Shown one piece after another: positions 1-64,000 of a DNA stretch of 64,000 nucleotides. The stretch covers positions 151,396 through 215,395 of IMG/VR virus record IMGVR_UViG_3300018004_000004; one strand, written 5' to 3'. The position numbers were made by a program, and so were the translations under genes. The notes beneath the pieces were generated by a model, which was given only the letters and a program-made list of their open reading frames with translations, ran no database searches and was not told where the DNA came from. How positions within the stretch are numbered: the first letter of the stretch is position 1; every line of letters begins with the position of its first letter.

Positions 1-873
1 GTTTCCAAGACAGTTCTTGACATAGTAGAAGACTACGTAACCACTCGAACTGTTGAGCGCTGAGCCGCCCGGAACAAGAGTGTAGTTGGCATTGTTTCCA
101 GCCGTGTCGGTGATGGACGTGATGGGATTCGAGGTGAAATAACCATAGAAAGCGCAACCCAGAACCAACAAACTTCCCGGGGTCAAGTTCATTCCCGCTG
201 TCGTAAGAGGAGTTACAGAACCACCAGCTTGCCCTCCAAAGTCCGTATTCACAACCGCGAGATTATTTACTGGTGAAGCGTTGTAAAAAGAAATCCCGAA
301 CTGTACCCAAGTTGCAGAACCGCTTAATGTGGTGCTAACGGTTGTACTTGAAACGGCAGACGTGACATCGAGATGGGCTCCATACGACGTGTTCGTCTGC
401 CCAAAGCTTCCATCATCAATCATCGGGGTCGAGCCAACAAACGGAAGCGAGCCAGTTGTAGCGTTGGTGCCGTTGCCTACGAAGTTGATTATCGCTTCGT
501 CAGCATACGCAGTAGCAAAACTCGGAACTGACGGAGCAGCCGATGTTCCTGTTGCGGTTACATACGCATCTAACGTATTGGCACCAGCGATATCCCATGC
601 CATGATTCCGCAATACGTAGGCGTTTGTCCGCCGAGAGAAATGACATTAGATGCATTACCTACGCAGTTCACGCAGTAGAAAACTCGCGAATACCAACTG
701 CCAATATGGACAGAGGGCCCAGCCGGAACATAGCTGTTCCCAGCGGTGTCAACGATATAAGGAGTTTGAGCGTTGTAGTTATTCACGCCCACAACAATGA
801 CGTGTCCGGCTGACTGGCTATAAGCAGGAGTACTGTAAGTGCCTCCACCGATGAATGTTGTAGTCGAAGGCAT
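1..873 (-). CDS. Beta-rich putative virion/tail protein with tandem repeated domain, truncated by window edge (absent from ORF track)
   Basis: ATG at 873 (MPSTTTFIGGG...) and the frame I read stays open to base 1. Internal repeat DTAGNSY...VFYCVNCVGN / DTAGNN...VFYYVKNCLGN. Lies directly downstream of the collagen gene. Confidence 0.75.
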   Translation of the reverse strand, partial: MPSTTTFIGGGTYSTPAYSQSAGHVIVVGVNNYNAQTPYIVDTAGNSYVPAGPSVHIGSWYSRVFYCVNCVGNASNVISLGGQTPTYCGIMAWDIAGANTLDAYVTATGTSAAPSVPSFATAYADEAIINFVGNGTNATTGSLPFVGSTPMIDDGSFGQTNTSYGAHLDVTSAVSSTTVSTTLSGSATWVQFGISFYNASPVNNLAVVNTDFGGQAGGSVTPLTTAGMNLTPGSLLVLGCAFYGYFTSNPITSITDTAGNNANYTLVPGGSALNSSSGYVVFYYVKNCLGN

Positions 874-880
874 AAAGGGA

Positions 881-1837
881 TTATCCGTTGCCGACGAGTG
901 TTAGACACACACCCGCTAGAGTTGAATCTGCTGTTGCTGGGCCATCCACTTCAAGGATGTCCGAAGCAAGGAAAGCGGTATCAGATGCTTGTGTCCAAGT
1001 GCCGACCAGGCCGCCAGAAACACCAGCATCGAACACACAGGTAGCAAATGGTGAACCATTCTTATTGAAGGTGAATGTTGCTGCTGTGCCGCCTGTGCCT
1101 GTTGCCGCGACCTTAGCTACGGCATAAGAAAGCGAAGCACTGACAGGGAAATCTATCGCAATACCTAGCTTGCCATAAAAGAGAATCTGACCATTGGTTC
1201 CAACACCAGGAGCATAAATAGCAAGAGGCTTGGCGCTAATCCCAGGAGATCCTGTCGCTCCGGTTGCGCCTGTAGGTCCTGTAGCACCCGTCGGTCCTGT
1301 CGCACCGGTAGCTCCGGTTGCGCCTGTAGCACCTGTACCTGTTGGTCCAGTAGGTCCTGTTGGGCCTGTTGCTCCAGTTGGTCCAGTAGCTCCTGTTGGT
1401 CCTGGAGGCCCACCACTAGGTCCAGTTGCACCGGTGGGACCTGTAGCACCTGTAGGACCTGTAGCTCCTGTGGCACCTGTAGTACCCGGGCTGGTAGCTG
1501 AGCCAAACACATTGGCAGTTGTGCCGCCTGTGAATGTTGTACAGTTGAAACGATAAAGAGTGTTTTCAGCTATCGGGAAAGTTGTGCTAGGGGTTGCATG
1601 AGCATCCCAGGAAGACACATTATTCCACGTCACACCATTATCAGGTGAGATCTGCAGTTCAAAAACCAGACCGCTAAAGGAACCAGTAGTGACAACTGTA
1701 GCTACTAGTAAGTCAGCAGCATCTGCAACTGACGGCTTCAGGAATGGATAAGAAACGGAGAAACCTGTTCCTGTCGCACCAACCACTAGATGAGAGATAT
1801 GGGTGCGAGCCAGTGCAAGAGTTGTAAGAGTCGGCAT
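881..1837 (-). CDS. Collagen-like (Gly-X-Y) tail/whisker fibre protein
   Basis: Central run of GAT/GPT triplets flanked by beta-rich N- and C-terminal domains. Confidence 0.85.
1240..1490 (-). repeat. 9-bp-period coding repeat (collagen GPT/GAT triplets)
   Basis: Repeated cctgtagca/cctgttggt units; coordinates approximate. Confidence 0.9.
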
Positions 1838-1840
1838 GGG

Positions 1841-2800
1841 TTATCCTGTTACGACGACACCTATCGCAATCGTATTTGTGTGCGGGTTAGTCACGTTGGA
1901 AACTGTGGCAAACAGATTCATACCCTGAAGATCGATACCTTCATTATTGCCAATGAAGAGACCACCAACATTAGAATAGTTAAGAGCACCTGTTCCAGGC
2001 ACTCCACTAACCCAAGAACCTACCGTCACGTTGCCGGCAGTTGTCACAGCCGAGATCACCAAGTCGATTGAAGAAGCAGTATCCAAACCATAGACCAGGA
2101 CTTGGACTCCGCGCGCGCGGACAACAACCCCGCCAACCACGCTAGTACCAGCACCTGTGCCAGAGTAGAGTTCTATAGCGCTGACCGAGTGACGACCAGT
2201 ATCCAGATCTGCGATAGTCATATTGGGTGGGATACCTTGACCGTAGTTGACTTCTCCGGTGCCAGATACCGACATACGAGACAGACTACCTGTGTCTCCA
2301 TAGACAGGAGCAGCTGTTGCGTAGTTGTAACCTTCCTCAAGTACACCACCACCAACCCCAATCGTTACCGGAACGGCATACGAAAGGTTGACTGGCTGGC
2401 CCGATGAGTTATCAATAGGATTGCTCTGGAGCAGCGCCTTATTGCCACTGAACAGAGTAAGGATAGCCGAACGAATGTCCCCAAAGCTGGCACCTCTGCG
2501 AAGAGGAGCATAGGTAACATCGAACTGCTGGCTGGCGCCATTAGCTATCGTGACTGGGTAGGAACCACTGTGGACTGCGACTCTGAAATCGCTGTTGGTA
2601 TAGATACCGGCCGGCTGCGTAACAGCGTCACCATCTGTGCTTGTGCTGAATCCATAGTTCGTTACAGTGACAGACACACCACTGTTATTGGTGAGCACAA
2701 AGCTGAGAGTTTGTGGTGTTGCGTACAGCCCAGGCACCGGACCCTGAACATTCACCTTAGTAAAAGTCAGAGCTGCGGGAGATACTGTGAAGTTAGCCAT
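1841..2800 (-). CDS. Putative virion protein with N-terminal ASH/choice-of-anchor-D Ig-like domain
   Basis: VSPAALTF...FVLTNNSG.SVTV...DF.V...PVTIANGASQQFDVTYAP...SAILT pattern. Confidence 0.65.
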   Translation of the reverse strand: MANFTVSPAALTFTKVNVQGPVPGLYATPQTLSFVLTNNSGVSVTVTNYGFSTSTDGDAVTQPAGIYTNSDFRVAVHSGSYPVTIANGASQQFDVTYAPLRRGASFGDIRSAILTLFSGNKALLQSNPIDNSSGQPVNLSYAVPVTIGVGGGVLEEGYNYATAAPVYGDTGSLSRMSVSGTGEVNYGQGIPPNMTIADLDTGRHSVSAIELYSGTGAGTSVVGGVVVRARGVQVLVYGLDTASSIDLVISAVTTAGNVTVGSWVSGVPGTGALNYSNVGGLFIGNNEGIDLQGMNLFATVSNVTNPHTNTIAIGVVVTG

Positions 2801-2802
2801 TG

Positions 2803-3408
2803 TTACCTCATGAAAAGAGCTTCATTGCCCAGCCAGCGTCTTGAATAAGACATAGCCGAGCTCATGTCACTGACGGCTCTCATACGCAGAGCCTGTGCGG
2901 TTTCCGTGTCCTGATAATCGCCACCCATTTCAATGTGGCGGAGTTTGTAGCCAAACTGACCTAAGAGCTTAGCGCCCTTAGCAGCAAGTAGCCCTACACG
3001 ATAAGAAGCAACTGCTGCTATGAAAGGAACTGTCAAAGGTGCTGCAGGTGCAAGCGCTGCTGGGAGCATGAATCTAGTTGCTGCTCCGATTATAGCTGAT
3101 GCCGCTGGGTAGGATGCTATTCCCACTGAGTTACCCACGAACGTAGGAAGAACTTCCCCACGCTGAGTATGGAAGGAAGAGAATGCTATCTGAGGAACAC
3201 CACCATAAAATCCTGGCCGATCAGAGTGCATCGGTTTCCAGTTATTCTGGAATGGCTTATGTGTTTGCTGGCGCTGAAACTGGACATAAGATTCCTCAGG
3301 TCCGTAGTTTGAGAGATCTTCATCACTCACACCATGTGGGACGTTGGGATTAAAACGACGCGCGACGACGCGAAGAGCATCGTCAGCAAACATAAGTACA
3401 TTTGGCAT
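2803..3408 (-). CDS. Hypothetical protein, Ala-rich hydrophobic segment (possible internal virion protein)
   Basis: 201-aa ORF tightly packed in the minus-strand operon. Confidence 0.6.
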   Translation of the reverse strand: MPNVLMFADDALRVVARRFNPNVPHGVSDEDLSNYGPEESYVQFQRQQTHKPFQNNWKPMHSDRPGFYGGVPQIAFSSFHTQRGEVLPTFVGNSVGIASYPAASAIIGAATRFMLPAALAPAAPLTVPFIAAVASYRVGLLAAKGAKLLGQFGYKLRHIEMGGDYQDTETAQALRMRAVSDMSSAMSYSRRWLGNEALFMR

Positions 3409-4151
3409 TAGCCGTGTCTCCGGCCATTCAAACCAAGAACGATCTCACCAGAAGCGTTCATCGCAGTCATGCGATCGGCCATGTCTCCGGAGAGCGGTTC
3501 ATAATCCATCGTGCCGCCAATACCAGGAACCGCAGAAGCAGTAGCTTCTGGCTTACCGTGTCCAAAAGCAACTTGTGCTGCCAATGGAATAGCCGCGGCC
3601 GTCAGATACAAACCCATACGTCCACCAGGGATCTGACTCAGCTTTTCAAACCCACCATAAGCTTTGATAGCGGCCGGGGTCAGCAAACCCAACCCAGCTC
3701 CCACAGTCATCCCTTGAGCTTTATGCCCTTCAGGAGCTACCATGTACCCAAGACCAGCTCCTGCGGTCATCGTAATGAAAGGAGACTTAGCAAAAGGTGC
3801 TGCTAGGGTCTTTGCTTTGGTGAAGAAGCCCATCTCGGGTGTAATAGTTGCTTTTGCTGCAGCCAGACGAGCGGAGAAAGCACCAGCTCGATTACCAACG
3901 ACTCTTTGACCAACGGATCCTGCTAGCTCTGCTCCTCGACCTGCCAATCTTGTTAGGCTGCCGGCTGCCAAGCCAGTACCGGCACCCATCACCACACCCT
4001 CAGTGATGCGATCCATCAAATCGCGGTTAGGATCGCCATAAACAGCCTCTCCCACACCACCAGCCGCGGCTCCAGCCAGTAATCTCCATCTCCATGGAAC
4101 CTTACCGACGAGCTTTGCTGTGGACTCGAAGATGCTGTAGATGCCTGGCAT
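3408..4151 (-). CDS. Gly/Ala-rich hydrophobic protein (possible internal virion/ejection protein)
   Basis: 247 aa, repeated GAGxG helices, TAATG stop-start coupling to the next gene. Confidence 0.6.
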   Translation of the reverse strand: MPGIYSIFESTAKLVGKVPWRWRLLAGAAAGGVGEAVYGDPNRDLMDRITEGVVMGAGTGLAAGSLTRLAGRGAELAGSVGQRVVGNRAGAFSARLAAAKATITPEMGFFTKAKTLAAPFAKSPFITMTAGAGLGYMVAPEGHKAQGMTVGAGLGLLTPAAIKAYGGFEKLSQIPGGRMGLYLTAAAIPLAAQVAFGHGKPEATASAVPGIGGTMDYEPLSGDMADRMTAMNASGEIVLGLNGRRHG

Positions 4152-4153
4152 TA

Positions 4154-4486
4154 TTACTTCGCGAGTAACCTAGCAGCTTTCTGCATCATACCTGCAAGGC
4201 CTGCTTCACCTTTATTACGCAAAATGTTACCGATCATATTACGGTGACGCCAGTAGCCAGGAACTTTATCAGCCATGCGGCCAATCCCTTGGAAACCACC
4301 CATAGCGCCGAAGCCACGATATGCCCCATAACCTGCTGCACCGACTGCAGCTCCACGAAGAGCTCCACGGGTACGGTTGTCACGGTTAGTCAAGGCACCA
4401 GTCACACCACCAGCTACTACGCTAGGACCCAGCCCGCGGATGAGTTGGAAAGGATAAGAAGACGCCATTTTAGAAAAGACGGGCAT
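4154..4486 (-). CDS. Small glycine-zipper-like protein
   Basis: GGVTGAL...GALRGAAVGAAG; the true start may be the downstream ATG (MASSYPF). Confidence 0.55.
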   Translation of the reverse strand: MPVFSKMASSYPFQLIRGLGPSVVAGGVTGALTNRDNRTRGALRGAAVGAAGYGAYRGFGAMGGFQGIGRMADKVPGYWRHRNMIGNILRNKGEAGLAGMMQKAARLLAK

Positions 4487-4498
4487 AGAGACACCTCT

Positions 4499-4861
4499 TT
4501 ACCACTTGAAATACGCTATGATATTACTTCTATTGCTTTCAGCCCAACCTGCCATGACATTACAGTAAGTATGCAAGAGCTTCCTAACTTCTCCAGTTTC
4601 ATGGTCATGATCAACACAGCACTTAGATATAGCTTTTGGAAGTGGTTGGTGACAAAAGCCACATAACCCATGCTGTTCTTTATACATACACTCTTTGTCT
4701 TCGAGCGTAATACCGTATCTCTGCTTCAATAAAGAACTAGCATGCACACGTTGACCCTTTTCAGTCTGACGGTACGCTCGCTTTGCCTTTCTCGCAGCTT
4801 CCCTACCTTTATCAGACGAAAGGTATCGTTCTTGGGCTTGTTTTGCAGCCTCACTTTTCAT
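4499..4861 (-). CDS. Endonuclease VII-like (HNH-type) endonuclease
   Basis: RYGITLED...Q.GLCGFC...VDHDHETGEVR.LL...CN. Confidence 0.88.
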   Translation of the reverse strand: MKSEAAKQAQERYLSSDKGREAARKAKRAYRQTEKGQRVHASSLLKQRYGITLEDKECMYKEQHGLCGFCHQPLPKAISKCCVDHDHETGEVRKLLHTYCNVMAGWAESNRSNIIAYFKW

Positions 4862-4900
4862 AGCATACCTGGAGCTCAGATCTGATTAGTATAGACAGAC

Positions 4901-5509
4901 TTACAGTGATCTAGGCGTGCGATTGCCACCATAAAGACTACGGTTTGACATGCTGGTAGCGGACTTTCCTTCGCCCGCCTTCATGACTGCTTTATTGGCT
5001 CCCACTGCGGTCGCAAGATCACGACTAGCCTTAAGCGTGCTAACTTCTGTCGCTTCAGTCACCGGCATCATAAATGCTGCTTTCATTCCACCGCGGCCGG
5101 CAAACCTAGGACCTAGTGCTGCATAAGGTACCTCAGTCTTGACAGCTCGACCTTGTTCCACAAGACGGGTCCACGCCTGGACTTCATCATAGGACATTGA
5201 ACCAAAGACGTCGGATATCAGATAGTTCTTTCCTCTTTCCTTAGCTACACGTGCCAACTCAGTACGCATCTGGTATCCGGCGCCCTTCGCTTCGCCGGCA
5301 ATACCCATAACCGTATAACCCTCACCGAACTCTTTATACTTCAACAGACCTAGCTTCTGCTCACCGCGCATCATGCGGATCTGTTTGAATCCAGCTTCCT
5401 CGGTATGAATGAAACGTACGGCCTCAACGCCCTCAGACAGAACTTTACCAGCCTCTTTCTCAGCGGCGAATCCTGCGAACTTTCCGATGACTTTGAAGAA
5501 TGAGCCCAT
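4901..5509 (-). CDS. Hypothetical protein, possible GNAT-like fold
   Basis: KGAGYQMRTELARVAKERG..LISD...S..EVQAWTRL resembles GNAT motif A/B. Confidence 0.4.
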   Translation of the reverse strand: MGSFFKVIGKFAGFAAEKEAGKVLSEGVEAVRFIHTEEAGFKQIRMMRGEQKLGLLKYKEFGEGYTVMGIAGEAKGAGYQMRTELARVAKERGKNYLISDVFGSMSYDEVQAWTRLVEQGRAVKTEVPYAALGPRFAGRGGMKAAFMMPVTEATEVSTLKASRDLATAVGANKAVMKAGEGKSATSMSNRSLYGGNRTPRSL

Positions 5510-5577
5510 ATAGAGAAGGGGCGATTCACATCGCCCCTATGAGGTACAACATTCTGGGATATTCCCAGTGGGGATCC

Positions 5578-6339
5578 TTATTTCTGTACGTCCTCGTAAG
5601 GTACATCGATGACGTCATGAACCATGGAGGCTGTGTTCGATTGGCGACTGGCGAGATCCTTACCCATCTTTCCTTGGGTCTTCAGCTTGCGGGTCTTCGC
5701 GCGCTCGGTACGTTCCATATCATCCAGGATCATACGGCGAGCCGTACGCAGCTCTTGGATGATCTGCATGTTGGCGTGTACGATCTTTTCGTAGGACAAG
5801 GCTTCGCCGGTCTGCAGATCCACTTCCTTCACGGCCAGGTCTGTCATGGAAGCAGCCTTGCCTTCCGACATGATTGTAAGGCAGCGCTGTTCCTGTAAAT
5901 CAAGGACGACCAACTGAGCAATAGAGGAGCGCTCTGTCTCTGAAAGGGTGGCTTCTTCTCTCTCGAGTTCTTTCATCCAACCCACAAAGCGCTCAACAAC
6001 GTAGTTGGCCTCGAACGGGCAGATCTCACCCAGAGGAGCCTTGTGCATCTTCATTAGAGGGCAGGTAGAAGCTACTGGGCAGTGCTCGCCAGCACAACGC
6101 ATTGGTGCGGCGCCAGCCGGGCCCAGGACAAGCCGAGCTTCCTGGTAAATCTGTATGCTCTTCTGTTCCTCAGTGGTAAGCTCAAGGTTACCAGTCGGCA
6201 GGAGCTTAGCAAATCGATCCTGTGTAGACTGGATTGGTGGCAGAGGTGCTTGTACCTTCTCGATCGCCGCTTGGCTAAAGATTACTGGCTCAGGAAGAGG
6301 TTCTTGAACTGCTGGAGTTTCTGTCTTCTTCTTAGGCAT
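5578..6339 (-). CDS. Hypothetical protein with Cys4 cluster and helical C-terminus (terminase-small-subunit-like is speculative)
   Basis: C.GEHCP..STCPL...GEICPFE, 253 aa. Confidence 0.55.
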   Translation of the reverse strand: MPKKKTETPAVQEPLPEPVIFSQAAIEKVQAPLPPIQSTQDRFAKLLPTGNLELTTEEQKSIQIYQEARLVLGPAGAAPMRCAGEHCPVASTCPLMKMHKAPLGEICPFEANYVVERFVGWMKELEREEATLSETERSSIAQLVVLDLQEQRCLTIMSEGKAASMTDLAVKEVDLQTGEALSYEKIVHANMQIIQELRTARRMILDDMERTERAKTRKLKTQGKMGKDLASRQSNTASMVHDVIDVPYEDVQK

Positions 6340-6980
6340 TAGATTTCTCGTTCTTCACTAGCTTGGATATCTTCGAGTTCCTCTTTGATCTTTGCTTTCT
6401 CTTCTGGAGTGACATCAGGACCCAGTGTTTCCTTGATAGCTTCTTCGAGTTGCTCTTCGGTGATCTTGATCTTCTTAATGATGATTTTCCCACCTGGGAT
6501 GTCATGAGTACCTTCCTCTAAGGATTCGAGATCTGGAACTATCTTGATAGGAGGCCATGGTTGAGGAGCGACAGGCGGTGGGTTGTAAGGAATGAACGGA
6601 TTGGGATAGATACCACCAGAGTTCGGCACAGGGTCACCAATATACGGTTGTCCCCACGTACTGCCGTTACCGTAGCTATTATCATTTGGAATCACCCAGG
6701 TATATCCATTCATATTGGGCAGAGTGATAGAAATACCAGACTGATTCGGTAGAGCTTCAGTAGTAGTGATAGTTTGGCTTACCTGATACTTAGTAGTATC
6801 TCCGCCGGTTTCAGCTGGCGCCAGGAAGCCAGAAGTAGCCACCATATTTGATGTCTGGAAGTTCTGGGCCTGAGATGTTGGGACTGGTTTCGGATCCCCA
6901 CAGGCCATGTAGCAGCTGATACCGGCCGAGTGTGTGATTGTGTTGAGTACTGCTTGCGCATTCGCGCTTAGTGTTGTCAT
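6339..6980 (-). CDS. Hypothetical protein, Pro-rich middle, ends EEREI
   Basis: 213-aa ORF, TAATG-coupled to the next gene. Confidence 0.65.
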   Translation of the reverse strand: MTTLSANAQAVLNTITHSAGISCYMACGDPKPVPTSQAQNFQTSNMVATSGFLAPAETGGDTTKYQVSQTITTTEALPNQSGISITLPNMNGYTWVIPNDNSYGNGSTWGQPYIGDPVPNSGGIYPNPFIPYNPPPVAPQPWPPIKIVPDLESLEEGTHDIPGGKIIIKKIKITEEQLEEAIKETLGPDVTPEEKAKIKEELEDIQASEEREI

Positions 6981-6996
6981 CTTCTTACTCCAAATC

Positions 6997-7704
6997 TTAG
7001 GCAGTTACGTGTTGCAGAGCATCCATGACGGCCGAGTGAATCAGCTGTCGCTCCTCAAGAGTCCAATAGTCCCAATAGACCGAGAAGTTCACCCCAGGAC
7101 GCAGTGGGTTATAACGAACGATCACAGGATTAATGATCGTATTCGTGGCAATCGTAATGATCTTGCTAATGTAGGTGACCCACTCCATGAAAGGAACCAG
7201 GTTCTCCACATTGACATTCAAGAAGAAGCGTGTCATACCAGCCTTGCGAAGTTCTTCCTTACGGTGACGATAGTATTGATCAGGTACTAGACCACGGACA
7301 AAGGCCATATCCAACTTAGCATTCTCGACGTAGACATTCTCGCCTGTAGCATAAGGATATAGCTCGGACTGCTCGCCAGTCGGCCGATCGAGAGGATGGC
7401 CGGAGCAATACTCCACAGTCTTGATCCAGGGACGCTTATTGAGTTCCTGAATCATAGTGATACCCGCGGAGTCCAGCGTCGAGTAGTCAATATCTTCAGG
7501 CTTGCCGAACGGGAAGGAGGGATCAACCTTCGATTCTGCCTCAGCCTGCTCCTGTACAGCAGCAGCAAGCCCACCCAGGAACTTCTTCAGTTGTGGCGGG
7601 ATCTCTTGTACAACCTCATTAGGGGTAGCGGCGCCTGTTTGTACCTGGATGCCTTCAGCACCCGGTCCAGCGATTTCAGGTCCGGTGATTTCAGGTTCTG
7701 GCAT
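6997..7704 (-). CDS. Hypothetical protein with Tyw3-like D...I..LN...T..C.GH motif
   Basis: LDSAGITMIQELNKRPWIKTVEYCSGH; AGGAG RBS upstream. Confidence 0.5.
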   Translation of the reverse strand: MPEPEITGPEIAGPGAEGIQVQTGAATPNEVVQEIPPQLKKFLGGLAAAVQEQAEAESKVDPSFPFGKPEDIDYSTLDSAGITMIQELNKRPWIKTVEYCSGHPLDRPTGEQSELYPYATGENVYVENAKLDMAFVRGLVPDQYYRHRKEELRKAGMTRFFLNVNVENLVPFMEWVTYISKIITIATNTIINPVIVRYNPLRPGVNFSVYWDYWTLEERQLIHSAVMDALQHVTA

Positions 7705-7759
7705 TTATATCTCCTATCGATCAAGTCGATCTTATCAGAAAACACTACTGGAGCCAAAG

Positions 7760-8236
7760 TTACGAGAGGTATTTTGAAATGTAAAGACCCACATGGAAGG
7801 TTCCCTTCATCATGCGGGCAGCTGCTACAGCGGATTTGGTGAGGTCAGTACGCGCGGAGGTAATACAGTAGAGGTAGGTTACCATGGCATCCTCAAGGGG
7901 ATTTCGGTACTGGGGATCGAACTTGCGGGTAACTAGGTCTAGCATGTGGCCGAGCAAAAATACAGCTATTGCCCGCTCTTTGCAGAGATCTTTCAGCTCC
8001 TGGACCTTAGGATTCTCATCCAGGTATCTTTTGTACAACGAAATGCCCGACGCGAGGCCAACCTCGACGCTAAACTCAATGGATTCAATATATTTGAGTA
8101 GCTCACGGAGCACGGGCTGCACCGTCCTTAAGTGGTATTCAATCTCGGCGCCTTCTTGTACGTAAGTAGCAGAGTAACAGGAGATACAACCCAGTAATGA
8201 CTCCGCCAATGTACAGCTTTGTCGCGGTATCAACAT
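7760..8236 (-). CDS. Hypothetical protein
   Basis: 158-aa ORF in the minus-strand module. Confidence 0.5.
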   Translation of the reverse strand: MLIPRQSCTLAESLLGCISCYSATYVQEGAEIEYHLRTVQPVLRELLKYIESIEFSVEVGLASGISLYKRYLDENPKVQELKDLCKERAIAVFLLGHMLDLVTRKFDPQYRNPLEDAMVTYLYCITSARTDLTKSAVAAARMMKGTFHVGLYISKYLS

Positions 8237-8341
8237 AAAAGGGGTTCATTTTCTGTGACTTCCAAACCGGGAGGTCAAGCAGTATAGAGTACTCTATGAC
8301 CTATAGTATATACCTAAGATCTATTATACTATACATCTCTT

Positions 8342-8659
8342 CTATACCTGCCGATCATCCCACCAGTCACAGACAATCGGAGCGTCATCAAACAACTTGA
8401 AGAACGAACCATGAGTTCGACACTGCAAGTTGCCGGTACGTCCGGGCCAATCACCCTCCGTATAACTCACATCACACATCAGATGGTTCAAAAGCCAATC
8501 ATACTGCTCAGAGTTTATTGGACGGTAGATCTGTCCAGGTACGTTGGGTAGAGCATCTTCCCGATCGTACATATAGACAGCATACACCAACGGCCGCGAG
8601 CCAAAGCCAACACGGACGCAGTAATGCTTGATTCCATACGTGAATCGGAAGACAGCCAT
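8342..8659 (-). CDS. Paralog family member 3 (EQYDWL..H..C motif)
   Basis: ATG at 8659 overlaps the upstream TAA (TAATG). Motif INSEQYDWLLNHLMCDVSY...LQCRTH. Confidence 0.7.
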   Translation of the reverse strand: MAVFRFTYGIKHYCVRVGFGSRPLVYAVYMYDREDALPNVPGQIYRPINSEQYDWLLNHLMCDVSYTEGDWPGRTGNLQCRTHGSFFKLFDDAPIVCDWWDDRQV

Positions 8660-9027
8660 TAGGCAGTTAGAGCTAGGAACTTCACCAGAGCACTGGTGCA
8701 CAAAAACTGGATTTGGTTGGTGCCGGCCTGCGTGTACAAAGAGGTCGGAATGATGTTGACAAAGCTGAACACACCAGGACCTACGGAGTATGTAAAATCT
8801 GCATAGCGGCCGAACGAGTCGACGGCCGAGTAGATCACAACATCGTGCGCAGAGGCGTCGGTATTCTGGATGATCAGAACGTCATTCCCCGAGGCGAGGA
8901 AAGCATTCCCATTAGTTACATCAGCCGCGGTGAAGGCCTTGTCCAAAGCCAAAGGTGCTTCGGTACCCGGAGACTGCAGAGTCAGGGCCGGATTGTTGGG
9001 GATGAGTGTCGGATTTGAAAGTGGCAT
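8659..9027 (-). CDS. Small beta-rich putative virion (head decoration-like) protein
   Basis: AADVTNGNAF...GNDVLIIQNTD, all-beta composition, coupled on both sides. Confidence 0.5.
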   Translation of the reverse strand: MPLSNPTLIPNNPALTLQSPGTEAPLALDKAFTAADVTNGNAFLASGNDVLIIQNTDASAHDVVIYSAVDSFGRYADFTYSVGPGVFSFVNIIPTSLYTQAGTNQIQFLCTSALVKFLALTA

Positions 9028-9386
9028 TAGATTTTCCTCTCTTCGTCCATATCAGGCTCGATGTAGACTTCCGGTTCCTGTTGGGTGACGAAGTAGTCTT
9101 TACCGTGCTTTTCCCAGCACTGGTGGTTATTGCAGAAGAAGGTATGGCCGTCGCTTATGTCGGCGCCCACGTAAGAAACCATACAACTGTAGTGTCTCAA
9201 CAGCCATTCATACTGTTCCCTGTTGATCCACTTCCAAAGCTTCCTGGCTTCATACGAATCTTTGTTCATGGCACAGACTTCGTAGACGATCGGATACTGG
9301 AACACTTCCCCGGGCCAGGTAATAGTCTCGAACCCGAACAGCTCGGCGCCAGCCTGGGTGATCCGAATCTGCTCGTGAGTCACCAT
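9027..9386 (-). CDS. Paralog family member 2 (EQYEWL..H..C motif), ends EERKI
   Basis: INREQYEWLLRHYSCMVSY...FFCNNH. Confidence 0.7.
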   Translation of the reverse strand: MVTHEQIRITQAGAELFGFETITWPGEVFQYPIVYEVCAMNKDSYEARKLWKWINREQYEWLLRHYSCMVSYVGADISDGHTFFCNNHQCWEKHGKDYFVTQQEPEVYIEPDMDEERKI

Positions 9387-10012
9387 TAGATCTCTCGTTC
9401 CTCCGCGGCCAGGTGTTCCTGACTAGGCAGGACAACATCCAGCTCGGCGTCGACCTTTGGCTCACTACCAGCCAGAATCCCCTCGGTCTTGGATACCGGC
9501 CGGATGATCCGGGCGTGATCCTGGCACCCAAGGGTAATAAAGGCAGGGCACTTCTCGTCATACCAGGCCACGATCGAGCAATGAGCATGGTTGGTCAGCC
9601 AATCCCACTGTTCAGGGAGGATACGGTGCTTCTTATGCCCTATGTAGTTCCCTTTGGGGCCATTCTTGTGCTCACTGACCCAGGCCTTGATGTGGGCATG
9701 CGCAGAGAAGGCACTCAGGCCACCTAGGGCCTCCGGAGCGAGGACATAATACTCTTTAAGCCCCAAGGGATCAGTTTCTGCTATAGTCGCTTCCTGGGGC
9801 TTTAGAACGCTAAACTGGCCTACCATCAGCTTGGCCGGAAGGGGCCCAAGGATGCTCTCTACGGCTTCTTTCTGGTCCGCGGCCGTCACAGCCGAAGGCT
9901 CAATGAGCTTGGCGTCACCCTCAAAGATGGTTGCCTGGTTGGTCTTAGGGTCAATGAACACAGTCTTCCCATCTTGGGTGTGGTACACGTTTCCAAAGGT
10001 AGGTTCAGACAT
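9386..10012 (-). CDS. Paralog family member 1 (EQWDWL..H..C motif), ends EEREI
   Basis: ILPEQWDWLTNHAHCSIVAW...LGCQDH. Confidence 0.7.
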   Translation of the reverse strand: MSEPTFGNVYHTQDGKTVFIDPKTNQATIFEGDAKLIEPSAVTAADQKEAVESILGPLPAKLMVGQFSVLKPQEATIAETDPLGLKEYYVLAPEALGGLSAFSAHAHIKAWVSEHKNGPKGNYIGHKKHRILPEQWDWLTNHAHCSIVAWYDEKCPAFITLGCQDHARIIRPVSKTEGILAGSEPKVDAELDVVLPSQEHLAAEEREI

Positions 10013-10103
10013 AGTGGGGTTACCTCTAACTCCATTGTACTAGAATCAAGCCCCGGTCCAAAAATGTTTCTTCTTATTTCATGCCTTCCCGGAGCGCATC
10101 CAG

Positions 10104-10571
10104 TTAGACTCTTGGAGTACGGTCGACTAACAAAGCGATATTCTTGTCCACGTTGGTCAGGATTTCGACCATCTTGTCAGTCTTACCATTCAGGTTTTCA
10201 ATGCTGATTGCCAGGTGAGCGATGTGATTGCCAGTCAGGGTTTGAAGACTGATGGCATTGGCTTCGCTCTTCTCCTTGGCCTCTCCAGCGATGATCTTGA
10301 TTTCAGAGGCTTGCAAAGCGCCTTCTTTGAGAGCGATCGCTACTTGTTCCACGGCCACCTTCTTGCTTTCTTCCACGGCGTCCAGGACCTTGGCCACAGC
10401 GTCCAGTTGGGCCTTCTGGTTGGCTAGATAGTCGTCCACCCAGCCACGGATCTTGTAGGACCAGCGGGCAGCGAAAGCGATGGCTGCGATGATGGAGCCC
10501 CAGCCAAATACAGCCAGCGGTCCTCTAATGCTTTCCCAGATGTTTGGGGTATTAGGAGCATCGAAATACAT
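10104..10571 (-). CDS. Single-TM plus coiled-coil membrane protein (possibly lysis-related)
   Basis: TM LAVFGWGSIIAAIAFAA followed by a heptad-rich helix. Confidence 0.6.
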   Translation of the reverse strand: MYFDAPNTPNIWESIRGPLAVFGWGSIIAAIAFAARWSYKIRGWVDDYLANQKAQLDAVAKVLDAVEESKKVAVEQVAIALKEGALQASEIKIIAGEAKEKSEANAISLQTLTGNHIAHLAISIENLNGKTDKMVEILTNVDKNIALLVDRTPRV

Positions 10572-11140
10572 GGGGATTCCTTTGAAATGTAGACGTTGAT
10601 AGTTCGGAACGCGCGACTCAAAAATAGAGAGCCCCGGATCAGGGTTTTGTCCGTGAGAGAACTGGTTTCCGAACCAGACCCCTTGGGTCTTTGCGTCGTT
10701 GTAAATAAGTCCTGCAGTCTCTGCTGATTAGTATAGATTAATCCCGATCGGCGAGTAGGTGTTGTGATTGGCCGGCGGTTTTGCCGTATCTGGGAGGCCA
10801 ACATGCGAGCTGGAATGGCAAAATGGTGCATGACCAGGTGAAGAGAGTGTGAGACTCTTCTCACATTTTGTTTCGAGCCCACCCCGTTCTATCTGAGATC
10901 TGGGTTATCCCTAGTCCCATATAGATCAGGTAGGTGGGTAACTCTAGAACAAGGAGACTTACAATGTTCCATTCATTGAACTTGCATAATCAGATGTTGT
11001 ATTCACAGCTGGCGCGGGAACGTGACATCAACCCAAGGCTCAGTAGTATCAGTGTTGTCCGTGACTGGGCCATCATCTCCAATGAAGTGAATGACCGCCG
11101 TAAGTACGAGATTATCAATCGTACTCGGTAGTCTGAGTAG

Positions 11141-11500
11141 TTGCCCTGTAAGTCGAGTGGCGTAGAGTTGTTATCTATTAACCGAAACTATCTATTAAGG
11201 AGACATATCATGTCACAAGTGAGACTGAGTATTCCTTTTGTTGGTGGCGTTACCAAGGTGTACGAGCAACAGGAGTTCAACAAGGAAATGAAGGCGATTG
11301 CGGAGAAGGCCAAGTATGCTTCTCTGGTCGCTGTCGGGCTGGCGTTGGTGGTCGCAGAGGTTGTTACCCGCAAGACTGCCAATGGTCTGACAGAGGCAGC
11401 CAATCTGGTGGCTGATGTGCATGATGACATCACCAAGAAGCAAGTCAAGAACAACGGGCTGCAGTATGAGCTCAGAGTTCTTAGTTCGCACGCTGCCTAG
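11141..11500 (+). CDS. Early hypothetical membrane protein (likely start at the internal ATG, MSQVRL), ends HAA
   Basis: TAAGGAG RBS precedes MSQVRL; one hydrophobic helix. Confidence 0.6.
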   Translation: MPCKSSGVELLSINRNYLLRRHIMSQVRLSIPFVGGVTKVYEQQEFNKEMKAIAEKAKYASLVAVGLALVVAEVVTRKTANGLTEAANLVADVHDDITKKQVKNNGLQYELRVLSSHAA

Positions 11501-11551
11501 TCCCCTGTCTGCTATCAGAGGTCACTAATGATAGCAGGCGGATGTACTAGG
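11496..11551 (+). other. Long imperfect intergenic hairpin overlapping the next RBS
   Basis: cctagt..ctgtctgctatca / tgatagcaggcgg..actagg. Confidence 0.65.
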
Positions 11552-12555
11552 AGGTTGTCATGAAATATAGTTTGATGTTGGCCTTCTTGCTGTGTGCCCA
11601 GGCTAATGCCAAGGAGCCACCTGAGTTGGTTATCAAGTCGGCGCCGACGCATGCCAAGAAGCACCACAGCATGAAGCCAGCGTACTTGTTGAATCATCCC
11701 AATGATTATGACAAGTGCATATTCACCCCAGAGCAGATGAAGGGCTCTGGATACAACACACTCAACCACATAGAGCAAGTGAAAGGAGCATGAGCATGCC
11801 AGTGCTTGAACTCTTCAAGACTCTTCGTCCTATCTCTGATGGAACGAAGGATGGGAAGTGGCATCATCATCCTTGTAGCCGGCCGAAGACCAGCTGCAAT
11901 CATCCGACAATGCCATGTGGCAAAGGCGCTGCGTTTGTCGTAGTCTGGACCAATGACTACGAAGCAGTGCTGTGCACAGACTGCGCTATTGAGCTCTTGC
12001 AACTGCAAGAACGTCAATGGCAGAAAGAGGCGTAATCGTGTTCATGAGAACTCAGTTTGAACTCAGCATCATGTCTTGGACTGATCTGCGTACGCATTAC
12101 AATACGTGTGCCAAGTCCAAGGCTTTGACGGAAGCCACAGGCGGGAAGCTCACGGAAGAGGAGCAAGCGTATTTCGATTACCTCTTCTATCTGGTGCAGG
12201 TGCACTGTGAGAATCCCAACAATCGCAAGCCGTTGTCTGAAGTGCTCAAGCATTACAAGCAGTAGAAAGGACAGTCATGATCCCCAATGGTGTTGTGCTG
12301 TGGGTGGCGCCGAATGGCACCACAATGATGAATCGTCTCGGCTACAAATCTGTATCCTATTTGACCTGGCTCATCGACGAAGAAGGTGATCGGGTCAATG
12401 GGTATTCGATGCCGGAAGCCGATGCGTTGGCAGCGATTGAGTTGATCACGGAGTACAATGCACTTCCGTGCAACGATTGCTGCCACATCAAGGCCTATAT
12501 CAAGTAGAAGTGCAGCAGGCATGGCGCTGTATGAGTCCATGCACAAGGAGTAGTG

Positions 12556-15465
12556 ATGAATCAACGTTACCACGTTGTATTCGAAGGAGAGAATAAAGTA
12601 ACAACTCGCCGTCCTTGGAAGGGACGCGGTGTTGAGCTTTATTCCTCCAGCGGTGATCCAGCAAGAGGCATACCAGCGATGTTTGGTTCTCATGAAGTGC
12701 GTCAGTTTCTTGAGAACCTCGGGCCATTCATCGTAGCATCGATGGACAATCCCGCAGTCGCAGCTCAGATCCTTGATGAAGGGTATGTGGTAACAGACCC
12801 TGATTCAGGTGCGAAGAGCAAGTGGTATGTTGGTGGTTATTTCGTCCGCGACGACGGTGCAGTGTATATCATGCTGCCCGAAGTCACAACCGATGCCCAG
12901 TTTCGTTCTAAGCTGGGTTTGCATATTGACCTAAACGATCAGTGGGGCAATAGCTTCAAGGTAGGTAAGTATCTGAAGCGCTTGTTCTCACATCATCGTA
13001 AGTTCATGCAAGGTGAAGTCGTGAAGGAGCTCGACAATGTCGTGCTCGTACGGCTGAAGAGTGGCAAAGTGATCAGTGTGAAATATGCTGATCATGGCGC
13101 GCTCACAGATGGCATGAACCTCGTGTCAACACATTGCATGAAGCTCATGGGTCTTAACAAGACCATGGGTGCTGGCCTTAGGATCACGGCGTTGAGTCCT
13201 AAGGGATTCAGCAAAGGCCATGCGATTGTACTGCCGGAGCTGCAGCATGATGTCGTGCTGTTCAACTCTAAGAAGCTGCTGACAGGTGATCAGTTCACCT
13301 TCGGCATGGATTGGTTGCATAGCGGTGCAGTATTCACTGATATGCAATCAGTCATTAACTTCAGGTTCGCAAACACCAGCTTCTTGTCGCAGTGGGACAA
13401 GGAGTTTCTGGAGACAGTAGTCGATGCTATTGAAGATGAGGATAAGCTGAAGCGTATGCTTCAGTTCTATCATGTGGAGTTCCACAAACAGCGGGACGAT
13501 GACGGAGACATGCAGTTCATTCAGAAGGACAAAGAGTGGGCACTGTTGCGTGCATTGCGCGGTGGTGTGAAGATTCAAGATCACCCAGCGCTTGTGCGTA
13601 AGGTGTTCCATCTATTTGCCGACAAGGTTCGCAACTGCGAAACCAACATTCGTGTGCCTATACCTGAGACAGCAGGTGGTGCACGTTATGCTTTGGTTGA
13701 TCCTACCATCTTCGATATGTGGGGTGATCCCACTCTCGAAGGTACTCTGAAGAATGACCAGGTATATTGCGCTGGCGATGTTGGCAGCGTGGTATTCCAC
13801 AGGCAGCCGAATGCGCATCGTGACGAGCATTATATCGCGCGCGCAACAAGCAATGAATATCTGAAAGCTATGGACACTGGATGTTTCATGTTCATATCCA
13901 AGGATATCATCAAGCCAAGCCTGGCCAAGCTAGGTGGTGGTGATCAGGATGATCGCCTTGTGTATTACAAGGACCCAGCAGTTGTGGAACACTTCAGGCA
14001 ACTGGAGCTGGATCCATATCCCACAGTGCCTCTGGTTGAGAAGCCAGAGCCACCAAAGCGTTCCAATGCATTTGCACACAGACTGCATCGCACACCGATC
14101 TATGATCGGACTCAGCTGCTGATGATGTTGGATCAGATGAAGAACCAGAGTCTGCATATTGGCTTCGTTGTTAATGCTGGTATGCATGACACTGTGCTGA
14201 CGGATAATAGGGCAGAGATCACCAGGAATCTGGAGGCTCTGCCAAAGACACTGAAGAATCAATCTGCCTATGAATGGTTCACAACCAAGTATCAGAACTA
14301 TACGCTGCGTGAACCAATGTCCAGGTTGGAGTTGGTCATTGACGCGGTCAAGAAGACTGGTGCTGATCTGGCTGGTATTCGTGACCAGGTGAAGAAGTTC
14401 AATGACACATTCGAAGTCGTGGCTGAGTTCATGACGCGCGGCGGTAGGTATGATGGGAGAATCCCATTGTCTCGCCGCGGTGACAGCCATCCAGTTATGG
14501 TCCGTACCATTGTGGATGATAAGCTGGATGAACTCAAGCGACTGAGGCAAGACCTGGAAGATATCATCACTGATATCTCTTGGCAAATGATACCGCCAGT
14601 GGCGGAGGAAATACTGACATGCCCGTGCTATGAAGAGCAGGCGACTCAGCTGGCGTATGCCATGCGTCAGGAGTATCGCAATCAGTGGGCCAATCTGAGT
14701 AAGGAGATTGAGCGCACTGGTGACAAGGCAGAAGTAAAGAAGACCATAGATGCGTACATGAAGATCGACAAGGCGATGTATGAGCGCTTCGCTCCACATC
14801 CGCTGATCATCGATGCCATGGTCAAGCTGTATATCATGGTGTATGAATCCAGGAAGCCAGAGGCGCCAAGGGACGAAGATGGTCGTCCTATTAAGTTTGG
14901 TGATGGTATCCTCTGGGGCCCGAGAATGTCCGGCCTGACCCTGCGCATGATGGAGCGCGCAGGGCTGGCTGGGCGGTTCACTGAGATCACATTCGAGGAT
15001 GAAGTCAAACACCTCCGTAAGGAGAGCCTCGATGTGGTTATTGATCAGGGTATTGTACGCCAGGAGGGTACCAATATCTTGGTGGGTACCATTGACCCAA
15101 TGGCCGATGGTGCTAAGAAGGCAGAGAAAGGATGGGTGAAGGTGGCAGCAAGGGATGCATATCCCTATGAACCAGAACCCAGGTACATGATCCTGCGAGT
15201 AGTTAATGGCATGCATGCCAAGGGTGCGTCTCCAGTTGAGATCGCACAGTGGCGTGATCATGCTAACGAACAGGTCGAACTAGTTCCTTTCATCTGGACG
15301 AACCCGGAGAATGAAGAAGAACACGCAGTTCGCGTGGTGCTCAATGGCCAGGATTATGGCTATATCGATCGCAAGGACAACACGTATGTCACTGAAAAGA
15401 CTATGGGTTGGCTATTGCCGGGCACAACACCAAAGACCATGGGAGTATTGGTCTATGAAAGGTAG
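12556..15465 (+). CDS. Single-chain two-barrel RNA polymerase (YonO / cellular RdRP-like), probably DNA-dependent
   Basis: Ordered family motifs TDGMNLVS, LR...KGH, GSVVFHRQPNAH, LGGGDQDDRLVYYKD, IGFVVN, VIDAVKKTG; AAGGAG RBS. Confidence 0.85.
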   Translation: MNQRYHVVFEGENKVTTRRPWKGRGVELYSSSGDPARGIPAMFGSHEVRQFLENLGPFIVASMDNPAVAAQILDEGYVVTDPDSGAKSKWYVGGYFVRDDGAVYIMLPEVTTDAQFRSKLGLHIDLNDQWGNSFKVGKYLKRLFSHHRKFMQGEVVKELDNVVLVRLKSGKVISVKYADHGALTDGMNLVSTHCMKLMGLNKTMGAGLRITALSPKGFSKGHAIVLPELQHDVVLFNSKKLLTGDQFTFGMDWLHSGAVFTDMQSVINFRFANTSFLSQWDKEFLETVVDAIEDEDKLKRMLQFYHVEFHKQRDDDGDMQFIQKDKEWALLRALRGGVKIQDHPALVRKVFHLFADKVRNCETNIRVPIPETAGGARYALVDPTIFDMWGDPTLEGTLKNDQVYCAGDVGSVVFHRQPNAHRDEHYIARATSNEYLKAMDTGCFMFISKDIIKPSLAKLGGGDQDDRLVYYKDPAVVEHFRQLELDPYPTVPLVEKPEPPKRSNAFAHRLHRTPIYDRTQLLMMLDQMKNQSLHIGFVVNAGMHDTVLTDNRAEITRNLEALPKTLKNQSAYEWFTTKYQNYTLREPMSRLELVIDAVKKTGADLAGIRDQVKKFNDTFEVVAEFMTRGGRYDGRIPLSRRGDSHPVMVRTIVDDKLDELKRLRQDLEDIITDISWQMIPPVAEEILTCPCYEEQATQLAYAMRQEYRNQWANLSKEIERTGDKAEVKKTIDAYMKIDKAMYERFAPHPLIIDAMVKLYIMVYESRKPEAPRDEDGRPIKFGDGILWGPRMSGLTLRMMERAGLAGRFTEITFEDEVKHLRKESLDVVIDQGIVRQEGTNILVGTIDPMADGAKKAEKGWVKVAARDAYPYEPEPRYMILRVVNGMHAKGASPVEIAQWRDHANEQVELVPFIWTNPENEEEHAVRVVLNGQDYGYIDRKDNTYVTEKTMGWLLPGTTPKTMGVLVYER

Positions 15466-15528
15466 ACCATATACATGCCCACATTCCATTGTACTCTTTT
15501 CGACGTAGTTGTTTGGATTGACCGGTAT

Positions 15529-15642
15529 TCGGGGCCTATTACCTTTATGGGCCCCGATCCCATTGATTTGATGGGATTTACCATCATTTGATGGGTGTAT
15601 TTAGGCCCTGTTTTATGGTGTAAAATAAGCCCATTTATGGGC
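15529..15642. repeat. Array of five TTT(G)ATGG(G) direct repeats, each embedded in a short inverted repeat
   Basis: ATGG cores at 15547, 15571, 15591, 15615, 15637 (20-24 bp spacing). Confidence 0.7.
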
Positions 15643-15655
15643 ACAAGGAGAAGTC

Positions 15656-16096
15656 ATGACTCAACTCAATCGGTATGCATCACGCTCTAACTTCAACAAT
15701 CAGAAGACGTTCGGTCGTCGTTGGACATCGAACTTTCGTCGGCAGTCTGGTCTGATCATTGCTGTGCTCGATCGTGGCTATTTGCCACAGAGCCACAACG
15801 ATCTGCCCAAGCCGTTCTGTTCCTTCAAGGTCGAGACGGACACCGGCAAGCGCTACATCGTGCGCTTGGAAGGCCGGCAGGCCCTGGACTTCACCGGAGA
15901 AGTTGGTCAGCTCATGTACTACGAAGGCGTCTTCAAGGGGCGCTTCGTGGACAAGACTGGCAAATATCACGGTGAGTACTGGTCCGCCACGTTCGCCGAG
16001 ATCGACAACAAGGAAATCGACGAGTATGTTGCTCATCTGACAGCAGTTAAGCTGCGGATGGACAAGGAAGCGCAGGACGCCGCCGAGCAGAAGTAA
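15656..16096 (+). CDS. Putative OB-fold SSB-like protein
   Basis: FCSFKV...YIVRLEGRQA...VGQLMYYEGVFK.RFVDKTG resembles the SSB strand pattern; AAGGAG RBS. Confidence 0.5.
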   Translation: MTQLNRYASRSNFNNQKTFGRRWTSNFRRQSGLIIAVLDRGYLPQSHNDLPKPFCSFKVETDTGKRYIVRLEGRQALDFTGEVGQLMYYEGVFKGRFVDKTGKYHGEYWSATFAEIDNKEIDEYVAHLTAVKLRMDKEAQDAAEQK

Positions 16097-16110
16097 ATAA
16101 TCAGTGTAGT

Positions 16111-16167
16111 CAGTGGATCTGGGGCTCATCCTAACTGCCTTCATGGCATGGTGAGCCCCATTCACTG
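16111..16167 (+). other. Long imperfect intergenic hairpin
   Basis: cagtgga..tggggctcatc / ggtgagcccca.ttcactg. Confidence 0.65.
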
Positions 16168-16894
16168 TGTAAATATTACATGAAGTGCTTTAGATTCACT
16201 GGGATACGCTGAGGTGACCATATTTGGGCAGATGGAGAGAGAAGCACCACCATAGATTCAAGTCCCTGAAATAAAGATAAGGGACTTAGCACCCATGTGT
16301 ATTGAATAGAGATTCGTTGAAAACAAAGGAGTTATAGCCATGGGTATTACGATATGTGAGGCCAAGAGAGCATTGAGGCGTGGGAATGTAGTGATAGATC
16401 CTCGGCCCTTCAATCCTACTGTCTACTATCTCTTTAGGGATATACAAGAAGGACGTACCCACGCGCAGCTGGCCGGTTTTCTGAAGGGCTGTTACATCGC
16501 TCGAGAGATCGAAAGGAGATAGCTACCATGTGCAATAGACTGAGTGATCTGGGATTGAAGGCACTGGAAATCAATAAAGAGGAGAAGACTGTGTTGGTTA
16601 CAGCATTAAAGCTCCTCGATTGCAAAGCCAAGGCCATGCAGCATGATACTGCATCCATGCTGAATGAAGAGCGAGAACTGAACTGTGTTGTCCTCTCTCA
16701 TATCTGTGATCAACTAACAGATAGAATAGAGACGCTGTTTGCTCCGCCGGCGCCTCCTGAAGTGCTCGTTGATCACCATGTGGCCATTCATGGACGCAAC
16801 CCAGGACCAGCTGACCTGGATCCTGTAGTGGATTGTGGCTGTGGGTTTTCCCATCGCCGATCGGAACGCTGCGGTCCGTGGTAATACGATATTA

Positions 16895-17054
16895 CCAGAG
16901 GAATGCCCAGATAGTATCTGGGACCGAAGTGTGAGCTAGGTATGCAAGTTCGATCCAATGCCTCTGCCTAGTCATTTCCCGCGGGTTGGGCTGCAACTCA
17001 CACGCTGAAGGCCCACAACAACCTTCCTACATGGTAATGTAGGCATTCCTCTGG
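16895..17054 (+). ncRNA. Unassigned structured RNA candidate (multi-way junction)
   Basis: 11-bp closing stem ccagaggaatg/cattcctctgg; inner stems cccagat/atctggg, gtgtgag/ctcacac, ctagg/cctag, cctacat/atgtagg; intergenic; strand assumed from flanking genes. Confidence 0.6.
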
Positions 17055-20000
17055 ACTTGTCTTAAGGAGATTGATCATGTCAGTCTGTGCTTATACGTTG
17101 ATTGAGCTCGAGGCCATTATTGGCAACGAGTTGACTAATCATCCCAACTTCTGTGACTCCAGGAACTATTGGGCCTGGGAAGAATATGTAGCTATCCCTG
17201 CTCTGCGGGGATTTGGCTACAAGATACTCGACAACCACTTCCGTACATTGGAAGGGGATAGCTGTGGTCCTTTGACCCGCGGTATTCGAGTGCAGAGTTC
17301 AACCGGCCTTGTTCGCATGGCCTGGTATGGGTAAGGAGGATACATGCCCACTTCTGCTGCCATCATACTGATTGCAATAGTACTTGGCCTTGATTATGGC
17401 CTGTGGTTTCTTGTGCTGCCACGTATCAGGCAGCACTCAAAGAAAGGACAATCTGATGTGCGTTCTATGCGCGCGTGAGCTGAGCAAGAAGATGCCGCAA
17501 CATCCAGGTGTTACCATCCTCAAGAGCATTGCTCATGAGTTCAAATGCCCTGCAATGAAAGCATTAGAGGATCTCACTCCCTCAGGTTCTGAGTTCGTGA
17601 ACGATCCTACTTTCTGTCATGCCTATCTTCGTAGGCGACTGACCACAGCTTGGGAGTTGCTCAAGCAAAAGACCATTCACCTGCATAATATGCAGAAGCA
17701 GATTGACCTCCTCGAACAAATAATCAAGGAAACTACTAAGTTTGCCCCAACTGAAATGGCGCCACGCACTTGCAAATACACCGACTGTGGCAAGATCACC
17801 ACACGCACAGCCTTTGGCCTATGCACAGAATGTGGGAGGTTCCAATGAGTGTGTACAAACTGTGTCCCAGTTGCAAAGAAGTGCACGACTGGTCTGTCCC
17901 CTGCAAAGCCATGGCAAAGGCTGAGCAGGATGCAATAGACCATGGCCAGATCTGTGCTGTTCTATTTGCTACCAGCGCAGAGATCGATGGTGTTGATCAT
18001 GGCCATCGTGTTGGCCCATGTCCAAACCTGTCGCAGTATGACGGAGATCGGAGTGATTTATGACCGTTCAGGTCATTGCATCAAAGAAAGGCATTGAGAT
18101 TGGCATAGCCGAGACCACAGTGAATGAGTATCAAGAACCACTGTCTACCTGGTCCGGCCGGCCAGTCAAAGAGCTCACGAATGATGAGCTCCAGCTGTTG
18201 TGGTTCAAGCTCGACAAGTATTTGGATACTCAGATACTTACCGAGATCTACGTCGAGATGAATATGCGTGGAATACCGCGCATTCAATGCACCAACTGCC
18301 GCTGGCCTTTAGTAACAGACCATGATGGCACTTGCTCGCATTGTGGCATCTTGCAATAGGAGAGCACATGATATATACGATCGTAGGTGTGCTCTTGATG
18401 TTTGTCTTCAGCCTCGTCACTCCCAGGAAAGGAGGACCCAATGATTTCATGGGTCGCAAGTAAGCTACTCGCTACGTTGTTCCCGCCCAAAGCCAAGAAG
18501 ATCAAGAAGATACATGGCCTTGATACTTGGCTGCTCTTCAGAGCACTTGAGGACGGACATCTTCAGCCAGAGCCAACAGGGTTAGTGTTGGCTAATGGCA
18601 CACAGATCCCCGATGATTCGGGGTGCGGCCGCGTGTTCGAGTATCGACAGGGTTGGTTCAAGAAACCAACCATCATCAAGGATCACAGAGGTGAACACCG
18701 TGTATCTCACAGGCAAAATGAACGGGATAACATTCAACGTTCAGATCTTACCTACGGGCAGGCGTGATCAGGAAGCCAAGGCTGAGGATATTAAGCCTTA
18801 TCCTGGCGCCGCGACCTTCAATGAAAACCATCCTGTCTCTGCTGATCCAGAGGATGTGAAGCAGAGCATTCCCAGGAAACAAGTGCATCGTGTCAAAAGA
18901 AAGAGGTGAGCTCATGCAGTTCATCAAGACCTGGATTCTCAGGTATAAGCTCGCGCGCATTTTCAAGCGCGCTGAGCAAGCTGTTGATCTCGGCCGTCAG
19001 CCGGGAGATGAGGTGTTTGTTCAGCTGTATGAACAGGCACTGAAGCTGGCATTGTGGCATCATGCCCAGTTCAAAGACTTCGTCATTGCAGCCGAGGTGC
19101 CGGCCCTGGCCGACTTGGAAAAACTAACGATCAAGCCGGTGCCAGTAGACAATACCCAGAAAGCAAAGCTGGCAGTTCTTATTGCTGCGGCTTTGCCTGT
19201 GGTGCTTGGCACTCTGACCGGCATTGGAATCGGAACATGTCATCTTTGGATGCATCTGTTCCGGTTGATCGGAGGCTAGTATGTTGCTGCCTGCTGGCGT
19301 TGCAGTAGTCATAATACTGGCCATCCGTAACTTCTGGCGTAACAACTTCTCTCAGGCTCCCAAGTATGTGAAGCAGAGAGAAGAGGACGCCAAGCGCTTG
19401 GCTGATCCTGCCAACAAGCTGCCTACCTTCAAGGAGGCAGCAGACACGATTGTGAAGACATACAAGGCGCCTGAATCTGAGCGCATACAGTGGCGCCAAG
19501 AGTGGGCACAGAAGCAAACAAGCCTTGAGAACAAGGCTGTTGCCTTGGCATTCGGTATTCTGATTGCCATGCTTGCTATAGGCGCGCTGCTGGCCCATTA
19601 GAAAGGAGGCCTATGATCATTGAGATCCTAGCAGTTGTTGGCTATGAAGTAGTCACAACTGCAGCTGCGATGCTGGGCCTCAAAGCTTTATCTGGCAACA
19701 ATATACAACGCCAGATGCTTGGCCTCAAACAACCAAAGAGATTGCCCGTTGTTGATGGCTATCTCAAGCGTCAGCTTGGTGGGACCACCAAGATGGAAGA
19801 AAGACTGTCTCGAAAGGCAGTCAAGGTCATCAATCATATCAGCCAGTATCAGGCATTCCGAATGCTCCTGATCATGGCAGGGAGGAAGATCCGTGAGGCA
19901 CAAGCTAACGTGGAAACACGTCCTCGTGGTAGCCGCGGCGATTTTGGTGCCTGGAGCGCTCACAGCTACAGGCGCTTACTTGGCCTATAAGGCCTTCAAG

Positions 20001-21880
20001 AACAAACAGTCCAAAGGAAAGGAGACGTCATGAAGTCTTTGCTTACTTTCATCCTGGCATTCATCGCAACAGTTCTGTCTTGCATGCTTGCCATTCGACT
20101 GTGCCAACTGCAGGATGCTTTCTTGCCTGCTTTCCGCGTGCGCCGGCAGATTCATGGAATGAGAGCCGGTCGACTCGCAGCTGACACAGAAGCAAAGCTA
20201 CGCGCTATATTCATCAACAAGCCCAAGCGCGTGGCGTAGTACAAATCTGCATTCGAAAGGACAACATGAGTACCATCAATCGCATCGTGCTCGGAGTAGC
20301 TGGCCTGATCTGCCTGATCATGGGTGTCTACTCCTGTGTCGCGATCACGAAGGGAGACAATCAGTGGCTCAAACATTCACTCCAACAGCTGCATCCGCTG
20401 CAGCTGCTGGGTTCGGTTTTTGGGCGTTGGTCTGGGGCATTGCGCTCAAGCTGGACACGATCGCAGGCCTCTTCGGCTTCAGGGACCGTGGTCTAAGCCG
20501 GCGCATTCGCCTCTGGATCAACGAGAACAAGGGATTGAGCCTGTGCATTACTGAGGTCACCAACTTCAGTATCCATGGGATTACCAATCCCGATGCCGTC
20601 ACATTTGCCATTGGCGGCACTCTATTCAACTTCTTGTTCGTGTTCGTATTCAATCCAATCATGCTCATGATTGAGGGCAAGAAACGACCGATCAAGAATA
20701 ACAGGGTGGCTGCGTAGTACATGTCAGCCACCCTTTCCCAAGGTGACTGACATGAATATGACTGAAGCCATCATCATGTTTGCCATTCAGCACAGAGCCT
20801 ATGCTACACCAAAGGGCTCGTACAACATGTGCTGTACGTCTGTACAAGAGTTCACTGACTTCCTGTCATACCATGGCGTGAAAGGCGTGGCCTTGGAGTA
20901 CTCATTCGATGTGATGAGCAGAAACAAGGATGAGTATATCAATCCAAATCCACGCGCGTACAGATGGAACAAGAAGAAAGCCGAATACCACATGATTGTG
21001 GATCTCGGCTTCTGTTATTTGGATTGGACCGCCAGGCAGTATTGTGCCATCCTGCCATTTCCCTACATCATTCCGAAAAGAAAGGAGGATGCTAATGAAG
21101 TGGAGCGTTTATTGGACAGCACTTGTAGGCGCGCTATTCGGCGCGCTCTATTTGAAGAACAACCACAATCACAAGGATAAGACTGTTCAATGGAATCTGG
21201 GCAAGTCCATCATTGAATGCGTCCTGCTTGTGTTGGCTGTGGCATTCATGCCAGCAGTCATCGCTATCTATGGATCCATGTGGATCACCAAGGGCATTAA
21301 ACGCCCTGGTTTCAAGATCTTAGTGGGATTCAGCGTTGGCACAGCCCTGATGATTATCATGGGCTGGGCGCTGGAAGTCCTGGTGCTGATAGGTGTATTC
21401 GGCATCGACATTCTGTCCGATGATTTCCTCGGCTTCATGGCCGAGCGGAAACAGCAAAAGAGAGGAGTCGTAGCAGCATGAAGAACTGGCTCAAAGAGAA
21501 CTGGACTTATGTTGCATTGGGCACATTCGCGGCGCTAGTTGTTGGCGCCATTGTCGTGGCCAAGGTGACTCACGTTCCGCTGAATGATGCTGACATGGAA
21601 GCACTGAAGAACTTCCAGTCTTCATTGGCTGAGAACACAGCCAAGCATGGCTTCAACAATAGCATGGCTATTGTGGAGCAGGGCAAGCATCAGGTCCTGG
21701 TAACCGCGGACAAGATCAAAGAACTGTGACACTCGAACAGTTCGAGGGGATCCTTGCTTTGTTCTTTGTCCTGTATTTGCTCTTGCGCGCCAGGCGCAAA
21801 GAGTTAGGACTCAAGGATCACCTAGATCCAATGCCATGGATTAGGAAGCACATCTTCCCGGAGTGAGAAAGGAGGTCATC

Positions 21881-23494
21881 ATGGACAAGAAGGAAATGGC
21901 TGATGAACTGATCTATGCTATATTCCAAACCCTAAAGAATCATGCGATTAACTTCTTGCTTGATGGCCTTGTTCTCAAACCGTTATCCAAATCGATTGCT
22001 GCTAAGATGCAGCCCAGCCCGTATAAGGGAGCGAGCGCATTGTTATCTGCTCGCATGATGTCCAAGAAGACTGTTGATGGTGCCATCCTTGAGGGCCCAA
22101 CAGAGGCAGGCTATGCCAAGTATGCTATTCGCAAGGGCATGCCAGGCCCAGGACAGAAGAGATTGGCAATCGAGAATGAACCGCACACCGTTGATGATTT
22201 TGATGGTGTGATTGAGGAAGGCTATGGCAAAGGCAAGAAAGAACTCATCTACACAGGCCAAGCCGCCATCAAAGTTGGAGAAGAAAGATTCCTCGGCAAA
22301 GTCAACATTCATAAGCACACTGCTGACAAAGCCGGGCTCCACTGGGATTTTGTTGCGGAAGGCGTTAAGCCTGGGACACAGCAGTTCGAAGTTAACATCC
22401 CTACTGGCCGATGCAAAGGACGCTATGCCTTTGTTACCACGGCCAAAGGCATGCTCATTACCCGCCTCAAGGACAGGAGCGTCCTCATCGAGAAGCCGAC
22501 ATTCCATCTCAAAGGCGAAGACCTTCTGAGAGAGCTCGACAAGAATCCCAGTGGCACAATAGCAGAGTGGAAACCAGATGGTTCACTCGCGAATGTGGCC
22601 ATTAGTGGGCAACGGGCTATCTTTAGAAGTCATCGGGATACAGGCGAACCTTACTACGATAAACTGCCAGGACTAGAAGATCTGAGCAACCGTAGTGGAT
22701 TCCTATCCAATCGCCTGTTCTTCCCGGGACCCAACCTGGATGGAACGGTGTTACGAGGGGAACTGTTCCATCCAGAAGGGGCTGCTCGAGTTGGTGGTAT
22801 TCTGAATAGCATGCCGGACAAGGCTATTCAGTTCCAGACAGAGCATGGCCCAGTGACATTCATTGTATGGGACGAGCTGAAGCACAATGGCAGAGATATA
22901 TCCAAGCTGCCTTACGCAGAGAGGAGAGCGATCTATGTCGCGGACGTCAATAGCATTCGACACTTCAACGGGCTTTGGTCGTACGTGCCAGCTCGTACCC
23001 GAGCTTTCCTTTCGTTTTACAGGGATATCGTCAACGATCCTCGTGGCCTGCCCTACGCCGAAGGTATTGTCCTCAAGGATGGAAGTAGCCCAGCTGGTGA
23101 ACCATGGCGCAAGGTCAAGTTCCGCGACACCGTGGATGTCAAGATTGTTGATGTTCTTGAGGGAACTGGTAAGTACGAAGGATCGGCCGGCAAGCTTCTG
23201 GTTCAGACAGCAGGAGGAGGACGCGGAGAAGTTGGTTCTTTCGCCATGCCTGATTGGCAGCGAAAGCAGATCCTGATTGATAAGGATCTGGTCAAGGGGC
23301 AGGTGATTGAGATCTATGCCCAAGAGATAACCAAGGCTGGTGCTCCGCGCGCTGGTGTCATGCTGCGATTCCATCCAAGCAAGAGCGAGTATGCATTCGA
23401 TCTCGAATCGAAAGCTATTGCTGATGTGGATGGCAGGACACCAAATGAAGTGAAGTATGCAATGAAGACAGCCGCAGGCTGGAGGAAGAAATGA
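21881..23494 (+). CDS. ATP-dependent DNA ligase with N-terminal rearranged LigD 3'-phosphoesterase-like domain
   Basis: EWKPDG (I), LRGEL (III), FIVWD (IIIa), EGIVLKD (IV), WRKVK (V), OB-domain GTGKYEG. PE-like KRLAIENEPH..FDGVIEEGYGKG and HKH...GLHWDF. Confidence 0.9.
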   Translation: MDKKEMADELIYAIFQTLKNHAINFLLDGLVLKPLSKSIAAKMQPSPYKGASALLSARMMSKKTVDGAILEGPTEAGYAKYAIRKGMPGPGQKRLAIENEPHTVDDFDGVIEEGYGKGKKELIYTGQAAIKVGEERFLGKVNIHKHTADKAGLHWDFVAEGVKPGTQQFEVNIPTGRCKGRYAFVTTAKGMLITRLKDRSVLIEKPTFHLKGEDLLRELDKNPSGTIAEWKPDGSLANVAISGQRAIFRSHRDTGEPYYDKLPGLEDLSNRSGFLSNRLFFPGPNLDGTVLRGELFHPEGAARVGGILNSMPDKAIQFQTEHGPVTFIVWDELKHNGRDISKLPYAERRAIYVADVNSIRHFNGLWSYVPARTRAFLSFYRDIVNDPRGLPYAEGIVLKDGSSPAGEPWRKVKFRDTVDVKIVDVLEGTGKYEGSAGKLLVQTAGGGRGEVGSFAMPDWQRKQILIDKDLVKGQVIEIYAQEITKAGAPRAGVMLRFHPSKSEYAFDLESKAIADVDGRTPNEVKYAMKTAAGWRKK

Positions 23495-24596
23495 AGGCCT
23501 TTCTAGTTACCATACTTGGCGATGGCCCAAAGCAGAAGAAAGAGCTCCTCATTGGCACGGAGCCAACGTCATCCGCAGCGAGAGAGAGGGCTCTTCGCAT
23601 GTTTGGTGAACCGTGGATTCCCACGCGTGTTGTCGTTGAGGACATACGCTGATTTGGCGGTGGTGCATCGTTTCCAGAAGGGTGTGTCTACCTCAACTGG
23701 GACTCACCCTTTTGGTTTAAAGGAGGTGCATAATGCACACAGCAGCTGAGATGATGGCGCAGTTAGCAATCCTCTGCTTTATTTGGGCTGGTGCGGAATG
23801 GCGCCTGGAATACTGGCGCCCAAAGAAGGAAGTATGGACACATATCAAGTATTGAGTCCATACGCAATGCTGTCCAACTGGATGCGTATAATGGATGCGC
23901 ATCCTTCAGTTGAGGACTTCAAGGACTTCGAAGAGGAGTTCAAGAAGAGGTTCGTTGAGAAAGGAGCATCAGATGTCCTGGCTATCACTAGCGAAGAAGG
24001 AACCAGTGAGCGAATCGAGCAACCAAGCACTACCAGCACCGGCTGGGTCGACGGAGACCAAGATCTCTTCGGAGATTACATATGCAGAACCCCTGCAGAT
24101 CTTGGTTGTCATCAGCACACTGTCGAAGACCGGTTTGGTAGTGCTCACCGAAGCGAAAGATTTGGTGGGCGCGCAGAGGGTAACGCGGCGCTTCAGCGAC
24201 TGTCCCGCGCTGTATAAGCCCATTGCCGGCTGGCCCAAGGACACAGCATGGATCACTCATAATCAGAAGATTATGACTGTGATTGATGTGCGTCCGTTCG
24301 GCAAACGGAGTTATGTGAAGTATCCGTTCACGCCGGAGGAAGTTGTGGCCATGACCAAGAAGCCTCAACAGAAGCTGATTGAGCTGGTTGAGGGTGGACC
24401 ATCTGCGAACAGCGAGGCAGTCGCCAAGCTGTTGGCTCAATGGCAAGAGGAGGATAAAGAACTGGCTCAAGCCAATCGCCGACCGCACAGGCCGGAGTTG
24501 CAGACTACGTCCGCATAACGAGATTACCAGCAGAAGATCGCTGGTAGTGTAGTACAAATCAAGCACCCTAACAGGGTGAGAAAAAGGAGTACATCC

Positions 24597-24926
24597 ATGG
24601 CGTATTTGAATCGTTTGCTGCCTCGTATGACTCGCGCCCAGGCCAACCTGGTTGCGCCGGTCACCGAGCAATATGCTCGCGCGCACGTTGTCCGCGTGCT
24701 CGGCGAGGGTCTCACGAAGGACAAGGACGGGCTGTCTTGCATTACCGTCCGCGTTCTGACGAGCGAAAAGCCTGGGCAACCGTTGCAGTTGGTGGCCAAG
24801 GATATTCTGGCACAGCAGTTGGCGCAGTTCGCGAAGGACGGACAGTCCTTCTCGTTCACGGCTAATGTGTCGGGTCGTATCCAGCCGTATCTGTTCTGCA
24901 CCGGTCTGGACGCGCTCGAGCAGTAA
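24597..24926 (+). CDS. Hypothetical protein (possible OB-fold)
   Basis: AAGGAG RBS, beta-strand pattern. Confidence 0.5.
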   Translation: MAYLNRLLPRMTRAQANLVAPVTEQYARAHVVRVLGEGLTKDKDGLSCITVRVLTSEKPGQPLQLVAKDILAQQLAQFAKDGQSFSFTANVSGRIQPYLFCTGLDALEQ

Positions 24927-25060
24927 AGGGCGCCGATCAGCAGTAAAGGTAGAGGTGCCGGACAGTGCCGAGGCAACTCGACGTTATGTCTGGTTAAACG
25001 GCTCTAGCTCGGGCAACGGCCTCTATTCTCCTCTAATCAACAACAACACCTCTGGAAGGA

Positions 25061-25456
25061 GTGTGCTGCATGAATGAATACAGGGATGGTTTCCGAGAAG
25101 TGCAACGGGATGTAGTGTGGACATTGCCACGGATTTTCCTTGTGGCTTTGATCGCACTAGTCGTGATCTATGGTCTCGGATTCCTGGCGACAGGTGGCGA
25201 TCTTGCCATCTATCGTTTCTGGGCCCCCAAACAGGCGAATGCTCAGCGTGTGGTATTCGAGAACACACAGAGCTACGTCCAAGGGAAAGTGGAGTATCTC
25301 ACGCGTCTTCGCTTTCAGTACCAACAGGCACTGATCGATAAAGAAGACACCCGCGCCGCCGGGCTTCGTACGTTGATTCTGGACGAAGCATCCACGGTTG
25401 ACAATGACAAACTTCCGCCTGATCTTCGGGCGTTCATCTCACGACTGAAGGAGTGA
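25061..25456 (+). CDS. Hypothetical single-TM phage protein
   Basis: TM IFLVALIALVVIYGLGFL then RVVFENTQSYVQG. Confidence 0.65.
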   Translation: MCCMNEYRDGFREVQRDVVWTLPRIFLVALIALVVIYGLGFLATGGDLAIYRFWAPKQANAQRVVFENTQSYVQGKVEYLTRLRFQYQQALIDKEDTRAAGLRTLILDEASTVDNDKLPPDLRAFISRLKE

Positions 25457-25459
25457 GCC

Positions 25460-26014
25460 TTGAATCTATTCTTCAAGTTCTTCGGTGTGCTTCTGCTGGG
25501 CTTCTTCTTGCAGCAGTCTGACGGCTGCGAGGACAACCAAGCTACCAAGACAGAGAACAAGGTAGCCGAACAGCAAGCGCAATCTCTGGAACAAGCTATT
25601 CAGCAGGTTGGAATGCCTGGCATTACCAACTTTACTGAGAAGAAGCTTGTTCGAAAGCTGTACGAACTGCGTGACCAGAATGGCCTCGCAACATACACAT
25701 ACGTCCCAGACATGAATGGGCGTATGTGGCATCTGTGCGATTCCATTGGTTACGGCTTGCCTTACGGCGTCCAGTTCACGAATCCCGAGCGCCGCGCACC
25801 AAACGCAAGCTATACGCAGTACGGCTACAACATACCCCAGGCAGAGCCAAATGGGCTCTTCATGCCACCGACGGCTGAAGGCACATGGGTTATCTGCATG
25901 GATCCGGCCAAGAAAGGCGAAATCGCACCGGTGTACGTCGAGCCGCGCGTGATCGTCAGTCCGTTCAAGCTTGCAGCTGCCGGCGAATACATGCCAGCGG
26001 CCGCAGCAAAGTAG
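25460..26014 (+). CDS. Exported/lipoprotein-like phage protein
   Basis: Signal-like N-terminus with DGC; YGLPYGVQFTNP...QAEPNGLF...GTWVIC...PVYVEP. Confidence 0.7.
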   Translation: MNLFFKFFGVLLLGFFLQQSDGCEDNQATKTENKVAEQQAQSLEQAIQQVGMPGITNFTEKKLVRKLYELRDQNGLATYTYVPDMNGRMWHLCDSIGYGLPYGVQFTNPERRAPNASYTQYGYNIPQAEPNGLFMPPTAEGTWVICMDPAKKGEIAPVYVEPRVIVSPFKLAAAGEYMPAAAAK

Positions 26015-26036
26015 TACAACGATCGAACAACAAGCG

Positions 26037-26067
26037 AGAGGGAGGGTAGAACCTCCCTCTTTAGTTT
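26037..26067 (+). terminator. Rho-independent terminator
   Basis: agagggagg-gtagaa-cctccctct followed by a T-rich tract. Confidence 0.7.
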
Positions 26068-26661
26068 GGAGGCCCATGAGTAACGGATTACAGACCTTCG
26101 TGTTCAACTTCCATATCAGGCAGAACGGAGTTGTAAACACAAAGACGGAGGAGAAGGATTGCATTGACTGGACGGAGGCGCATTTGCATTTTCTTACGCG
26201 CTGCCGTGATCTTGGTATCCGCGGGGAAGGTCTGACTGCCTGTTCCTTCTGCAGGAAGGACAGCCCCGAAGGAGCATGTTGCTTCGGCGGTATGACTATG
26301 AAGGACACACTCCTATGAAGATGTTCTGGTGGGTGATCATCTTCACTGAAGATAGGCACGGCCTGATTTGGTTCACCCACGCTGATCTTGAGCTGCACCT
26401 GTTCTGTGGTAAGTGCGGCTTCTGTAATCGACATGGCTGGAGAGCAGACATGTTCGAAACCTTTTGGATGTGGTAAGGAGGACGATGATCCAAACGCTTA
26501 AGAAGTACTGGAGATGGTACCTAGTATCAGGACTGTCATTCGTAGCAGGGCTGTTCGTTGGGATAACCCTTGCCGTGTATGTCCTGATCAACGCTTTCCA
26601 CTGAGTTTCTAGGCTGAATAAGCCTGGAATGTAGTCAAATCCCCAACTGAAAAGGCAACTA

Positions 26662-27900
26662 ATGAGAAAAGCAGTTCTCCTGATTGCTGCCTTGATGTTT
26701 GTTGTTGCACCCGCCGTGTCAGCATGCGACACGGCGTGTAAGACTGGGTATCACTGGGTTTGGACCAACCAGGCTAAGGACCAAGGTTCTTGCCAGCCGG
26801 ATCCGACTCCCACGCCGACACCCAGCACCAACACAAACACGAACAGCAACAGCAATAGCAACGCGAACAGCAACTCGAATACCAACAAGCAGTCGCAAGG
26901 CCAAGGCCAGGGCCAGACGCAGGGACAAGGCCAAGGACAGCAACAGACTGCTACTGGTGGCGCCGGTGGTCAAGGCGGCCAGGGAGGAGCAGGTGGTAAT
27001 GGATACGGTGGGTCAGTTTCTGGTTCTGGGAACTCTCACAATACTAATACCAACACTGCTACCACTGGCCCTTCAACGGCTACTGCTACTAGTGGTGATT
27101 CGAATGCTACTTCCACGTCCGCGGCCAGTAACAATGGCAACGGATCCAACAATGCAAGTTACTCCAGTACGGAGAACGTGCAGGCTTCGAAGATCCCGGT
27201 GGCCACAGCTTATGCTGGCACTCCGGCTCCGACTGCCCTTTGTGCCTTAGGCTATGGTGGTGGTGTTCAAACCATGGGCTTTGGCATCAGCGGCGGTGGC
27301 GCCAGGATTGATCAGAACTGTGCCATCCTCGAGGCAGCAAGGCAGGGTGCAACGTACGCTGGCAAGTTGGCCTTTTGCAAGCTCTACGTATCAAACAAGA
27401 ACGTTAAGAAAGCAGGGTATACTCTCTCTGATTGTCTGGGAGACACCCTCAACGTTCCGCCCCCAGCCCCAGAGCCGAAGGTCTCCGAGGTTGTCCCTCC
27501 AACTCCCACCACCCGAGTCTTGGTGCAGATCGATCCGAACCCTGCACCCAAGATCACTCCTCCTATGGTAACTGATCAGCCGAACATTCCGCCGGCTGTG
27601 GTCCAACAGGATGAGTCGAAGACACTCGCGCGCGTAGGTACGTTCCATCTGACCACGCAGTATACAGATGGTGCGTGTCCTACGAAGTTCGTGTGTCTCT
27701 CCGCGGCCGCCAAGGCAGTGCTTGATCAAGCCATTGCCAAGGCCAAGGCCAATCCGACCATACAGGTCGTAGTGGAAGGGAACCTGCGCAATGCAGGCGC
27801 CAGCGCTAGATACATGGCGAAGTCAATCGATCGCAGCCGGATCCTAGTTCGATCCGATGACGATTCGACTGATAACGTCGACATCTACGTCTGGCAGTAG
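26662..27900 (+). CDS. Secreted low-complexity protein with degenerate OmpA-like C-terminal domain
   Basis: Signal peptide; PT, NS, QG, GG repeats; C-terminal AAAKAVLDQ...NPTIQVVVEG...IDRSRI. Confidence 0.65.
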   Translation: MRKAVLLIAALMFVVAPAVSACDTACKTGYHWVWTNQAKDQGSCQPDPTPTPTPSTNTNTNSNSNSNANSNSNTNKQSQGQGQGQTQGQGQGQQQTATGGAGGQGGQGGAGGNGYGGSVSGSGNSHNTNTNTATTGPSTATATSGDSNATSTSAASNNGNGSNNASYSSTENVQASKIPVATAYAGTPAPTALCALGYGGGVQTMGFGISGGGARIDQNCAILEAARQGATYAGKLAFCKLYVSNKNVKKAGYTLSDCLGDTLNVPPPAPEPKVSEVVPPTPTTRVLVQIDPNPAPKITPPMVTDQPNIPPAVVQQDESKTLARVGTFHLTTQYTDGACPTKFVCLSAAAKAVLDQAIAKAKANPTIQVVVEGNLRNAGASARYMAKSIDRSRILVRSDDDSTDNVDIYVWQ

Positions 27901-28346
27901 CTTGTCTGGGCAGGAGTTTAACCGTTCTCCCTGCTCGGCAAAAATAGCTGGGGTAGATGCCGACTAGCTCTACCCCAGTTATACTAATCAGGGATAATCC
28001 CCTGACAATATGGAGCTTATATGCCATGCGAACGCTGTGGCAATGCATCGCATTGCACCACAGAGCATGTGAAGGAAACAGCCGTGCACGTCGTATTACG
28101 AGACGGCACCCACGATTTTGACCCTGATAGCTTTGTCTCCAACGTCCATTCGTTAGATAATAAGACGTTGTATGACAACTGCATCGAAATGCAGAAGGCG
28201 TTTGCCAGGGTAGTTACGACATCATGGCCATCGGTCATGCGTTGCGCATGGATGGTCGGGGTTTATGAAAGGGAGGCCAAACACAGGCAGCAGAGATGGA
28301 TCGTAAAGTAGCTGCCAGGATCACATCTAAACTTAAGGAGAACCGC

Positions 28347-28880
28347 ATGCAGAAACTACTTCGGGTAGTAGTATTCTTACTACTCGCCGTAAGCCTGCTG
28401 TGGACGCCCCCGACGTTCGCAGCACAATACCACCATGCCAGTCACGTAAAACTAGTTTACTGTGACTTTCATGTTTGCCTGGAGAAGCCCCACTATATAG
28501 GGAAGGCTTCTTTCTATGGCAAACATTACTGGCAAGGTCGCAAGATGGCGAACGGTAATCGTTTTGATTATCGCAAGCCGTCTATTGCTACCTGGGGTAT
28601 TCCCCTAGGTACCATGGTCCGTGTGACAAACCTACGCAATGGCAAGTCCATTGTGGTTGAGGTCACTGACCGGGGCCCTGCTCATAGCCTTCATAGAGTC
28701 GCAGACCTGTCTCAGGCTGCGGCCGAAGCCCTGGACTACGTCAAAGATGGAATGACGACGGTGATGATCCAGGTAGTTGTGCCAGTAGACACTGAGGTAG
28801 CAGTACTTGACACTACCTTGGTGGAATCACCTGAACTTGTGAGCCTCGAGCCCCCTATTGTGGTGGCTGGAAAGGACTAG
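28347..28880 (+). CDS. RlpA-like (DPBB) lytic transglycosylase with signal peptide
   Basis: GKASFYG...MANGNRFD...PLGTMVRVTNLRNGKSIVVEVTDRGP...DLSQAAA. Confidence 0.9.
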   Translation: MQKLLRVVVFLLLAVSLLWTPPTFAAQYHHASHVKLVYCDFHVCLEKPHYIGKASFYGKHYWQGRKMANGNRFDYRKPSIATWGIPLGTMVRVTNLRNGKSIVVEVTDRGPAHSLHRVADLSQAAAEALDYVKDGMTTVMIQVVVPVDTEVAVLDTTLVESPELVSLEPPIVVAGKD

Positions 28881-29308
28881 CCGATGAGTGCAATCAAAGG
28901 CTCAGTTCGTAACTTCCTTCTTGGCAGGCCCGAACCTGTCAAGAAGGAAACTCCCGCGGATAAGCTTGCGCCCAGTCTGTGGGAGAAGAAGCAGCAAGTA
29001 TACAATGCCATCCGTAAGTATCAGGATGGCGAGTACAACAATCGCTGCGTCCTGGTTGGCCAGCTTGATGTTGCATTGAGCGGGCTCTATGATGAGCTCG
29101 TGAAGATCTTGTGATGCTCTACCCACTTTCACCCGACATAGTCGCAGAGCTGCAGAAGCAAAGCCACGCTTGGAAGTGGTGTTTTCACTGCAAGCACAAA
29201 GGCAAATCAGAATGGAAACCTGCTGTGCAGTATTGTCCTGACTGCAAGCAGGTATTCTGTAAAGATCATTTGTCTTGTGCATGTGGCTCGGATGACTAGG
29301 AGATCATA

Positions 29309-29692
29309 GTGTCCAAACCACTCATAACAATACCAGCTGGATCCAGAGTTCTGTTGATAGAGGATTCTGGTGCTCGTATTGAATGGTTTCGTGAGCGTAT
29401 TACTGAACGGCTGGATGTCGCTTGGACTCCCGAGATGGCACTAGAGCGCGCCGGACACTGTCTGGAATACGATTTGATCTTCTTGGATCACGATGCCAAG
29501 TGGAATGATCCTCGTGTTACATTCTACGAGGCAGCATTGAGAATGGAACAACTTGAGTACCCAGGCACTGTGGTGATTCATTCACTCAATACGCCTGGCG
29601 CCAAGCGAATGGAGTATGCTTTGGGTCGGAATGCCAAGGTTGTACTATTGCGGTATGGCACATTCGAAATCGAGGTGAAGCATGGCTCTTGA
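29309..29692 (+). CDS. Cyclic-phosphate-processing receiver-like domain protein
   Basis: LLIED...IFLDHD...VVIHSLNTPGAKRM. Confidence 0.7.
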   Translation: MSKPLITIPAGSRVLLIEDSGARIEWFRERITERLDVAWTPEMALERAGHCLEYDLIFLDHDAKWNDPRVTFYEAALRMEQLEYPGTVVIHSLNTPGAKRMEYALGRNAKVVLLRYGTFEIEVKHGS

Positions 29693-30380
29693 GGAAGTGA
29701 TTCAGAGCCTATGGGTAAGCGGTAAACTCTCACCTATGGAGCACCTTTCAATAAGCTCCTACTTAAGGCATGGACATGAGTTCCATCTGTACACGTACGA
29801 GCCTGTTGATAACATCCCTCCTGGCACTATCGTAAAGGATGCGAATAGCATCATACCTTTGGATATGTACGATCCAAAGGACTTTACTTCTCTCGCTCTG
29901 TTCTCCGATTTCTTCCGTTACAAGCTGTTGCTTGATTGTGGTGGTTGGTGGTCAGATACAGACGCAGTGTGCATGCACACGTTTGACTTTGACTCACCTT
30001 ATGTATTCTCGTCCGAGGATACTAAGGAAGATGGTTGGCAAGTCAACGGAGGCACCATCAAAGCACCAAAGAACAGCGACGTCATGGCTTATTGCTGGCG
30101 GCGTTGTTTGGATACAGATCCACACACGGAACTGTGGGGAGTGTGCGGTCCTACATTGATCGCACAAGCCGTGAAGAAGATGTGGTTAGTCAGGTATGTG
30201 CAAGCTCCACATATCTTCTGTTCAGTGCCATGGTGGATGGTGTGGGACTTCAAGGACTTGGCATTCAAACCTGATCCGCTGGCATATGCCGTCCACTTGT
30301 GGAATGCAATGTGGATCCAGGAACAGATGGATAAGAGTTTGATACCAACAAGTCTGAAGGAGGCAGCGTATGGCTCTTGA
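29682..30380 (+). CDS. GT32-like DXD glycosyltransferase
   Basis: IQSLW...SYLRHGHEFHLY...FSDFFRYKLL...GGWWSDTD...HLWN. Confidence 0.85.
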   Translation: MALEEVIQSLWVSGKLSPMEHLSISSYLRHGHEFHLYTYEPVDNIPPGTIVKDANSIIPLDMYDPKDFTSLALFSDFFRYKLLLDCGGWWSDTDAVCMHTFDFDSPYVFSSEDTKEDGWQVNGGTIKAPKNSDVMAYCWRRCLDTDPHTELWGVCGPTLIAQAVKKMWLVRYVQAPHIFCSVPWWMVWDFKDLAFKPDPLAYAVHLWNAMWIQEQMDKSLIPTSLKEAAYGS

Positions 30381-31080
30381 GGACATTCGAGCACCAGGAC
30401 GTCATGGAGCAAACATATACCGCATTGTCTATCGCTTCCTGCATGCTAACATTGGGAAGCCTTGGGCTAGCGTGTATTCCCGTTTGTGCGCCGTGGCCGA
30501 TTCACGCACGTACAAAGGCGAAGAGATCCGTCGTTGTATCGGCTATGAAGTCGATATCAATGGCTTCAGGACGAAGCGTTGGCGCAATGATCTCTTCGTC
30601 GATGACGGTGGTATCCTGCGTGAGTTCAAGCAGGATCCCTGGAAGACGAGTTGGGACAGGGCAAGGAAGAATGCCTCTGTCACACGAATCCTCTTCGCGA
30701 AGGATGGGCCTGATCTCTGGTATGAGATTACAGAGATCCCTGACGGGCCGCGCGCATCTAAGTACACCAAGATGCACAAGACCTGGTTCAGGGTCCTGCG
30801 TACGATCGTAAAGGACACGCGTCCTTTGGATGAATGGGAGATTGAACGTGCTAAGATGGGTCTTACCAAGGCACAGCAAGGCAAGAAGAAGTGGTACAAG
30901 GAGATCTCGACTGAGACGTACCACAGGACACAGGTAGGAAGCAAGCTACTGCATATTCTCCAGATAGTGGCTGCGAAGCGCAATCCACCTGGGTATAAGA
31001 TCCTTCGGCTCGAGTATCACTGGAACCATGCCAAGGATGAGCACTCTATGAGTGCTTATGTTTCCGGACAAAGTCAATAA
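30370..31080 (+). CDS. Hypothetical protein
   Basis: 236 aa; RFLHANIGKPW..VYS.LC...D.R. Confidence 0.6.
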   Translation: MALEDIRAPGRHGANIYRIVYRFLHANIGKPWASVYSRLCAVADSRTYKGEEIRRCIGYEVDINGFRTKRWRNDLFVDDGGILREFKQDPWKTSWDRARKNASVTRILFAKDGPDLWYEITEIPDGPRASKYTKMHKTWFRVLRTIVKDTRPLDEWEIERAKMGLTKAQQGKKKWYKEISTETYHRTQVGSKLLHILQIVAAKRNPPGYKILRLEYHWNHAKDEHSMSAYVSGQSQ

Positions 31081-31980
31081 TCAGGAACGTACTGAACGTT
31101 CCAAGCATAAGCAGGACTGTCATGGTTTGGCCTCACTGATTATGTAGCACGTTAGTGGCCATACCTTAAGCCTTGTGTTATCATAGGCTTCAGTCCTGCT
31201 TTACGTGTTTTTGGAGATGTATTCTGCAATAGGGGTGATGCATATGTCAACACTCAGAAATGCCTGGCAACGTTTCCTGCATTGGGATTTGGCGTACGCT
31301 GTCCGAGATTGGTTCGTCCAGATCTACCTCGAACGCGTTGTCCAATACCATGCTGTGACCAGCCAGGTCCTGTTCGACTTTAAGAACGGCGAATGGGAAG
31401 AGCTGATCAGTGGTCCAGAAGACGATCGCACCAGTGGATTGGTGCACGTATTCATCGATCAGATGCTAGCCACCGGCGACCCAGCAAAGCTGGTGATCGT
31501 AGTTCATACTCGCCAGGACAGTGGGTATGTCATGGGTATGACCCACGAGAAGAAACACAAGACATTCTTCTTCAGGGCCGGCACGTATGAAATGGCCCAG
31601 GCTTTCACAGACATCTGTCTGTGGATCAAGGAGGCATAGATGGTGAGCTCGATCCTTCTTGGATTAGCCGCCCTTTGTCTCTGGTTGGCAGGTGCTATTC
31701 GCTTCCCAGAGGCTTTTGGGCTGCGAACCCGAAAGAGAGGCCACTAATGGCCAAGTTGAAGGCAAACGTTCGCCCACGGCGCTGCAAACGCGACACACGT
31801 GTGTTTAAGGGCACGTGCTCGAACTGCCGCGACAAGAAAGTGGATGTAACCAAGGTCAAAGGCAGTCAGGTATGCATGGATAAGTGCCTGTCTGGCCTGA
31901 TCATGGACAGACCGAAGGTATCTGATCCAGGCATCCTTCAGATACTGAAAGATGGCGTGCTCGGCACAAGTTAAGGCTCT

Positions 31981-32475
31981 ATGCTCTACAAATGTAAGAG
32001 ATCAGGATGTAAGAACAGATTCTCCCGGAAAGGTATAGGAAAAGGGAGAAAACTATACTGTTCAGAGGAATGCGCCGATTTCATGCGCAACCAAAGATGG
32101 CGCCTTAAACATCCCGATAAGAGACGCCAATATTTGAACGAATGGCAGGAACAAAACCTTCCATTTCTTATGTTCTGGACGGCGAAGGGCAGAGCATCAA
32201 AGAAGCACTTAGATTTTGACATTGATGTCTCTGATGTCATTATTCCTGAGTTCTGTCCGGTGCTTGGTATTAGATTAGAGACCAAGCGCAATAAAGCAAC
32301 CAGGTTCACTACTTCACCTTCCCTTGACAGGATAGATTCGACCAAGGGTTATGTGAAGGGTAATGTGCGCGTTATCTCCGCGCGCGCCAACTGTTTGAAG
32401 AACAATGCTACAGTTGAAGAACTGGAGATGGTTCTGGCTGATTTAAGGGCCATTACTGGAGGATCCCATGGGTGA
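31981..32475 (+). CDS. HNH-type (homing) endonuclease with N-terminal Zn ribbon
   Basis: CPVLGI...SPSLDRIDSTKGYVKGNVRVISARANCLK. Confidence 0.88.
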   Translation: MLYKCKRSGCKNRFSRKGIGKGRKLYCSEECADFMRNQRWRLKHPDKRRQYLNEWQEQNLPFLMFWTAKGRASKKHLDFDIDVSDVIIPEFCPVLGIRLETKRNKATRFTTSPSLDRIDSTKGYVKGNVRVISARANCLKNNATVEELEMVLADLRAITGGSHG

Positions 32476-32770
32476 TAACTTAGCAGGGCCTCTCGTAAGG
32501 GAAGCTATCAACCTATGCTTCCTCATACTTGTTCTCTGGGGCGCTTGGCGTCTACTAAGAAAGAAGCATAAGTGATGCCAATCATACTTATGCTGATTTC
32601 TTATTGCCTCCCCAGAAGAAATATAAAGACGTTTCTTTCTGGACAACTGCCACCATCTAAGTGGGATGATACCTTGCCAGTATGGAAGAGATACAGAGCG
32701 AAGTACTCACAAAGGACCTTACAAGCTATTCATCCGAAACCTCCCATTGATTTGGAACCTCTTTGGGAAG

Positions 32771-33313
32771 ATGTGGAGGTGTAATATCTACTTTTTTTTC
32801 GATGCCAACAGGTACTCATCTGTATTCACCCGGAAAGCCATACAGAACAAAGAGATAGGCAGTCTCTGGCTGACTTCCTGGCGTGATGTAGATACCAACG
32901 TGCGACACGACATAGCGTACAAAGCCGAGACTAACAATCAGGCTGAGTACACCAGCATGCTGAACATCCTTAAGCATATCCGTGCCAACGCTCCTGGCAT
33001 ACGTCACTGGCTGTCAGAGGCTACCATCATTGGTGACTCCCAGCTGGTGATTAACCAGATGACTGGCGAGTATGCCATTAAGGAAGAAGGACTTAGACCT
33101 CTGTTTCTGGAGGCGGTCAACCTCGTACACGTGTTGAAGGAAGAGTTCGACATCGTGGTACGTTTTTATTGGGTCCCGCGGGAGCTGAATAATGAAGCTC
33201 TCGATCTCACCGCCAGGCTGAAAGATCTTCCTTCTCATCTACCTGTGACGGCCGAGGATATCGTGAAGGGACAAGCTGATGCAGAAGACCAGGGAAACGG
33301 AACTGAACCCTGA
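32771..33313 (+). CDS. rnhA: Ribonuclease HI family protein (start uncertain)
   Basis: FFFDA, TNNQAEY, IIGDSQLVINQMTG, WVPRELN. Confidence 0.88.
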   Translation: MWRCNIYFFFDANRYSSVFTRKAIQNKEIGSLWLTSWRDVDTNVRHDIAYKAETNNQAEYTSMLNILKHIRANAPGIRHWLSEATIIGDSQLVINQMTGEYAIKEEGLRPLFLEAVNLVHVLKEEFDIVVRFYWVPRELNNEALDLTARLKDLPSHLPVTAEDIVKGQADAEDQGNGTEP

Positions 33314-33698
33314 TCTGGTCGTTGGCAGGGAAACTACCATCGACCGGCTGGGAAGGATCGTCTCCGATGCTGTCGAGCAGAAGAAGACGACCTTCCCTCA
33401 GCAAGTAATGTTGCTTCGGTCCTACGCCAGGAAGTTGTGCCCTGTCTACATGAACTGTCGCAGGGAGAACTGGTGTTGGCTGTGCAACTCTGGCGAGCGG
33501 GGTGTTTACAACCGCGGCGCGCTATGTTTGGAGTGTAAGCTGCTCGATAACTCCGCGCGTCTTCACTACAACAAGACATTGGTGCAGATCTCACAGACCG
33601 CGCACAATCACACGGACCAAAGCGTGCCTATGAATGAGATCGGCAACAGTACTACAGAATCCAGTGAATGGCCGCGTGAGCGGACTACTCTGGGTTAG

Positions 33699-33768
33699 GT
33701 GGTTGCAGGAAGCAGGCAAGCTAGGGCATAGACACCTGCCGTTTATGCTCTAGCTTCCTGTATCTATC
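33699..33768 (+). other. Long intergenic hairpin (16-bp inner stem)
   Basis: aagctagggcatagac / gtttatgctctagctt, extendable by tgcagga/tcctgta. Confidence 0.65.
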
Positions 33769-33788
33769 TCGATTAGGAGAATCAGACC

Positions 33789-34232
33789 ATGAGTCAGAAC
33801 AACAGACAGTACCGCGGCGCCACGGTCGCGGAGTTCATTCCACAGGATCAGTTGGAAGAGATCAAGAAGTTTGCTCTCGGCCCTCAGACCTTGGAAGGGA
33901 AACTGGCGCTGTACGCGAAGTACGCCACGGAGCATGAGGTGGCCAATCCGAAGGATCCGAAGCGAAAGGATCGTCGGAGCCGTCTCGGTTCCTTCATCAA
34001 CAAGATGTTCAATACCGAGCTCGTTCTGCCTTCCACTGGCCGGCGTCAGCAGATCGGCAAAGCGATCAAGTTCGGGAAGGAATATCTCCAGGATCACTCC
34101 GATGTGTCCGTGTATTACGCGGCCGCCATGGGAGCTGCCCTCGAGTACCGCGAATGGATGGCCTGTATTGGCGGCCTTTCCGAAGCGCAACAGCTCGCAG
34201 TTCTGAACAACGACCAAGAGATCCCAGCGTAA
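33789..34232 (+). CDS. Hypothetical protein
   Basis: AGGAG RBS, 147 aa. Confidence 0.65.
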   Translation: MSQNNRQYRGATVAEFIPQDQLEEIKKFALGPQTLEGKLALYAKYATEHEVANPKDPKRKDRRSRLGSFINKMFNTELVLPSTGRRQQIGKAIKFGKEYLQDHSDVSVYYAAAMGAALEYREWMACIGGLSEAQQLAVLNNDQEIPA

Positions 34233-34273
34233 TCTGATCTGTAACAGATCACGTGCTCTTAGAAAGGAGTATC

Positions 34274-34540
34274 ATGGTACGGCTAGGTGATCGAGTCAAA
34301 GACGAAATCAGTGGATTCACTGGTATCGTCACGGGACGCTTCGAATATTTGTATGGTTGCGTCCGTGCTTTTGTCCAGCCTGAAAAGATGGACAAAGGCA
34401 AACTACTTGACGGTAATACCTTTGATGAGGATCAGCTGATCGTTGTCAAAGCAGCAGTGAGAGAAGGGGTTCCACCAAAGTCCAAGGTTCCAACTGGTGG
34501 TCCCCGAAGTCTCCGTGAAGTAGCTGGCGAGCGTCGCTAA
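34274..34540 (+). CDS. Small conserved-looking phage protein
   Basis: LGDRVKDEISGFTGIVTGRFEYLYGC..VQP; AAGGAG RBS. Confidence 0.65.
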   Translation: MVRLGDRVKDEISGFTGIVTGRFEYLYGCVRAFVQPEKMDKGKLLDGNTFDEDQLIVVKAAVREGVPPKSKVPTGGPRSLREVAGERR

Positions 34541-34567
34541 GTACTAGCGTAGCTCAGTTCACGAGTT

Positions 34568-34630
34568 GGGAGGGTGGTTCGGAGACGGCACGGACTAATA
34601 ACATCCGTGCTGTGTCCAACCATCTTCCTC
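34568..34630 (+). other. Long imperfect intergenic hairpin followed by a T-tract (terminator or processing site)
   Basis: ggagggtggtt.gga.acggcacgga / tccgtgctgt.tcc.aaccatcttcc. Confidence 0.65.
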
Positions 34631-35815
34631 TTTGTTTGATCATAGAAGGGGTCTTTCATGCAACGTAATAAGTTAGCTGAAGCCCAGCTGATGTGTCTGC
34701 TAGCTCTTCTCCTTAGCGCGCTTTTGCTGCTGGGGAATATCTATCAGATGACAGTCATTGCAGAGCAGAAGATTCGTATCAAACAGCTCTGGCAAGATGC
34801 ACAGCCCTGTATCATGAAGGGTGTGATGCCTCATGCCTCTCGACGTTAGACCAGGAACACCCTTTGTTCGGGTATATAGCGTAAAGCATTTGGATTCTTT
34901 GATTCAGCGGGAGAAGCATATCTTCCAGCTGATTATGAACGATCGTCCCCCGGGCCCATCGCAAGTCAGACCAGATGGTACTCACGAGGTTGTGATGACT
35001 GTCCGACCAAAGGGCTTCTTTGCCAGTTGGTCGGCAGAATGTAGGCAATCAGATTTCGGATATGAGTTGCTCTCTCGTGTCCTCGGTGACTGGAAAGGCA
35101 AGTATGATGTTACTGTCTATTGCTTTGATCCAGACTGGTCGGCCCATGAAATAGCCCAGGAGATCTTGGAGTGGGGAACCTAGTAAAAGGAAGCTTTGTA
35201 CGCCGTCGTGAAGACGGGTGTATTGGCGTCGTATCAGAAGTACGACCGGATGGCTATGCTTATGTCCGGTGGCTGCTCAGCTGGGATGAGACAGTGAGAG
35301 CTGCCCGGTATTGGTTGGACTACGTCAACATGGGAGATGTAGAAGAGCTGCCCGGCAATGAAGTGACGGAGCCGTTGTTCGACATAAAGAGATTGATCTT
35401 GGGATGACGAGAGTCATTCCAATACTCCGCACCATGGAAGGAGCAGTATGGCTGAAAAGCAGATGAAGGTGCTCTGTCGCGAGCATTTCTTCGACCTACT
35501 TGATAGTGGGCACGAGGAGTTTCGCATCAAGACAGTGACACCTGGGAAGAACAGGCGCGAGATTCAGGAGGACGCTCCTTTTGATAAGGACGACCCGATG
35601 AGTTACGTGCTTGTGAATCTCATTTTCGATGAGATCACCATCTTTGCCAAGGGTGATTTCTCGGCCCACGACATCGCCGAGGCGCAACGAGTCTACGGCG
35701 GAATCGAATCGAGCAGCTTCCAAGCTCAGATCGATCGACTGAAGAATGACGTCAAGGAGCTCAAGCAGCAGTTGTTAGTGCTCTCGAAGCTCCTTCAACC
35801 GGCGTAAAGGACAGC

Positions 35816-35853
35816 TATGGCAGGGCCTATTCCCGGAACCGGGCCCTGCTATA
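35816..35853 (+). other. Intergenic hairpin
   Basis: tatggcagggcct / gggccctgctata. Confidence 0.55.
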
Positions 35854-36421
35854 ACCACACATGAAAAAGGAAAGCAAACTCTTTATCCAAGATTTACATT
35901 GGGCAGTTCAGCAGACAGCTCTGGCCATGCTTGCGCTTTTCAGCATGTTTGCAGGTGGCTATAACATATCTCTGCTGAGTGAAGCCCTCGATCCTAAGAA
36001 GCCCGGCCAGCCGGCCGCGGACTATGTAGGAAGTCTTATGGGCAATGTCTTCATGGCTTTAGTGATTGGCATTATCTGTATTGTGTGGTATCGTATACGT
36101 AAGCGGAACTACAATGAGGGCCGCCAACAAGAGGACAACGATGGCTAAGTACGAAGTTCGGCTGTACTACAAAGGCAGGGCGGACTGGGACACAGAGTTC
36201 TTTGACGCTACCAGCCACACTGGAGCACGAAATGAAGCTGCCAAGATTGCGAAGCAGCATCATGCTGATCATCACTGCGTAGGTCAGCCGACGCCTCAGG
36301 ATGAGTACAAGCATTCTGGTCCTCTCTCGAAGACCAAGATCTCTGCCCTTGGGACGAACCCCAAGGAGCAAGTGGCTGCTGTTGAAACCATGTTTGGCAT
36401 CAACAGCAAGAAGAAGAAAGA

Positions 36422-37402
36422 ATGACCGACGAACTTGTCAGCAATCAGTTTATACCTTGGCCTCTTGTCAGCAATCAGTTTATACCTTGGCCTCTTGGAA
36501 AAGAGAAGCCAAAGAGAAAGTGCAAGATTATCGTTAATATAGGTCTGCCTGGCTGCGGGAAGACTACGGAAACCCGTGAGCTCATGAAGACCGACGGTAA
36601 TCTGATGAGGGTTAATCGAGATGATCTTCGGAATATGCTCTTCTCCCGTTGGAAGGGGCGTAAGGAGTCGGTTGTCACCGACCTCGAGGCACAGGCTATC
36701 AGAGCTGCTATCCATTATGGATACGACATCATTATCGATGACACCAACCTCAATCCGGGTACCTTGGCGAAGTGGAAGAATCTGGCCAACGAGCTCGGAG
36801 TTCCTCTGGTGGAGAAAAGCTTCGACGTTCCGATCGAGGTGTGCATCGAAAGGGATGTACAGAGAACTGGCCGAGCTCATGTGGGACGTGGAGTTATAGA
36901 GAATATGGCCCTGACTTATGGGCTTATTCCTAAACTCGATCCTGAACAGAAGGTCGTGATCTTTGACATGGATGGCACCATGGCAGATCAGACCGTTCGC
37001 AGGCAGTACATTGAAGGCGAGCACAAGGATTACGATCTGTACTACAACTATGTGAGTATCCTGGGTGATACTCCTGTTGGAGTAGTCATTGACTGGTGCA
37101 ATGCCTGCTATGCAGATGGGCTGATAGTCCTTGTCGTTTCCGGCCGGCCGGCAGATAGGGCAAGCGATGCTACAGTTGACTGGCTTCGTATGTATGGCGT
37201 CAACTATCATCGCCTCTTCATGCGCCCCGGAGGGGACTTCCGAGATGATGACATCATCAAACAGGAGATCCTGGACAAGATCCTGAAGTGGATCAACAAG
37301 GATCAGATCCTGTTTTCCGTGGACGACCGCCCACGAATCATTCGTATGTGGCAACTGAATGGTATTACATGCTATGATGTTGGGAAGGGAGTCGAGTTCT
37401 GA
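36422..37402 (+). CDS. pseT: Polynucleotide 5'-kinase/3'-phosphatase (T4 PseT-like)
   Basis: P-loop GLPGCGKTT, RVNRDDLR, DDTN; HAD DMDGT, VSGR, DDR. Confidence 0.93.
   Translation: MTDELVSNQFIPWPLVSNQFIPWPLGKEKPKRKCKIIVNIGLPGCGKTTETRELMKTDGNLMRVNRDDLRNMLFSRWKGRKESVVTDLEAQAIRAAIHYGYDIIIDDTNLNPGTLAKWKNLANELGVPLVEKSFDVPIEVCIERDVQRTGRAHVGRGVIENMALTYGLIPKLDPEQKVVIFDMDGTMADQTVRRQYIEGEHKDYDLYYNYVSILGDTPVGVVIDWCNACYADGLIVLVVSGRPADRASDATVDWLRMYGVNYHRLFMRPGGDFRDDDIIKQEILDKILKWINKDQILFSVDDRPRIIRMWQLNGITCYDVGKGVEF
36434..36497 (+). repeat. Perfect 30-bp tandem duplication in the PNKP N-terminus
   Basis: cttgtcagcaatcagtttataccttggcct x2 plus cttg. Confidence 0.95.
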
Positions 37403-38197
37403 TGTTTCAGAGATCACGCTGGATGCATTGGAAGGGCCCTCGATGGGTAACTGGTAACACCTGGCTGAAACGAATCGTTAAGACCAGGAATGGACCCAGG
37501 ACGGCTGATAATGTGGTACCGCGTTCTTGAAGGTTTGTTCTGTGTCTTTGCTGGGGCAATCGTGGGTAGCTTGGCCGTCGCTTACCTTGCTGCCCACGCC
37601 CTAGGCAAAGGTCTCATTGAGATGGTGAAAGGACTCATCCGATGAAGAAGATTTGGGCTGTGATCAAAGAGATAGGTTCCTTGTGGATCCTGATTGGAAT
37701 GGTGTTTGGAGTCTGGGGCTTTGGCCTTTACAAGTATACCCACCAAGCACATCAGCCTGTATGCCACTGTGAGTGTAATCATGCCGTACGTTGATTACGT
37801 AGCAGCTGCTGGCCTCATAGTTGCTGGTATCTGCCTTGCATATCTTTGCTGGACTTGTTCTGGTGATGCTGCAGAGGCTGCCAAAGCTGCATGGAAAGCT
37901 AAGCTAGGAAAGTAAGATGCCTCAGATCAGAAAGACTCTCTGGATGATTTATCATGAGCGGCCGGATGGGACGACTTGCCTGGCAAAGAATCCCGAAGGA
38001 TCATTTGGCTTTACTGATCCTACTCTCGGCGCCGCGTGTGTAGCACGTCTTCAGGCAAGCATCTATGGCTTCAAGCCAAAGGTCAGGCTGGAGAATCTAT
38101 TCATTGATACGCGCTATCCCATGATCATCGACCCTGAATATGTCGATGTCAGCTACAACGCCGAGAGCTTTCAGTTGCCTTTGATTCAGTAAGCTGT

Positions 38198-38273
38198 GGT
38201 GGATATAGGACAGCGGTTAGTCCGCCGGATTGTGGCTCCGGACACGTCGGTTCGAATCCGACTATCCACCCCA
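38198..38273 (+). tRNA. tRNA-His(GUG) with encoded G-1 and CCA
   Basis: G+GTGGATA/TATCCAC, C73, anticodon arm CCGGA-TTGTGGC-TCCGG, TTCGAAT loop. Confidence 0.95.
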
Positions 38274-38288
38274 TACCAAGGAGGAAGC

Positions 38289-38639
38289 TTGCGATTAGCT
38301 ATGTTGTTCCTGCTGTTTGCATCTCCTTTGCTTGGCGGCCCGCGCGTCATCAAAGGCCAAAAGGTTCCTGATCAGAAAAGAACACTGGAGATTCAACATG
38401 CCCTGGTCGAGAAAGGTTACCTATCCCAAGCCCAAGTCACCGGGCATTGGGATGCAGAAACTCGCGATGCTTGTAGCCAGATTGCTCGTGAGCATCACTG
38501 GCAATCAAGGCACGTCCCAGACGCCAGGACGTTGATATTCCTGGGCTTGTCCAAGGGCAATCCTGAGGTGCTGTTGCAACCCAATCATTTGGACTACAAC
38601 AAAGGCGCCCCAGATGTGGTTCCTGAGGACGAGCAATGA
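38289..38639 (+). CDS. Exported peptidoglycan-binding domain protein
   Basis: Signal peptide; EIQHALVEKGYL...TGHWDAETR...PDARTLIFLGL. Confidence 0.75.
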   Translation: MRLAMLFLLFASPLLGGPRVIKGQKVPDQKRTLEIQHALVEKGYLSQAQVTGHWDAETRDACSQIAREHHWQSRHVPDARTLIFLGLSKGNPEVLLQPNHLDYNKGAPDVVPEDEQ

Positions 38640-39572
38640 AATGGTGGCAACGAATAGTAAGTAATAATCATAGCTGGATACGATTGCGTTGGAGACGACA
38701 TATTCGTAGGCTTAGAGAGCCTACTTCTGATGTCTATCCGAGGTCATTTTGATGAGTGTAACTGCTAATGGAATATTGATGGCAAAGCCACCCTTCCCGA
38801 AGATCACAGCCGTAGCAATCCGCGGCGGCAAGAGATACGAAAAGGATCTTGCACAGCATTTTAAGATGGTAGCATTCTGGAATATATTCCCATATTGGAA
38901 CGCTCCAGATGCTATGTATGTAGCCTGGGCCAATCGAGTTATACCTTTGGAGGGACAATGAGTGCGTTCGAAAGACGTGAGAGAGGGAAGTGGGCATTCA
39001 AAGCAGTACCCGCTACCGATCTCACTACACTTGCGATCGGGCCTATCAATGCAGTCGTCAAGAACGGCTGCACGCAGGCCGAGGCAAGTATAGATGCAAA
39101 CTATGGCACAGTTACAGCTCGTGCCTATTTCAACTGCCGGGGCTACCTAGCAGTAGAGTATCGTGGCATTCGTCGCGGTGAAGAGACGAATGATAACAAT
39201 AACATGCCAAGGTCCAAGAAGGAGGACTAATGCAGGCAGAGTTTAGACTGACTGGAAACAATGGAGCCAACAACACTAATAGTGTTGTACGTGCTATCTT
39301 GGTCCAGGTAAATGACGTACCACTTGATGCTTCTCCGAAGCTCATCACAAAGTTACAGAAGGCAGCTTCGGATTTCGAGAAGGCAATGCAAGATCTCATC
39401 CCGAAGAAGGAGGCCTGATGCAAGGCAAATGCACCAGTGGTGTAGGCAGTTACCGCCGGCACAAGTGGCAGGAAGATCAGACGTGCCGTCGTTGTGGCAA
39501 GAAACGCAACCCGAAGGCTGGGGACAAGATGTTCCGCGTTTCAATCGATCGCAGTAAGAAGGAGAAGGACTA

Positions 39573-40061
39573 ATGGGGCACAAAGACGCCCGAGCAATAC
39601 AGCAGCTGCAAGGCGTGAAGAAGGATGATCCCTTCGACACGGACGAGAAGAAGATCAAGGAGCTGCGTAAGCAGCGTGATCCGGCCCTTGGAGTGATCGC
39701 TGTCAATCGCTTCGACTTCATCGACGCTTTGTTCCGCGCGTATGATACGGAAGTTGCCGCGGTTGCACAGCTTGGGCCAGCTTGCTCAGCTTTGCTGAAG
39801 CGCGCCGAAGAGGCCGAACTGCGCTGCCGCGAGCTGACTGGAGAAGTTCAGCAGCTTAAAGCGCAGAATGCCAAGCTGAATGCGATCGTTGCGGATCCTC
39901 ATGGCGACTTCGGAGAAGCACCAAGTGAGGAAGCAACTCTGAATGCCGATGCAGAAGCCGATCGGCTAGAAGATTCTATTCTGCCGCCGGTGGCGCAAGC
40001 TGCTGAGGCAGTTATGGAAAGCGAAACAGCTCCCGGAGTTCCTCCGGTAGAAGCATCGTAA
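39573..40061 (+). CDS. Hypothetical coiled-coil protein
   Basis: 162 aa, RBS, acidic tail. Confidence 0.6.
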   Translation: MGHKDARAIQQLQGVKKDDPFDTDEKKIKELRKQRDPALGVIAVNRFDFIDALFRAYDTEVAAVAQLGPACSALLKRAEEAELRCRELTGEVQQLKAQNAKLNAIVADPHGDFGEAPSEEATLNADAEADRLEDSILPPVAQAAEAVMESETAPGVPPVEAS

Positions 40062-40062
40062 C

Positions 40063-41034
40063 ATGAAGATTACACGCAACTTGACCGTCCCGACCGGCAA
40101 TATTTGCGTGGCCGAGGGAGAAAAGGGACTCTTGGAGTTCCTCTCCCTCGGTGATTATGGCAAAGACGTGAACTTGAACCAGCATAAAGCCGTCAAGCAT
40201 CAGGCTCTTATGCCATTGACGGAGAAGTGGGTGGTGACAATATCCACCCAGTATGGCTGCTCCATGGGATGTAAGTTCTGTGACGTCCCAAAGGTCGGCG
40301 CAGGCAGGAACGCAACGTTCTTTGACCTTACCGGCCAGATCTTGGAAGCTGTACATCTCCATTCTGAGATTACTCAGACCAAGCGTCTGAATGTTCACTT
40401 TGCGTGCATGGGAGAACCAACCTGGAATCCCAACGTGCTTGACTGCGCCAAGTGGCTCCACACGCACATGAATGACGATTACAACATTCATCCTGTGGTA
40501 TCAACCATGATGCCTAAGAGGAATGAGTGGCTGAAGACTTTCATCCATACCTGGATGCGGATCAAGAACCGTTTGTATAACGGTAATGCCGGTCTCCAGA
40601 TAAGCGTGAACTCTACCAATGAGCTGGAGCGCTTGGATATGTTCCGCTGTAATGCGTGCAGTCTCGCCGAGATCGCGCATGTCATGGACGGGATCATTCC
40701 TTTCGGAAGGAAGATAACCTTGAACTTTGCTGTGGCCAACTATGAGATAGACCCAAAGGTCCTTCTCTGCTACTTTGACCCAGCCCTCTACACGATTAAG
40801 CTTACGCCGATGCATAAGACGGAGACAGCTTTAGCTCATGGTATTGAGACAATGGGCGATTATACTGACTTCCATCCTTACCTACATCATGAGGAAGCTT
40901 TGAAGGCGGCCGGCTATGAAGTGCTTACTTTCATTGCTTCGGCCGAGGAAGATCTGGGACGGATTACTTGTGGTAATGCAATCCTCTCAGGCACATTGCC
41001 TTTGACTGAATACCAGGAGACACACTCCAACTGA
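40063..41034 (+). CDS. Radical SAM enzyme, RlmN/Cfr-like
   Basis: ISTQYGCSMGCKFC, MGEP, C-terminal ITCG. Confidence 0.85.
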   Translation: MKITRNLTVPTGNICVAEGEKGLLEFLSLGDYGKDVNLNQHKAVKHQALMPLTEKWVVTISTQYGCSMGCKFCDVPKVGAGRNATFFDLTGQILEAVHLHSEITQTKRLNVHFACMGEPTWNPNVLDCAKWLHTHMNDDYNIHPVVSTMMPKRNEWLKTFIHTWMRIKNRLYNGNAGLQISVNSTNELERLDMFRCNACSLAEIAHVMDGIIPFGRKITLNFAVANYEIDPKVLLCYFDPALYTIKLTPMHKTETALAHGIETMGDYTDFHPYLHHEEALKAAGYEVLTFIASAEEDLGRITCGNAILSGTLPLTEYQETHSN

Positions 41035-41229
41035 AAGGAATAATATGTGGATCACTCGGCTACTGAAGAAGTGGCATGTGCTACATTCCTGGGAGAAGTG
41101 GATCTTTGATCGTAAGGAATACACAGCATACATTTGGACTCCACCTGGGTGTTACACCCACATAACGGAATACTGGCACCGCACTTGTAGTGCCTGTGGT
41201 ACATCGCAGACCAAGACGGTCATCCCACA

Positions 41230-42321
41230 ATGAGCCAAGATCTAAAAGAGATAGGGTTTTATACCCTATCTGATGCTCGAGCTGCGTCTGCATCAGCCAC
41301 GTCGCCTCTCAAACGTTGTGAGCTGATACTTACTGGACGCTGCAACTTCAGGTGTCCTTACTGCCGGCGCATAGGCGGTGAGGACCTAGACTACTATAAA
41401 GCTAAGGACATCATCCGCTTGTGGGCCGATGACAAACTGGAAGCTATTCGGTTCTCTGGCGGCGAGCCTACGCTTTATCCTTACCTGGCCAAGCTATGCC
41501 GTTTCTCTGAACGGTCAGGCATCAAGAAGATTGCTGTGTCTACGAACGGCTCGGCTAAGCCTGAGCTATATCAGCACCTTATCTTGAATGGGGTCAATGA
41601 CTTCTCTGTCTCTCTGGACGCTTGCTGTGCAGAGGATGGAGATAAGATGGCCGGTGGGATAAAAGGATCCTGGGAGCAGGTAGTAGATAACATCTTCTAC
41701 TTGTCCGAGCGGGTCTACACCACCGTAGGTGTAGTACTTACGGAGCAGAATGCTGACAAGATCAATGACATCATCAAGTTTGCTGATGGCCTAGGAGTGT
41801 CAGATATTCGGATCATCCCCGCGGCACAGAACGGCGACAAGTTTAAGACCGTCCAAGTAGACCCAGAGCTACTAGCCAAGTATCCGATCCTAAGGTATCG
41901 GGTCGGTAACTTTCAGTCTGGCTGGTCTGTCCGAGGTTTGGGGGTCACAGATGCTCATCGATGTGGCCTAGTCTTGGATGACATGGCTATTTTGGATGGG
42001 ATGCATTACCCTTGTATCATTTACTTGCGCGAATCTGGGCAGCCAATCGGCAAGGTTGGCCCGGGCATGCGAGAAGAGCGCGAACAGTGGTATAAGAATC
42101 ATGACGTCTACAGAGATCGTATCTGTAACATGAACTGCTTAGACGTCTGCGCTGCTTACAACAGGAAGTTTAGGGAGCTGAATCCTTGCTCGATAGAATC
42201 GAATCTGGTTACTTCGACTGGCTTACGTGGAGAATCGGAACTCCCCTTGACATCTTCGGAGTCAAGTGCAGGACTTACAGCCTCATCGCTAACGCAGATA
42301 AGTTCCGAGCCGCTGCGGTAG
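41230..42321 (+). CDS. Radical SAM enzyme (MoaA-like core, C-terminal Cys cluster)
   Basis: CNFRCPYC, FSGGEP, STNG, SVSLD, C...CLDVC. Confidence 0.88.
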   Translation: MSQDLKEIGFYTLSDARAASASATSPLKRCELILTGRCNFRCPYCRRIGGEDLDYYKAKDIIRLWADDKLEAIRFSGGEPTLYPYLAKLCRFSERSGIKKIAVSTNGSAKPELYQHLILNGVNDFSVSLDACCAEDGDKMAGGIKGSWEQVVDNIFYLSERVYTTVGVVLTEQNADKINDIIKFADGLGVSDIRIIPAAQNGDKFKTVQVDPELLAKYPILRYRVGNFQSGWSVRGLGVTDAHRCGLVLDDMAILDGMHYPCIIYLRESGQPIGKVGPGMREEREQWYKNHDVYRDRICNMNCLDVCAAYNRKFRELNPCSIESNLVTSTGLRGESELPLTSSESSAGLTASSLTQISSEPLR

Positions 42322-42653
42322 GCTGGTGTCCTGGCGATTTAACAGCCTGCCGGCCGAAAGAGGGACATAAGGCCGTCATGTATTTTGTGAATGGTGAACA
42401 CTTCTGGTTCCATCTCAGGGACCATGAGTTCGAAGCGATCTTTGGGAGGATCAATGATCAAGGACAACTTTAACCGTACGATCCGAACCGCGGATAAAAC
42501 GGTGATCAACATCTCCGCGCAGCACGTCGGAGAGTTTCCAGAATGTGAGTTGAGAGCAGGTATATCACCATTCTATTTTCTCTTGACTACAGCACAGGTG
42601 AAGAAACTCATCAAAGCTTTGCAAGCTTATCTAACTTACAGGGAGAAACAGTG

Positions 42654-43937
42654 ATGGATGGTTGGGAAGGGGGCTTTGACGCTCCCGCAGTAAAAAGCAC
42701 GCATCAATGCGAGATCGTAAAGGTGTATCCCAAGGTACACCCGAATGCAGACAGATTGGAGGTCGCAGAAGTAGGTGGCTATTCCGTATGTGTGGGTAAG
42801 GGGGATTTTTGGGACGGTGAACTCGGGATATACATCCCTCCGGATAGTATCGTACCCGCGATCCCGGGGTTCAGCTTTGTGTGGGAAGGTAAAGGCTACA
42901 TTCCCGATTCGATTCCTGCTGGCAGCACGGCGGTTCCTGAAGTACCCCAGAAATACCGCAGAATCAAAGCTAAGACTCTTCGCGGAGTAATCTCCGAAGG
43001 TCTTTTGATTCCTATTCCGCAGACGAAGGACTTCATCGATCAACAAGGTGAGTGCTTCTTCAAAGAAGGAGATGACGTTGCGAAGGTCCTTGGTGTTACC
43101 CACTACGATCCACCGGATACGACGTCGTTGGGCGGCGATACCGAAGCTGCCCCTGGAAAGAGCGGAAAGAAGAGACGTTATCCGAAGTCTCTACGCGGAT
43201 GGTTTCGCTTCTTACTATCGAAAGTGGCTTTTTGGCGGCATCCGGTGGATGCCCAAGAGAGTACGAGCCTGGATATCCCAGACTACGACGTCGACGCCTG
43301 GCAGAAGTTCCGTGGAGCCCTGATAGAAGGCGAAGAAGTATGGATCACCGAGAAGATCCACGGGGCTAATAGCCGATTTGTTTATATAAGAGAAGCTGGT
43401 AGTGCTGCTTACGCTGGTCGTATGTACTGCGGTAGCCACCACCAATGGAAGAAGGAACTTCCTGGTTCTGCTTGGTGGACTTGCCTCAAACAGAACCTCT
43501 GGATCGAGGAGTTCTGTAGGCAATATCCCGGTCATGTTCTATATGGTGAACTGGTTCCTACCCAGAAGCCTTACATGTACGGGCAGAAGGATGGCAAGTA
43601 CCGTTTGTTCGCCTTCGACGTCTTTGATCTTTCTCGGCGTTGCTTTCTGAGCTACTCCGATCTCCTTGATCTGACGTGGTGCCATCTGTACGCGGAAGGC
43701 GAAGACTTCCAAGCGCGCGGCATCTTGAATGAAGTCCACTGGGTACCTACACTCTTTAGAGGGCCGTATGACCCTGGCGCCATGAGGACCTTGGCTGAGG
43801 GAGTTTCCATGGTTCCTCATGCCAGTCACATTCGTGAAGGGATGATCATTAAGCCTCTCACGGAACGTCGCGACAATCGTATGGGTCGCGTGATCATGAA
43901 GCTCAAGTCCGTGAAGTTCCTGGAGAAGGACAAATGA
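42654..43937 (+). CDS. RNA ligase, DRB0094 family
   Basis: N-terminal HPNADRLE...LRGVISEGLL; TEKIHG, LYGE, FAFD, REGMIIKP, K.KS. Confidence 0.9.
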   Translation: MDGWEGGFDAPAVKSTHQCEIVKVYPKVHPNADRLEVAEVGGYSVCVGKGDFWDGELGIYIPPDSIVPAIPGFSFVWEGKGYIPDSIPAGSTAVPEVPQKYRRIKAKTLRGVISEGLLIPIPQTKDFIDQQGECFFKEGDDVAKVLGVTHYDPPDTTSLGGDTEAAPGKSGKKRRYPKSLRGWFRFLLSKVAFWRHPVDAQESTSLDIPDYDVDAWQKFRGALIEGEEVWITEKIHGANSRFVYIREAGSAAYAGRMYCGSHHQWKKELPGSAWWTCLKQNLWIEEFCRQYPGHVLYGELVPTQKPYMYGQKDGKYRLFAFDVFDLSRRCFLSYSDLLDLTWCHLYAEGEDFQARGILNEVHWVPTLFRGPYDPGAMRTLAEGVSMVPHASHIREGMIIKPLTERRDNRMGRVIMKLKSVKFLEKDK

Positions 43938-44534
43938 AGGGACCAGAAGGCCAAGATTTAGCTGATTTGCTCGAAGATGGTAGTGACGAGCATATTCAGG
44001 TACGAAGAATCAAAGAGTACCTCTTGACCGAGGAGCAGAAGAAGCAACTCTATGATGCAAACTACGACCTCTCCGACGTCCTTAATGGACGGACCCTCCC
44101 TGATTTCGAGTCCGCAGTCGAAGCTATGTTCGCCGACTGGAACGCTAAGCTCGGTCGACATATATTCGGCTTTTGACAGAGGGATCTGGTGGGCTTGTGA
44201 TCAGATTGCTAAGACGATCGAGTCAGATCTTCAGGTTAGGGAAAGCCATGGTTGGCCTCTCGATTATAAAACGCTATTTTCCAACACGATGGCGTTTATT
44301 TGCGGACAGAATAATCGAAAACGAGACGGAAGTCAAGTGGCCTCCGCCCAAGTAAGTCAACCATGAAATGGTGGGCTAGGCTTTATCCAGATGGACCTTT
44401 GTGCATAGTTACGCGCAAAACGACATTCGCTACAATCGTTTGTCGTGACGTCCGACGTGTATGGAATAGTGTCGTTCTCGTCTACCGGTCCATTTAACAC
44501 GCTGTTGTAGTAGTACATCCGAAAGGAGAAGTAC

Positions 44535-45836
44535 ATGAAGCGAATGGTATCGCTAGCTATGCTGGCGATTCTCTTGCTTGTTCCTGCGGTCGTTATGGGC
44601 CAGACCTGTGATGCTACAGTGGCCGATGACGCCGGAGGTATTCTCAATACCGCCCAGATGGCTCAGATCGCGAGCGAAGCTGGCTCCTTGATCAATCAGG
44701 GCGCCGATGTGCGAGTTCGCGTCACTGGAACTACCGCCAATCTGGATCAAACTGAGGCCCAGTACGAGCACTCCTGTCCATCGTGGCAGGGTGCAAGTGG
44801 CGGCCGTAAGAACAGTTTGGTCGTATTGATGGTGTCTCCATCCAGTCGTAAGTTGGGCATTTACTATGGGTCAGCATTCAAATATGCCTTCGACGAGCAC
44901 TGGGTCCGCATTAAGTCAGACTACATGGTCCCCAAGTTCCGGGATCATGACTGGACAGGTGGCTTTATTGCCACCGAGCAACAGCTAGCAGCCAGGCTAA
45001 CAGCTGCTAAGGATGAATCAGTTCATCCAGTTGCTGCTACTACAGTAGTCACTGAGCCACCGACTGACTACTCCGGCCTTTGGTCGGCATTCAAATGGGC
45101 ACTCTTGATCCTTGCCTTAGTTCTATTCTGCTACGGCATCTGGGAGTATTACAGCTGGTGTAAACGCCGGCGTGAAGCTGCCAAGGCCGCGCAACAAGCG
45201 GCTTCGATCAGGCGTAATCTTGCCGCTCGGCGTATCAGTCGATTTAAGTCATTCGTAAATGCTTCTAATCAAGCACTTTACGATCGCGCCGTAGATGAGT
45301 TCGGCCGACTGTCGAACTCCGAAAGCACCAATCCTGATACTGATGGGCTTACACCTCAACAGTATTACAACATCGAGCGGCTCTACAAGTCTGTGTGCAA
45401 CGACCTGGATGAGGTAGCTTATCCTACAGGGCAAGAGACAGTAGATGTACCGGCTGGGGTAACTTGCAGTCATCCTTCTGACGAAGCTATGACTGGAGTC
45501 GAATCAGCTGGTGATGCTCCTGTTGATAGCACCACTTATGTCCCGGTGATCATCGATAACTCGCGCGTCAATGAGGCGCCCGAAACCGAACCGTCGACTT
45601 ACAATCCGTTCCTACATGAGACCCCAACGGTCCAGGAGGATCCGGAGCCAAGTCCTGATGATGACAATGGTGGTTCAAGTAGCTTCACTGAATCGTCCGG
45701 CTCGAGTTCGAGCAGTGACGATGGTGGTGGAAGCTCGAGCTGGAGCAGTGAATCCAGCGATTCTGGTGGTTCATCTGACTTTTCCTTCGGCGGCGGAGGA
45801 GATTCAGGTGGTGGTGGAGGAAGCGACAGCTTCTAA
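44535..45836 (+). CDS. TPM-domain (DUF477) membrane protein with Gly/Ser tail
   Basis: Signal peptide, VADDAGGIL, VLMVS...RKLGIYYG, MVPKFR..DW..G, TM helix, GGGGSDSF end. Confidence 0.85.
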   Translation: MKRMVSLAMLAILLLVPAVVMGQTCDATVADDAGGILNTAQMAQIASEAGSLINQGADVRVRVTGTTANLDQTEAQYEHSCPSWQGASGGRKNSLVVLMVSPSSRKLGIYYGSAFKYAFDEHWVRIKSDYMVPKFRDHDWTGGFIATEQQLAARLTAAKDESVHPVAATTVVTEPPTDYSGLWSAFKWALLILALVLFCYGIWEYYSWCKRRREAAKAAQQAASIRRNLAARRISRFKSFVNASNQALYDRAVDEFGRLSNSESTNPDTDGLTPQQYYNIERLYKSVCNDLDEVAYPTGQETVDVPAGVTCSHPSDEAMTGVESAGDAPVDSTTYVPVIIDNSRVNEAPETEPSTYNPFLHETPTVQEDPEPSPDDDNGGSSSFTESSGSSSSSDDGGGSSSWSSESSDSGGSSDFSFGGGGDSGGGGGSDSF

Positions 45837-45844
45837 GGAGAACT

Positions 45845-46516
45845 ATGACCACGTTCATACAAAAGCTGCGCGTAGTAACTTTGGGGACAGCTCACGACTT
45901 GCTCGACAAGGCGATTGATCTGAACTCTCCGAGCGCTCTGCGCCAGTATGTCAGGGATCTTGAAGATGCCCTGGCCAAACTCACGAACGAAGCTGCTGTG
46001 CAAGCCGGGCAGATTCGAACTCTTACTCGCGAACAGGGTGACCTGAGCACGAGGATCTCGACCGACAAGACATTGGCTGCAAAGTATTTGCAGTCCAATC
46101 CTTCGTTGGCGCGCGTCAAGGCTTCTGACGCTGTTATGGCTCAGAAGGAGCTGGATAGTATTAACCAGCAACTTGTTGCGCAGAAAGAACTTAGCAACAA
46201 GCTTGATGCCAGTGTGACTGCGCTTGACGCGAAGCACACCGAAATGCTCTCTAACGTACGTAGGTTAGAGAGTATGGATCGTCAATCCAAGGCTCAAGAA
46301 CAAGCTGCTTCTGCTCTTACCTCGGCCGGCAAGACTCTGGCCGGTGGAGCAGATGTCTCGATCGACAATATCGAGCAGAAGATAGAGGCACGAAATGACG
46401 TTGCCGCGGAGAAGTTTAGCCGCGCAATGGGTTCCTTTGCCTCTCCAGAAGATCCAGAGCACACAGCTGCTGTGGACGAACTGTTGGCGTCGCTCACCCC
46501 TACGCCGGCAGCGTAG
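45845..46516 (+). CDS. PspA/IM30 family protein
   Basis: HDLLDKA...P..LRQYVRDLE, long coiled coil, IEQKIE, VDELLASL. Confidence 0.8.
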   Translation: MTTFIQKLRVVTLGTAHDLLDKAIDLNSPSALRQYVRDLEDALAKLTNEAAVQAGQIRTLTREQGDLSTRISTDKTLAAKYLQSNPSLARVKASDAVMAQKELDSINQQLVAQKELSNKLDASVTALDAKHTEMLSNVRRLESMDRQSKAQEQAASALTSAGKTLAGGADVSIDNIEQKIEARNDVAAEKFSRAMGSFASPEDPEHTAAVDELLASLTPTPAA

Positions 46517-46536
46517 TTAGAACCCCCGACTAAATG

Positions 46537-46566
46537 AAGGGAGGGAGCAATCCCTCCCTTTGTTTT
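46537..46566 (+). terminator. Rho-independent terminator
   Basis: aagggaggga-gcaa-tccctccctt-tgtttt. Confidence 0.8.
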
Positions 46567-47341
46567 GGAGCTTTATGATAAAATGGTGGATGAGACATAT
46601 CAACGGCGGAATCAGATTGTTTGATCGCCGGTGGCGTAAGCACTACAACGCCATTTATTGGAGGAGATCTCTCTAATGTGGAATCCTTTCAGGAAGCCCG
46701 AGACTAAAGATCTTAAGATTACGGCGGAGCCTAAGTATAATCGAGATGCTATTTGCTCTGCTGTATACCGTGTGTTGAATGCCAGGTTGACTCATTATAA
46801 TGACTTGATTATCTGGCTGAGCCACAACTATGACGTAACGTCTTGGGGTCCCAGGCTCGAGCAGAGTCAAAAAGATATTGATGCCATTCGTAGATGGGCT
46901 GAGGCTTTACCACGTACTCCAGTAAGATCAGAGTATCTACACTGGCTTGATTATTACGAGCGCGGGTTGAATGAAGCTTGGAAAGAACTGCGCACTCAGG
47001 ACCACAAGAAGGAAATGGATCATTACGACAGAGAGTCTAGAGAGAAGTATGACGCATCTTTAGACCTCGACATCCCAAAGCCATGAAATGGTGGAGATGG
47101 TGCCGGGCCTCTTGCGGTAAGGGCTTCTATTTGGTTAGCCGCCGCTACCGTCACAATGATTTCTTCGATGTCAAGAGATGGCACTTGATATTCGGGGCAC
47201 ATAAGGATTTCAAGAGGATCGTATGAGTTGGTGGTTCCTCGGACGTGGCGGCGATTGGAGAGGAAGATGTCTCCGTATCTGGCGCCGCAAGTACATTCGA
47301 AAACTCAGGAAGTCATTTCCTGAGAACTACAAAGGATCGAT

Positions 47342-48562
47342 ATGAAACTACCTGAACTGCTCAACACTGAGCTTCTCTGGGAGCATATCCTGAAGGGAGT
47401 AGTCTCCAGGACACAGCACCCTCAGTATCCTGAGCTCTGGGTATATAACTATACTCATGTGGCTCAGCATGACAACGTCTGGGATGACGTAACAGAACAG
47501 TGCCGCGGCTTGATTTGCCGACAGGACTGCGCTACTAGTGATTGGCATATGTGGCTCCTGAATCATCAGGAGGTCATTGCCAGGCCATTCCGTAAGTTCT
47601 TTAATCTGAACACAGGCTTCCGCCCAGAGACTCTCGAAGCTAACCTTCCGTCCTGGAAGCCTCGAGTCCTTGAAAAGCTCGATGGGTCTCTGGGAATCCT
47701 ATTCTGGCATACACACTTCCGAGAGGCTTTCATTGCCACCCGCGGGTCGTTTGCCTCCGAACAAGCTATCTGGGCCACTAAGTGGTACCGAGCTAGGTTT
47801 GGTAACTGGCCTGTTGCTGACTCGGCCAGCTGGCCAAAAGGCTACACGCCTCTCTTTGAAATCATCTACGATGAGAACAGGATTGTGGTGAACTATGACT
47901 ACCAAGCCCTTGTTCTTCTGGGCCTCGTCAACATCGCTACTGGTGCTGAGCTACCGCCTGAGGAAGTGGTTCTCTGGGCAAATAAGAACGGCCTACGAGT
48001 GCCCACTGAATATGCCAAGTCACTTGAGGAATGTAAATCCGAAGAGAGCAAGAATATTGAAGGTTTTGTTCTCCAGTATTGGAATCCCGAAACCAAAGTG
48101 CCCTTTCGGCTCAAGATCAAGACGGAGGATTATATAAGGCTTCACAAGGTGATTACTGGCCTGAATCCTAAAGGAGTATGGGAACATCTCTCTGAAGGAT
48201 ACGACCCGGCAGCTCTTTGGATGCCTGCCCTTCAGAATAAGCAGTTCGTAAGCTGGTGTCAAGGATGGATCAAGACATTCCAGGATCTTTATGCCAAGTA
48301 CGAGAGTGAAGCGATTACTGCGTTTGGCCAGGCATCAATCAAGGCTCTTGCGGGACTGCGGTTGGAAAAGTCCCCTGACGCAAGGCTTGTTCGGAAGCAC
48401 TATGCTCTGGCTTTTCAGGCGGAGGACTCGAAGTATCAGCCCACCTTCTTTGCCATGCTGGACGGCAAGGATTTCAAGAAGTGTCTCTGGGCCTTGTTAG
48501 AACCTAAAATCCAAGGGAAGGATGTGTTCATTCGCGATGCAGACACCAACAACGGAATATAG
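47342..48562 (+). CDS. T4 Rnl1-like RNA ligase
   Basis: YNYT, CRGLI, ARPFRKFFN, EKLDGSL, ATRGSF, FEII, EGFV, KIK. Confidence 0.92.
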   Translation: MKLPELLNTELLWEHILKGVVSRTQHPQYPELWVYNYTHVAQHDNVWDDVTEQCRGLICRQDCATSDWHMWLLNHQEVIARPFRKFFNLNTGFRPETLEANLPSWKPRVLEKLDGSLGILFWHTHFREAFIATRGSFASEQAIWATKWYRARFGNWPVADSASWPKGYTPLFEIIYDENRIVVNYDYQALVLLGLVNIATGAELPPEEVVLWANKNGLRVPTEYAKSLEECKSEESKNIEGFVLQYWNPETKVPFRLKIKTEDYIRLHKVITGLNPKGVWEHLSEGYDPAALWMPALQNKQFVSWCQGWIKTFQDLYAKYESEAITAFGQASIKALAGLRLEKSPDARLVRKHYALAFQAEDSKYQPTFFAMLDGKDFKKCLWALLEPKIQGKDVFIRDADTNNGI

Positions 48563-48751
48563 TCCGATCGTGCAGTGGCGTCTTAACGAGAAGCTCCAGG
48601 GGAGCTACTACGTTAAGTATGGCACTGGAGATATTGCCTGGAAGAAGATTGACACGGATACTGCTCAGATGTTGCTAGCAGTAGGTTGCGTATCTTTGCC
48701 TCCACTTCTGGCCGGGCCGGCATACACAGGCAGAATGGTACAAGTCTACGT

Positions 48752-49459
48752 ATGAGCGACGGTATTGGGATACGGATGAAGGAGCAGTATGAGAATAGGT
48801 CTCTTTGCTTATTGCCGAGACGCACTTATACCATCATCCGTGCCGACGGGAAAGCCTTCCATTCCTATACTCGAAAGCTCAGCCGTCCTTTTGATAGCCT
48901 GCTCATCCAGTGCATGGATCGGGCGGCTATCACGATGTGCGAGAGTATACAAGGGACGAATCTTGGGTATGTACAGTCCGACGAGATATCGCTGATTCTG
49001 ACGGACTTTGCTACCAAAGACACGGCGGCCTGGTATGACAACAACTTACAGAAGATTGTATCTGTCGCGGCCAGCATCGCTACGATGGCTTTTAACGAGA
49101 GGGCCCGAGAGCTTGGGCTTCATCCAACGGCTACGTTTGATGCTCGGGCGTTCGTTATACCCGATCGCGAAGAAGTTATGAACTACTTCGTGTGGCGCCA
49201 GCAAGACGCAACACGAAATAGCATTCAGTCTGTAGCTCAGTCAATGTACTCGCCAAAGGAACTGCATGGCAAGAACTGTGATATGCTACAGGAGATGATC
49301 TTCCAGAAAGGAACGAACTGGAATGACTTGGCGCCCATTCTCAAGCACGGCCGCGCAATCATTAAAACTGAACAGGGCTGGGAAGCCGATAGCAACACCC
49401 CTGTATTTACTCAAGATAGAGCATATCTTGGCCAAAGGATACCAGTTCCCGGGTACTAA
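48752..49459 (+). CDS. Thg1-like tRNA(His) guanylyltransferase / 3'-5' polymerase
   Basis: IRADGKAFH, YVQSDEISL, FDAR, WRQQDATRNS. Confidence 0.93.
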   Translation: MSDGIGIRMKEQYENRSLCLLPRRTYTIIRADGKAFHSYTRKLSRPFDSLLIQCMDRAAITMCESIQGTNLGYVQSDEISLILTDFATKDTAAWYDNNLQKIVSVAASIATMAFNERARELGLHPTATFDARAFVIPDREEVMNYFVWRQQDATRNSIQSVAQSMYSPKELHGKNCDMLQEMIFQKGTNWNDLAPILKHGRAIIKTEQGWEADSNTPVFTQDRAYLGQRIPVPGY

Positions 49460-49516
49460 GAAGAGCAACTGGTTGATCTGGTTGCTCTGTCATGTACCCA
49501 GACGGAGAAGAGATCT

Positions 49517-50074
49517 ATGGCGGTAGTTCCTGTCCGTAAGCCTGTATTCACGCTGCCTGGGGTTGTTCTAAGCAATCCCAAGTATGCTCATAACGTAGCA
49601 TCTGCTATTCGTGCTTGCAGCTGCTTTGGTATTACCACAATGCTCTGGACGGGGAAGCGTGTTGATCCAACTACCATGGATCGTCTTCCCCGTGAAGAGC
49701 GAATGAAGGGGTATAAAGATGTCTACTGGGAGACGAACGAACGCCCATTTGATCTTTTTCCTGACTCGGTCCCAGTCTGCGTTGAGCTTGTGCCACACGC
49801 TGAGAACCTTGCATCATTCGATCATCCGGAGAAAGCTCTTTACGTCTTCGGACCCGAAGACGGGTCAGTCACTCAAGTATTTCGAATGCATTGCCATCGC
49901 TTCATCTTCATTCCTTCTGCGCATTGTCTCAACCTGTCGGCGGCCCTCAATGTGATTCTATACGATCGACGGGTCAAGCGTATTGCTGCGGGACTCGAGA
50001 GTCCCGTTATGGCTGAAATACTCCAGGAAACGCGCGGAGGTAACATCGATGTTCCCGGATGGGACGGGAAATGA
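49517..50074 (+). CDS. SpoU/TrmH-family RNA 2'-O-methyltransferase
   Basis: NPK..HNVASAIRAC..FG, VFGPEDGS, CLNLSAA.NVILYDR. Confidence 0.88.
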   Translation: MAVVPVRKPVFTLPGVVLSNPKYAHNVASAIRACSCFGITTMLWTGKRVDPTTMDRLPREERMKGYKDVYWETNERPFDLFPDSVPVCVELVPHAENLASFDHPEKALYVFGPEDGSVTQVFRMHCHRFIFIPSAHCLNLSAALNVILYDRRVKRIAAGLESPVMAEILQETRGGNIDVPGWDGK

Positions 50075-50507
50075 AGCGACTACCGCCTTATGAGAAGCCT
50101 TATCCTAAATGGACTGTCTGGGAGAAGTTACTAAGTAAGCCCAGGTGGGGATACATTGGACGTCTCTTGCTTCCCAGATATCCAAAGGATCTACGATGAG
50201 TTGGTGGTGTATTTTTGGTTCTTTGGCAGGTGGCCGGCGAATATGTCGTATTCAGCTTCGCAAGAATATTCGCTATTGGCGAGGGAGATGGCCCACACTG
50301 CGGAAGAGTTTCTAGGAGGACGCATGGACGTTGGCAAAGTCAAAGGCGCGATCAATGAGATCTTTGAGAGCCTGAGCATCGAGCAGCTTCTCAAGTTCCG
50401 CGATCGCATGAAGGTAGTACATGCCGAGCAGCTGGCGGCAATCAACGCAACCCTGGCAAAGAAGGGCCACGTTGAACCACACCTGGTGAATGTGCAAGAG
50501 CACAACA

Positions 50508-50999
50508 GTGAATAAGATCTCTGAGTTCCAAGGTCCTTGGAGAGAGTTCTCTAACTTTGAGGGCCCGCCGGTGCAGTATGGAATGATGATCTACGATCAT
50601 ATAGAAAATGCATACCATGCTGCTAAGTCCTTGGATTTCAACGTTCGGCGGAAGTTCATGCACCTACCGGCCGCTGAAGCCAAGAAGCTGGGACGAGAGA
50701 TAGAATGCCGGGCTGACTGGGAGAAGGTCAAGCTTGCAGTTATGGAGATTCTCGTGCGGGAGAAGTTCCTACACCGTAAGCCTTTAGGCCTTTTGCTCGC
50801 CAGCGGCAATATGATCATCGAAGAAGGCAACACTTGGCATGACAACTACTGGGGTAGCTGTCGATGCCCGAAGTGTGCTGACAAGGAAGCCTACAATCAC
50901 CTGGGCAATCTTTTGATGAAGCTCCGTGGTGAGATGCAAAACTTCGATATGATCTATCGACAAAGAGAGTACATAGAGAAGGCGTCCCTTCTATACTAA
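50508..50999 (+). CDS. NADAR (YbiA-like) protein
   Basis: FSNF, ENAYHAAK, AKKLGR, DWE.VK..VM, KF, IEEGNTWHDNYWG, NHLG.LLM. Confidence 0.9.
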   Translation: MNKISEFQGPWREFSNFEGPPVQYGMMIYDHIENAYHAAKSLDFNVRRKFMHLPAAEAKKLGREIECRADWEKVKLAVMEILVREKFLHRKPLGLLLASGNMIIEEGNTWHDNYWGSCRCPKCADKEAYNHLGNLLMKLRGEMQNFDMIYRQREYIEKASLLY

Positions 51000-51034
51000 T
51001 CAGTTCATGAGACTTAGGTTCGTTTAAGGGTACC

Positions 51035-51667
51035 ATGAAACTCCTCCCCACAATCGGCTTAGCACTGACTCTGCTGGTAGCTCCCGTGTTCGCTCAAGCT
51101 CCGGCCACGCCGGCGCCACAAGCACGTGTGGAGTACAATCTTTCCATGTGTAAACCGCATCATTTTGCGTTTGCGCATGCTATAATGAATACAGATGAGA
51201 AGAGTGTAACTACCTTCTACATCGATACCATTTCTCCTGGCCCCGATCAGTACGTCAAGCAGAAGAACCTGGTTATCTTCACCGTTGACACGAAGGAAGA
51301 TCTCGATGGAGGTGCTAAGCATTTTCACTCCATTGATATCTTCAAGGATGCTGAGGACAAGGATGTCAAAGCAGACTTAGACATGTTCACGTTGAAGGAC
51401 AGATTCGTTGGGATACTAGGAGTAGGTACAGATATTCATTATGTGTTTTACGGTGCTATTGGAACCGAACTACACATGACTGATGACTCAGACACGAACA
51501 TAGCATTTTGTAGCGCGCTGGGCGCAGTCGATAAGAGTGATCTGATGACTCTATTAGTTGACTGGTTGTTAGGTGCAAAGGTGACCGTACCAAAGGCTGC
51601 TCCAAAGGCTGCTCCAAAGGACGACGGAATCATAGAACCTCAATCAGTATCGATGGCTAAGACATAA
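51035..51667 (+). CDS. Secreted hypothetical protein
   Basis: Signal peptide ending VFA-Q; PKAAPKAAPK repeat. Confidence 0.65.
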   Translation: MKLLPTIGLALTLLVAPVFAQAPATPAPQARVEYNLSMCKPHHFAFAHAIMNTDEKSVTTFYIDTISPGPDQYVKQKNLVIFTVDTKEDLDGGAKHFHSIDIFKDAEDKDVKADLDMFTLKDRFVGILGVGTDIHYVFYGAIGTELHMTDDSDTNIAFCSALGAVDKSDLMTLLVDWLLGAKVTVPKAAPKAAPKDDGIIEPQSVSMAKT

Positions 51668-51758
51668 GGCCGACATTTTGAACGTGTCGGCCCGTTACGA
51701 CCGACTGGTGGACCGTGTTGGGCTGAGAAGACCTCGCATTCTCAGCTCCTCAACCCCC

Positions 51759-51798
51759 GAAAGACCCTCCAGCTTCGGCTTGGAGGGTTTTTCATTTT
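51759..51798 (+). terminator. Rho-independent terminator
   Basis: gaaagaccctcca-gc-ttcg-gc-t-tggagggtttttc-atttt. Confidence 0.8.
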
Positions 51799-52710
51799 AA
51801 GGAGAGACTATGTCAGAAGAAGTCCATAAGCACTATCACAGTGATGGTATTGGGATAGGCACAATCATTGCAGGTATCCTGTCATGGTTGAAGTGGCACA
51901 GCATCGGCTGGCTCATTATCCATGCTTTGTTTGGGTGGTTGTATGTTATCTACTACCTGATCAAGTTCGGATTTCCGTATCAGTTGTTCCAATGAAGAAA
52001 GTCTTTAAGGTCCGCCTTGGTAATGACGGGGCGGAGAACTACCTCGAGAGACAGTACTTAAGAGGTCCGTGGGAGATAGGCGAGTGGGTCAAGGTAACGA
52101 TCCAATCTGTCCGCCGTAAGAAGGCAGTGTGTCGAAAGAAACCTGGAATCGTCCTTATCGGTTCATGAAGTGCGCAATGCTGCGCGCGGACTTTTATCGA
52201 TTGGATCCGAATATCTGGGGCCACCTGCGCTGCACCTGGAGGTTCTTTGATAAGTACGTCATGTTTCGAAGGATCGGCAGATGGATGCTCCCTTAGCTCC
52301 GATTAAGACCATATCCAGGTTCTACAAAGGACATTGGTTGAGGCTAGCTATTAGCTGGCGCTTCTGGGGTAAGTATGGCGGTAAGCGCATCGAAGCGCAA
52401 ATCAGGAAATGGAAAGAGGAAGCATTTGGATAAGCAACAAATCAACGTAGGTGTTGGCGGAGTTATGAGTGTGCCGGCACCAGCACCAGTTCTAATGGAA
52501 AGTTTCGAACAGCTCGAACAAGAGCTTTTGAATGGGCATTCGAACTTCATTATGTGCTATGAGGCACATAAGACGGATCCTGAGACTAAAATCCAGGAGA
52601 CGATCACGATCAAGAATGAGATGCCGATTCCCAATGATGAGCCTATGGCTTTCGCCCTTGTGGAGTTGGCAATGCGGAATCCTAGGGTTAGGATTCTGAA
52701 GGTTTGAGAG

Positions 52711-53353
52711 ATTGGTGGGCCGGACGGCCGCGGGCGCAAGCTCGAGGAAAATAGGGCCATCATAGAGCAAAGGAACCGATGAAAGTCGGGGGTCGAAAGG
52801 CTACGAGGTACGGGAGGTTACTAACCTAATCCCTTCCTGATGCAAACCCAAATAGGACGGTGAGACTGCTCGTCGTTGTAACCCGTCGGGTAGGGTGCAT
52901 TGGACAATCTAATGAATACGTACAAAACTCGGAAAGCGAGAAATCAGAAACGTTGGAGAAAGAGCCCAGCGGGCATTAAATACCTGAAGAGTAAGGCTTT
53001 CCGAGATAGTACGCGTGAGTCAAATAGGAAACGTGATAGGGAATATCGAGCTGAAATCCAGAGAAGGGTTAGAGCCGAGAAACTAAGGAGAGGTTGTAAG
53101 AGGTGTAAGTATCACAAACACTTCGCTGCCTTAGAGTTCCATCATCGGAATCCTAAGCTCAAAAAGTTTAGATTGTCCGAAAGCAGAAACTACTCTTGGC
53201 CTATGGTCCAGAAAGAAATGGCAAAGTGCGATGTTTTATGCGCTAACTGCCACGCCATTCTGGAGTTCAGAAAGCTACAGAGGAAAGCTTCTGCTTAGAC
53301 GGATGGCCGTCGCCTCGCAAGAGGCACAGGAGCCCTTTTATAGGCCCACCAGT
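52711..53353 (+). ncRNA. rnpB: Divergent minimal bacterial type-A-like RNase P RNA, interrupted at P18 by an HNH ORF
   Basis: P1 52711-21/53343-53; P2 gacggcc/ggccgtc; P3 with GCAA loop; GAGGAAAAU then P4 AAA-U-AGGGC/GCCCU-UUU; P5 catc/gatg; P6 gagc/gctc; P7 aggaa/ttcct; P8; P9 GAAA; P15 accc/gggt with AAAUAG/GGGUA loop; P16; UAGACGGAU J18/2; P19; ACAGGA. Confidence 0.9.
52912..53298 (+). CDS. HNH endonuclease embedded in the RNase P RNA gene
   Basis: Basic N-terminus; GCKRC...ALEFHHRNP...KCDVLCANCH. Confidence 0.9.
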   Translation: MNTYKTRKARNQKRWRKSPAGIKYLKSKAFRDSTRESNRKRDREYRAEIQRRVRAEKLRRGCKRCKYHKHFAALEFHHRNPKLKKFRLSESRNYSWPMVQKEMAKCDVLCANCHAILEFRKLQRKASA

Positions 53354-53368
53354 ACAGATCGGAGAACC

Positions 53369-53701
53369 GTGGCTAATCAACAGCCTAGATATGATCCTCC
53401 AGGAGGAGTAGAAGCTCTTCTGACTGCTCTTGAGAAGTCTCTTCGCAATGGCTATTATAGCGTTGAGGCAGAAGAGAAAGATCTGGTTGATGCGAAGAAA
53501 GATCTGGCTAATAAGAAAGCATCTTATGAGTATGCGCTGGCTTCTGTGGCAGAACATGAGATGAAGGTAAAGAAAGCTCGCCGTAAAGCAGCGGAGATTG
53601 TCAATGCTCTCGGCAAGCTGGATTGTCCTGAAGAAGTTATCAAGGCGTCGTGTAAGCCTTTGAATGCACATGACATTGCTGAATGGATTAGGGCCGAGTA
53701 G
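53369..53701 (+). CDS. Hypothetical coiled-coil protein; stop codon inside tRNA-Ile
   Basis: GGAG RBS with GTG at 53369. Confidence 0.65.
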   Translation: MANQQPRYDPPGGVEALLTALEKSLRNGYYSVEAEEKDLVDAKKDLANKKASYEYALASVAEHEMKVKKARRKAAEIVNALGKLDCPEEVIKASCKPLNAHDIAEWIRAE

Positions 53702-53767
53702 CTCAGTTGGTAGAGCAGGCGGTCGATAACCGCCAGGTCGTAGGTTCGAATCCTACCTCGACCACCA
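53692..53767 (+). tRNA. tRNA-Ile(GAU), atypical (C33, C3-A70 mismatch)
   Basis: GGCCGAG/CTCGACC, D arm GCTC/GAGC, GGCGG-TCGATAA-CCGCC, GTAGG-TTCGAAT-CCTAC, ACCA. Confidence 0.9.
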
Positions 53768-54139
53768 GTTTGAAAGGTGAGCATGAAACACATGGTTTGT
53801 AGTGTGGGTCCAAGACGTTACATCATCCGCGATGAAGCGGGTAACGTATTGAAGGATGAGCAGATAGAGTTGATTCAGTTCCGTGATGCTGATGGAAATA
53901 CAAAGTATATCAACCCTGTTCATTCACTCGCCTGGTCAAGTATGATGGATTTGTACAGAAAGGAGTCCTGATGTTAGGTAGGGACTATGCTGGAGAGATG
54001 GTGAGAACTCGACAAGCCAAATCAGCCATTCTGGCTGTTTTGGGCGTCTGGGTTGCCATCGTCTTAGGTAACATACTCTTTTGGGGCGGATTGATCTACG
54101 CTGCTGTTCACTTCGCTCGCAAATATTGGTAGTATCTAA

Positions 54140-54228
54140 GCGGGAATGGCGAAAATGGTAGCCGCGGAGGACTTAAAATCCTCTGGGTCTGATCCCCCGT
54201 GTAGGTTCGAGTCCTACTTCCCGCTCCA
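54140..54228 (+). tRNA. tRNA-Leu(UAA), long variable arm, U73
   Basis: GCGGGAA/TTCCCGC, GAGGA-CTTAAAA-TCCTC, TTCGAGT loop, TCCA end. Confidence 0.92.
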
Positions 54229-54254
54229 AAAACAAGGAGAGGATAAACAATCCC

Positions 54255-54842
54255 ATGTTGACTGTGTTCCTGGTGATTGCCGGAATCATTTTGCTTCTGG
54301 CAGTTCTTTCAGTTCTCGGCAGTTTGAACAAGTACCTCAGGGCTAAGACTGCGCTGGTCGAGGCTAAGACCGCGTTAGTCGAAGCCGAGACTGAGGATTT
54401 CCTGAATCAAGAACCTGAAGACGAAGACGAAGATCTGGACGAAGGTCCGGATTACAACCCATACGAAGAGGGGCTCGGCGAACGGACAACGATCGATCCG
54501 GCCATCCTTTTGAAGATGCTTGCCCTAGCGCGCGCACTGCGAGCACATCGACAAGCACAAGAACAAGTACAGACCGCTGATCAGACTGAACCAGCTCCCG
54601 ATCCGGAAACGGCAGAAGTGCCGGCCGGCGTGACAGCTGAAGCAGTCGGAATCACCGGAACAACTGGTCCCGTGGCAGATCCGGCAACGGATCCGACTCC
54701 GGACCCCACAATGACTGATCAGACAACGGCTCCGGCAACGGATGCGACGCAGACTGATCCAACGCCTGTTACCGTCCCTGACGCAACTGGCGATTCAACA
54801 GCAGTCGATCCGACAACCGAAACTGGATCTCCAGTCGGATGA
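54255..54842 (+). CDS. N-anchored membrane protein with acidic Pro/Thr/Asp low-complexity tail
   Basis: N-terminal TM; AKTALVE duplication; DPT/TD repeats. Confidence 0.7.
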   Translation: MLTVFLVIAGIILLLAVLSVLGSLNKYLRAKTALVEAKTALVEAETEDFLNQEPEDEDEDLDEGPDYNPYEEGLGERTTIDPAILLKMLALARALRAHRQAQEQVQTADQTEPAPDPETAEVPAGVTAEAVGITGTTGPVADPATDPTPDPTMTDQTTAPATDATQTDPTPVTVPDATGDSTAVDPTTETGSPVG

Positions 54843-54853
54843 GAAGAGGCTAA

Positions 54854-55126
54854 ATGCCTCCTGCAACGTTCATTATAGTAAGGAACGAAGCCGATCAGGC
54901 AGTTAGGACATACCGTAACCAGATGGTCTGGGGACAGTTCTTGTTTCGAGCTCTGCGGCGCGAGCTAAAGGGCAAATCAAAACAGGAAATCCTAACTGCC
55001 TGTGAGGCAGTTCGCGGGGAGATAGAACAGAGGTCTCTGCATATCCCCCACGATCGAATGATGCTCCTTAAGGAGCTTGGTAAGATTAGAGAAGAGTTTC
55101 TTGGGGCCACTAACTCAACTGGTTAG
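54854..55126 (+). CDS. Hypothetical protein; stop codon inside tRNA-Lys
   Basis: GAGG RBS, 90 aa. Confidence 0.6.
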   Translation: MPPATFIIVRNEADQAVRTYRNQMVWGQFLFRALRRELKGKSKQEILTACEAVRGEIEQRSLHIPHDRMMLLKELGKIREEFLGATNSTG

Positions 55127-55180
55127 AGTACCAGCCTCTTAAGCTGGGAGTTCAGGGTTCGAATCCCTGGTGGCCCACCA
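55104..55180 (+). tRNA. tRNA-Lys(CUU)
   Basis: GGGCCAC/GTGGCCC, CCAGC-CTCTTAA-GCTGG, TTCGAAT, ACCA. Confidence 0.95.
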
Positions 55181-55310
55181 ATATTGGAGGTAGTATGTCG
55201 CGACAAGGAAAACCCTGTATATTTCAGCGGTGGTGCTGGTATGATGGTTGGAGGCACTACTTCTTTGGCGCGATCTACTTTTGGAATGTGATTACGAAAG
55301 AAGGGGCCTA

Positions 55311-55646
55311 ATGAACGTTTGGGTTAGTCCCTGGCGGTGCGATCCTCCTCATAGGATTTCGCACCCCGAGAAGTTGGACGAGTTAACTCGTTTACTTGCC
55401 AAAGGATGGGGTAAAGGACATCCTGCATTAGTAGGTTATCCTTATGGCGAGCGGATTCAGCTCCTATCTGGGAGCCATCGAATCGTAGCTGCCCAACGCG
55501 CGCACTTGAAAGCCATTCCTCTAGTTCTTTGGTCCGCTGAGCAGGTTGAAGCTTGCTGGGGTGATCTCGATCTCTGGAAGCAAATCATGGACGCCCCACC
55601 GGTAAACGGATTGGAGTTCGGTTATGTCATTCAAAGAGTTCCATGA
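55311..55646 (+). CDS. ParB/sulfiredoxin-like domain protein
   Basis: L...GW...P.LV...LLSGSHRIVAAQRA.L..IP. Confidence 0.7.
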   Translation: MNVWVSPWRCDPPHRISHPEKLDELTRLLAKGWGKGHPALVGYPYGERIQLLSGSHRIVAAQRAHLKAIPLVLWSAEQVEACWGDLDLWKQIMDAPPVNGLEFGYVIQRVP

Positions 55647-55722
55647 GAAGTACCACGGCGCAATCATCTTGGTGATTGTAATGATCCTTGGTATAATCCT
55701 TATATGTACCGCGGGTAGGTAA

Positions 55723-56289
55723 ATGGACTGGTTTACAGCCGACCCACATTTGGGTCACTTCAACATCATCAAGTACTGCAATCGTCCTTTCAAGGACGTC
55801 GACCATATGGGGACGGTGATCATTGATAATATCAATGAACGTGTCGCGACGAACGATCGACTGTATATCCTGGGAGATATTGCGAATAAGGAAGTGTACG
55901 TCCAGGACTTCGTCAAAAGGGTCTCCTGTAAGAATCTTTTCGTTGTCCCTGGCAACCACGATAAAGAAAAGATCCTCCTTCGATACTTTAAGGTATTGCC
56001 TCAATGCTACTTGTATCGCGCCCCTGGAGAGGATTACAGGATAGTTCTATGCCACTATGCAATGCGCGTTTGGGAACATTCTCACCATGGCGCCGGCATG
56101 CTGTATGGTCATTCACACGGTGGACTTCCACCTGTTCCTGGAGCCCCCTCCTTCGATATCGGCGTGGACGCATGGGAATACAGGCCTCTGTCCTTAACCG
56201 AAGTCAAAGCCGAAATGAAGAGACTATGCGCTCTGGCGCTAGCCAATAGAGAGTTCATGCATCATGACGGTGAAGAAGAGGGCTCTTAG
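55723..56289 (+). CDS. Calcineurin-like metallophosphoesterase
   Basis: ADPHLGH, LGD, GNHD, CHY, YGHSH, DIGVD. Confidence 0.92.
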   Translation: MDWFTADPHLGHFNIIKYCNRPFKDVDHMGTVIIDNINERVATNDRLYILGDIANKEVYVQDFVKRVSCKNLFVVPGNHDKEKILLRYFKVLPQCYLYRAPGEDYRIVLCHYAMRVWEHSHHGAGMLYGHSHGGLPPVPGAPSFDIGVDAWEYRPLSLTEVKAEMKRLCALALANREFMHHDGEEEGS

Positions 56290-56357
56290 CTTAGATGGCC
56301 TAAAGCGCCGGCCTCATAAGCCGGGGATCCCTGGTTCGAATCCAGGAGAGCCCACCA
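56280..56357 (+). tRNA. tRNA with CAU anticodon (Ile2 more likely than elongator Met)
   Basis: GGGCTCT/AGAGCCC with C4-G69, CCGGC-CTCATAA-GCCGG, ACCA; paired 1-72 so not initiator. Confidence 0.9.
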
Positions 56358-56737
56358 AGAAAGGAAGTGCAATGTTCGCAGTCGTATTGTTTGAGTCACG
56401 AAATCAATGGGCCTCATTGGCCAGTCAGCCGGGAGGCACATGTGCTTTTCCGTTTGTGCCACCCTATGCTACACTTTATGATGGGTTTGGTAAACCCGAT
56501 CCAGGACTGAAGACTCTTGCAGAAGCAAAGGCAAGAGTCGAAGTTTGGGTAGATAAGAATAAGCCCACGCGATTTAAGGCTTACGTCATCGACCTGGAAA
56601 AGGACAAGATAGTCGCCACGACTGGCGAACTGAATGTCCCGTCACTGAAGTGGAAGGCTTTGAAGTAACGAGTTTAGGGGAAATATTACGCCCCTAATGT
56701 AGTGCCCCTCACCCTATCGGGTGGGACAGGAGGTAGT

Positions 56738-57136
56738 ATGTCGTTTGATTTGAACAAAGTGATGCTGATCGGTCGTGTTGGTCGCGATCCTGAGAGCAAA
56801 ACTGCAGGTAGCACAACTCTGTCTTCGTTCTCGGTTGCCACGTCGTACGGCACCGGTGACAAGCAGAAGACTGAATGGCATCAAGTTACCGCTTGGGAGA
56901 AGCTGGGTGAGTTTGCCCAGAACTATCTCCACAAGGGTGACAAGGTGTACGTCGAAGGCCGTATCTCCTACAACATCGTTGGAGAAGGTAAGGAAAAGAA
57001 GACGTACGCCCAAATCACGGCCACGAGCCTGATCAACCTGAGCCCAAAGCCGGCTGACGGCTCCACGGCTAACTCCAGCTCTGCTGCACCTGCGGCCCCG
57101 GCTGCTGCTGCAACGGACGAAGATATCCCGTTCTAA
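56738..57136 (+). CDS. ssb: Single-stranded DNA-binding protein
   Basis: LNKVMLIGRVGRDPE, TEWHQV.AW, KGDKVYVEGRI, C-terminal DEDIPF. Confidence 0.96.
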   Translation: MSFDLNKVMLIGRVGRDPESKTAGSTTLSSFSVATSYGTGDKQKTEWHQVTAWEKLGEFAQNYLHKGDKVYVEGRISYNIVGEGKEKKTYAQITATSLINLSPKPADGSTANSSSAAPAAPAAAATDEDIPF

Positions 57137-57162
57137 GGAACGAGACAACTTCAAAGAAGATT

Positions 57163-57191
57163 AGGGGGAAGAGGTCTTCCCCCTTTCTTTT
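57163..57191 (+). terminator. Rho-independent terminator
   Basis: agggggaaga/tcttccccct plus ttctttt. Confidence 0.75.
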
Positions 57192-57319
57192 AGAAAGGAA
57201 TGATGATGACACCTTTCATGTGTTTCCTGGTCGGTATAGTCGTTGGACTTCTGCTGGCCGCCGTCATTTGCATCATAGCTTTGTTCTTGATCGGAATCAC
57301 TTCGGATTAGGAGACCAGA

Positions 57320-58039
57320 ATGCCGAAACTGCTGGCGTGGAATCTTTCCCGCCTGAAAACGAAATCCCGCCCGTTGACCGGGCCACTTCCTGAGCTCTAT
57401 GTCAGGGAACTTACACGCATGGTGGAGGAGCTAAATGGCGTCTACCTTTCTGGGATACAAGTGGGGGATCCGCGGAGATTCGCTATCCCTAACCCTCGCT
57501 TCAAAGATTTCCCGATATTGTACAATCCTGAGATTATTGCACAGGACGACCCCATACGAGGAGAAGGTGAAGGGTGTCTTAGCTTTCCCGGCTTGTGGGT
57601 TCCGGTATCACGGTACACATACGTTACAGTGAGGTATCGAGATGGCCAATGGCAAGAGAGAACTGCCGTATTTGGTAATGAGGATCCCAATACTGAGGAA
57701 GCGCTCCTTGCTAAGGCTGTCCAGCACGAAGTAGCTCACATGGATGGCATTGTCCTCCATGATCGTATTGCGGACCCACAGAAGAGGATAAAGATCTATG
57801 CTCAGATTCTTCGGGAGTCCCTTGCCCAGAACAGATCTAGAGGGATACCTCAACTTTTGGAAGGCCCATCCGAAATGGATCCTCTTACTGTGTCGATCGT
57901 CGCGGTTTCTCCGGAGCCGGTACTCGGCGATCAAGAGCAAGCGAGTGTTGGAAATGATGAAACTGTTCATGAGCCCAATGTGAATGGAGATCAACCCAGT
58001 GAAGTGGAAAACACCGCCTCCGAAGCCAGTAACTCCTGA
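57320..58039 (+). CDS. def: Peptide deformylase
   Basis: GVYLSGIQVG (variant motif 1), EGCLSFPG, QHEVAHMDG. Confidence 0.9.
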   Translation: MPKLLAWNLSRLKTKSRPLTGPLPELYVRELTRMVEELNGVYLSGIQVGDPRRFAIPNPRFKDFPILYNPEIIAQDDPIRGEGEGCLSFPGLWVPVSRYTYVTVRYRDGQWQERTAVFGNEDPNTEEALLAKAVQHEVAHMDGIVLHDRIADPQKRIKIYAQILRESLAQNRSRGIPQLLEGPSEMDPLTVSIVAVSPEPVLGDQEQASVGNDETVHEPNVNGDQPSEVENTASEASNS

Positions 58040-58226
58040 GGGCGCTACTTACTACTGTAAGACATTCGCCTGGTTGCCTCATCAGGCTTCCGATGGATAT
58101 ACCTACTGGCTAGAGAGCGTCTACGTACAAATGAAGTTCATGCATGGCCGCGTCTCCGGCCGAAGGTATTGGTATATCGCAGAGTGGATAGGAAACAAGG
58201 CTCCTGAAGGCGAAGTGGATAGCTAA
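57984..58226 (+). CDS. Small hypothetical protein; stop codon inside tRNA-Cys
   Basis: FAWLP...G..YWLE.V pattern; start uncertain. Confidence 0.55.
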   Translation: MEINPVKWKTPPPKPVTPEGATYYCKTFAWLPHQASDGYTYWLESVYVQMKFMHGRVSGRRYWYIAEWIGNKAPEGEVDS

Positions 58227-58274
58227 CGGTCTGCAAAACCGTCGTAGCTGGTTCGAGTCCAGCCGGGAGCTCCA
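58200..58274 (+). tRNA. tRNA-Cys(GCA), atypical A8
   Basis: GCTCCTG/CGGGAGC, ACGGT-CTGCAAA-ACCGT, GCTGG-TTCGAGT-CCAGC, U73 CCA. Confidence 0.9.
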
Positions 58275-59386
58275 GACATGGTTCCACAGTGGATGAGAGA
58301 TATGCAGGAAAGCTTCAGAGTGGGATGGCTTAGTCGTTATCCCTGGCGCTGGAGCTATCGCCTCTTCCACAGCAAGTACATCTTTTTTGGTTGTTACCAA
58401 GGAAAGCGGTACAAATGAAATACCTCTGGGAGTTGCTGGTATCTACCGTTCGCAACAATGGCCGGCCTATTCATACTCGGTGCCACCGCGTTTGGGATGG
58501 CCACGTGAAGAAGATATCAGGCGGACTGACCATTATGCACCCAACCATCGGATATTGGGTAAATGAGGGCCAGACGCTAAAAGAGCGAATGATCCCAGTT
58601 CGCATTATTTGCACAAAGAGCCAGTTTGTCGAAATATTGAAGATGACCCGAAAGTTCTACGAACAGACGGCCATCACCTGGTACCGGCTTTCGTCGGAAG
58701 CCGGTTTTTACGACGGAAACCAGGAAACCCTGCCTGAGTGAAAATCACAGAAAAGAGGAAAATAGCATGTTAGGCGACCGAGAGGTTATTCCCGGTACGA
58801 TGAAGATTCGTGTGTTTTACCCGAATCCGCTTCCGGGTACATATTCGGGAAGTCCGCTAGACGGTATTTCCATCGAATACAACGTGACGTACCTTTTCAA
58901 GAATGACCCGATTTACCACGAACTCGTGTTTGTGGACGATAAGAACGTAAGGCGCCAAATCATCGGTTTGCCTTATATCCTCGAGGAGATCCTTGAAAAG
59001 GCAGACGGAGTGGACGGACAACTCTAAGATTCTCAAGAAATGGACTGTAAGGAATGAAGGCTCTTCAGTCCAATATCGCGTTTGGAGCACTTTGCACTGC
59101 GGATTCATCAGATTCGAAAAGCTGAGGTGGCCAACGCGCGAGCCAAAATGGCCAAAGGCCCCGCATCGACTTTTTCTAACTAAAAGGCTATTTTGGAACT
59201 TTCTATGGCGAAGATTCGAAGTTTAAACCGCGTGGCCTACCCACTGCGGAGCAAATCGAGTCCATTGAGAGTAGCTAAGCGGAAACAGATACTAGGCTGG
59301 CGTTGTCCTCCCTGGTTTGTGTTCTGGCAGTTCACTCAGAGATGGCGTGAGTTTCAAACACCAAGAGGAAAGGAAATAGAACTAGG

Positions 59387-60460
59387 ATGATCAATACCAT
59401 CGCTTGTACGCCAGGTAAGCTCCCCAAGCTACTTGACTATCTGTACAAGTTGAAGTATGCTGCATTCTTGTGGGGCGAGCCTGGTGTAGGTAAGTCAATG
59501 TCCATCTGGGACTGGACTAAGGACAGAAAGATGAGACTGGAAGATATCCGGCTGACACAGTTGGATGGACCAGATCTCAGAGGTCTACAGTGGATCGATG
59601 AGAAGACTGGTATCACCCGGGCTTTCCGTCCGGAGTTCTTCCCGATCGAAGATGTCCCTGGCTGTATCTTCCTGGATGAGCTGACTGCCGCGGAACCGCG
59701 GATGCAAGCAACAGCATACCAGCTAGTCCTTGACCGTAAGATTGGCAAGTATGAACTTCCTTCTCAGTGGATGGTCCTGGGCGCCGGCAACAGTCCTGAG
59801 GATGGCGCCATCAGTTATAAGATGGGATCCGCATTGTCGGATCGCTTCGTCCACATCCACGTGGTGGCAGATCCTATTGACTGGGGTAACTGGGCAATGG
59901 AACACAATGTCCATGTCACAGTACTGGCTTTCATTCGTGTGAAGCCTCAGTTCCTTACCTGTGTCGGCGGCGTAGCGAAGACGAACCAGTTGATTGTTCC
60001 GTCTCCTCGTAGCTGGGCACGCGTCTCTGAAGTGATGCACACAGTAGAGGATAAGACATCCAACTCTATTCTTATCAATGGTATAGTGGGTGAAGCTGCC
60101 GCAGTAGAGTTCATCCATACCACTGAGGAGATCGGTGAGCTTCCGACCATGGAAGATCTGCTGAGCCACCAGAGGCCTGAGTTTGCAGTCAAGCACATCC
60201 CGAATAAGATTGCTTGTCTCTATGGTCTTGCTTATAGCATGGCTGCCTACGTTACGCGGCCGGACCAAATCAGCAAGGCTATGTTTATCTTTGACGCGCT
60301 CCGTCATAAGGTCACCAATCAGCCGGTGGCTGAGATCGAAACGCTGGCAAATGAAATGATCCTGGCAAAGGCGGTGAAACTTGGTATCATTGAACAGGTT
60401 GTCCGCACAGAGGGGTATCTTAACTACGCCCCGCGTGCCAAAGAAATCGTCCGAAGTTAA
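59387..60460 (+). CDS. MoxR-like AAA+ ATPase
   Basis: GEPGVGKS, DLRG, IFLDE, GAGN, ALSDRF, SPRSW. Confidence 0.92.
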   Translation: MINTIACTPGKLPKLLDYLYKLKYAAFLWGEPGVGKSMSIWDWTKDRKMRLEDIRLTQLDGPDLRGLQWIDEKTGITRAFRPEFFPIEDVPGCIFLDELTAAEPRMQATAYQLVLDRKIGKYELPSQWMVLGAGNSPEDGAISYKMGSALSDRFVHIHVVADPIDWGNWAMEHNVHVTVLAFIRVKPQFLTCVGGVAKTNQLIVPSPRSWARVSEVMHTVEDKTSNSILINGIVGEAAAVEFIHTTEEIGELPTMEDLLSHQRPEFAVKHIPNKIACLYGLAYSMAAYVTRPDQISKAMFIFDALRHKVTNQPVAEIETLANEMILAKAVKLGIIEQVVRTEGYLNYAPRAKEIVRS

Positions 60461-61691
60461 GAAGTCAGGGCTGAATCAGGACCAGAAGAAGGACATGGTC
60501 ACACTACTCATTCGAAGACTCGTTACTCGAGACTCCGGTGTAGCTGGCCTGGTTCTCTGGGTTCCGACGGCCCTGGGAAGAGACGATCAACATGCTTATG
60601 CGTACACAGACGGTACCTCTATATACTTCTGTGATCCATTCTTCACTGTCGACGAGTCCGTCCAATATGCGATCATCTTGCACGAACTCCTCCACATTGT
60701 ACTCCGACACGCACATCGGACCAGGCAAATACGGCTGTCTAAGGGAGATAAGTTTAGCCCGGACATCGCCAACGCTTGCGCGGATGCTATTGTCATACGC
60801 GCGATCATGCAGCAGAAAAAGATCGGACCGCTGTCTGTGGTCAATCCTTACATTATCACCGCTGAAAACCTTGTTAGTGCGGAGGATCTTAAGAAGGTCC
60901 CCGCTCCTCAGTGGACATTTGAAATGCTTTACAACTACGTCGAAAAGCGGGTTGATAAAGCAGTCCGTGACTTTATTAATCAGCATGCCAAAGAGTTAAG
61001 CGATGATCTCATCCCGCCGAACCAAGATTCAGCAGCTGATCCACACATGGATGAAGTCCAAACACGCGTATGGAAGGAACGACTTAAGCGTGCTGCTTAT
61101 GGTTCTGAGCCGGGGTCTTTTCTGCGCGAGGTTCTCAAGGACCTACCAGATTCTACGACGCCATGGGAAAAGCATTTCAGAGACTTCATGGTCTCACACG
61201 TCATGCCCACCACCTGTCTTGATTGGGGCCGCCCTTCACGACGACTACTTGCGTCAAAAGGAAGGCTTGGCTATTACGAACCAGGAATCCAGCGAGAGCT
61301 CGGAGTAAAGAGGGCTGGTATCTGTATTGATACCTCGGGCTCGATCGATGATCCTCTATTGCAGATCTTCATCGCCGAGACCAACTCCATTATGGAGCAG
61401 ACTGGGTGTTCGGTCGTTGTTATCTGTGCTGACGCCGCGGTCCAAAGCGTCCAGGTGTTCCAGCAATCCATAGACGCACACTATGAATGCAAGGGCGGAG
61501 GTGGAACTGATTTCCGGCCGGCATTGAAAGAGATGGAGAAGTATGACGTAGACTGTTGTGTCTACCTCACTGACATGGCCGGAACATTCCCGGATAAAGC
61601 TCCGCCCTTCCCTGTGATGTGGGCTACATGTGTTGATCAAGACCCTCCGTTTGGCCGCAAGGTCTACGTGGATCCATTGATAGGCCGATGA
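60435..61691 (+). CDS. DUF2201-type metallopeptidase plus VWA domain protein
   Basis: AYTDG, HELLH, NACAD, W.RPSRR, IDTSGSI, GGGGTDFRP, YLTD. Confidence 0.9.
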   Translation: MPKKSSEVKKSGLNQDQKKDMVTLLIRRLVTRDSGVAGLVLWVPTALGRDDQHAYAYTDGTSIYFCDPFFTVDESVQYAIILHELLHIVLRHAHRTRQIRLSKGDKFSPDIANACADAIVIRAIMQQKKIGPLSVVNPYIITAENLVSAEDLKKVPAPQWTFEMLYNYVEKRVDKAVRDFINQHAKELSDDLIPPNQDSAADPHMDEVQTRVWKERLKRAAYGSEPGSFLREVLKDLPDSTTPWEKHFRDFMVSHVMPTTCLDWGRPSRRLLASKGRLGYYEPGIQRELGVKRAGICIDTSGSIDDPLLQIFIAETNSIMEQTGCSVVVICADAAVQSVQVFQQSIDAHYECKGGGGTDFRPALKEMEKYDVDCCVYLTDMAGTFPDKAPPFPVMWATCVDQDPPFGRKVYVDPLIGR

Positions 61692-62169
61692 GTACAAGAG
61701 ATAGCATGCGACTGTTCGCCAAACTATCAACCATTCGATTCATATTTGTCGGATGGCTTTTGCGTACACGTGCTCCATATGTTAGACTGTGTTATCTGAG
61801 GCACAGGATCGATGGACACTGGTGAGCTTCGGAATAGGTAAGCGCTGTGGCAAGTGGTTGTTCATGCGACTGACCTGCAGCCGGTGGGTTTTCCGGGCCA
61901 GTGCTAGATTCAGGGTTGTCGAGAGATTTTATTCTCGATACAAACCTATGCGTTGTTCTTTATGTAGTGCAGGAGTGTCGCATGAAAGATCACTTTTATC
62001 TGATTACTGACTCAGTCGAAGACGACGTGCAAGGTAGTAAGGAGAATACTATCCGTGGCGCGCGCAAGACCAAGTCAGCAATGGAACATTCGTTAACTCC
62101 TAGTGGATGTCATGCTTCGGACGATGGACCCATGCCCGACGTGCACATCTACAGGATTGAGAGGATCGC

Positions 62170-62595
62170 TTGAAAGAACATATCACGGCAGCAGTAGAAG
62201 CATTGAAAGACTTCCGTCCCCGCGGCAACTACGTTGTCTGTGTCCCCTGGGATCTAGATGCAATGAAGATCCAGAAGGCAGAGAGCCAGGCGTTTAGCAT
62301 GGACGAAGCTGCCTATGTGCGAGAGGAACGTCTTCGTTTTGCAGTACTTAAGGTGGGCCCAGGTGATCATCAGGAAGGTACACTGCTTCCTATTGACCTT
62401 CATCCCGGCGATATTATTGTGACGAATGTCACATCTCAATGTTTGCGTGAGGACTTTGAACAACCTCGGTTCATCATCAACGGACAACCTATTTTCTTGT
62501 TTGATGGCCGCATGATTGATCATGCCTCCGGAGATATCTTCGGAGTAGTTGGACACACTGCCCTCACAGAAGCGGAGGAAAAGTTCGGTGTCTGA
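62170..62595 (+). CDS. GroES-like co-chaperonin
   Basis: FRPRGNYVV...AVLKVGPG...LLPIDLHPGDII...DIFGVV. Confidence 0.7.
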   Translation: MKEHITAAVEALKDFRPRGNYVVCVPWDLDAMKIQKAESQAFSMDEAAYVREERLRFAVLKVGPGDHQEGTLLPIDLHPGDIIVTNVTSQCLREDFEQPRFIINGQPIFLFDGRMIDHASGDIFGVVGHTALTEAEEKFGV

Positions 62596-63688
62596 TGAGA
62601 AGCATGTCGCCTTATTTTACAAAGAGGGGACGTCTGACAAAGAGTATCATGTTCATCTTGTCCCCAAAGGAACGGGATACGTTGTTCGCATCGAATACGG
62701 GCGACGCGGTAGTTCGCTCACGAGTTCAGACAAAACTCCTAGCCCGGTGGATCTGGACACGGCGAACGCCATATTCGATAAACAAGTGCACGAGAAAAAA
62801 CTCAAGGGGTATTCTGAGGGTGCTGGTCAGGCGCCTTATGTGGGTAGTGACAAGGAGGATAAGATCTCAGGCTACCTGCCTCAGCTCTTGAACCCTATCG
62901 ATGATGCACTGGTGGAGTATTACTTCAAGAATAAGACATATTGTCTCCAAGAGAAGAAGGATGGCAAAAGGATTATACTCAAACGCACGGGTAAAACCGT
63001 TGAAGCCATCAATCGTAAGGGCCTTTATGTCGGTTTCGCTGCGAGCATTGAACAAGCAGCGCTTGCTCTACAGGGAGATTATGTAATCGATGGAGAGATG
63101 ATCGGAGAGGTCTACTATGCCTTCGATATTCTGGCCGCCAGCAAGAAAGGATCGGCCGCCAAGGACACTACTCAGCTGCCTTATGAGGAGCGATACGATA
63201 TTCTATCTGAGCTACTCGAGGATGCTGATGCAGCTATTCAAGTTGTGCCAGCCGCCTTCACTGAAGCTAAGAAGCGTATCCTCTTCAACAAGCTTAAGGA
63301 CCAAGGAGTAGAGGGTGTTGTCTTCAAAGATATCACCGCTCTCTATGTGCCTGGGCGTCCAGCCAGCAAGGGACCCCAGACTAAGTACAAGTTCACTCAG
63401 ACTTGCACTTGCCAGGTCACAGCGGTCAATGAGAAAGGAAAGCGAAGTGTCTATATCGCGTGTCTCGACGGCACTACATTGGTGGAAGTGGGAAAGGTTA
63501 CTATTCTACCGAACTTCCCTGTCCCTAAAGTTGGGACCCTTGTGGAGGTCAAGTATCTTTATAGGCACGTCCACGGTGCCTTGTACCAACCGATATATCT
63601 TGGCGAAAGGGACGACATCGACCAAGCTGATCAAGTTTCTACGCTTAAAATCAAAGAAGGAGTTGACCTAGATGACGATGAGAGCTAG
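62588..63688 (+). CDS. WGR domain plus ATP-dependent DNA ligase
   Basis: EGTSDKEY...YGRRGS...EKKLKGY; QEKKDG, IDGE, YAFDIL, EGVVFK, KYKF, OB with EVKY...LYQP. Confidence 0.88.
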   Translation: MSDEKHVALFYKEGTSDKEYHVHLVPKGTGYVVRIEYGRRGSSLTSSDKTPSPVDLDTANAIFDKQVHEKKLKGYSEGAGQAPYVGSDKEDKISGYLPQLLNPIDDALVEYYFKNKTYCLQEKKDGKRIILKRTGKTVEAINRKGLYVGFAASIEQAALALQGDYVIDGEMIGEVYYAFDILAASKKGSAAKDTTQLPYEERYDILSELLEDADAAIQVVPAAFTEAKKRILFNKLKDQGVEGVVFKDITALYVPGRPASKGPQTKYKFTQTCTCQVTAVNEKGKRSVYIACLDGTTLVEVGKVTILPNFPVPKVGTLVEVKYLYRHVHGALYQPIYLGERDDIDQADQVSTLKIKEGVDLDDDES

Positions 63689-64000
63689 GATGTACATAGA
63701 AATGAAGGGGTTACGCCGGAAGGCTCGGCGGCTGACAAAGGAACTGTCAAAGCGGTTCCATGCCCCAGGCCCCAAGACCTCTGAGTGGTTGGCCACCGAA
63801 GACGAGCTGGCTATCACCATGAAGTCTATTACTCGCTTGCGGAACCAGTGGGCATGCCGATAAAGCGATCCTCGCTTGGCCTGGAAGTGGTCATTAGGAC
63901 CCTCCAGAAGGCTGTCAGAGACACGAACGACCTGTACCTGGATGTTTATGCTAACGAGCAGCTAGGGCAGCACTCAGCGGCTCTCAGCACGATTATGAGG

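What the first reader, a model, noticed from the sequence alone, without database searches (positions are those of the whole stretch)
22100..22480. LigD phosphoesterase domain with its motif order rearranged, fused to a DNA ligase
Established: LigD PE domains run H-x(5-7)-H-[YW]-D, then W-A-x-x-K-G...KRLA..E.H...FEG.I..G.YG.G, then L.G.y.L. Seen here: YAIRKGMPGPGQKRLAIENEPH..FDGVIEEGYGKG comes first, then IHKHTADKAGLHWDF, then CKGRYAFVTT. The metal-binding hairpin has moved from the front to the middle, which is a segment transposition rather than a simple circular permutation. The Tyr normally four residues after the E.H motif is also absent. Inference: a topologically rewired 3'-end-healing domain giving a heal-and-seal enzyme in the early region.
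Basis: partly seen in the sequence, partly recalled or inferred. Interest (0 to 1): 0.6.

Follow-up and report, generated by a model that had tools for sequence, protein, structure and literature searches.

The report
Rewired LigD phosphoesterase fused to ligase
A jumbo phage DNA ligase carries a DNA-end-cleaning domain whose metal-binding hairpin has moved from the front to the middle of the chain while apparently keeping its place in the 3D fold, which is a rare kind of protein rearrangement in an otherwise familiar heal-and-seal enzyme.

Summary
Window 21881..23494 (+) encodes a 537-aa protein (543 from an upstream GTG; numbering below is from the GTG). It consists of an N-terminal helical arm, a LigD-type 3'-phosphoesterase (PE) beta-barrel (res ~68-205) and an ATP-dependent DNA ligase (KxDG at K237, OB_2 domain). 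In the PE part the order is main block (res 83-138: KYAxxKG, KRLA, ExExH, FDG, YGKG), then the His/His/Asp hairpin (141-166), then the tail (174-202). Canonical PEs run hairpin, main block, tail. The order is conserved in more than 140 homologues, many on 200-370 kb viral contigs, so it is not an artefact. With the phage-family profile, 102 of 104 canonical LigD_N proteins match out of order, with the hairpin upstream of the main block. A hairpin-only HMM scores >=8 bits in 100/104 real proteins and 0/1040 shuffled ones. AF2 models match all solved PE structures (Z 7.1-9.3), skipping their N-terminal hairpin. A fragment model of hairpin plus tail aligns from canonical beta1 through beta8. Metal ligands and the phosphate-binding His are invariant. 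The essential beta2 Arg is Val and the Tyr is deleted; an invariant Lys86 replaces the Ser that the Arg contacts. Activity is inferred only. Verdict: a new variant of a known kind.

The parts
21869..21875 (+). Shine-Dalgarno AAGGAGG, 5 nt upstream of the likely true start ATG at 21881
   Evidence: The closest homologues (P0002, P0003; 537 aa) begin at the equivalent Met.
21881..23494 (+). Gene for the PE-like/ATP-dependent DNA ligase fusion: 537 aa from the ATG, or 543 aa (P0001) from the GTG at 21863. Residue numbers in this report use P0001 numbering.
21887..22060 (+). N-terminal helical arm (helices 9-48 and 57-66). It is variable in sequence and its role is unknown. It replaces the N-terminal hairpin and N-peptide of canonical PE.
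   Evidence: AF2 DSSP; alignment A1
22109..22276 (+). PE main block, residues 83-138, equivalent to canonical beta3, beta4, the FEG mini-strand, the YGxG loop and beta5. Invariant residues are K86, K91, N105, H108 (phosphate-binding His), Y121, K126 and K137; E104 is conserved in 59 of 60.
   Evidence: Pfam and PDB sequence matches; VIA alignments; column table
22283..22360 (+). Transposed metal-binding beta-hairpin, residues 141-166 (strands 141-154 and 158-165). H150, H152, H160 and D162 are invariant. Val164 stands where canonical PE has the essential Arg.
22361..22381 (+). Loop 167-173 (EGVKPGT-like; G167 and T172 are at least 90% conserved). It is inferred to cross back from the beta2 slot to the beta6 slot.
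   Evidence: DSSP; alignment. The crossing is an inference from canonical topology.
22382..22468 (+). PE tail, residues 174-202, equivalent to canonical beta6-beta8 (strands 174-179, 186-193, 196-202). E176, G186 and R187 are invariant.
   Evidence: VIA ranges end at beta8 of every PE structure. The tail stretch matches downstream of the main block in 39 of 104 canonical proteins.
22541..23092 (+). Ligase nucleotidyltransferase domain, residues ~227-410. Motif I is K237-x-D-G (adenylated Lys at 22571-22573). Also present are RSHR 255-258, E300, E400-G401, and K417/K419 just beyond.
23159..23371 (+). Ligase OB domain of the OB_2 (T7/LigE/phage) type, residues 433-503
   Evidence: Pfam PF14743, 30.3 bits against a cutoff of 28; PDB ligase hits 6ras, 9fzx, 6gdr
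23450..23491 (+). Conserved C-terminal tail (Y-x-[ML]-K-[ST]-[AS]-x-G-W-[RK]) of unknown role
   Evidence: alignment A1

Best explanation
The gene encodes a two-function phage enzyme. Its N-terminal catalytic module is a genuine relative of the LigD 3'-phosphoesterase (PE) beta-barrel. In it, the beta1-beta2 hairpin that carries the Mn ligands (His, His, Asp) has been transposed from the N-terminus into the beta5-beta6 connection. In the canonical barrel beta5 is the neighbour of beta1. A two-residue turn after beta5' therefore lets the relocated hairpin fill the same two slots, between beta5' and beta3'. An eight-residue loop then crosses back to beta6'. This is a non-cyclic permutation that keeps the 3D fold. 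The active site is retained in part. H152, H160 and D162 would bind the metal and H108 the scissile phosphate. The canonical beta2 Arg is replaced by Val, and its neighbour on beta3 (Ser in canonical PEs) is an invariant Lys86 that probably supplies the missing positive charge. The Tyr is lost. The module most likely removes 3'-phosphates (or 3'-terminal ribonucleotides) from nicks or breaks in a Mn-dependent reaction, and the attached ATP-dependent ligase (T7/LigE-like OB_2 type) then seals them. Shown here: homology, order, conservation, fold and the fusion. Inferred: the exact 3D placement of the triad, the Lys-for-Arg substitution, enzymatic activity and biological role.
For: The order is conserved in more than 140 homologues and 27 representatives at 50% clustering, all fused to a ligase. 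The phage profile matches canonical LigD_N proteins out of order in 102 of 104 cases, with the hairpin a median of 7 residues upstream of the main block. The hairpin-only HMM scores >=8 bits in 100/104 real and 0/1040 shuffled sequences. 10 of 10 tested targets are Pfam LigD_N above cutoff, with profile position 1 at the hairpin hit. The AF2 model has pLDDT >95 over residues 90-200. All five PE entries are the top structural hits, at Z 7.1-9.3 against <=4.9 for unrelated chains. 3p4h aligns 90 residues at 1.9 A and 30% identity, model 81-202 on chain 23-117, starting after the canonical hairpin. The fragment model of residues 140-211 has the two PE representatives as its top two of 48,161 chains, spanning chain 1-117 (3p4h; 57 residues, 3.0 A) and 34-170 (3n9b). 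Canonical strand order puts beta5 next to beta1 (PMC3300020). Arg19 contacts Ser28 and Gln7 in CkoPE (PMC3082917). Column table: H152/H160/D162/H108 are conserved in both groups; position 164 is V/A/C/L here and R in 85/88 canonical; position 86 is K in 60/60 here and S in 78/84 canonical. Ligase motifs are intact.
Against: No coordinates were available, so triad-to-H108/K86 distances and an order-independent superposition were not computed. The fragment-model matches have low Z (3.2-3.4). Covariation at Neff 55 did not discriminate between topologies. Two of the six residues essential in PaePE/CkoPE are missing; R19A leaves only 1.6% product in CkoPE. Pfam LigD_N is below cutoff, and the second half alone has no significant Pfam or PDB sequence match. 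The 104 canonical proteins are the best-scoring subset of about 330, so hairpin scores are somewhat selected. The phage already has a Pnkp with a HAD 3'-phosphatase, so a second 3'-phosphatase is not obviously needed.
Confidence: 0.6

Rival explanations
1. The PE-derived barrel has become a non-catalytic, metal-stabilised DNA-end-binding module. It stands in for the DNA-binding domain that minimal T7/LigE-type ligases lack, positioning the ligase at nicks without healing them.
For: The essential Arg and the Tyr are missing. New invariant lysines (K86, K126, K137) would suit DNA backbone binding. The ligase is of the minimal two-domain type. The genome has a separate Pnkp for 3'-phosphate removal.
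Against: All three metal ligands and the phosphate-binding His are invariant across a family only 40-60% identical overall, which is more than a scaffold needs. The correlated Arg-to-Val and Ser-to-Lys change looks like maintenance of a cationic group at the active site.
Confidence: 0.2
2. The rewired domain is an active metallo-phosphoesterase with a changed substrate, for example 2',3'-cyclic phosphate or RNA 3' ends, 3'-blocking adducts left by a host defence nuclease, or removal of ribonucleotide primers.
For: The active-site periphery is remodelled: Lys86, His150, Asn105, Asn148, Asp111/112 and Lys126 are family-specific and invariant or nearly so. CkoPE itself prefers single-stranded 3'-ribonucleotide substrates (PMC3258152 abstract). 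The genome also holds a second ligase with RNA_ligase similarity and a Pnkp.
Against: Nothing in the sequence points to a specific alternative substrate, and the fused ligase has DNA-ligase-type motifs and OB fold.
Confidence: 0.15
3. The apparent rearrangement is an assembly or frameshift artefact, or a chance motif resemblance.
For: None found.
Against: The same order appears in more than 140 proteins from ENA, JGI, NCBI and Logan assemblies, including 88-91% identical copies from other samples. The ORF is uninterrupted. The model is high-confidence. The shuffled control gave 0/1040.
Confidence: 0.01

Closest known systems
LigD 3'-phosphoesterase (PE) domain, Pfam LigD_N PF13298. Solved structures: P. 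aeruginosa 3n9b/3n9d/2lj6, Ca. Korarchaeum 3p4h, M. barkeri 3p43, M. paludicola 5dmp.
   Same: Same beta-barrel fold (Z 7.1-9.3; 90-100 residues at 1.9-3.1 A; 22-32% identity). Same metal ligands (His, His, Asp), phosphate-binding His, PKG Lys and YGxG loop. The hairpin, main block and tail are each recognisably homologous.
   Different: The beta1-beta2 hairpin lies between beta5 and beta6 instead of at the N-terminus. The essential beta2 Arg is Val and the Tyr is deleted. Lys86, Lys126 and Asn105 are invariant (Glu104 in 59 of 60) where canonical PEs have Ser, Val, Gln/Thr and variable residues. A helical arm replaces the N-peptide. The Pfam score is below cutoff.
Canonical-order PE plus OB_2-type ATP-dependent ligase fusions of 450-560 aa from metagenomes (e.g. 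P0157, P0194, P0177), found on phage-like contigs
   Same: Same two-module architecture, size and ligase type. P0157 is colinear with P0001 over 304 residues (26% identity), shares HTVD and GYGKGK features, and is the best canonical hit to the phage profile.
   Different: They keep the hairpin at the N-terminus and, as aligned for P0157, have a gap where the rewired family carries it. They score above the Pfam LigD_N cutoff.
Bacterial DNA ligase D (NHEJ; PE-LIG-POL with Ku)
   Same: A 3'-end-healing PE module fused N-terminal to an ATP-dependent ligase in one polypeptide, as in Pseudomonas LigD.
   Different: There is no primase-polymerase domain and no Ku gene in the 215 kb genome. The ligase OB domain is the phage/LigE type (PF14743), not the DNA_ligase_A_C type (PF04679) found in the LigD cluster of the Atlas search. 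The fusion was probably assembled independently.
T4-type polynucleotide kinase/3'-phosphatase (Pnkp) working with a ligase
   Same: The functional logic is heal, then seal.
   Different: The fold is unrelated (P-loop kinase plus HAD phosphatase). The proteins are separate, and this phage encodes one as well (window 36422..37402).

Membership tests
LigD_N / PE superfamily | Pfam PF13298 match above the gathering score | tested here: not met
   22.5 bits against a cutoff of 31.1. Only profile positions 22-77 of 107 align colinearly.
LigD_N / PE superfamily | Eight-stranded antiparallel PE beta-barrel fold | tested here: met
   All five PE entries are the top hits, at Z 7.1-9.3 against <=4.9 for the next chains. 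Foldseek probability for 3p4h is 1.00.
LigD_N / PE superfamily | Metal-binding His, His, Asp (Pae H42/H48/D50; Cko H9/H15/D17) | tested here: met
   H152, H160 and D162 are invariant in 60/60. They align to H/H/D in 107, 106 and 107 of 107 canonical proteins. Hairpin HMM control: 100/104 real against 0/1040 shuffled.
LigD_N / PE superfamily | Phosphate-binding Arg on beta2 (Pae R52; Cko R19) | tested here: not met
   Position 164 is V/A/C/L in 60/60 and R in 85/88 canonical proteins. R19A leaves 1.6% product.
LigD_N / PE superfamily | Phosphate-binding His after beta4 (Pae H84; Cko H51) | tested here: met
   H108 is invariant and aligned to the canonical His.
LigD_N / PE superfamily | Tyr four residues after that His (Pae Y88; Cko Y55) | tested here: not met
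   A two-residue deletion removes the column. Y55A retains 23% conversion in CkoPE.
LigD_N / PE superfamily | Sequential strand order beta1 to beta8 | tested here: not met
   The order here is beta3-4-5, then the hairpin (beta1-2), then beta6-8. Profile stretches are out of order in 102 of 104 canonical proteins, supported by the structural alignments.
LigD_N / PE superfamily | [quoted passage not shown] | not testable with these tools
   Requires a biochemical assay.
ATP-dependent DNA ligase (covalent nucleotidyltransferase superfamily) | Motif I KxDG and motifs III, IV and V; OB domain | tested here: met
   K237/D239/G240, G401 and K417/K419 are invariant and E300 is at least 90% conserved in alignment A1; E400 is invariant in A1. 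PF14743 scores 30.3 against a cutoff of 28. PHROG 114 scores 1.8e-23. PF01068 is weak at 17.7 against 26.2.
Bacterial LigD (NHEJ ligase) | Primase-polymerase (POL) domain and a Ku partner | tested here: not met
   No POL-type Pfam hit in the protein. No Ku match in the complete 215 kb genome.

The most novel reading that the evidence does not exclude
This is a natural, functional example of a non-cyclic permutation, a beta-hairpin transposition, in an enzyme. The catalytic hairpin was re-inserted next to its old neighbour strand, the active site was rebuilt with a Lys on beta3 taking over from the lost beta2 Arg, and the resulting PE-ligase is used by a clade of uncultured jumbo phages to heal and seal 3'-blocked DNA breaks, perhaps those inflicted by host defence nucleases. 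Canonical-order phage PE-ligases would be the ancestral state.
Probability: 0.4. Interest if true: 0.7.

Novelty: new variant of a known kind. Interest (0 to 1): 0.62.

Why it matters
Non-cyclic permutations that keep a fold and an active site are rare and hard to detect. Sequence tools, Pfam included, see only half of this domain. Here both states exist in nature in the same architecture: canonical-order and rewired PE-ligase fusions. That gives a clean system for asking how a catalytic hairpin can be moved and how the active site compensates, as in the Arg-to-Val change paired with Ser-to-Lys. It also shows that LigD-type 3'-end healing, so far studied in bacterial and archaeal NHEJ, is fused to replicative-type ligases in uncultured phages. 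Neither form was detected among 50,697 GenBank phage records. Such single-chain heal-and-seal enzymes could also be useful reagents.

Tried and rejected
(1) Direct order-independent superposition and triad-to-H108 distances were not possible, because model coordinates are not exposed to the Python box.
(2) Covariation (mean-field DCA with APC) on 115 sequences had Neff 55. It recovered the three hairpins and ranked Y84-A165 (beta3' with strand Y) 6th, but strand-pair enrichment did not separate the alternative topologies. Result: inconclusive.
(3) The second half alone (residues 140-211) gave no LigD_N or PE hit against Pfam (60 members scanned) or against PDB sequences. The homology appeared only with the exhaustive profile search and a local re-analysis.
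(4) Internal duplication, first half against second half by hhalign, gave probability 0.2% and was rejected.
(5) A plain-meander topology (C-X-Y-D as beta5-8, with the E-F hairpin filling the beta1/2 slots) was rejected. VIA ranges end with strand F on beta8 in all five structures, with 90 residues aligned at 30% identity, and the fragment model spans beta1 to beta8.
(6) Stand-alone rewired PE domains: only short proteins on 0.9-3.2 kb contigs were found. The one examined, P0127, is a split copy of the fusion gene.
(7) Intermediates with two hairpins: none among the best 150 representatives.
(9) PF13298 on the whole genome found nothing at the tool's first-look sensitivity.
(10) Gene neighbourhoods here and in two distant homologues showed no conserved annotated partner.
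(11) Complex prediction was not used, since no protein-protein binding claim is made.
Full report
**What is there**

The window is the last 64 kb of a 215,395-bp viral record rated complete, so this is a jumbo phage. The finding lies in ORF 21863..23494 (+), 543 aa from a GTG, stored as P0001. A strong Shine-Dalgarno (AAGGAGG, 21869-21875) sits 5 nt before the ATG at 21881, and the closest homologues are 537 aa. The real start is therefore probably residue 7. I keep P0001 numbering throughout.

Family scans show the following:
- A DNA_ligase_OB_2 domain at 433-503, above cutoff.
- A weak DNA_ligase_A_M match at 227-408.
- PHROG 114 'ATP-dependent DNA ligase' at E 1.8e-23.
- A sub-threshold LigD_N match that covers only residues 86-137, which is profile positions 22-77 of 107.
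- The archaeal PE structure 3p4h matches the same stretch.

**The arrangement is a conserved family trait**

A word-index search with residues 1-225 found 143 proteins, nearly all about 535 aa. Several lie on contigs of 200-370 kb, from ENA, JGI, NCBI and Logan assemblies, and include 88-91% identical copies from other samples. Of the 120 listed, 118 carry the H-x-H...H-[YWF]-D motif; wherever my KYA..KG.P pattern was also found, that block lies about 64 residues upstream.

In alignments of 30 and 60 diverse members (40-60% identity), the following are invariant: D72, G73, K86, K91, P94, N105, H108, G115, I117, G120, Y121, G124, K126, K137, H150, H152, G158, H160, D162, E176, G186, R187, K211 and P212. 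In the 30-sequence alignment the ligase residues K237/D239/G240, R255-S-H-R258, E400/G401 and K417/K419 are invariant as well, and E300 is at least 90% conserved. An assembly artefact or a chance motif is excluded. The extended motif occurs once in 128,000 six-frame codons of the window.

**Fold**

An AF2 model of residues 1-232 (60-sequence alignment) has mean pLDDT 86, and above 95 over residues 90-200. Its elements are:
- helices 9-48 and 57-66
- strands 74-77, 86-89, 99-104, 115-117 and 124-138
- strand 141-154 (bearing H150 and H152)
- strand 158-165 (bearing H160 and D162)
- strands 174-179, 186-193 and 196-202

Foldseek's best hit is 3p4h (probability 1.00). With VIA-align the five solved PE entries are the top five hits:

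| Entry | Z | rmsd / aligned / identity | Model range | Chain range |
|---|---|---|---|---|
| 3p4h | 9.3 | 1.9 A / 90 / 30% | 81-202 | 23-117 |
| 3p43 | 8.9 | 2.2 A / 93 / 32% | 81-204 | 50-151 |
| 3n9b | 7.6 | 2.7 A / 96 / 24% | 82-206 | 57-164 |
| 5dmp | 7.5 | 3.1 A / 100 / 29% | 82-207 | 55-171 |
| 3n9d | 7.1 | 2.8 A / 96 / 22% | 82-206 | 57-164 |

Unrelated chains score 4.9 or less. Every alignment begins just after the canonical metal hairpin and ends on the last canonical strand. About 32 model residues are left unaligned, which is the length of the 141-173 hairpin plus loop. The ESM Atlas search returned the same viral family and canonical LigD_N/LigD clusters.

**Where the hairpin sits**

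The NMR paper on PaePE gives the strands as beta1 35-42, beta2 48-55, beta3 58-63, beta4 76-84, beta5 105-115, helix 119-125, beta6 127-134, beta7 138-145 and beta8 155-159. It names the faces beta1-2-3-5, beta3-4-7-8 and beta6-7-8 (PMC3300020). From this I infer the barrel order 1-2-3-4-8-7-6-5-(1), which makes beta5 the neighbour of beta1.

In the phage protein beta5' (124-138) is followed by a two-residue turn, strand X (141-154), a three-residue turn and strand Y (158-165). If strands 174-202 occupy the beta6-8 slots, as the VIA ranges indicate (3n9b 155-159 falls on model 197-201), only the beta1 and beta2 slots are left for X and Y.

I considered a plain-meander alternative, with X-Y-D as beta6-8 and the last hairpin filling beta2/beta1. 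To test it I folded only residues 140-211 (pLDDT 82, same five strands). Among 48,161 representative chains, the two best matches were the two PE representatives:
- 3p4h: Z 3.2, 57 residues at 3.0 A, fragment 6-63 on chain 1-117.
- 3n9b: Z 3.4, 66 residues, chain 34-170.

The fragment therefore aligns sequentially from canonical beta1 through beta8, skipping beta3-5. The transposition model predicts exactly this, and the meander model does not. The Z values are low, and I could not compute distances because coordinates are not exposed. The 3D placement is thus well supported but indirect. Covariation at Neff 55 was inconclusive.

**Sequence-level proof of the rearrangement**

An exhaustive HMMER search of 1.84 billion cluster representatives with a domain-only profile (A4) gave 361 hits. 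Of these, 27 at E <= 1e-30 cover the whole profile and are the rewired family. There is then a gap, followed by hundreds of proteins that match profile positions ~16-75 in two or three stretches.

I re-ran HMMER locally on the best 145:
- In 102 of 104 canonical-type proteins, the hairpin segment of the phage profile (positions ~78-99, P0001 145-166) matches upstream of the main block. The median gap is 7 residues and the median score 11.9 bits.
- 88 of those matched pieces contain H-x(4-8)-H-[YWF]-D.
- The tail segment matches downstream in 39.
- A hairpin-only HMM scores >=8 bits in 100 of 104 real sequences (median 20.9) and in 0 of 1,040 shuffled ones (maximum 2.5).

Ten of ten tested targets are Pfam LigD_N members above cutoff, and Pfam position 1 coincides with the hairpin hit. 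So canonical PEs run hairpin, main block, tail, and this family runs main block, hairpin, tail. That is a segment transposition, not a circular permutation.

There is no internal-duplication signal, and no protein with two hairpins was seen.

One caveat applies. The 104 are the top-scoring subset of canonical hits. PaePE and MbaPE themselves gave only marginal out-of-order hairpin scores.

**Nearest relatives and direction**

Among the canonical-order hits are 22 representatives of 400-600 aa with an N-terminal PE. Eight of the nine such proteins scanned against Pfam also show a DNA_ligase_A_M match, weak or below cutoff in several, and two of them (P0194, P0177) show the same OB_2-type domain, above cutoff only in P0194; one of the ten proteins in that scan, P0165, instead carries DNA polymerase beta domains. 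The two whose contigs I examined lie on phage-like contigs.

P0157 aligns colinearly with P0001 over 304 residues at 26% identity. It has a gap exactly where the phage protein carries the hairpin. The canonical order is spread over bacteria and archaea and many architectures, while the rewired order is confined to one ligase-fused viral family. The rewired state is therefore most parsimoniously the derived one. This is an inference; no rooted tree was made.

Neither form was detected in 50,697 GenBank phage records, where only the ligase parts match. I found no description of a phage PE-ligase or of a permuted PE in the searchable literature. The apparent stand-alone hits are fragments, and the one examined, P0127, is a split fusion gene.

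**Active site and likely mechanism**

In CkoPE, His9, His15 and Asp17 bind Mn. Arg19 and His51 bind phosphate, and Tyr55 makes a water-bridged contact. Arg19 also hydrogen-bonds Gln7 (beta1) and Ser28 (beta3). H9A, H15A, D17A and H51A leave <1% substrate conversion and R19A 1.6% product, while Y55A keeps 23% (PMC3082917).

Column statistics:

| P0001 position | Rewired family (60) | Canonical proteins |
|---|---|---|
| H152 / H160 / D162 / H108 / Y121 / K91 | invariant | conserved |
| H150 | H in 60/60 | Q or H |
| 164 (canonical Arg) | V/A/C/L, never Arg | R in 85/88 |
| 86 (canonical Ser) | K in 60/60 | S in 78/84 |
| K126, N105 (E104 in 59/60) | invariant, family-specific | V, Q/T, variable |

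The Tyr column is deleted. The paired Arg-to-Val and Ser-to-Lys change on two strands that touch in the canonical structure has two implications. It is further indirect support for strand Y lying next to beta3'. It also suggests that Lys86 supplies the phosphate-binding charge.

My best reading, at confidence about 0.6, is an active Mn-dependent 3'-phosphoesterase that hands a clean 3'-OH to the fused ligase. The alternatives are a non-catalytic metal-stabilised DNA-end-binding module (about 0.2) and an esterase with altered substrate (about 0.15).

**Context**

The gene follows a long run of small co-oriented unannotated ORFs, here and in two distant homologues on contigs of 211 and 219 kb. 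No annotated partner is conserved. 'Early region' is plausible but untested.

The genome has no Ku and no NAD-ligase. It does have a T4-type Pnkp (window 36422..37402) and a second ligase with a WGR domain (62549..63688).

**Verdict**

This is a new variant of a known kind: a hairpin-transposed LigD-type PE domain fused to a phage-type ATP-dependent ligase, in a clade of uncultured jumbo phages. Its enzymatic function is inferred, not shown.

Noticed in passing
window 36422..37402 (+): A T4-type polynucleotide kinase/3'-phosphatase (AAA_33 kinase plus HAD_PNKP phosphatase; PHROG 505 at E 2.8e-65). The phage therefore has a second, unrelated 3'-end-healing activity.
   Followed up: partly
window 62549..63688 (+): A second ATP-dependent ligase (379 aa) with an N-terminal WGR domain. 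It has DNA_ligase_A_M at 50 bits and also matches RNA_ligase at 32 bits. Its role relative to the PE-ligase is unknown.
   Followed up: partly
window 23450..23491 (+), residues 530-543 of P0001: A conserved C-terminal tail, Y-x-[ML]-K-[ST]-[AS]-x-G-W-[RK], is present in most full-length family members. It could be a docking motif, for a clamp or another partner, but this was not tested.
   Followed up: no
window 21887..22060 (+), residues 9-66: The long N-terminal helix (9-48) and short helix (57-66) precede the barrel in all family members. Their sequence is variable and their function unknown. An invariant D72-G73 and a short strand (74-77) follow.
   Followed up: no
P0157, P0194, P0177 and about 20 other representatives; loci L012-L014: Canonical-order LigD_N proteins of 400-600 aa, most of those scanned also carrying an ATP-dependent ligase domain (OB_2 type seen in two), occur on phage-like metagenomic contigs (one with an Amidase_2 endolysin nearby). 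They have no match to their PE part in GenBank phage records.
   Followed up: partly
P0225 (313 aa) and P0165 (507 aa): Canonical LigD_N domains occur in other fusions: NUDIX plus PE, and PE plus DNA polymerase beta palm/thumb.
   Followed up: no
window 28296..28880 (+) and 29682..30380 (+): A DPBB_1 lytic-transglycosylase-like protein (PHROG 'lipoprotein precursor') and a weak DXD glycosyltransferase-like protein lie downstream of the ligase.
   Followed up: no
locus L011, 361..1802: One homologue of the fusion gene is split into three overlapping ORFs (179, 161 and 152 aa). This is either a frameshifted pseudogene or sequencing errors.
   Followed up: partly
window 12553..15465 (+): A 970-aa ORF with no Pfam or PHROG match at E 1e-3.
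   Followed up: no

Follow-up and report, generated by a model that had tools for sequence, protein, structure and literature searches.

A large environmental phage carries a shrunken, miniaturised RNase P RNA gene of bacterial type A that is split by a 396-bp cassette holding a short leader and an HNH endonuclease open reading frame (ORF), with no sign of an intron, and related phages have the same ribozyme gene without the insert. We found no description of this arrangement in the literature searched. The locus was analysed within a 64,000-nt stretch (the window; positions 151,396 to 215,395 of IMG/VR record IMGVR_UViG_3300018004_000004), and all of the features described here lie on the plus strand. 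Window positions 52711-52898 and 53295-53353 are the two halves of the RNA, which would be about 247 nt long without the insert, and the cassette occupies 52899-53294. Every part of the original prediction that sequence data can test, namely a phage RNase P RNA with an HNH ORF between J15/18 and J18/2, the conserved UAG of J18/2 serving as its stop codon, and no intron signature around the insert, held up. Two corrections apply, however. The ORF had been proposed to replace helix P18, but this RNA family natively lacks P18 and the ORF therefore sits where P18 would be rather than replacing it. In addition, the S-domain is also reduced, P12-P14 being absent, which had not been mentioned.

Identification of the RNA rests on covariance-model searches, in which Rfam RF00010 matches 52730-52917 with an E-value of 2.3e-15 (53.2 bits, model positions 19-313). 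The window allele alone falls below the gathering score of 100 bits because the insert breaks the alignment, and the placement of J18/2 at 52908-17 in this match was rejected because that segment is the leader of the insert and not the true J18/2. Importantly, L083, the full-length one of three metagenome contigs carrying the gene without the insert, gives a full-length match of 114.3 bits (E 1.3e-34), and L090, a contig representing a second lineage with a 397-nt insert at the same junction, still scores 104.6 bits across that insertion at the P18 position. The 5' segment comprises the 5' strands of P1 (52711-21) and P2 (52723-29), P3 (52731-44), J3/4 and the 5' strand of P4 (52744-57), P5, the 5' strand of P6 (52765-69), P7, P8 (52776-89), P9 (52790-804), a short P10-like hairpin (52812-33), J5/15 with its GCAA, P15, P16/17 carrying the 3' strand of P6 (52867-71), and the L15 GGGUA (52888-92). 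The 3' segment comprises J15/2, which is equivalent to J18/2 (UUAGACGGAU, 53295-304), the 3' strand of P2 (53305-11), the P19 hairpin (53312-25), the ACAGGA motif and the 3' strand of P4 (53332-39), and the 3' strand of P1 (53343-53). The two segments pair with each other across the insert through 11 pairs in P1, 7 pairs in P2, and 8 pairs between 52749-57 and 53332-39 in P4, with a bulged U at 52752.

The helices are maintained by many compensatory changes. Every helix is canonical in five alleles, with two-sided compensatory changes in P1, P2, P4, P5, P7, P8, P15, P16 and P19, and the five pairs of the P6 pseudoknot are retained with an A-U changed to G-U in L083. Moreover, RNAalifold analysis of 12 insert-less relatives shows compensatory changes in 30 of 41 pairs; in this alignment all 8 P4 pairs are kept, 5 of them with two-sided changes, and P2 is 7/7 canonical in every sequence that covers both strands (11 of 12). 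The plain minimum-free-energy fold recovers P1, P3, P8-P10, P15 and P19 but not P2, P5, P7 or P16, and is not used as evidence for the core. With respect to the missing elements, between 87 and 97 model positions of the specificity domain (P10-P14 with the T-loop recognition module) are replaced by 13-21 nt and the 24 P18 positions by 0 nt, the empty alleles reading GGGUAGGGUGC followed directly by UUAGACGG across the junction. Such reductions occur in accepted members of the family (PMC8172020) and do not exclude membership, although they do mark a reduced variant in which loss of the usual T-loop recognition module (P12-P14) means that substrate recognition may be poor or may depend on a protein. 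A crude RnpA motif search of all ORFs in the 64-kb window, which covers only part of the 215-kb contig, gave nothing.

The ORF (52912-53298) encodes a 128-aa protein that matches PHROG 2255 (E 1.4e-23) and PHROG 3106 (E 2.3e-22), both annotated as HNH endonuclease, although Pfam PF01844 gives only E 0.025, below its cut-off. Residues C62, C65, H77, H78, C106, C110, N112 and H114 are invariant in 18 homologues. An AlphaFold2 model (pLDDT 95.5) predicts a C-terminal beta-beta-alpha unit, with strands at 74-78 and 106-110 followed by a helix at 111-127; a PDB sequence search with the HNH profile gave no hit, however, and a Foldseek search gave nothing significant, its top hits being HNH nucleases (Cap5, T4 endonuclease VII, Gme HNH, the Cas9 HNH domain) but all with E >= 0.3. 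The ORF is under purifying selection, with dN/dS of 0.12 and dS of 1.37 between the window and L090 copies.

The boundaries of the insert are fixed by the empty alleles L083, L086 and L087, with a 3-nt TGC ambiguity at the junction. The cassette consists of a 13-nt leader with a weak ribosome-binding site (GGACAA) and the body of the HNH ORF, with no promoter or terminator of its own. The TAG stop codon at 53296-98 lies outside the insert and is native ribozyme sequence, because the empty alleles also read UUAGACGGAUG there. An 11-bp perfect helix between 52902-52912 (GGACAAUCUAA) and 53168-53178 (UUAGAUUGUCC), the latter arm lying inside the ORF in the codons for the FRLSE motif, appears in the minimum-free-energy fold and covers the ribosome-binding site and the A of the AUG. 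The duplex energy is -20.4 kcal/mol against -12.1 +/- 2.0 for codon-shuffled ORFs, with 0 of 300 shuffles as strong, and L090 has the equivalent helix at the same ORF position with one compensatory pair, although the start-site helix is not significant in the related insert-bearing lineage L111.

The insert carries the marks of a mobile element. It is 99.5% identical (394/396) between the window and L085, a contig from a second insert-bearing phage, whereas the ribozyme flanks are 93.1% and 89.8% identical; the contrast between 2/396 differences in the insert and 19/247 in the flanks is significant (Fisher p = 7e-7). In addition, the 5' flank of L085 is closer to the empty alleles (5 differences) than to the window (12 differences). 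Homologues of 56-74% identity sit at the same junction in L090, L094, L110, L111 and L112, and others sit just after the RNA in L091, L093, L095, L098, L107 and L113; this HNH clade lives on phage RNase P RNA genes either at the internal junction, with six RNA lineages found, or immediately 3' of the RNA. The HNH tree does not resolve whether the internal position arose once or several times. Moreover, lineages with the HNH downstream keep an intact junction sequence, and the junction may therefore not be the cleavage site.

The RNA gene heads a tRNA array inside a tRNA repair and maturation island. Downstream are phage tRNA genes for Ile (53692-767), Leu (54140-228), Lys (55104-180), Met (56280-357) and Cys (58200-274), identified with ARAGORN and Rfam, which are the likely substrates. 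All six phage tRNAs encode a 3' CCA, which fits the retained L15 GGU that binds CCA in type-A RNase P RNA. The window also encodes a polynucleotide kinase, RNA ligases, a Thg1-like enzyme, a SpoU methylase and a tail fibre protein. A scan for promoters and terminators found nothing above the shuffled expectation next to the RNA, so co-transcription with its neighbours is only inferred.

At least 26 IMG/VR viral contigs carry mini RNase P RNAs of this kind; in one junction-pattern scan, 21 of the 22 IMG/VR contigs matched carry P18-less forms. Other searches were less productive. Searches with blastn of the locus, of 24 kb around it, and of a second-type RNA against 50,697 GenBank phage records gave no match, and neighbouring ORFs used as protein probes in IMG/VR, like a 19-nt conserved stretch, found only the two contigs identical to the window. 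A general mini-RNase-P pattern in IMG/VR found only those two contigs plus one chance hit, and a pattern allowing a 380-410 nt gap at the junction gave 8 chance matches, only L001 and L002 being real. The general pattern applied to 185,579 species genomes returned 75 loci, mostly ordinary bacterial RNase P RNAs matched through an S-domain GAGGAAA, with a few genuinely reduced bacterial forms and some chance matches, none of which has this P4.

Taken together, these data make it all but certain that the locus is an RNase P RNA gene and very probable that the insert is a mobile HNH cassette without an intron. We infer that the cassette spreads by endonuclease-triggered recombination between co-infecting phages (intron-less homing), that it is transcribed as part of the ribozyme precursor, and that its translation is damped by the helix that buries the start site. 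We also infer that the ribozyme core still assembles because P1, P2 and P4 (26 pairs) clamp the two halves together, the active form then being either a 643-nt RNA with the mRNA as an expansion segment or two non-covalently held pieces. No activity or expression data exist for any of these RNAs, and it seems only somewhat more likely than not that the insert-bearing allele still yields an active ribozyme.

The most serious alternative, which we regard as unlikely but possible, is that the insertion inactivated the gene, so that insert-bearing alleles are dead ribozyme genes persisting only because the endonuclease keeps invading fresh functional alleles while the phage relies on the RNase P of its host. 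The two closest insert copies are recent, and their intact flanks prove little about decay after insertion; empty alleles coexist in the same habitat; and deleting P18 or disrupting the P8/P18 contact in E. coli lowers activity (PMC5839562, PMC8457005), so that the site is not entirely neutral. Nevertheless, six diverged ribozyme lineages carry the ORF at this junction, each with intact, lineage-specific compensated P1, P2 and P4, and L090 passes the Rfam threshold across its insert. The HNHs of the window, L090 and L110 form a clade with 100/99 support, which, with the dS between the window and L090 copies, indicates that the internal arrangement is old, yet no flank shows decay. The cassette also lands exactly where a helix is naturally present or absent, and leaves J18/2 untouched. 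An unrecognised self-splicing or protein-assisted intron is very unlikely, although homing endonuclease genes in RNA genes are normally carried by introns and sequence alone cannot exclude an unknown kind of splicing. No group I or group II model hits 52600-53450 even at E <= 10, the ORF fills 383 of the 396 nt and leaves no room for a ribozyme core, and none of the four possible boundary pairs gives a 5' exon ending in U together with an intron ending in G (group I), nor GUGYG...AY (group II). Furthermore, the stop codon of the ORF lies in the "exon", and the same HNH clade also occurs as a free-standing gene after the RNA; a bulge-helix-bulge intron was likewise rejected. Finally, although all of the data are metagenomic, chance resemblance, an assembly artefact or contaminating host DNA is contradicted by the presence of the same allele in at least four independent assemblies plus a diverged copy, by the E-values (1e-15 to 1e-34) and extensive covariation, by the location of identical DNA in IMG/VR viral contigs of 110 and 215 kb with phage genes, and by the absence of any cellular RNase P RNA with this P4 among the species genomes scanned.

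The closest known systems each share some of these properties. [quoted passage not shown] The phage RNA has the same core (P1-P5, the P6 pseudoknot, P7-P9, P15-P17, the J3/4 GAGGAAA, the bulged U in P4, the L15 GGU and the ACAG.A motif) but is encoded by phages next to tRNA arrays, and some alleles carry a protein gene inside. Its P4 sequence, which in cells appears to be nearly invariant, varies widely by compensatory change, being AAUAGGGC/GCCCUUUU in the window. Free-standing phage homing endonucleases that sit between or beside conserved genes, such as T4 SegB in the tRNA gene cluster (PMC2330249), T4 MobE (PMC2790892) and the HNH genes beside bacterial long tRNA arrays (PMC8421152), are likewise small nuclease genes without an intron that are linked to tRNA-related loci, polymorphic among related phages and of low divergence relative to their flanks, and the relatives downstream of the RNA (L091, L095 and others) fit this pattern exactly. 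Here, however, the gene lies inside an RNA gene rather than between genes and uses the UAG of the host RNA as its stop; SegB, moreover, is a GIY-YIG enzyme and not an HNH. Intron-encoded homing endonucleases in tRNA and rRNA genes also place a nuclease ORF in a structural RNA gene at a conserved site, with empty alleles as presumed targets, but nothing indicates that the present RNA is re-joined. A precedent for the two-piece outcome is perhaps provided by the ORF-bearing intervening sequences in bacterial 23S rRNA helices, which appear to be excised by RNase III without re-ligation to leave an RNA that works as non-covalently held fragments. Those inserts, however, seem to be flanked by long stems that RNase III cuts and not to encode nucleases, whereas no long basal stem is predicted here and the host RNA is a trans-acting ribozyme.

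A more far-reaching reading, which remains tentative, is that the 643-nt transcript is both an active trans-acting ribozyme, working either intact or as two pieces held together by P1, P2 and P4, and the messenger for its resident homing endonuclease, and that phages with tRNA arrays commonly bring their own stripped-down RNase P RNA so that tRNA supply is independent of the host. This would be the first natural case of a protein gene living directly, without an intron, inside a ribozyme that keeps working, and would define a previously unrecognised viral class of RNase P. RNase P RNA is one of the two ribozymes thought to be universal in cells, and we found no description of a virus-encoded one in the literature searched. 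The phage RNAs are natural minimal type-A forms of about 250 nt whose P4 helix varies freely by compensation, giving a ready-made data set on what the catalytic core really needs. The P18 junction is a candidate site for engineering cargo into RNase P RNA, and the HNH clade is a candidate set of nucleases specific for RNase P RNA genes. The nested HNH gene suggests that a selfish nuclease gene can colonise a catalytic RNA without an intron, by choosing the one junction where extra RNA points away from the core, which is a new kind of refuge for homing endonucleases and a natural test of how much foreign RNA a ribozyme tolerates.

Examination of the region 52711-53353 shows that the sequence is as described in the original prediction, with the 188 nt before the insert and the 59 nt after it pairing across it. 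P1 is formed by 52711-21 / 53343-53 (11 pairs), P2 by 52723-29 / 53305-11 (7 pairs), and P4 by 52749-57 / 53332-39 (8 pairs around a bulged U). Scanning the window against Rfam at the curated threshold finds only six tRNAs. A permissive scan of 52600-53450, however, gives RF00010, bacterial RNase P class A, at 52730-52917 with an E-value of 2.3e-15 and 53.2 bits, and in this match 97 model positions of the specificity domain are replaced by 21 nt and P18 is missing. The ORF at 52912-53298 is an HNH endonuclease, which matches PHROG 2255 at E 1.4e-23, although the match to Pfam PF01844 is only marginal (E 0.025). A second, larger HNH endonuclease in the window (60381-61691; 436 aa; PHROG 1314, E 2.4e-44), which is unrelated in size to the one in the ribozyme, lies just after an ATPase gene (59387-60460).

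The window is phage DNA. Identical sequence lies in two IMG/VR viral contigs of 110 and 215 kb, and the window encodes a tail-fibre-like protein and two DNA-ligase-like proteins together with six tRNAs, all of which have an encoded CCA. The ribozyme gene sits at the head of the tRNA array and is surrounded by a dense island of tRNA and translation-related genes (36422-37402, 42651-43937, 47342-48562, 48686-49459, 49517-50074, 50490-50999 and 57320-58039), which holds a T4-type polynucleotide kinase, two RNA ligases, a Thg1-like 3'-5' nucleotidyltransferase, a SpoU-type methylase, a NADAR protein and peptide deformylase, and which looks like a tRNA repair and maturation module. Interestingly, the phage tRNA-His begins with an encoded extra G (GTGGATA...CCACCCCA), and the phage also encodes the Thg1-like enzyme (38199-38273 and 48686-49459, respectively); the mini RNase P may leave G-1 in place, or the Thg1-like enzyme may add or repair it. 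No GenBank phage record resembles the locus. We saw only one copy of the ribozyme gene in the window, and only one pattern match in each of the two IMG/VR contigs that carry this locus.

A metagenome scan with a pattern built from universal type-A motifs plus the unusual P4 start returned seven loci. Two of these (L084 and L088) carry the insert and are identical to the window, and a third (L085) is a diverged copy that also carries the insert. The insert is absent from L083, in which the RNA is full-length, from L086, in which the 5' end is cut by the contig, and from L087, in which the 3' end is cut by the contig; the remaining locus (L089) is a chance match and not an RNase P RNA. In the empty alleles ...GGGUAGGGUGC is followed directly by UUAGACGGAUGG..., and BLAST of L086 against the window places the insert at 52899-53294 (396 bp), with a 3-nt TGC overlap. 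These alleles effectively provide the comparison, proposed with the original prediction, of scanning the locus with and without the insert. L083 gives a full-length RF00010 match of 114.3 bits (E 1.3e-34), above the gathering score of 100, while the truncated L087 and L086 give 80.7 and 67.4 bits, respectively. Importantly, the 24 model positions of P18 are matched by 0 nt in these alignments. The family has no P18, so the cassette occupies the P18 position rather than replacing a helix. The TAG of the ORF (53296-98) is the UAG of the native J18/2 sequence and lies outside the insert. In addition, the first bases of the insert (AUUGGACAAUCUAAUGAAU, window 52899-52917) resemble the J18/2 sequence that follows it, to the extent that the covariance-model scan aligned UCUAAUGAAU to the J18/2 consensus and MAFFT aligned UUAGACGGAU of the empty alleles to it. 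This could be a remnant of a duplicated target, or a coincidence.

The RNA is under selection for the RNase P fold. In five distinct alleles every pair of P1-P10, P15-P17, P19, P4 and P6 is canonical, with the exceptions of a shared U.C pair at the base of P16, an alignment shift in L083 caused by a bulged A in P1 and a 1-nt gap in P7, and one A.A pair closing P19 in L083. Two-sided compensatory changes occur in P1, P2, P4, P5, P7, P8, P15, P16 and P19, and some of these lie in helices that span the insert, namely C-G to U-A in P1, three pairs in P2, and C-G to A-U in P4. Moreover, an alignment of 12 insert-less phage RNAs gave an RNAalifold consensus in which 30 of 41 pairs show compensatory change; P4 has 8 pairs, none broken, of which 5 are changed on both sides, and P2 is 7/7 canonical in every sequence that covers both strands (11 of 12). 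Relative to the cellular consensus, P4 in the window has changed from AAGUCCGG/CCGGCUU to AAUAGGGC/GCCCUUUU and is fully compensated.

The insert behaves as a mobile element. Between the window and L085 it differs at 2 of 396 positions, whereas the ribozyme flanks differ at 13/188 and 6/59 positions (Fisher test, p = 7e-7) and the neighbouring ORFs are about 94% identical. The nearest flank differences lie 36 nt upstream and 18 nt downstream of the junctions. In addition, the 5' flank of L085 is closer to the empty alleles L086 and L087 (5 differences) than to the window (12 differences), and the insert therefore has a different history from its surroundings.

A protein search identified 83 homologues, and we examined the genomic context of eleven of them. 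The HNH clade lives on phage RNase P RNA genes. At the same internal junction, the locus L090 (74% identity) has a 397-nt insert, and RF00010 still aligns the full model across it at 104.6 bits. Four other loci (L094, L110, L111 and L112) also carry the ORF between the P15 3' strand and J18/2, with the 3' part of the ribozyme following the ORF, although L110 is cut at its 5' end by the contig and most of its 5' ribozyme part is missing. The stop codon varies with lineage, being the UAG of UUAGA in the window, L090 and L110, the UGA of GAAUGA in L094 and L111, and an own TAA in L112. In a second group of loci (L091/L092, L093, L095, L098, L113 and L107) the gene lies immediately after the RNA 3' end, and a more distant HNH sits there in L083. 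Of these, L091 (2882-2942), L093 (174-235), L095 (2795-2856) and L113 (about 290-355) share a conserved leader with a promoter-like TTTTGTACGTACA stretch, a GGGGGAG...CTCCCCC hairpin, and then ACTCTTTCACGGAGAG before the ATG, and the internal cassettes lack this leader. Weak, sub-threshold matches to the Y RNA-like YrlA (36.9 bits, gathering score 69) and to tmRNA (28.2 bits, gathering score 47) lie within the same phage tRNA arrays (L091 1198-1336 and 3674-3748, also L092 1642-1716). One homologue (L096, 49% identity) has no RNase P RNA in the 10.4-kb locus around it. The six internal lineages have very different ribozyme sequences, each with intact P1, P2 and P4 that differ by compensation. 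The HNHs of the window, L090 and L110 form a clade with 100/99 support, while the positions of the other internal copies are unresolved. dN/dS between the window and L090 copies is 0.12 at dS 1.37, and the embedded ORF has therefore been translated and selected over a long time.

The insert is not an intron, given that no intron family matches the region even at E <= 10, that only 13 nt of the insert is non-coding, that none of the four boundary pairs allowed by the TGC ambiguity fits the group I rule (5' exon ending in U and intron ending in G) or the group II rule, and that the stop codon lies in the flanking RNA. At the RNA level, an 11-bp perfect helix is predicted to pair the leader and start codon (52902-12) with codons 86-89 of the ORF (53168-78), and this helix is much stronger than in codon-shuffled controls (z = -4.2, 0 of 300 shuffles as strong). 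Comparable helices are predicted in L094 (z = -3.2), L090 and L112 (z about -2.1), but not in L111, and L090 uses the same ORF position with one compensatory pair. These predictions suggest that translation of the nuclease is held down in the folded RNA. The ribosome-binding site is GGAGAA in L090 and L094 but GGACAA in the window. No long basal stem of the kind cut by RNase III is predicted.

The RNA is a member of RF00010 in a reduced form. Some Candidate Phyla Radiation bacteria also lack P12-P14 and P18 (PMC8172020), and RNase P RNAs identified in five Elusimicrobia genomes (L011, L035, L046, L048 and L063) have a short specificity domain and no P18 (GGGUAGGCCGCAAAGAUAAAUGACCG...), making them natural cellular counterparts of the phage architecture. 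P18 normally docks on P8 to orient the two domains, and its loss is tolerated but costly in E. coli (PMC5839562, PMC8457005). The nuclease resembles free-standing phage homing endonucleases such as T4 SegB in the tRNA cluster (PMC2330249) and MobE (PMC2790892), and HNH genes also accompany bacterial tRNA arrays (PMC8421152). We could not, however, find a description of a virus-encoded RNase P RNA, or of a protein gene nested without an intron in a ribozyme gene, in a literature search that did not extend to most subscription journals and so does not prove novelty. The original prediction of an RNase P RNA gene carrying an HNH ORF is confirmed, and the interpretation placed on it is supported with two corrections, in that P18 is natively absent and the S-domain is reduced, although catalysis by these mini RNAs, the fate of the chimeric transcript (intact, cut into two pieces, or dead) and the target of the nuclease are inferred.

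Two further scans of IMG/VR found a second sequence type in 9 viral contigs and P18-less junctions in 22 viral contigs, of which 21 are real ribozyme genes. Several of the second-type RNAs (L101, L103, L104 and L105/L108) have a much enlarged P3, with 45-60 extra nt between P2 and J3/4. In contrast to its relatives, which lack it, the RNA in L095 (2700-2740) keeps a P18-like hairpin with a GUAA loop after GGGUAGCGGGC, and P18 is therefore variably present within the phage RNAs. The P4 helix takes many sequences across the phage RNase P RNAs in the IMG/VR viral contigs L101-L129 (for example L114, L117, L118, L126 and L127), including GUCCGAGC, GUCAGGAC, GUUCAGAC, GUUCCUGC and GGUCGGGAC, each matched by its 3' partner. 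Phage RNase P RNAs are common: with the two contigs identical to the window, at least 26 viral contigs of 20-215 kb carry such genes, and their P4 sequences vary widely but always pair.

What the first reader, a model, noticed from the sequence alone, without database searches (positions are those of the whole stretch)
53692..58274. Four of six tRNA genes contain the stop codon of the upstream protein gene
Seen: the ORF ending at 53701 and the phosphoesterase ending at 56289 both use tRNA positions U8-A9-G10 as their TAG (tRNA-Ile and tRNA-CAU, 10-nt overlaps). ORF 54854-55126 stops in the D arm of tRNA-Lys (23-nt overlap). The ORF ending at 58226 stops 27 nt inside tRNA-Cys. Established: RNase P cuts at the tRNA 5' end, and stop-less mRNAs trigger tmRNA tagging. 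Inference: tRNA maturation and upstream protein synthesis are mutually exclusive on one transcript. The phage's own RNase P could then act as a timer that releases tRNAs and silences these genes (tRNA punctuation as regulation). It could also be simple genome compaction.
Basis: partly seen in the sequence, partly recalled or inferred. Interest (0 to 1): 0.65.

Follow-up and report, generated by a model that had tools for sequence, protein, structure and literature searches.

The report
Gene stops inside phage tRNA genes
In this 215-kb peat-soil phage, four protein genes run into the tRNA gene that follows them and borrow their stop codon from it, but this is a common by-product of tight packing and gene-cassette turnover in phage tRNA regions rather than a conserved regulatory device.

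Summary
Four real protein genes end 10, 23, 10 and 27 nt inside tRNA-Ile, tRNA-Lys, tRNA-CAU and tRNA-Cys. Two of them use tRNA positions U8-A9-G10 as their TAG. Codon usage and dN/dS (0.06-0.33) show that the ORFs code for protein. The arrangement is not unusual, though. In 160 other phage loci, 27 of 59 ORF-to-tRNA junctions (46%) have the stop inside the tRNA, and 10 nt is the commonest overlap. Phage T5's annotation has four such cases. The idea that tRNA maturation removes the stop codon and lowers expression was already proposed for T4 segB and the T5 endonucleases. In four related phage lineages the overlaps come and go with small-ORF insertions, one deletion and tRNA replacement, and the ORF2/tRNA-Lys overlap exists only in this phage. 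The most likely explanation is compaction plus cassette turnover in a co-transcribed tRNA/ORF array. Competition between RNase P cleavage and translation termination is then a side effect, and it has not been measured. A reduced class-A RNase P RNA with an HNH endonuclease gene at the P18 position lies just upstream, shows compensatory base changes, and is covered by metatranscriptome contigs. The phage also encodes a tmRNA. Nothing supports a timer.

The parts
53369..53701 (+). ORF1, 110 aa, function unknown (GTG start; longer frames begin at ATG 53303 or 53231). Its last two codons and TAG lie in tRNA-Ile.
   Evidence: codon model; dN/dS 0.075 vs L085; homology starts at 53369
53692..53767 (+). 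tRNA-Ile(GAU) with encoded CCA. Positions 8-10 (TAG) are the stop codon of ORF1.
   Evidence: (67.1 bits)
54140..54228 (+). tRNA-Leu(UAA). No overlap: the upstream 53-aa ORF stops 8 nt before it.
54854..55126 (+). ORF2, 90 aa, function unknown. The conserved part ends at ..EFL, and the last 7 codons plus TAG are tRNA-Lys sequence.
   Evidence: (dN/dS 0.18)
55104..55180 (+). tRNA-Lys(CUU). The ORF2 stop lies in its D arm (23-nt overlap).
   Evidence: (68.4 bits)
55723..56289 (+). Calcineurin-like phosphoesterase, 188 aa. Its last two codons and TAG lie in tRNA-CAU.
   Evidence: phrog_547, 1.2e-41; dN/dS 0.06
56280..56357 (+). tRNA with anticodon CAU (called Met by ARAGORN; orthologues in L086, L181 and L182 have UAU, so possibly tRNA-Ile2). 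Positions 8-10 are the phosphoesterase stop.
   Evidence: (68.7 bits)
57984..58226 (+). ORF4, 80 aa (probably 75 aa from GTG 57999), function unknown. The last 8 codons plus TAA are tRNA-Cys sequence.
   Evidence: dN/dS 0.18-0.33
58200..58274 (+). tRNA-Cys(GCA). The ORF4 stop lies 27 nt inside it. The tRNA sequence printed for L085 and L168 is the same as the window's.
   Evidence: (47.8 bits)
52712..53351 (+). Reduced class-A RNase P RNA gene, directly upstream of ORF1, with an HNH gene at the P18 position.
   Evidence: RF00010, 53 bits, partial; uninterrupted homologue in L181, 95.3 bits, full length; compensatory pairs; RNA-library contigs
52912..53298 (+). HNH endonuclease ORF inside the RNase P RNA gene.
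   Evidence: (phrog_2255, 1.2e-23)
57163..57184 (+). The only strong intrinsic-terminator-like hairpin inside the tRNA/ORF array (after the SSB gene); another lies at 52170-52187, upstream of the array.

Best explanation
The five tRNA genes at 53.7-58.3 kb sit inside a densely packed, same-strand array of small protein genes, and they most likely have to be cut out of polycistronic transcripts. There is essentially no spacer on either side of a tRNA. The next gene's ribosome-binding site and start follow the CCA end within about 14-26 nt. Where the upstream gene has no stop codon of its own, translation runs into the tRNA and ends at the first in-frame stop. Every tRNA offers one early: U8-A9-G10 reads TAG in one frame, and the D arm supplies stops in the others. 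The overlaps are therefore scars of compaction and of cassette-like insertion, deletion and replacement at tRNA borders, a region also visited by HNH homing endonucleases. They are not devices kept by selection. As an inferred side effect, each transcript copy can give either a properly terminated protein (if translated before processing) or a mature tRNA plus a stop-less upstream mRNA. Host ribosome-rescue pathways or the phage's own tmRNA would handle that fragment. This may dampen expression of the four genes, but no timing is involved.
For: What is shown:
- The overlaps and the coding status of the ORFs.
- Tight packing on both sides of the tRNAs.
- Promoter-like sites at or below chance (6 found against 7.1 expected) and one strong terminator-like hairpin inside the array.
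- The same arrangement in 46% of ORF-to-tRNA junctions in unrelated phage loci. Stops run from about 10 nt before the tRNA to 27 nt inside it, and 10 nt is the modal overlap.
- After removing duplicates and relatives, about 7 of 22 independent overlaps are of the 10-nt class. That is the one-in-three expected for a random frame (my count).
- T5's annotation has overlaps of 6, 23, 14 and 24 nt.

Turnover in relatives:
- The ORF2 tail after ..EFL differs in every lineage, and only the window lacks the 57-65-aa ORF in front of tRNA-Lys, which points to a deletion.
- L085 and L179 carry a 48-53-aa CxxC ORF between ORF1 and tRNA-Ile. In L085 it is flanked by a 14-15-nt duplication of the ORF1-end/tRNA-5' junction.
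- In L181/L182 and L165/L166 tRNA-Cys has been replaced, and a relic of the old tRNA 5' part is kept as the ORF4 tail.
- The L086 phosphoesterase has its own TAA before the tRNA.
- L182 shows a tRNA acceptor-stem change rewriting the ORF1 tail (..KAE to ..KVE).
- HNH cassettes hit the RNase P RNA gene and, in L085, tRNA-Leu.
Against: There is no direct RNA-end or protein data for this uncultured phage. Co-transcription is inferred from packing and from a weak sigma-70 scan that does not cover phage-specific promoters. Two overlaps are old: ORF1/tRNA-Ile is shared by the window and lineage 4, and ORF4/tRNA-Cys is shared by three contigs whose ORF4 proteins are only 62-64% identical to the window's. 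Some selective value therefore cannot be excluded, although tRNA constraint alone would keep a stop that lies inside a tRNA. A phage that carries both an RNase P RNA and a tmRNA is at least compatible with an adaptive circuit.
Confidence: 0.7

Rival explanations
1. Constitutive down-regulation. The overlap is kept because tRNA 5' maturation by RNase P removes the stop codon, limiting how much protein each transcript yields and sending surplus product to tmRNA tagging. This is what was proposed for T4 segB and the T5 tRNA-region endonucleases.
For: The cleavage site lies upstream of the stop in all four cases. The published proposal covers the same logic (PMC2330249). ORF1/tRNA-Ile and ORF4/tRNA-Cys overlaps persist across diverged lineages. 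The phage encodes a tmRNA.
Against: Orthologues lose the overlap without any visible compensation. A stop inside a tRNA is held in place by tRNA constraint anyway, so persistence alone is not evidence for selection. The 10-nt class occurs at the one-in-three frequency expected for a random frame. The four proteins share no function that would call for low expression.
Confidence: 0.18
2. The phage's own RNase P RNA accumulates during infection and switches the locus from making protein to making tRNA.
For: A structurally conserved phage RNase P RNA lies next to the tRNAs and is covered by contigs from three metatranscriptome libraries.
Against: It lies on the same strand directly upstream of its supposed targets, with no promoter or terminator signal between them, so it is probably made together with them. 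Host RNase P is present from the start of infection. No RNase P protein gene was found in the phage. Relatives that carry the same RNase P RNA have fewer overlaps. Whether the RNA is catalytic is untested, and its specificity domain is strongly reduced.
Confidence: 0.07
3. Annotation artefact. The ORFs are not genes, or the tRNA 5' ends are miscalled.
For: Three of the four ORFs have no family assignment in Pfam, and only one has a marginal PHROG hit.
Against: The codon model supports the annotated frames and dN/dS is 0.06-0.33. Homologues occur in several lineages. Two independent tRNA finders agree on all 5' ends.
Confidence: 0.03

Closest known systems
Phage T5 tRNA gene region (NC_005859, about 28-41 kb)
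   Same: tRNA genes are interspersed with small ORFs and HNH endonuclease genes on one strand. Four annotated CDSs end inside the downstream tRNA: T5.057/tRNA-Met 6 nt, hegD/tRNA-Gln2 23 nt, hegC/tRNA-Ser2 14 nt and T5.069/tRNA-Asn 24 nt (three re-found).
   Different: T5 has annotated promoters within its tRNA region. No RNase P RNA or tmRNA appears among the features annotated in the stretch fetched. No sequence similarity was found beyond the tRNAs themselves.
Phage T4 segB / tRNA-Arg (Brok-Volchanskaya et al. 2008, PMC2330249)
   Same: A protein gene lies inside a tRNA cluster on one primary transcript. The authors proposed that cleavage between the last sense codon and the stop codon during tRNA maturation impairs the mRNA, and said the same was proposed for the T5 endonucleases.
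   Different: In the RefSeq annotation the segB CDS ends 5 nt before tRNA-Arg rather than inside it. The proposal was not tested there either.
Mitochondrial tRNA punctuation (Ojala, Montoya and Attardi 1981; from my own knowledge)
   Same: tRNAs excised from polycistronic transcripts define the mRNA ends, and protein genes abut or overlap the tRNAs.
   Different: In animal mitochondria, truncated stops (T or TA) are completed by polyadenylation after cleavage, so processing creates the stop. Here processing would remove it, and no such repair is known in bacteria.
Bacterial class-A RNase P RNA (Rfam RF00010) and reduced forms
   Same: The uninterrupted homologue in L181 aligns over the full model (positions 1-367, 95.3 bits). 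P1-P5, P15 and the conserved core strands are present, and the paired regions show compensatory changes.
   Different: About 95 model positions of the specificity domain are replaced by about 20 nt. P18 is absent in L181, or holds a 148-nt insert (L179) or an HNH gene (window, L085). Scores stay below the curated cut-off of 100 bits. The gene lies in a phage, and no partner protein gene was found there.

Membership tests
tRNA (Rfam RF00005 / ARAGORN cloverleaf) | Cloverleaf scoring above the curated cut-off, with the 5' end defined by acceptor-stem pairing | tested here: met
   All six tRNAs score 47.8-68.7 bits against a cut-off of 29. ARAGORN gives identical 5' ends.
CDS-into-tRNA overlap of phage tRNA regions (T5 type) | A real same-strand protein gene whose stop codon lies within the 5' part of the next tRNA gene | tested here: met
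   Four cases of 10, 23, 10 and 27 nt. Coding status is supported.
CDS-into-tRNA overlap of phage tRNA regions (T5 type) | tRNAs interspersed with small ORFs and free-standing homing endonuclease genes | tested here: met
   An HNH ORF lies at 52912-53298. Relative L085 has a second HNH cassette in tRNA-Leu.
tRNA-punctuated polycistronic transcript | ORFs and tRNAs lie on one primary transcript and are separated by RNase P / 3' processing | not testable with these tools
   There is only indirect support: no spacers, no excess of promoter-like sites, and one strong terminator-like hairpin inside the array. The metatranscriptome data are contigs, which cannot show RNA ends.
Regulatory stop-codon removal by tRNA maturation (T4 segB proposal) | The overlap is conserved among relatives beyond what tRNA constraint explains | tested here: not met
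   Every one of the four overlaps is absent in at least one related lineage, and the ORF2/tRNA-Lys overlap is unique to the window.
Regulatory stop-codon removal by tRNA maturation (T4 segB proposal) | Processing measurably lowers upstream protein output or yields tmRNA-tagged product | not testable with these tools
   This needs expression experiments.
Bacterial RNase P RNA class A (RF00010) | Score above the curated cut-off of 100 bits | tested here: not met
   The window scores 53.2 bits as a partial match, because the HNH insert splits it. L181 scores 95.3 and L179 scores 90.9, both over the full model length.
Bacterial RNase P RNA class A (RF00010) | Catalytic-core helices P1-P4 formed by long-range pairing and supported by covariation | tested here: met
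   P1, P2 and P4 pair across the HNH insert. There are six compensatory double changes between the window and L085 (P1, P5, a P7-like helix three times, and the hairpin before the 3' core strand), plus two more in a third variant.
Bacterial RNase P RNA class A (RF00010) | Cleaves pre-tRNA | not testable with these tools
   This needs an in vitro assay.
tmRNA (RF00023) | Score above the cut-off, plus a tag reading frame | tested here: met
   Genome 73138-73483 scores 150 bits against a cut-off of 47. The tag is AEFEELPLAA.

The most novel reading that the evidence does not exclude
This phage lineage runs a self-contained processing-and-rescue circuit. Its own miniature RNase P RNA is made from the same array and releases the phage tRNAs. 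In doing so it deliberately converts the upstream small-protein mRNAs into stop-less messages. Their products are tagged and ribosomes recycled with the help of the phage's own tmRNA. The balance between protein and tRNA output is thus set by the phage rather than by the host.
Probability: 0.1. Interest if true: 0.65.

Novelty: new member of a known kind. Interest (0 to 1): 0.3.

Why it matters
For the finding as given, the main value is a caution. A stop codon inside the next tRNA, very often the U8-A9-G10 triplet, is a routine feature of phage tRNA/ORF arrays and should not be read as regulation without expression data. The comparison also gives a clear small-scale picture of how such arrays evolve. 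ORF-sized cassettes are inserted or deleted exactly at tRNA borders. tRNAs are swapped while a relic of the old 5' end survives as a protein tail. Changes in a tRNA acceptor stem rewrite the last residues of the neighbouring protein. The idea of competition between tRNA maturation and translation termination, raised in 2008 for T4 and T5, remains untested, and this locus would be a compact system for testing it. The more surprising object lies just outside the finding's coordinates: a conserved and apparently expressed phage RNase P RNA that tolerates a homing endonuclease gene in place of helix P18.

Tried and rejected
- **Close relatives in the phage collection:** blastn of the region matched only tRNAs.
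- **IMG/VR scans with ORF1, ORF2 and ORF4:** these returned only a contig with 100% identical protein matches. The phosphoesterase scan gave 80 loci, but none below 100% identity had a tRNA directly after the gene.
- **Exact 16-nt RNase P core motif in IMG/VR:** besides that same contig, four hits turned up, and none of them gave an RNase P match in Rfam, so I treat them as chance.
- **Group I intron for the HNH insert:** Rfam found no other family in 52300-53400 at E up to 0.1. The insert is filled almost entirely by the ORF, and relatives show it sits where P18 would be. I rejected an intron in favour of a peripheral insertion.
- **My first placement of the insert boundary:** I put it at an ATGAAT motif, following the partial Rfam alignment. 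That was wrong, and the L181 alignment corrected it.
- **RNA ends from metatranscriptomes:** the runs are held only as contigs, and the short tRNA-sized matches come from other organisms, so nothing can be said about processing at the tRNA 5' ends.
- **Literature:** I found no paper describing a phage-encoded RNase P RNA (the huge-phage survey PMC7162821 does not mention RNase P). This is a limited library and does not prove novelty.
- **T4 RefSeq annotation:** segB ends 5 nt before tRNA-Arg, so T4 is a precedent for the idea rather than for a literal overlap.
- **Not used:** the large representative protein search, structure prediction and complex prediction. None would bear on the question.


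Full report
**Context.** The window is the last 64 kb of a 215,395-bp virus record that CheckV rates as complete. The genome has 31 tRNA genes. Twenty-five of them, plus a tmRNA, lie in a cluster at genome 63.6-73.5 kb, and six lie in the window. The same DNA occurs in many peat, wetland and soil metagenomes.

**The observation.** ARAGORN and Rfam agree on the 5' ends of all six tRNAs in the window.

| Upstream gene | tRNA | Overlap | Stop codon |
|---|---|---|---|
| ORF1, ends 53701 | tRNA-Ile, starts 53692 | 10 nt | TAG = U8-A9-G10 |
| ORF2, 54854-55126 | tRNA-Lys, starts 55104 | 23 nt | TAG in the D arm |
| Phosphoesterase, 55723-56289 | tRNA-CAU, starts 56280 | 10 nt | TAG = U8-A9-G10 |
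| ORF4, ends 58226 | tRNA-Cys, starts 58200 | 27 nt | TAA |

The other two tRNAs, His and Leu, follow ORFs that stop 7-8 nt before them.

**The ORFs are genes.**
- A codon model trained on the genome's 76 longest ORFs prefers the annotated frame of each by 12.6-55 log-likelihood units over the five other frames.
- Against relatives, dN/dS is 0.075 (ORF1), 0.18 (ORF2), 0.06 (phosphoesterase) and 0.18-0.33 (ORF4).
- The phosphoesterase matches phrog_547 at 1e-41. The other three have no informative family.
- ORF1 most likely starts at GTG 53369, behind a GGAG motif. Homology to relatives begins exactly there, and the longer frames would overlap the RNase P RNA.
- ORF4 probably starts at GTG 57999, where relatives have their start codon.

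**Packing.** Downstream of each tRNA, the next gene's ribosome-binding site and start codon follow the encoded CCA within about 14-26 nt. Sigma-70-like promoter matches are at or below chance (6 found, 7.1 expected). The only strong terminator-like hairpin inside the array is at 57163-57184, after the SSB gene; another at 52170-52187 lies upstream of the array. This points to polycistronic transcription, but it is weak evidence because phage-specific promoters are not modelled.

**Is it unusual? No.** They are phosphoesterase-bearing phage contigs from IMG/VR and metagenomes, plus T5.
- They hold 131 tRNAs. Of these, 59 have a same-strand ORF of at least 60 aa ending between 60 nt before and 75 nt after the tRNA start.
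- In 27 of the 59 (46%) the stop lies inside the tRNA. Twelve of those overlaps are exactly 10 nt.
- After removing duplicates and relatives of the window, about 7 of 22 independent overlaps are in the 10-nt class. That is the one-in-three expected if the entering frame is random.
- Non-overlapping junctions mostly have gaps of 0-9 nt. Stop positions therefore form a continuum around the tRNA start, which is what compaction predicts.
- T5's curated annotation has four CDSs ending 6, 23, 14 and 24 nt inside the next tRNA, two of them HNH endonucleases.

**Has the interpretation been proposed before? Yes.** Brok-Volchanskaya et al. [quoted passage not shown] They noted that the same was proposed for the T5 endonucleases in its tRNA cluster. 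In the T4 RefSeq record, segB ends 5 nt before tRNA-Arg.

**Relatives.** A metagenome scan and word searches gave four related lineages:
- L085 (phosphoesterase 91% identical)
- L179/L180 with L165-L167
- L181-L183, and L168
- L086 (phosphoesterase 78% identical)

Junction by junction:
- **ORF1/tRNA-Ile.** The 10-nt overlap is present in the window and in L181-L183. In L085 and L179 a 48-53-aa CxxC ORF sits between them, and its TAG shares one base with tRNA G1. In L085 the insertion is flanked by a 14-15-nt direct repeat of the ORF1-end/tRNA-5' junction (L085 2630-2644 and 2786-2799). The overlap was therefore ancestral, and the insertion duplicated its target. In L182 an acceptor-stem change (C3 to T) turns the ORF1 tail from ..KAE into ..KVE.
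- **ORF2/tRNA-Lys.** The overlap exists only in the window. All relatives have a 57-65-aa ORF that ends 6 nt before the tRNA. After the conserved ..EFL, each lineage has a different ORF2 tail, which suggests ORF2 has no stop of its own and ends in whatever lies downstream. The window state looks like a deletion of exactly that ORF.
- **Phosphoesterase/tRNA-CAU.** The overlap is kept in L085 and L167. In L086 the protein has its own TAA, 6 nt (ARAGORN start) to 15 nt (by eye) before the tRNA, whose anticodon there is UAU. In L181/L182 the tRNA is not next to the phosphoesterase.
- **ORF4/tRNA-Cys.** The overlap is kept in L085 and L168. In L181/L182 ORF4 ends ..APEGEENS immediately before a different tRNA-Cys. 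In L165/L166 there is a degenerate relic, a 5'-half tRNA-Cys pseudogene, an 85-aa ORF with a 1-nt overlap, and a new tRNA-Cys.

So every overlap is absent in at least one lineage. Where an overlap persists, constraint on the tRNA itself is enough to keep the stop.

**Mechanism.** What is shown: the anatomy, and its gain and loss among relatives. What is inferred from established knowledge: RNase P cuts at tRNA +1, and stop-less mRNAs recruit tmRNA-SmpB. On any one transcript copy, maturation of the tRNA 5' end and normal termination of the upstream ORF therefore exclude each other. A ribosome terminating at tRNA positions 8-27 must also unfold the acceptor and D arms. I consider this a tolerated side effect of packing (0.7). 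It could be a constitutive damper as proposed for segB (0.18). A timer is unlikely (0.07).

**The phage's own RNase P.**
- *Presence.* RF00010 matches window 52730-52917 at 53 bits, below the cut-off of 100.
- *Long-range pairing.* By eye, and then by pair counting, the 5' part pairs across the HNH ORF (52912-53298; phrog_2255, 1e-23) with a 3' part at 53299-53351. Together they form P1, P2 and P4.
- *Relatives.* L181 has an uninterrupted 259-nt version that aligns over the full model at 95.3 bits and lacks P18. L179 has a 148-nt insert at that site. The HNH gene therefore occupies the P18 position, a peripheral site.
- *Covariation.* Between the window and L085 the RNA parts differ at 18 positions, 14 of them in helices. 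They include six compensatory double changes, one of them in P1 across the insert. A third variant adds two more.
- *The insert is young.* The 387-nt HNH ORF differs at only 2 positions, as expected for a recently spread mobile gene.
- *Expression.* Contigs from three metatranscriptome libraries cover 52711-53351 at 95-97% identity. The rest of the 5.6-kb stretch is almost uncovered, and that serves as an internal control against DNA carry-over.
- *Partner proteins.* The phage has no RnpA or SmpB gene, so it would depend on host proteins.
- *Other phages.* One of five other huge phage contigs tested, a 463-kb record, carries a full-length RNase P RNA at 208 bits. Phage RNase P RNAs are therefore not confined to this lineage.
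- *Bearing on the timer.* The RNA lies on the same strand directly upstream of the tRNAs, with no promoter or terminator signal between them, so it is probably made together with them. Host RNase P is present throughout infection.

**Verdict.** It is a new example of a known and common arrangement. The regulatory interpretation is old, untested and not supported by conservation. The neighbouring RNase P RNA deserves a finding of its own.

Noticed in passing
window 52712-53351 (+); L085 1447-2086; L181 2969-3227; L179 2986-3390: Phage-encoded, reduced class-A RNase P RNA, conserved in four lineages directly upstream of ORF1/tRNA-Ile. The specificity domain is cut down to about 20 nt. P18 is absent (L181), holds a 148-nt insert (L179), or holds an HNH endonuclease gene (window, L085). 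There are eight compensatory base-pair changes among three variants. I found no paper describing a phage RNase P RNA in the searchable library.
   Followed up: partly
window 52912-53298 versus 52712-52911 and 53299-53351: The HNH ORF differs from L085 at 2 of 387 positions, while the surrounding RNase P RNA differs at 18 of about 254. This is the signature of a recently spread homing endonuclease gene.
   Followed up: partly
window 52711-53351, RNA runs X18 and X20: The RNA-library contigs of the RNase P RNA close on themselves. In X18 the 676-nt contig joins 53351 to 52711 through 5 extra letters, with a 30-nt overlap between its ends. In X20 a 279-nt contig with a 30-nt end repeat holds 52712-52893 plus 67 unmatched letters, which may be an insert-less form. 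This could reflect a circular RNA, a tandem copy, or template switching at a GATTGG microhomology. It remains unexplained.
   Followed up: no
L085 3056-3676 (homologue of window tRNA-Leu 54140-54228): In the relative, the resident tRNA-Leu(UAA) is split by a roughly 560-nt cassette. The cassette carries a complete, different tRNA-Leu(UAA) and an HNH endonuclease on the minus strand (phrog_10822, 9e-35). It looks like a homing cassette that brings its own replacement tRNA. RNA-library contig X18 record 12 spans the same insertion.
   Followed up: partly
L165 1400-2009; L181 8706-9009: tRNA-Cys has been replaced by a different tRNA-Cys in two lineages. The first 20-odd nt of the old tRNA survive as the coding tail of ORF4, and in L165 a 5'-half tRNA-Cys pseudogene remains at about 1609-1655.
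   Followed up: partly
L085 2630-2644 and 2786-2799: A 14-15-nt direct repeat (GATTAGGGCTGAGTA / GATTAGGCCGAGTA) flanks an inserted 48-aa CxxC ORF. The insert carries no stop of its own and borrows GAT-TAG from the duplicated target.
   Followed up: partly
genome C1:73138-73483 (outside the window): Phage tmRNA (RF00023, 150 bits) with tag AEFEELPLAA. No SmpB gene was found in the phage.
   Followed up: partly
window 56280-56357; L086 364-441; L181 7194-7269: The CAU tRNA that ARAGORN calls Met has orthologues with anticodon UAU (Ile) in three relatives. It may therefore be a tRNA-Ile2 read through lysidine rather than a Met tRNA.
   Followed up: no
window 53694 and 53761: tRNA-Ile has a C3-A70 mismatch in its acceptor stem, seen in the window and in L085. 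In L182 position 3 is T, which would restore pairing and at the same time changes the penultimate residue of ORF1.
   Followed up: no
L184 = IMGVR_UViG_3300033405_000001, 305811-306131: An unrelated 463-kb phage contig carries a full-length RNase P RNA (208 bits, above the cut-off). Four other huge phage contigs tested have none.
   Followed up: no
window 57320-58039 and 56702-57136: A peptide deformylase with an extension of about 84 aa beyond the C-terminal end of the domain, and an SSB gene, sit between the tRNAs. Together with the RNase P RNA and the tRNAs, the region looks like a translation and RNA-processing island.
   Followed up: no
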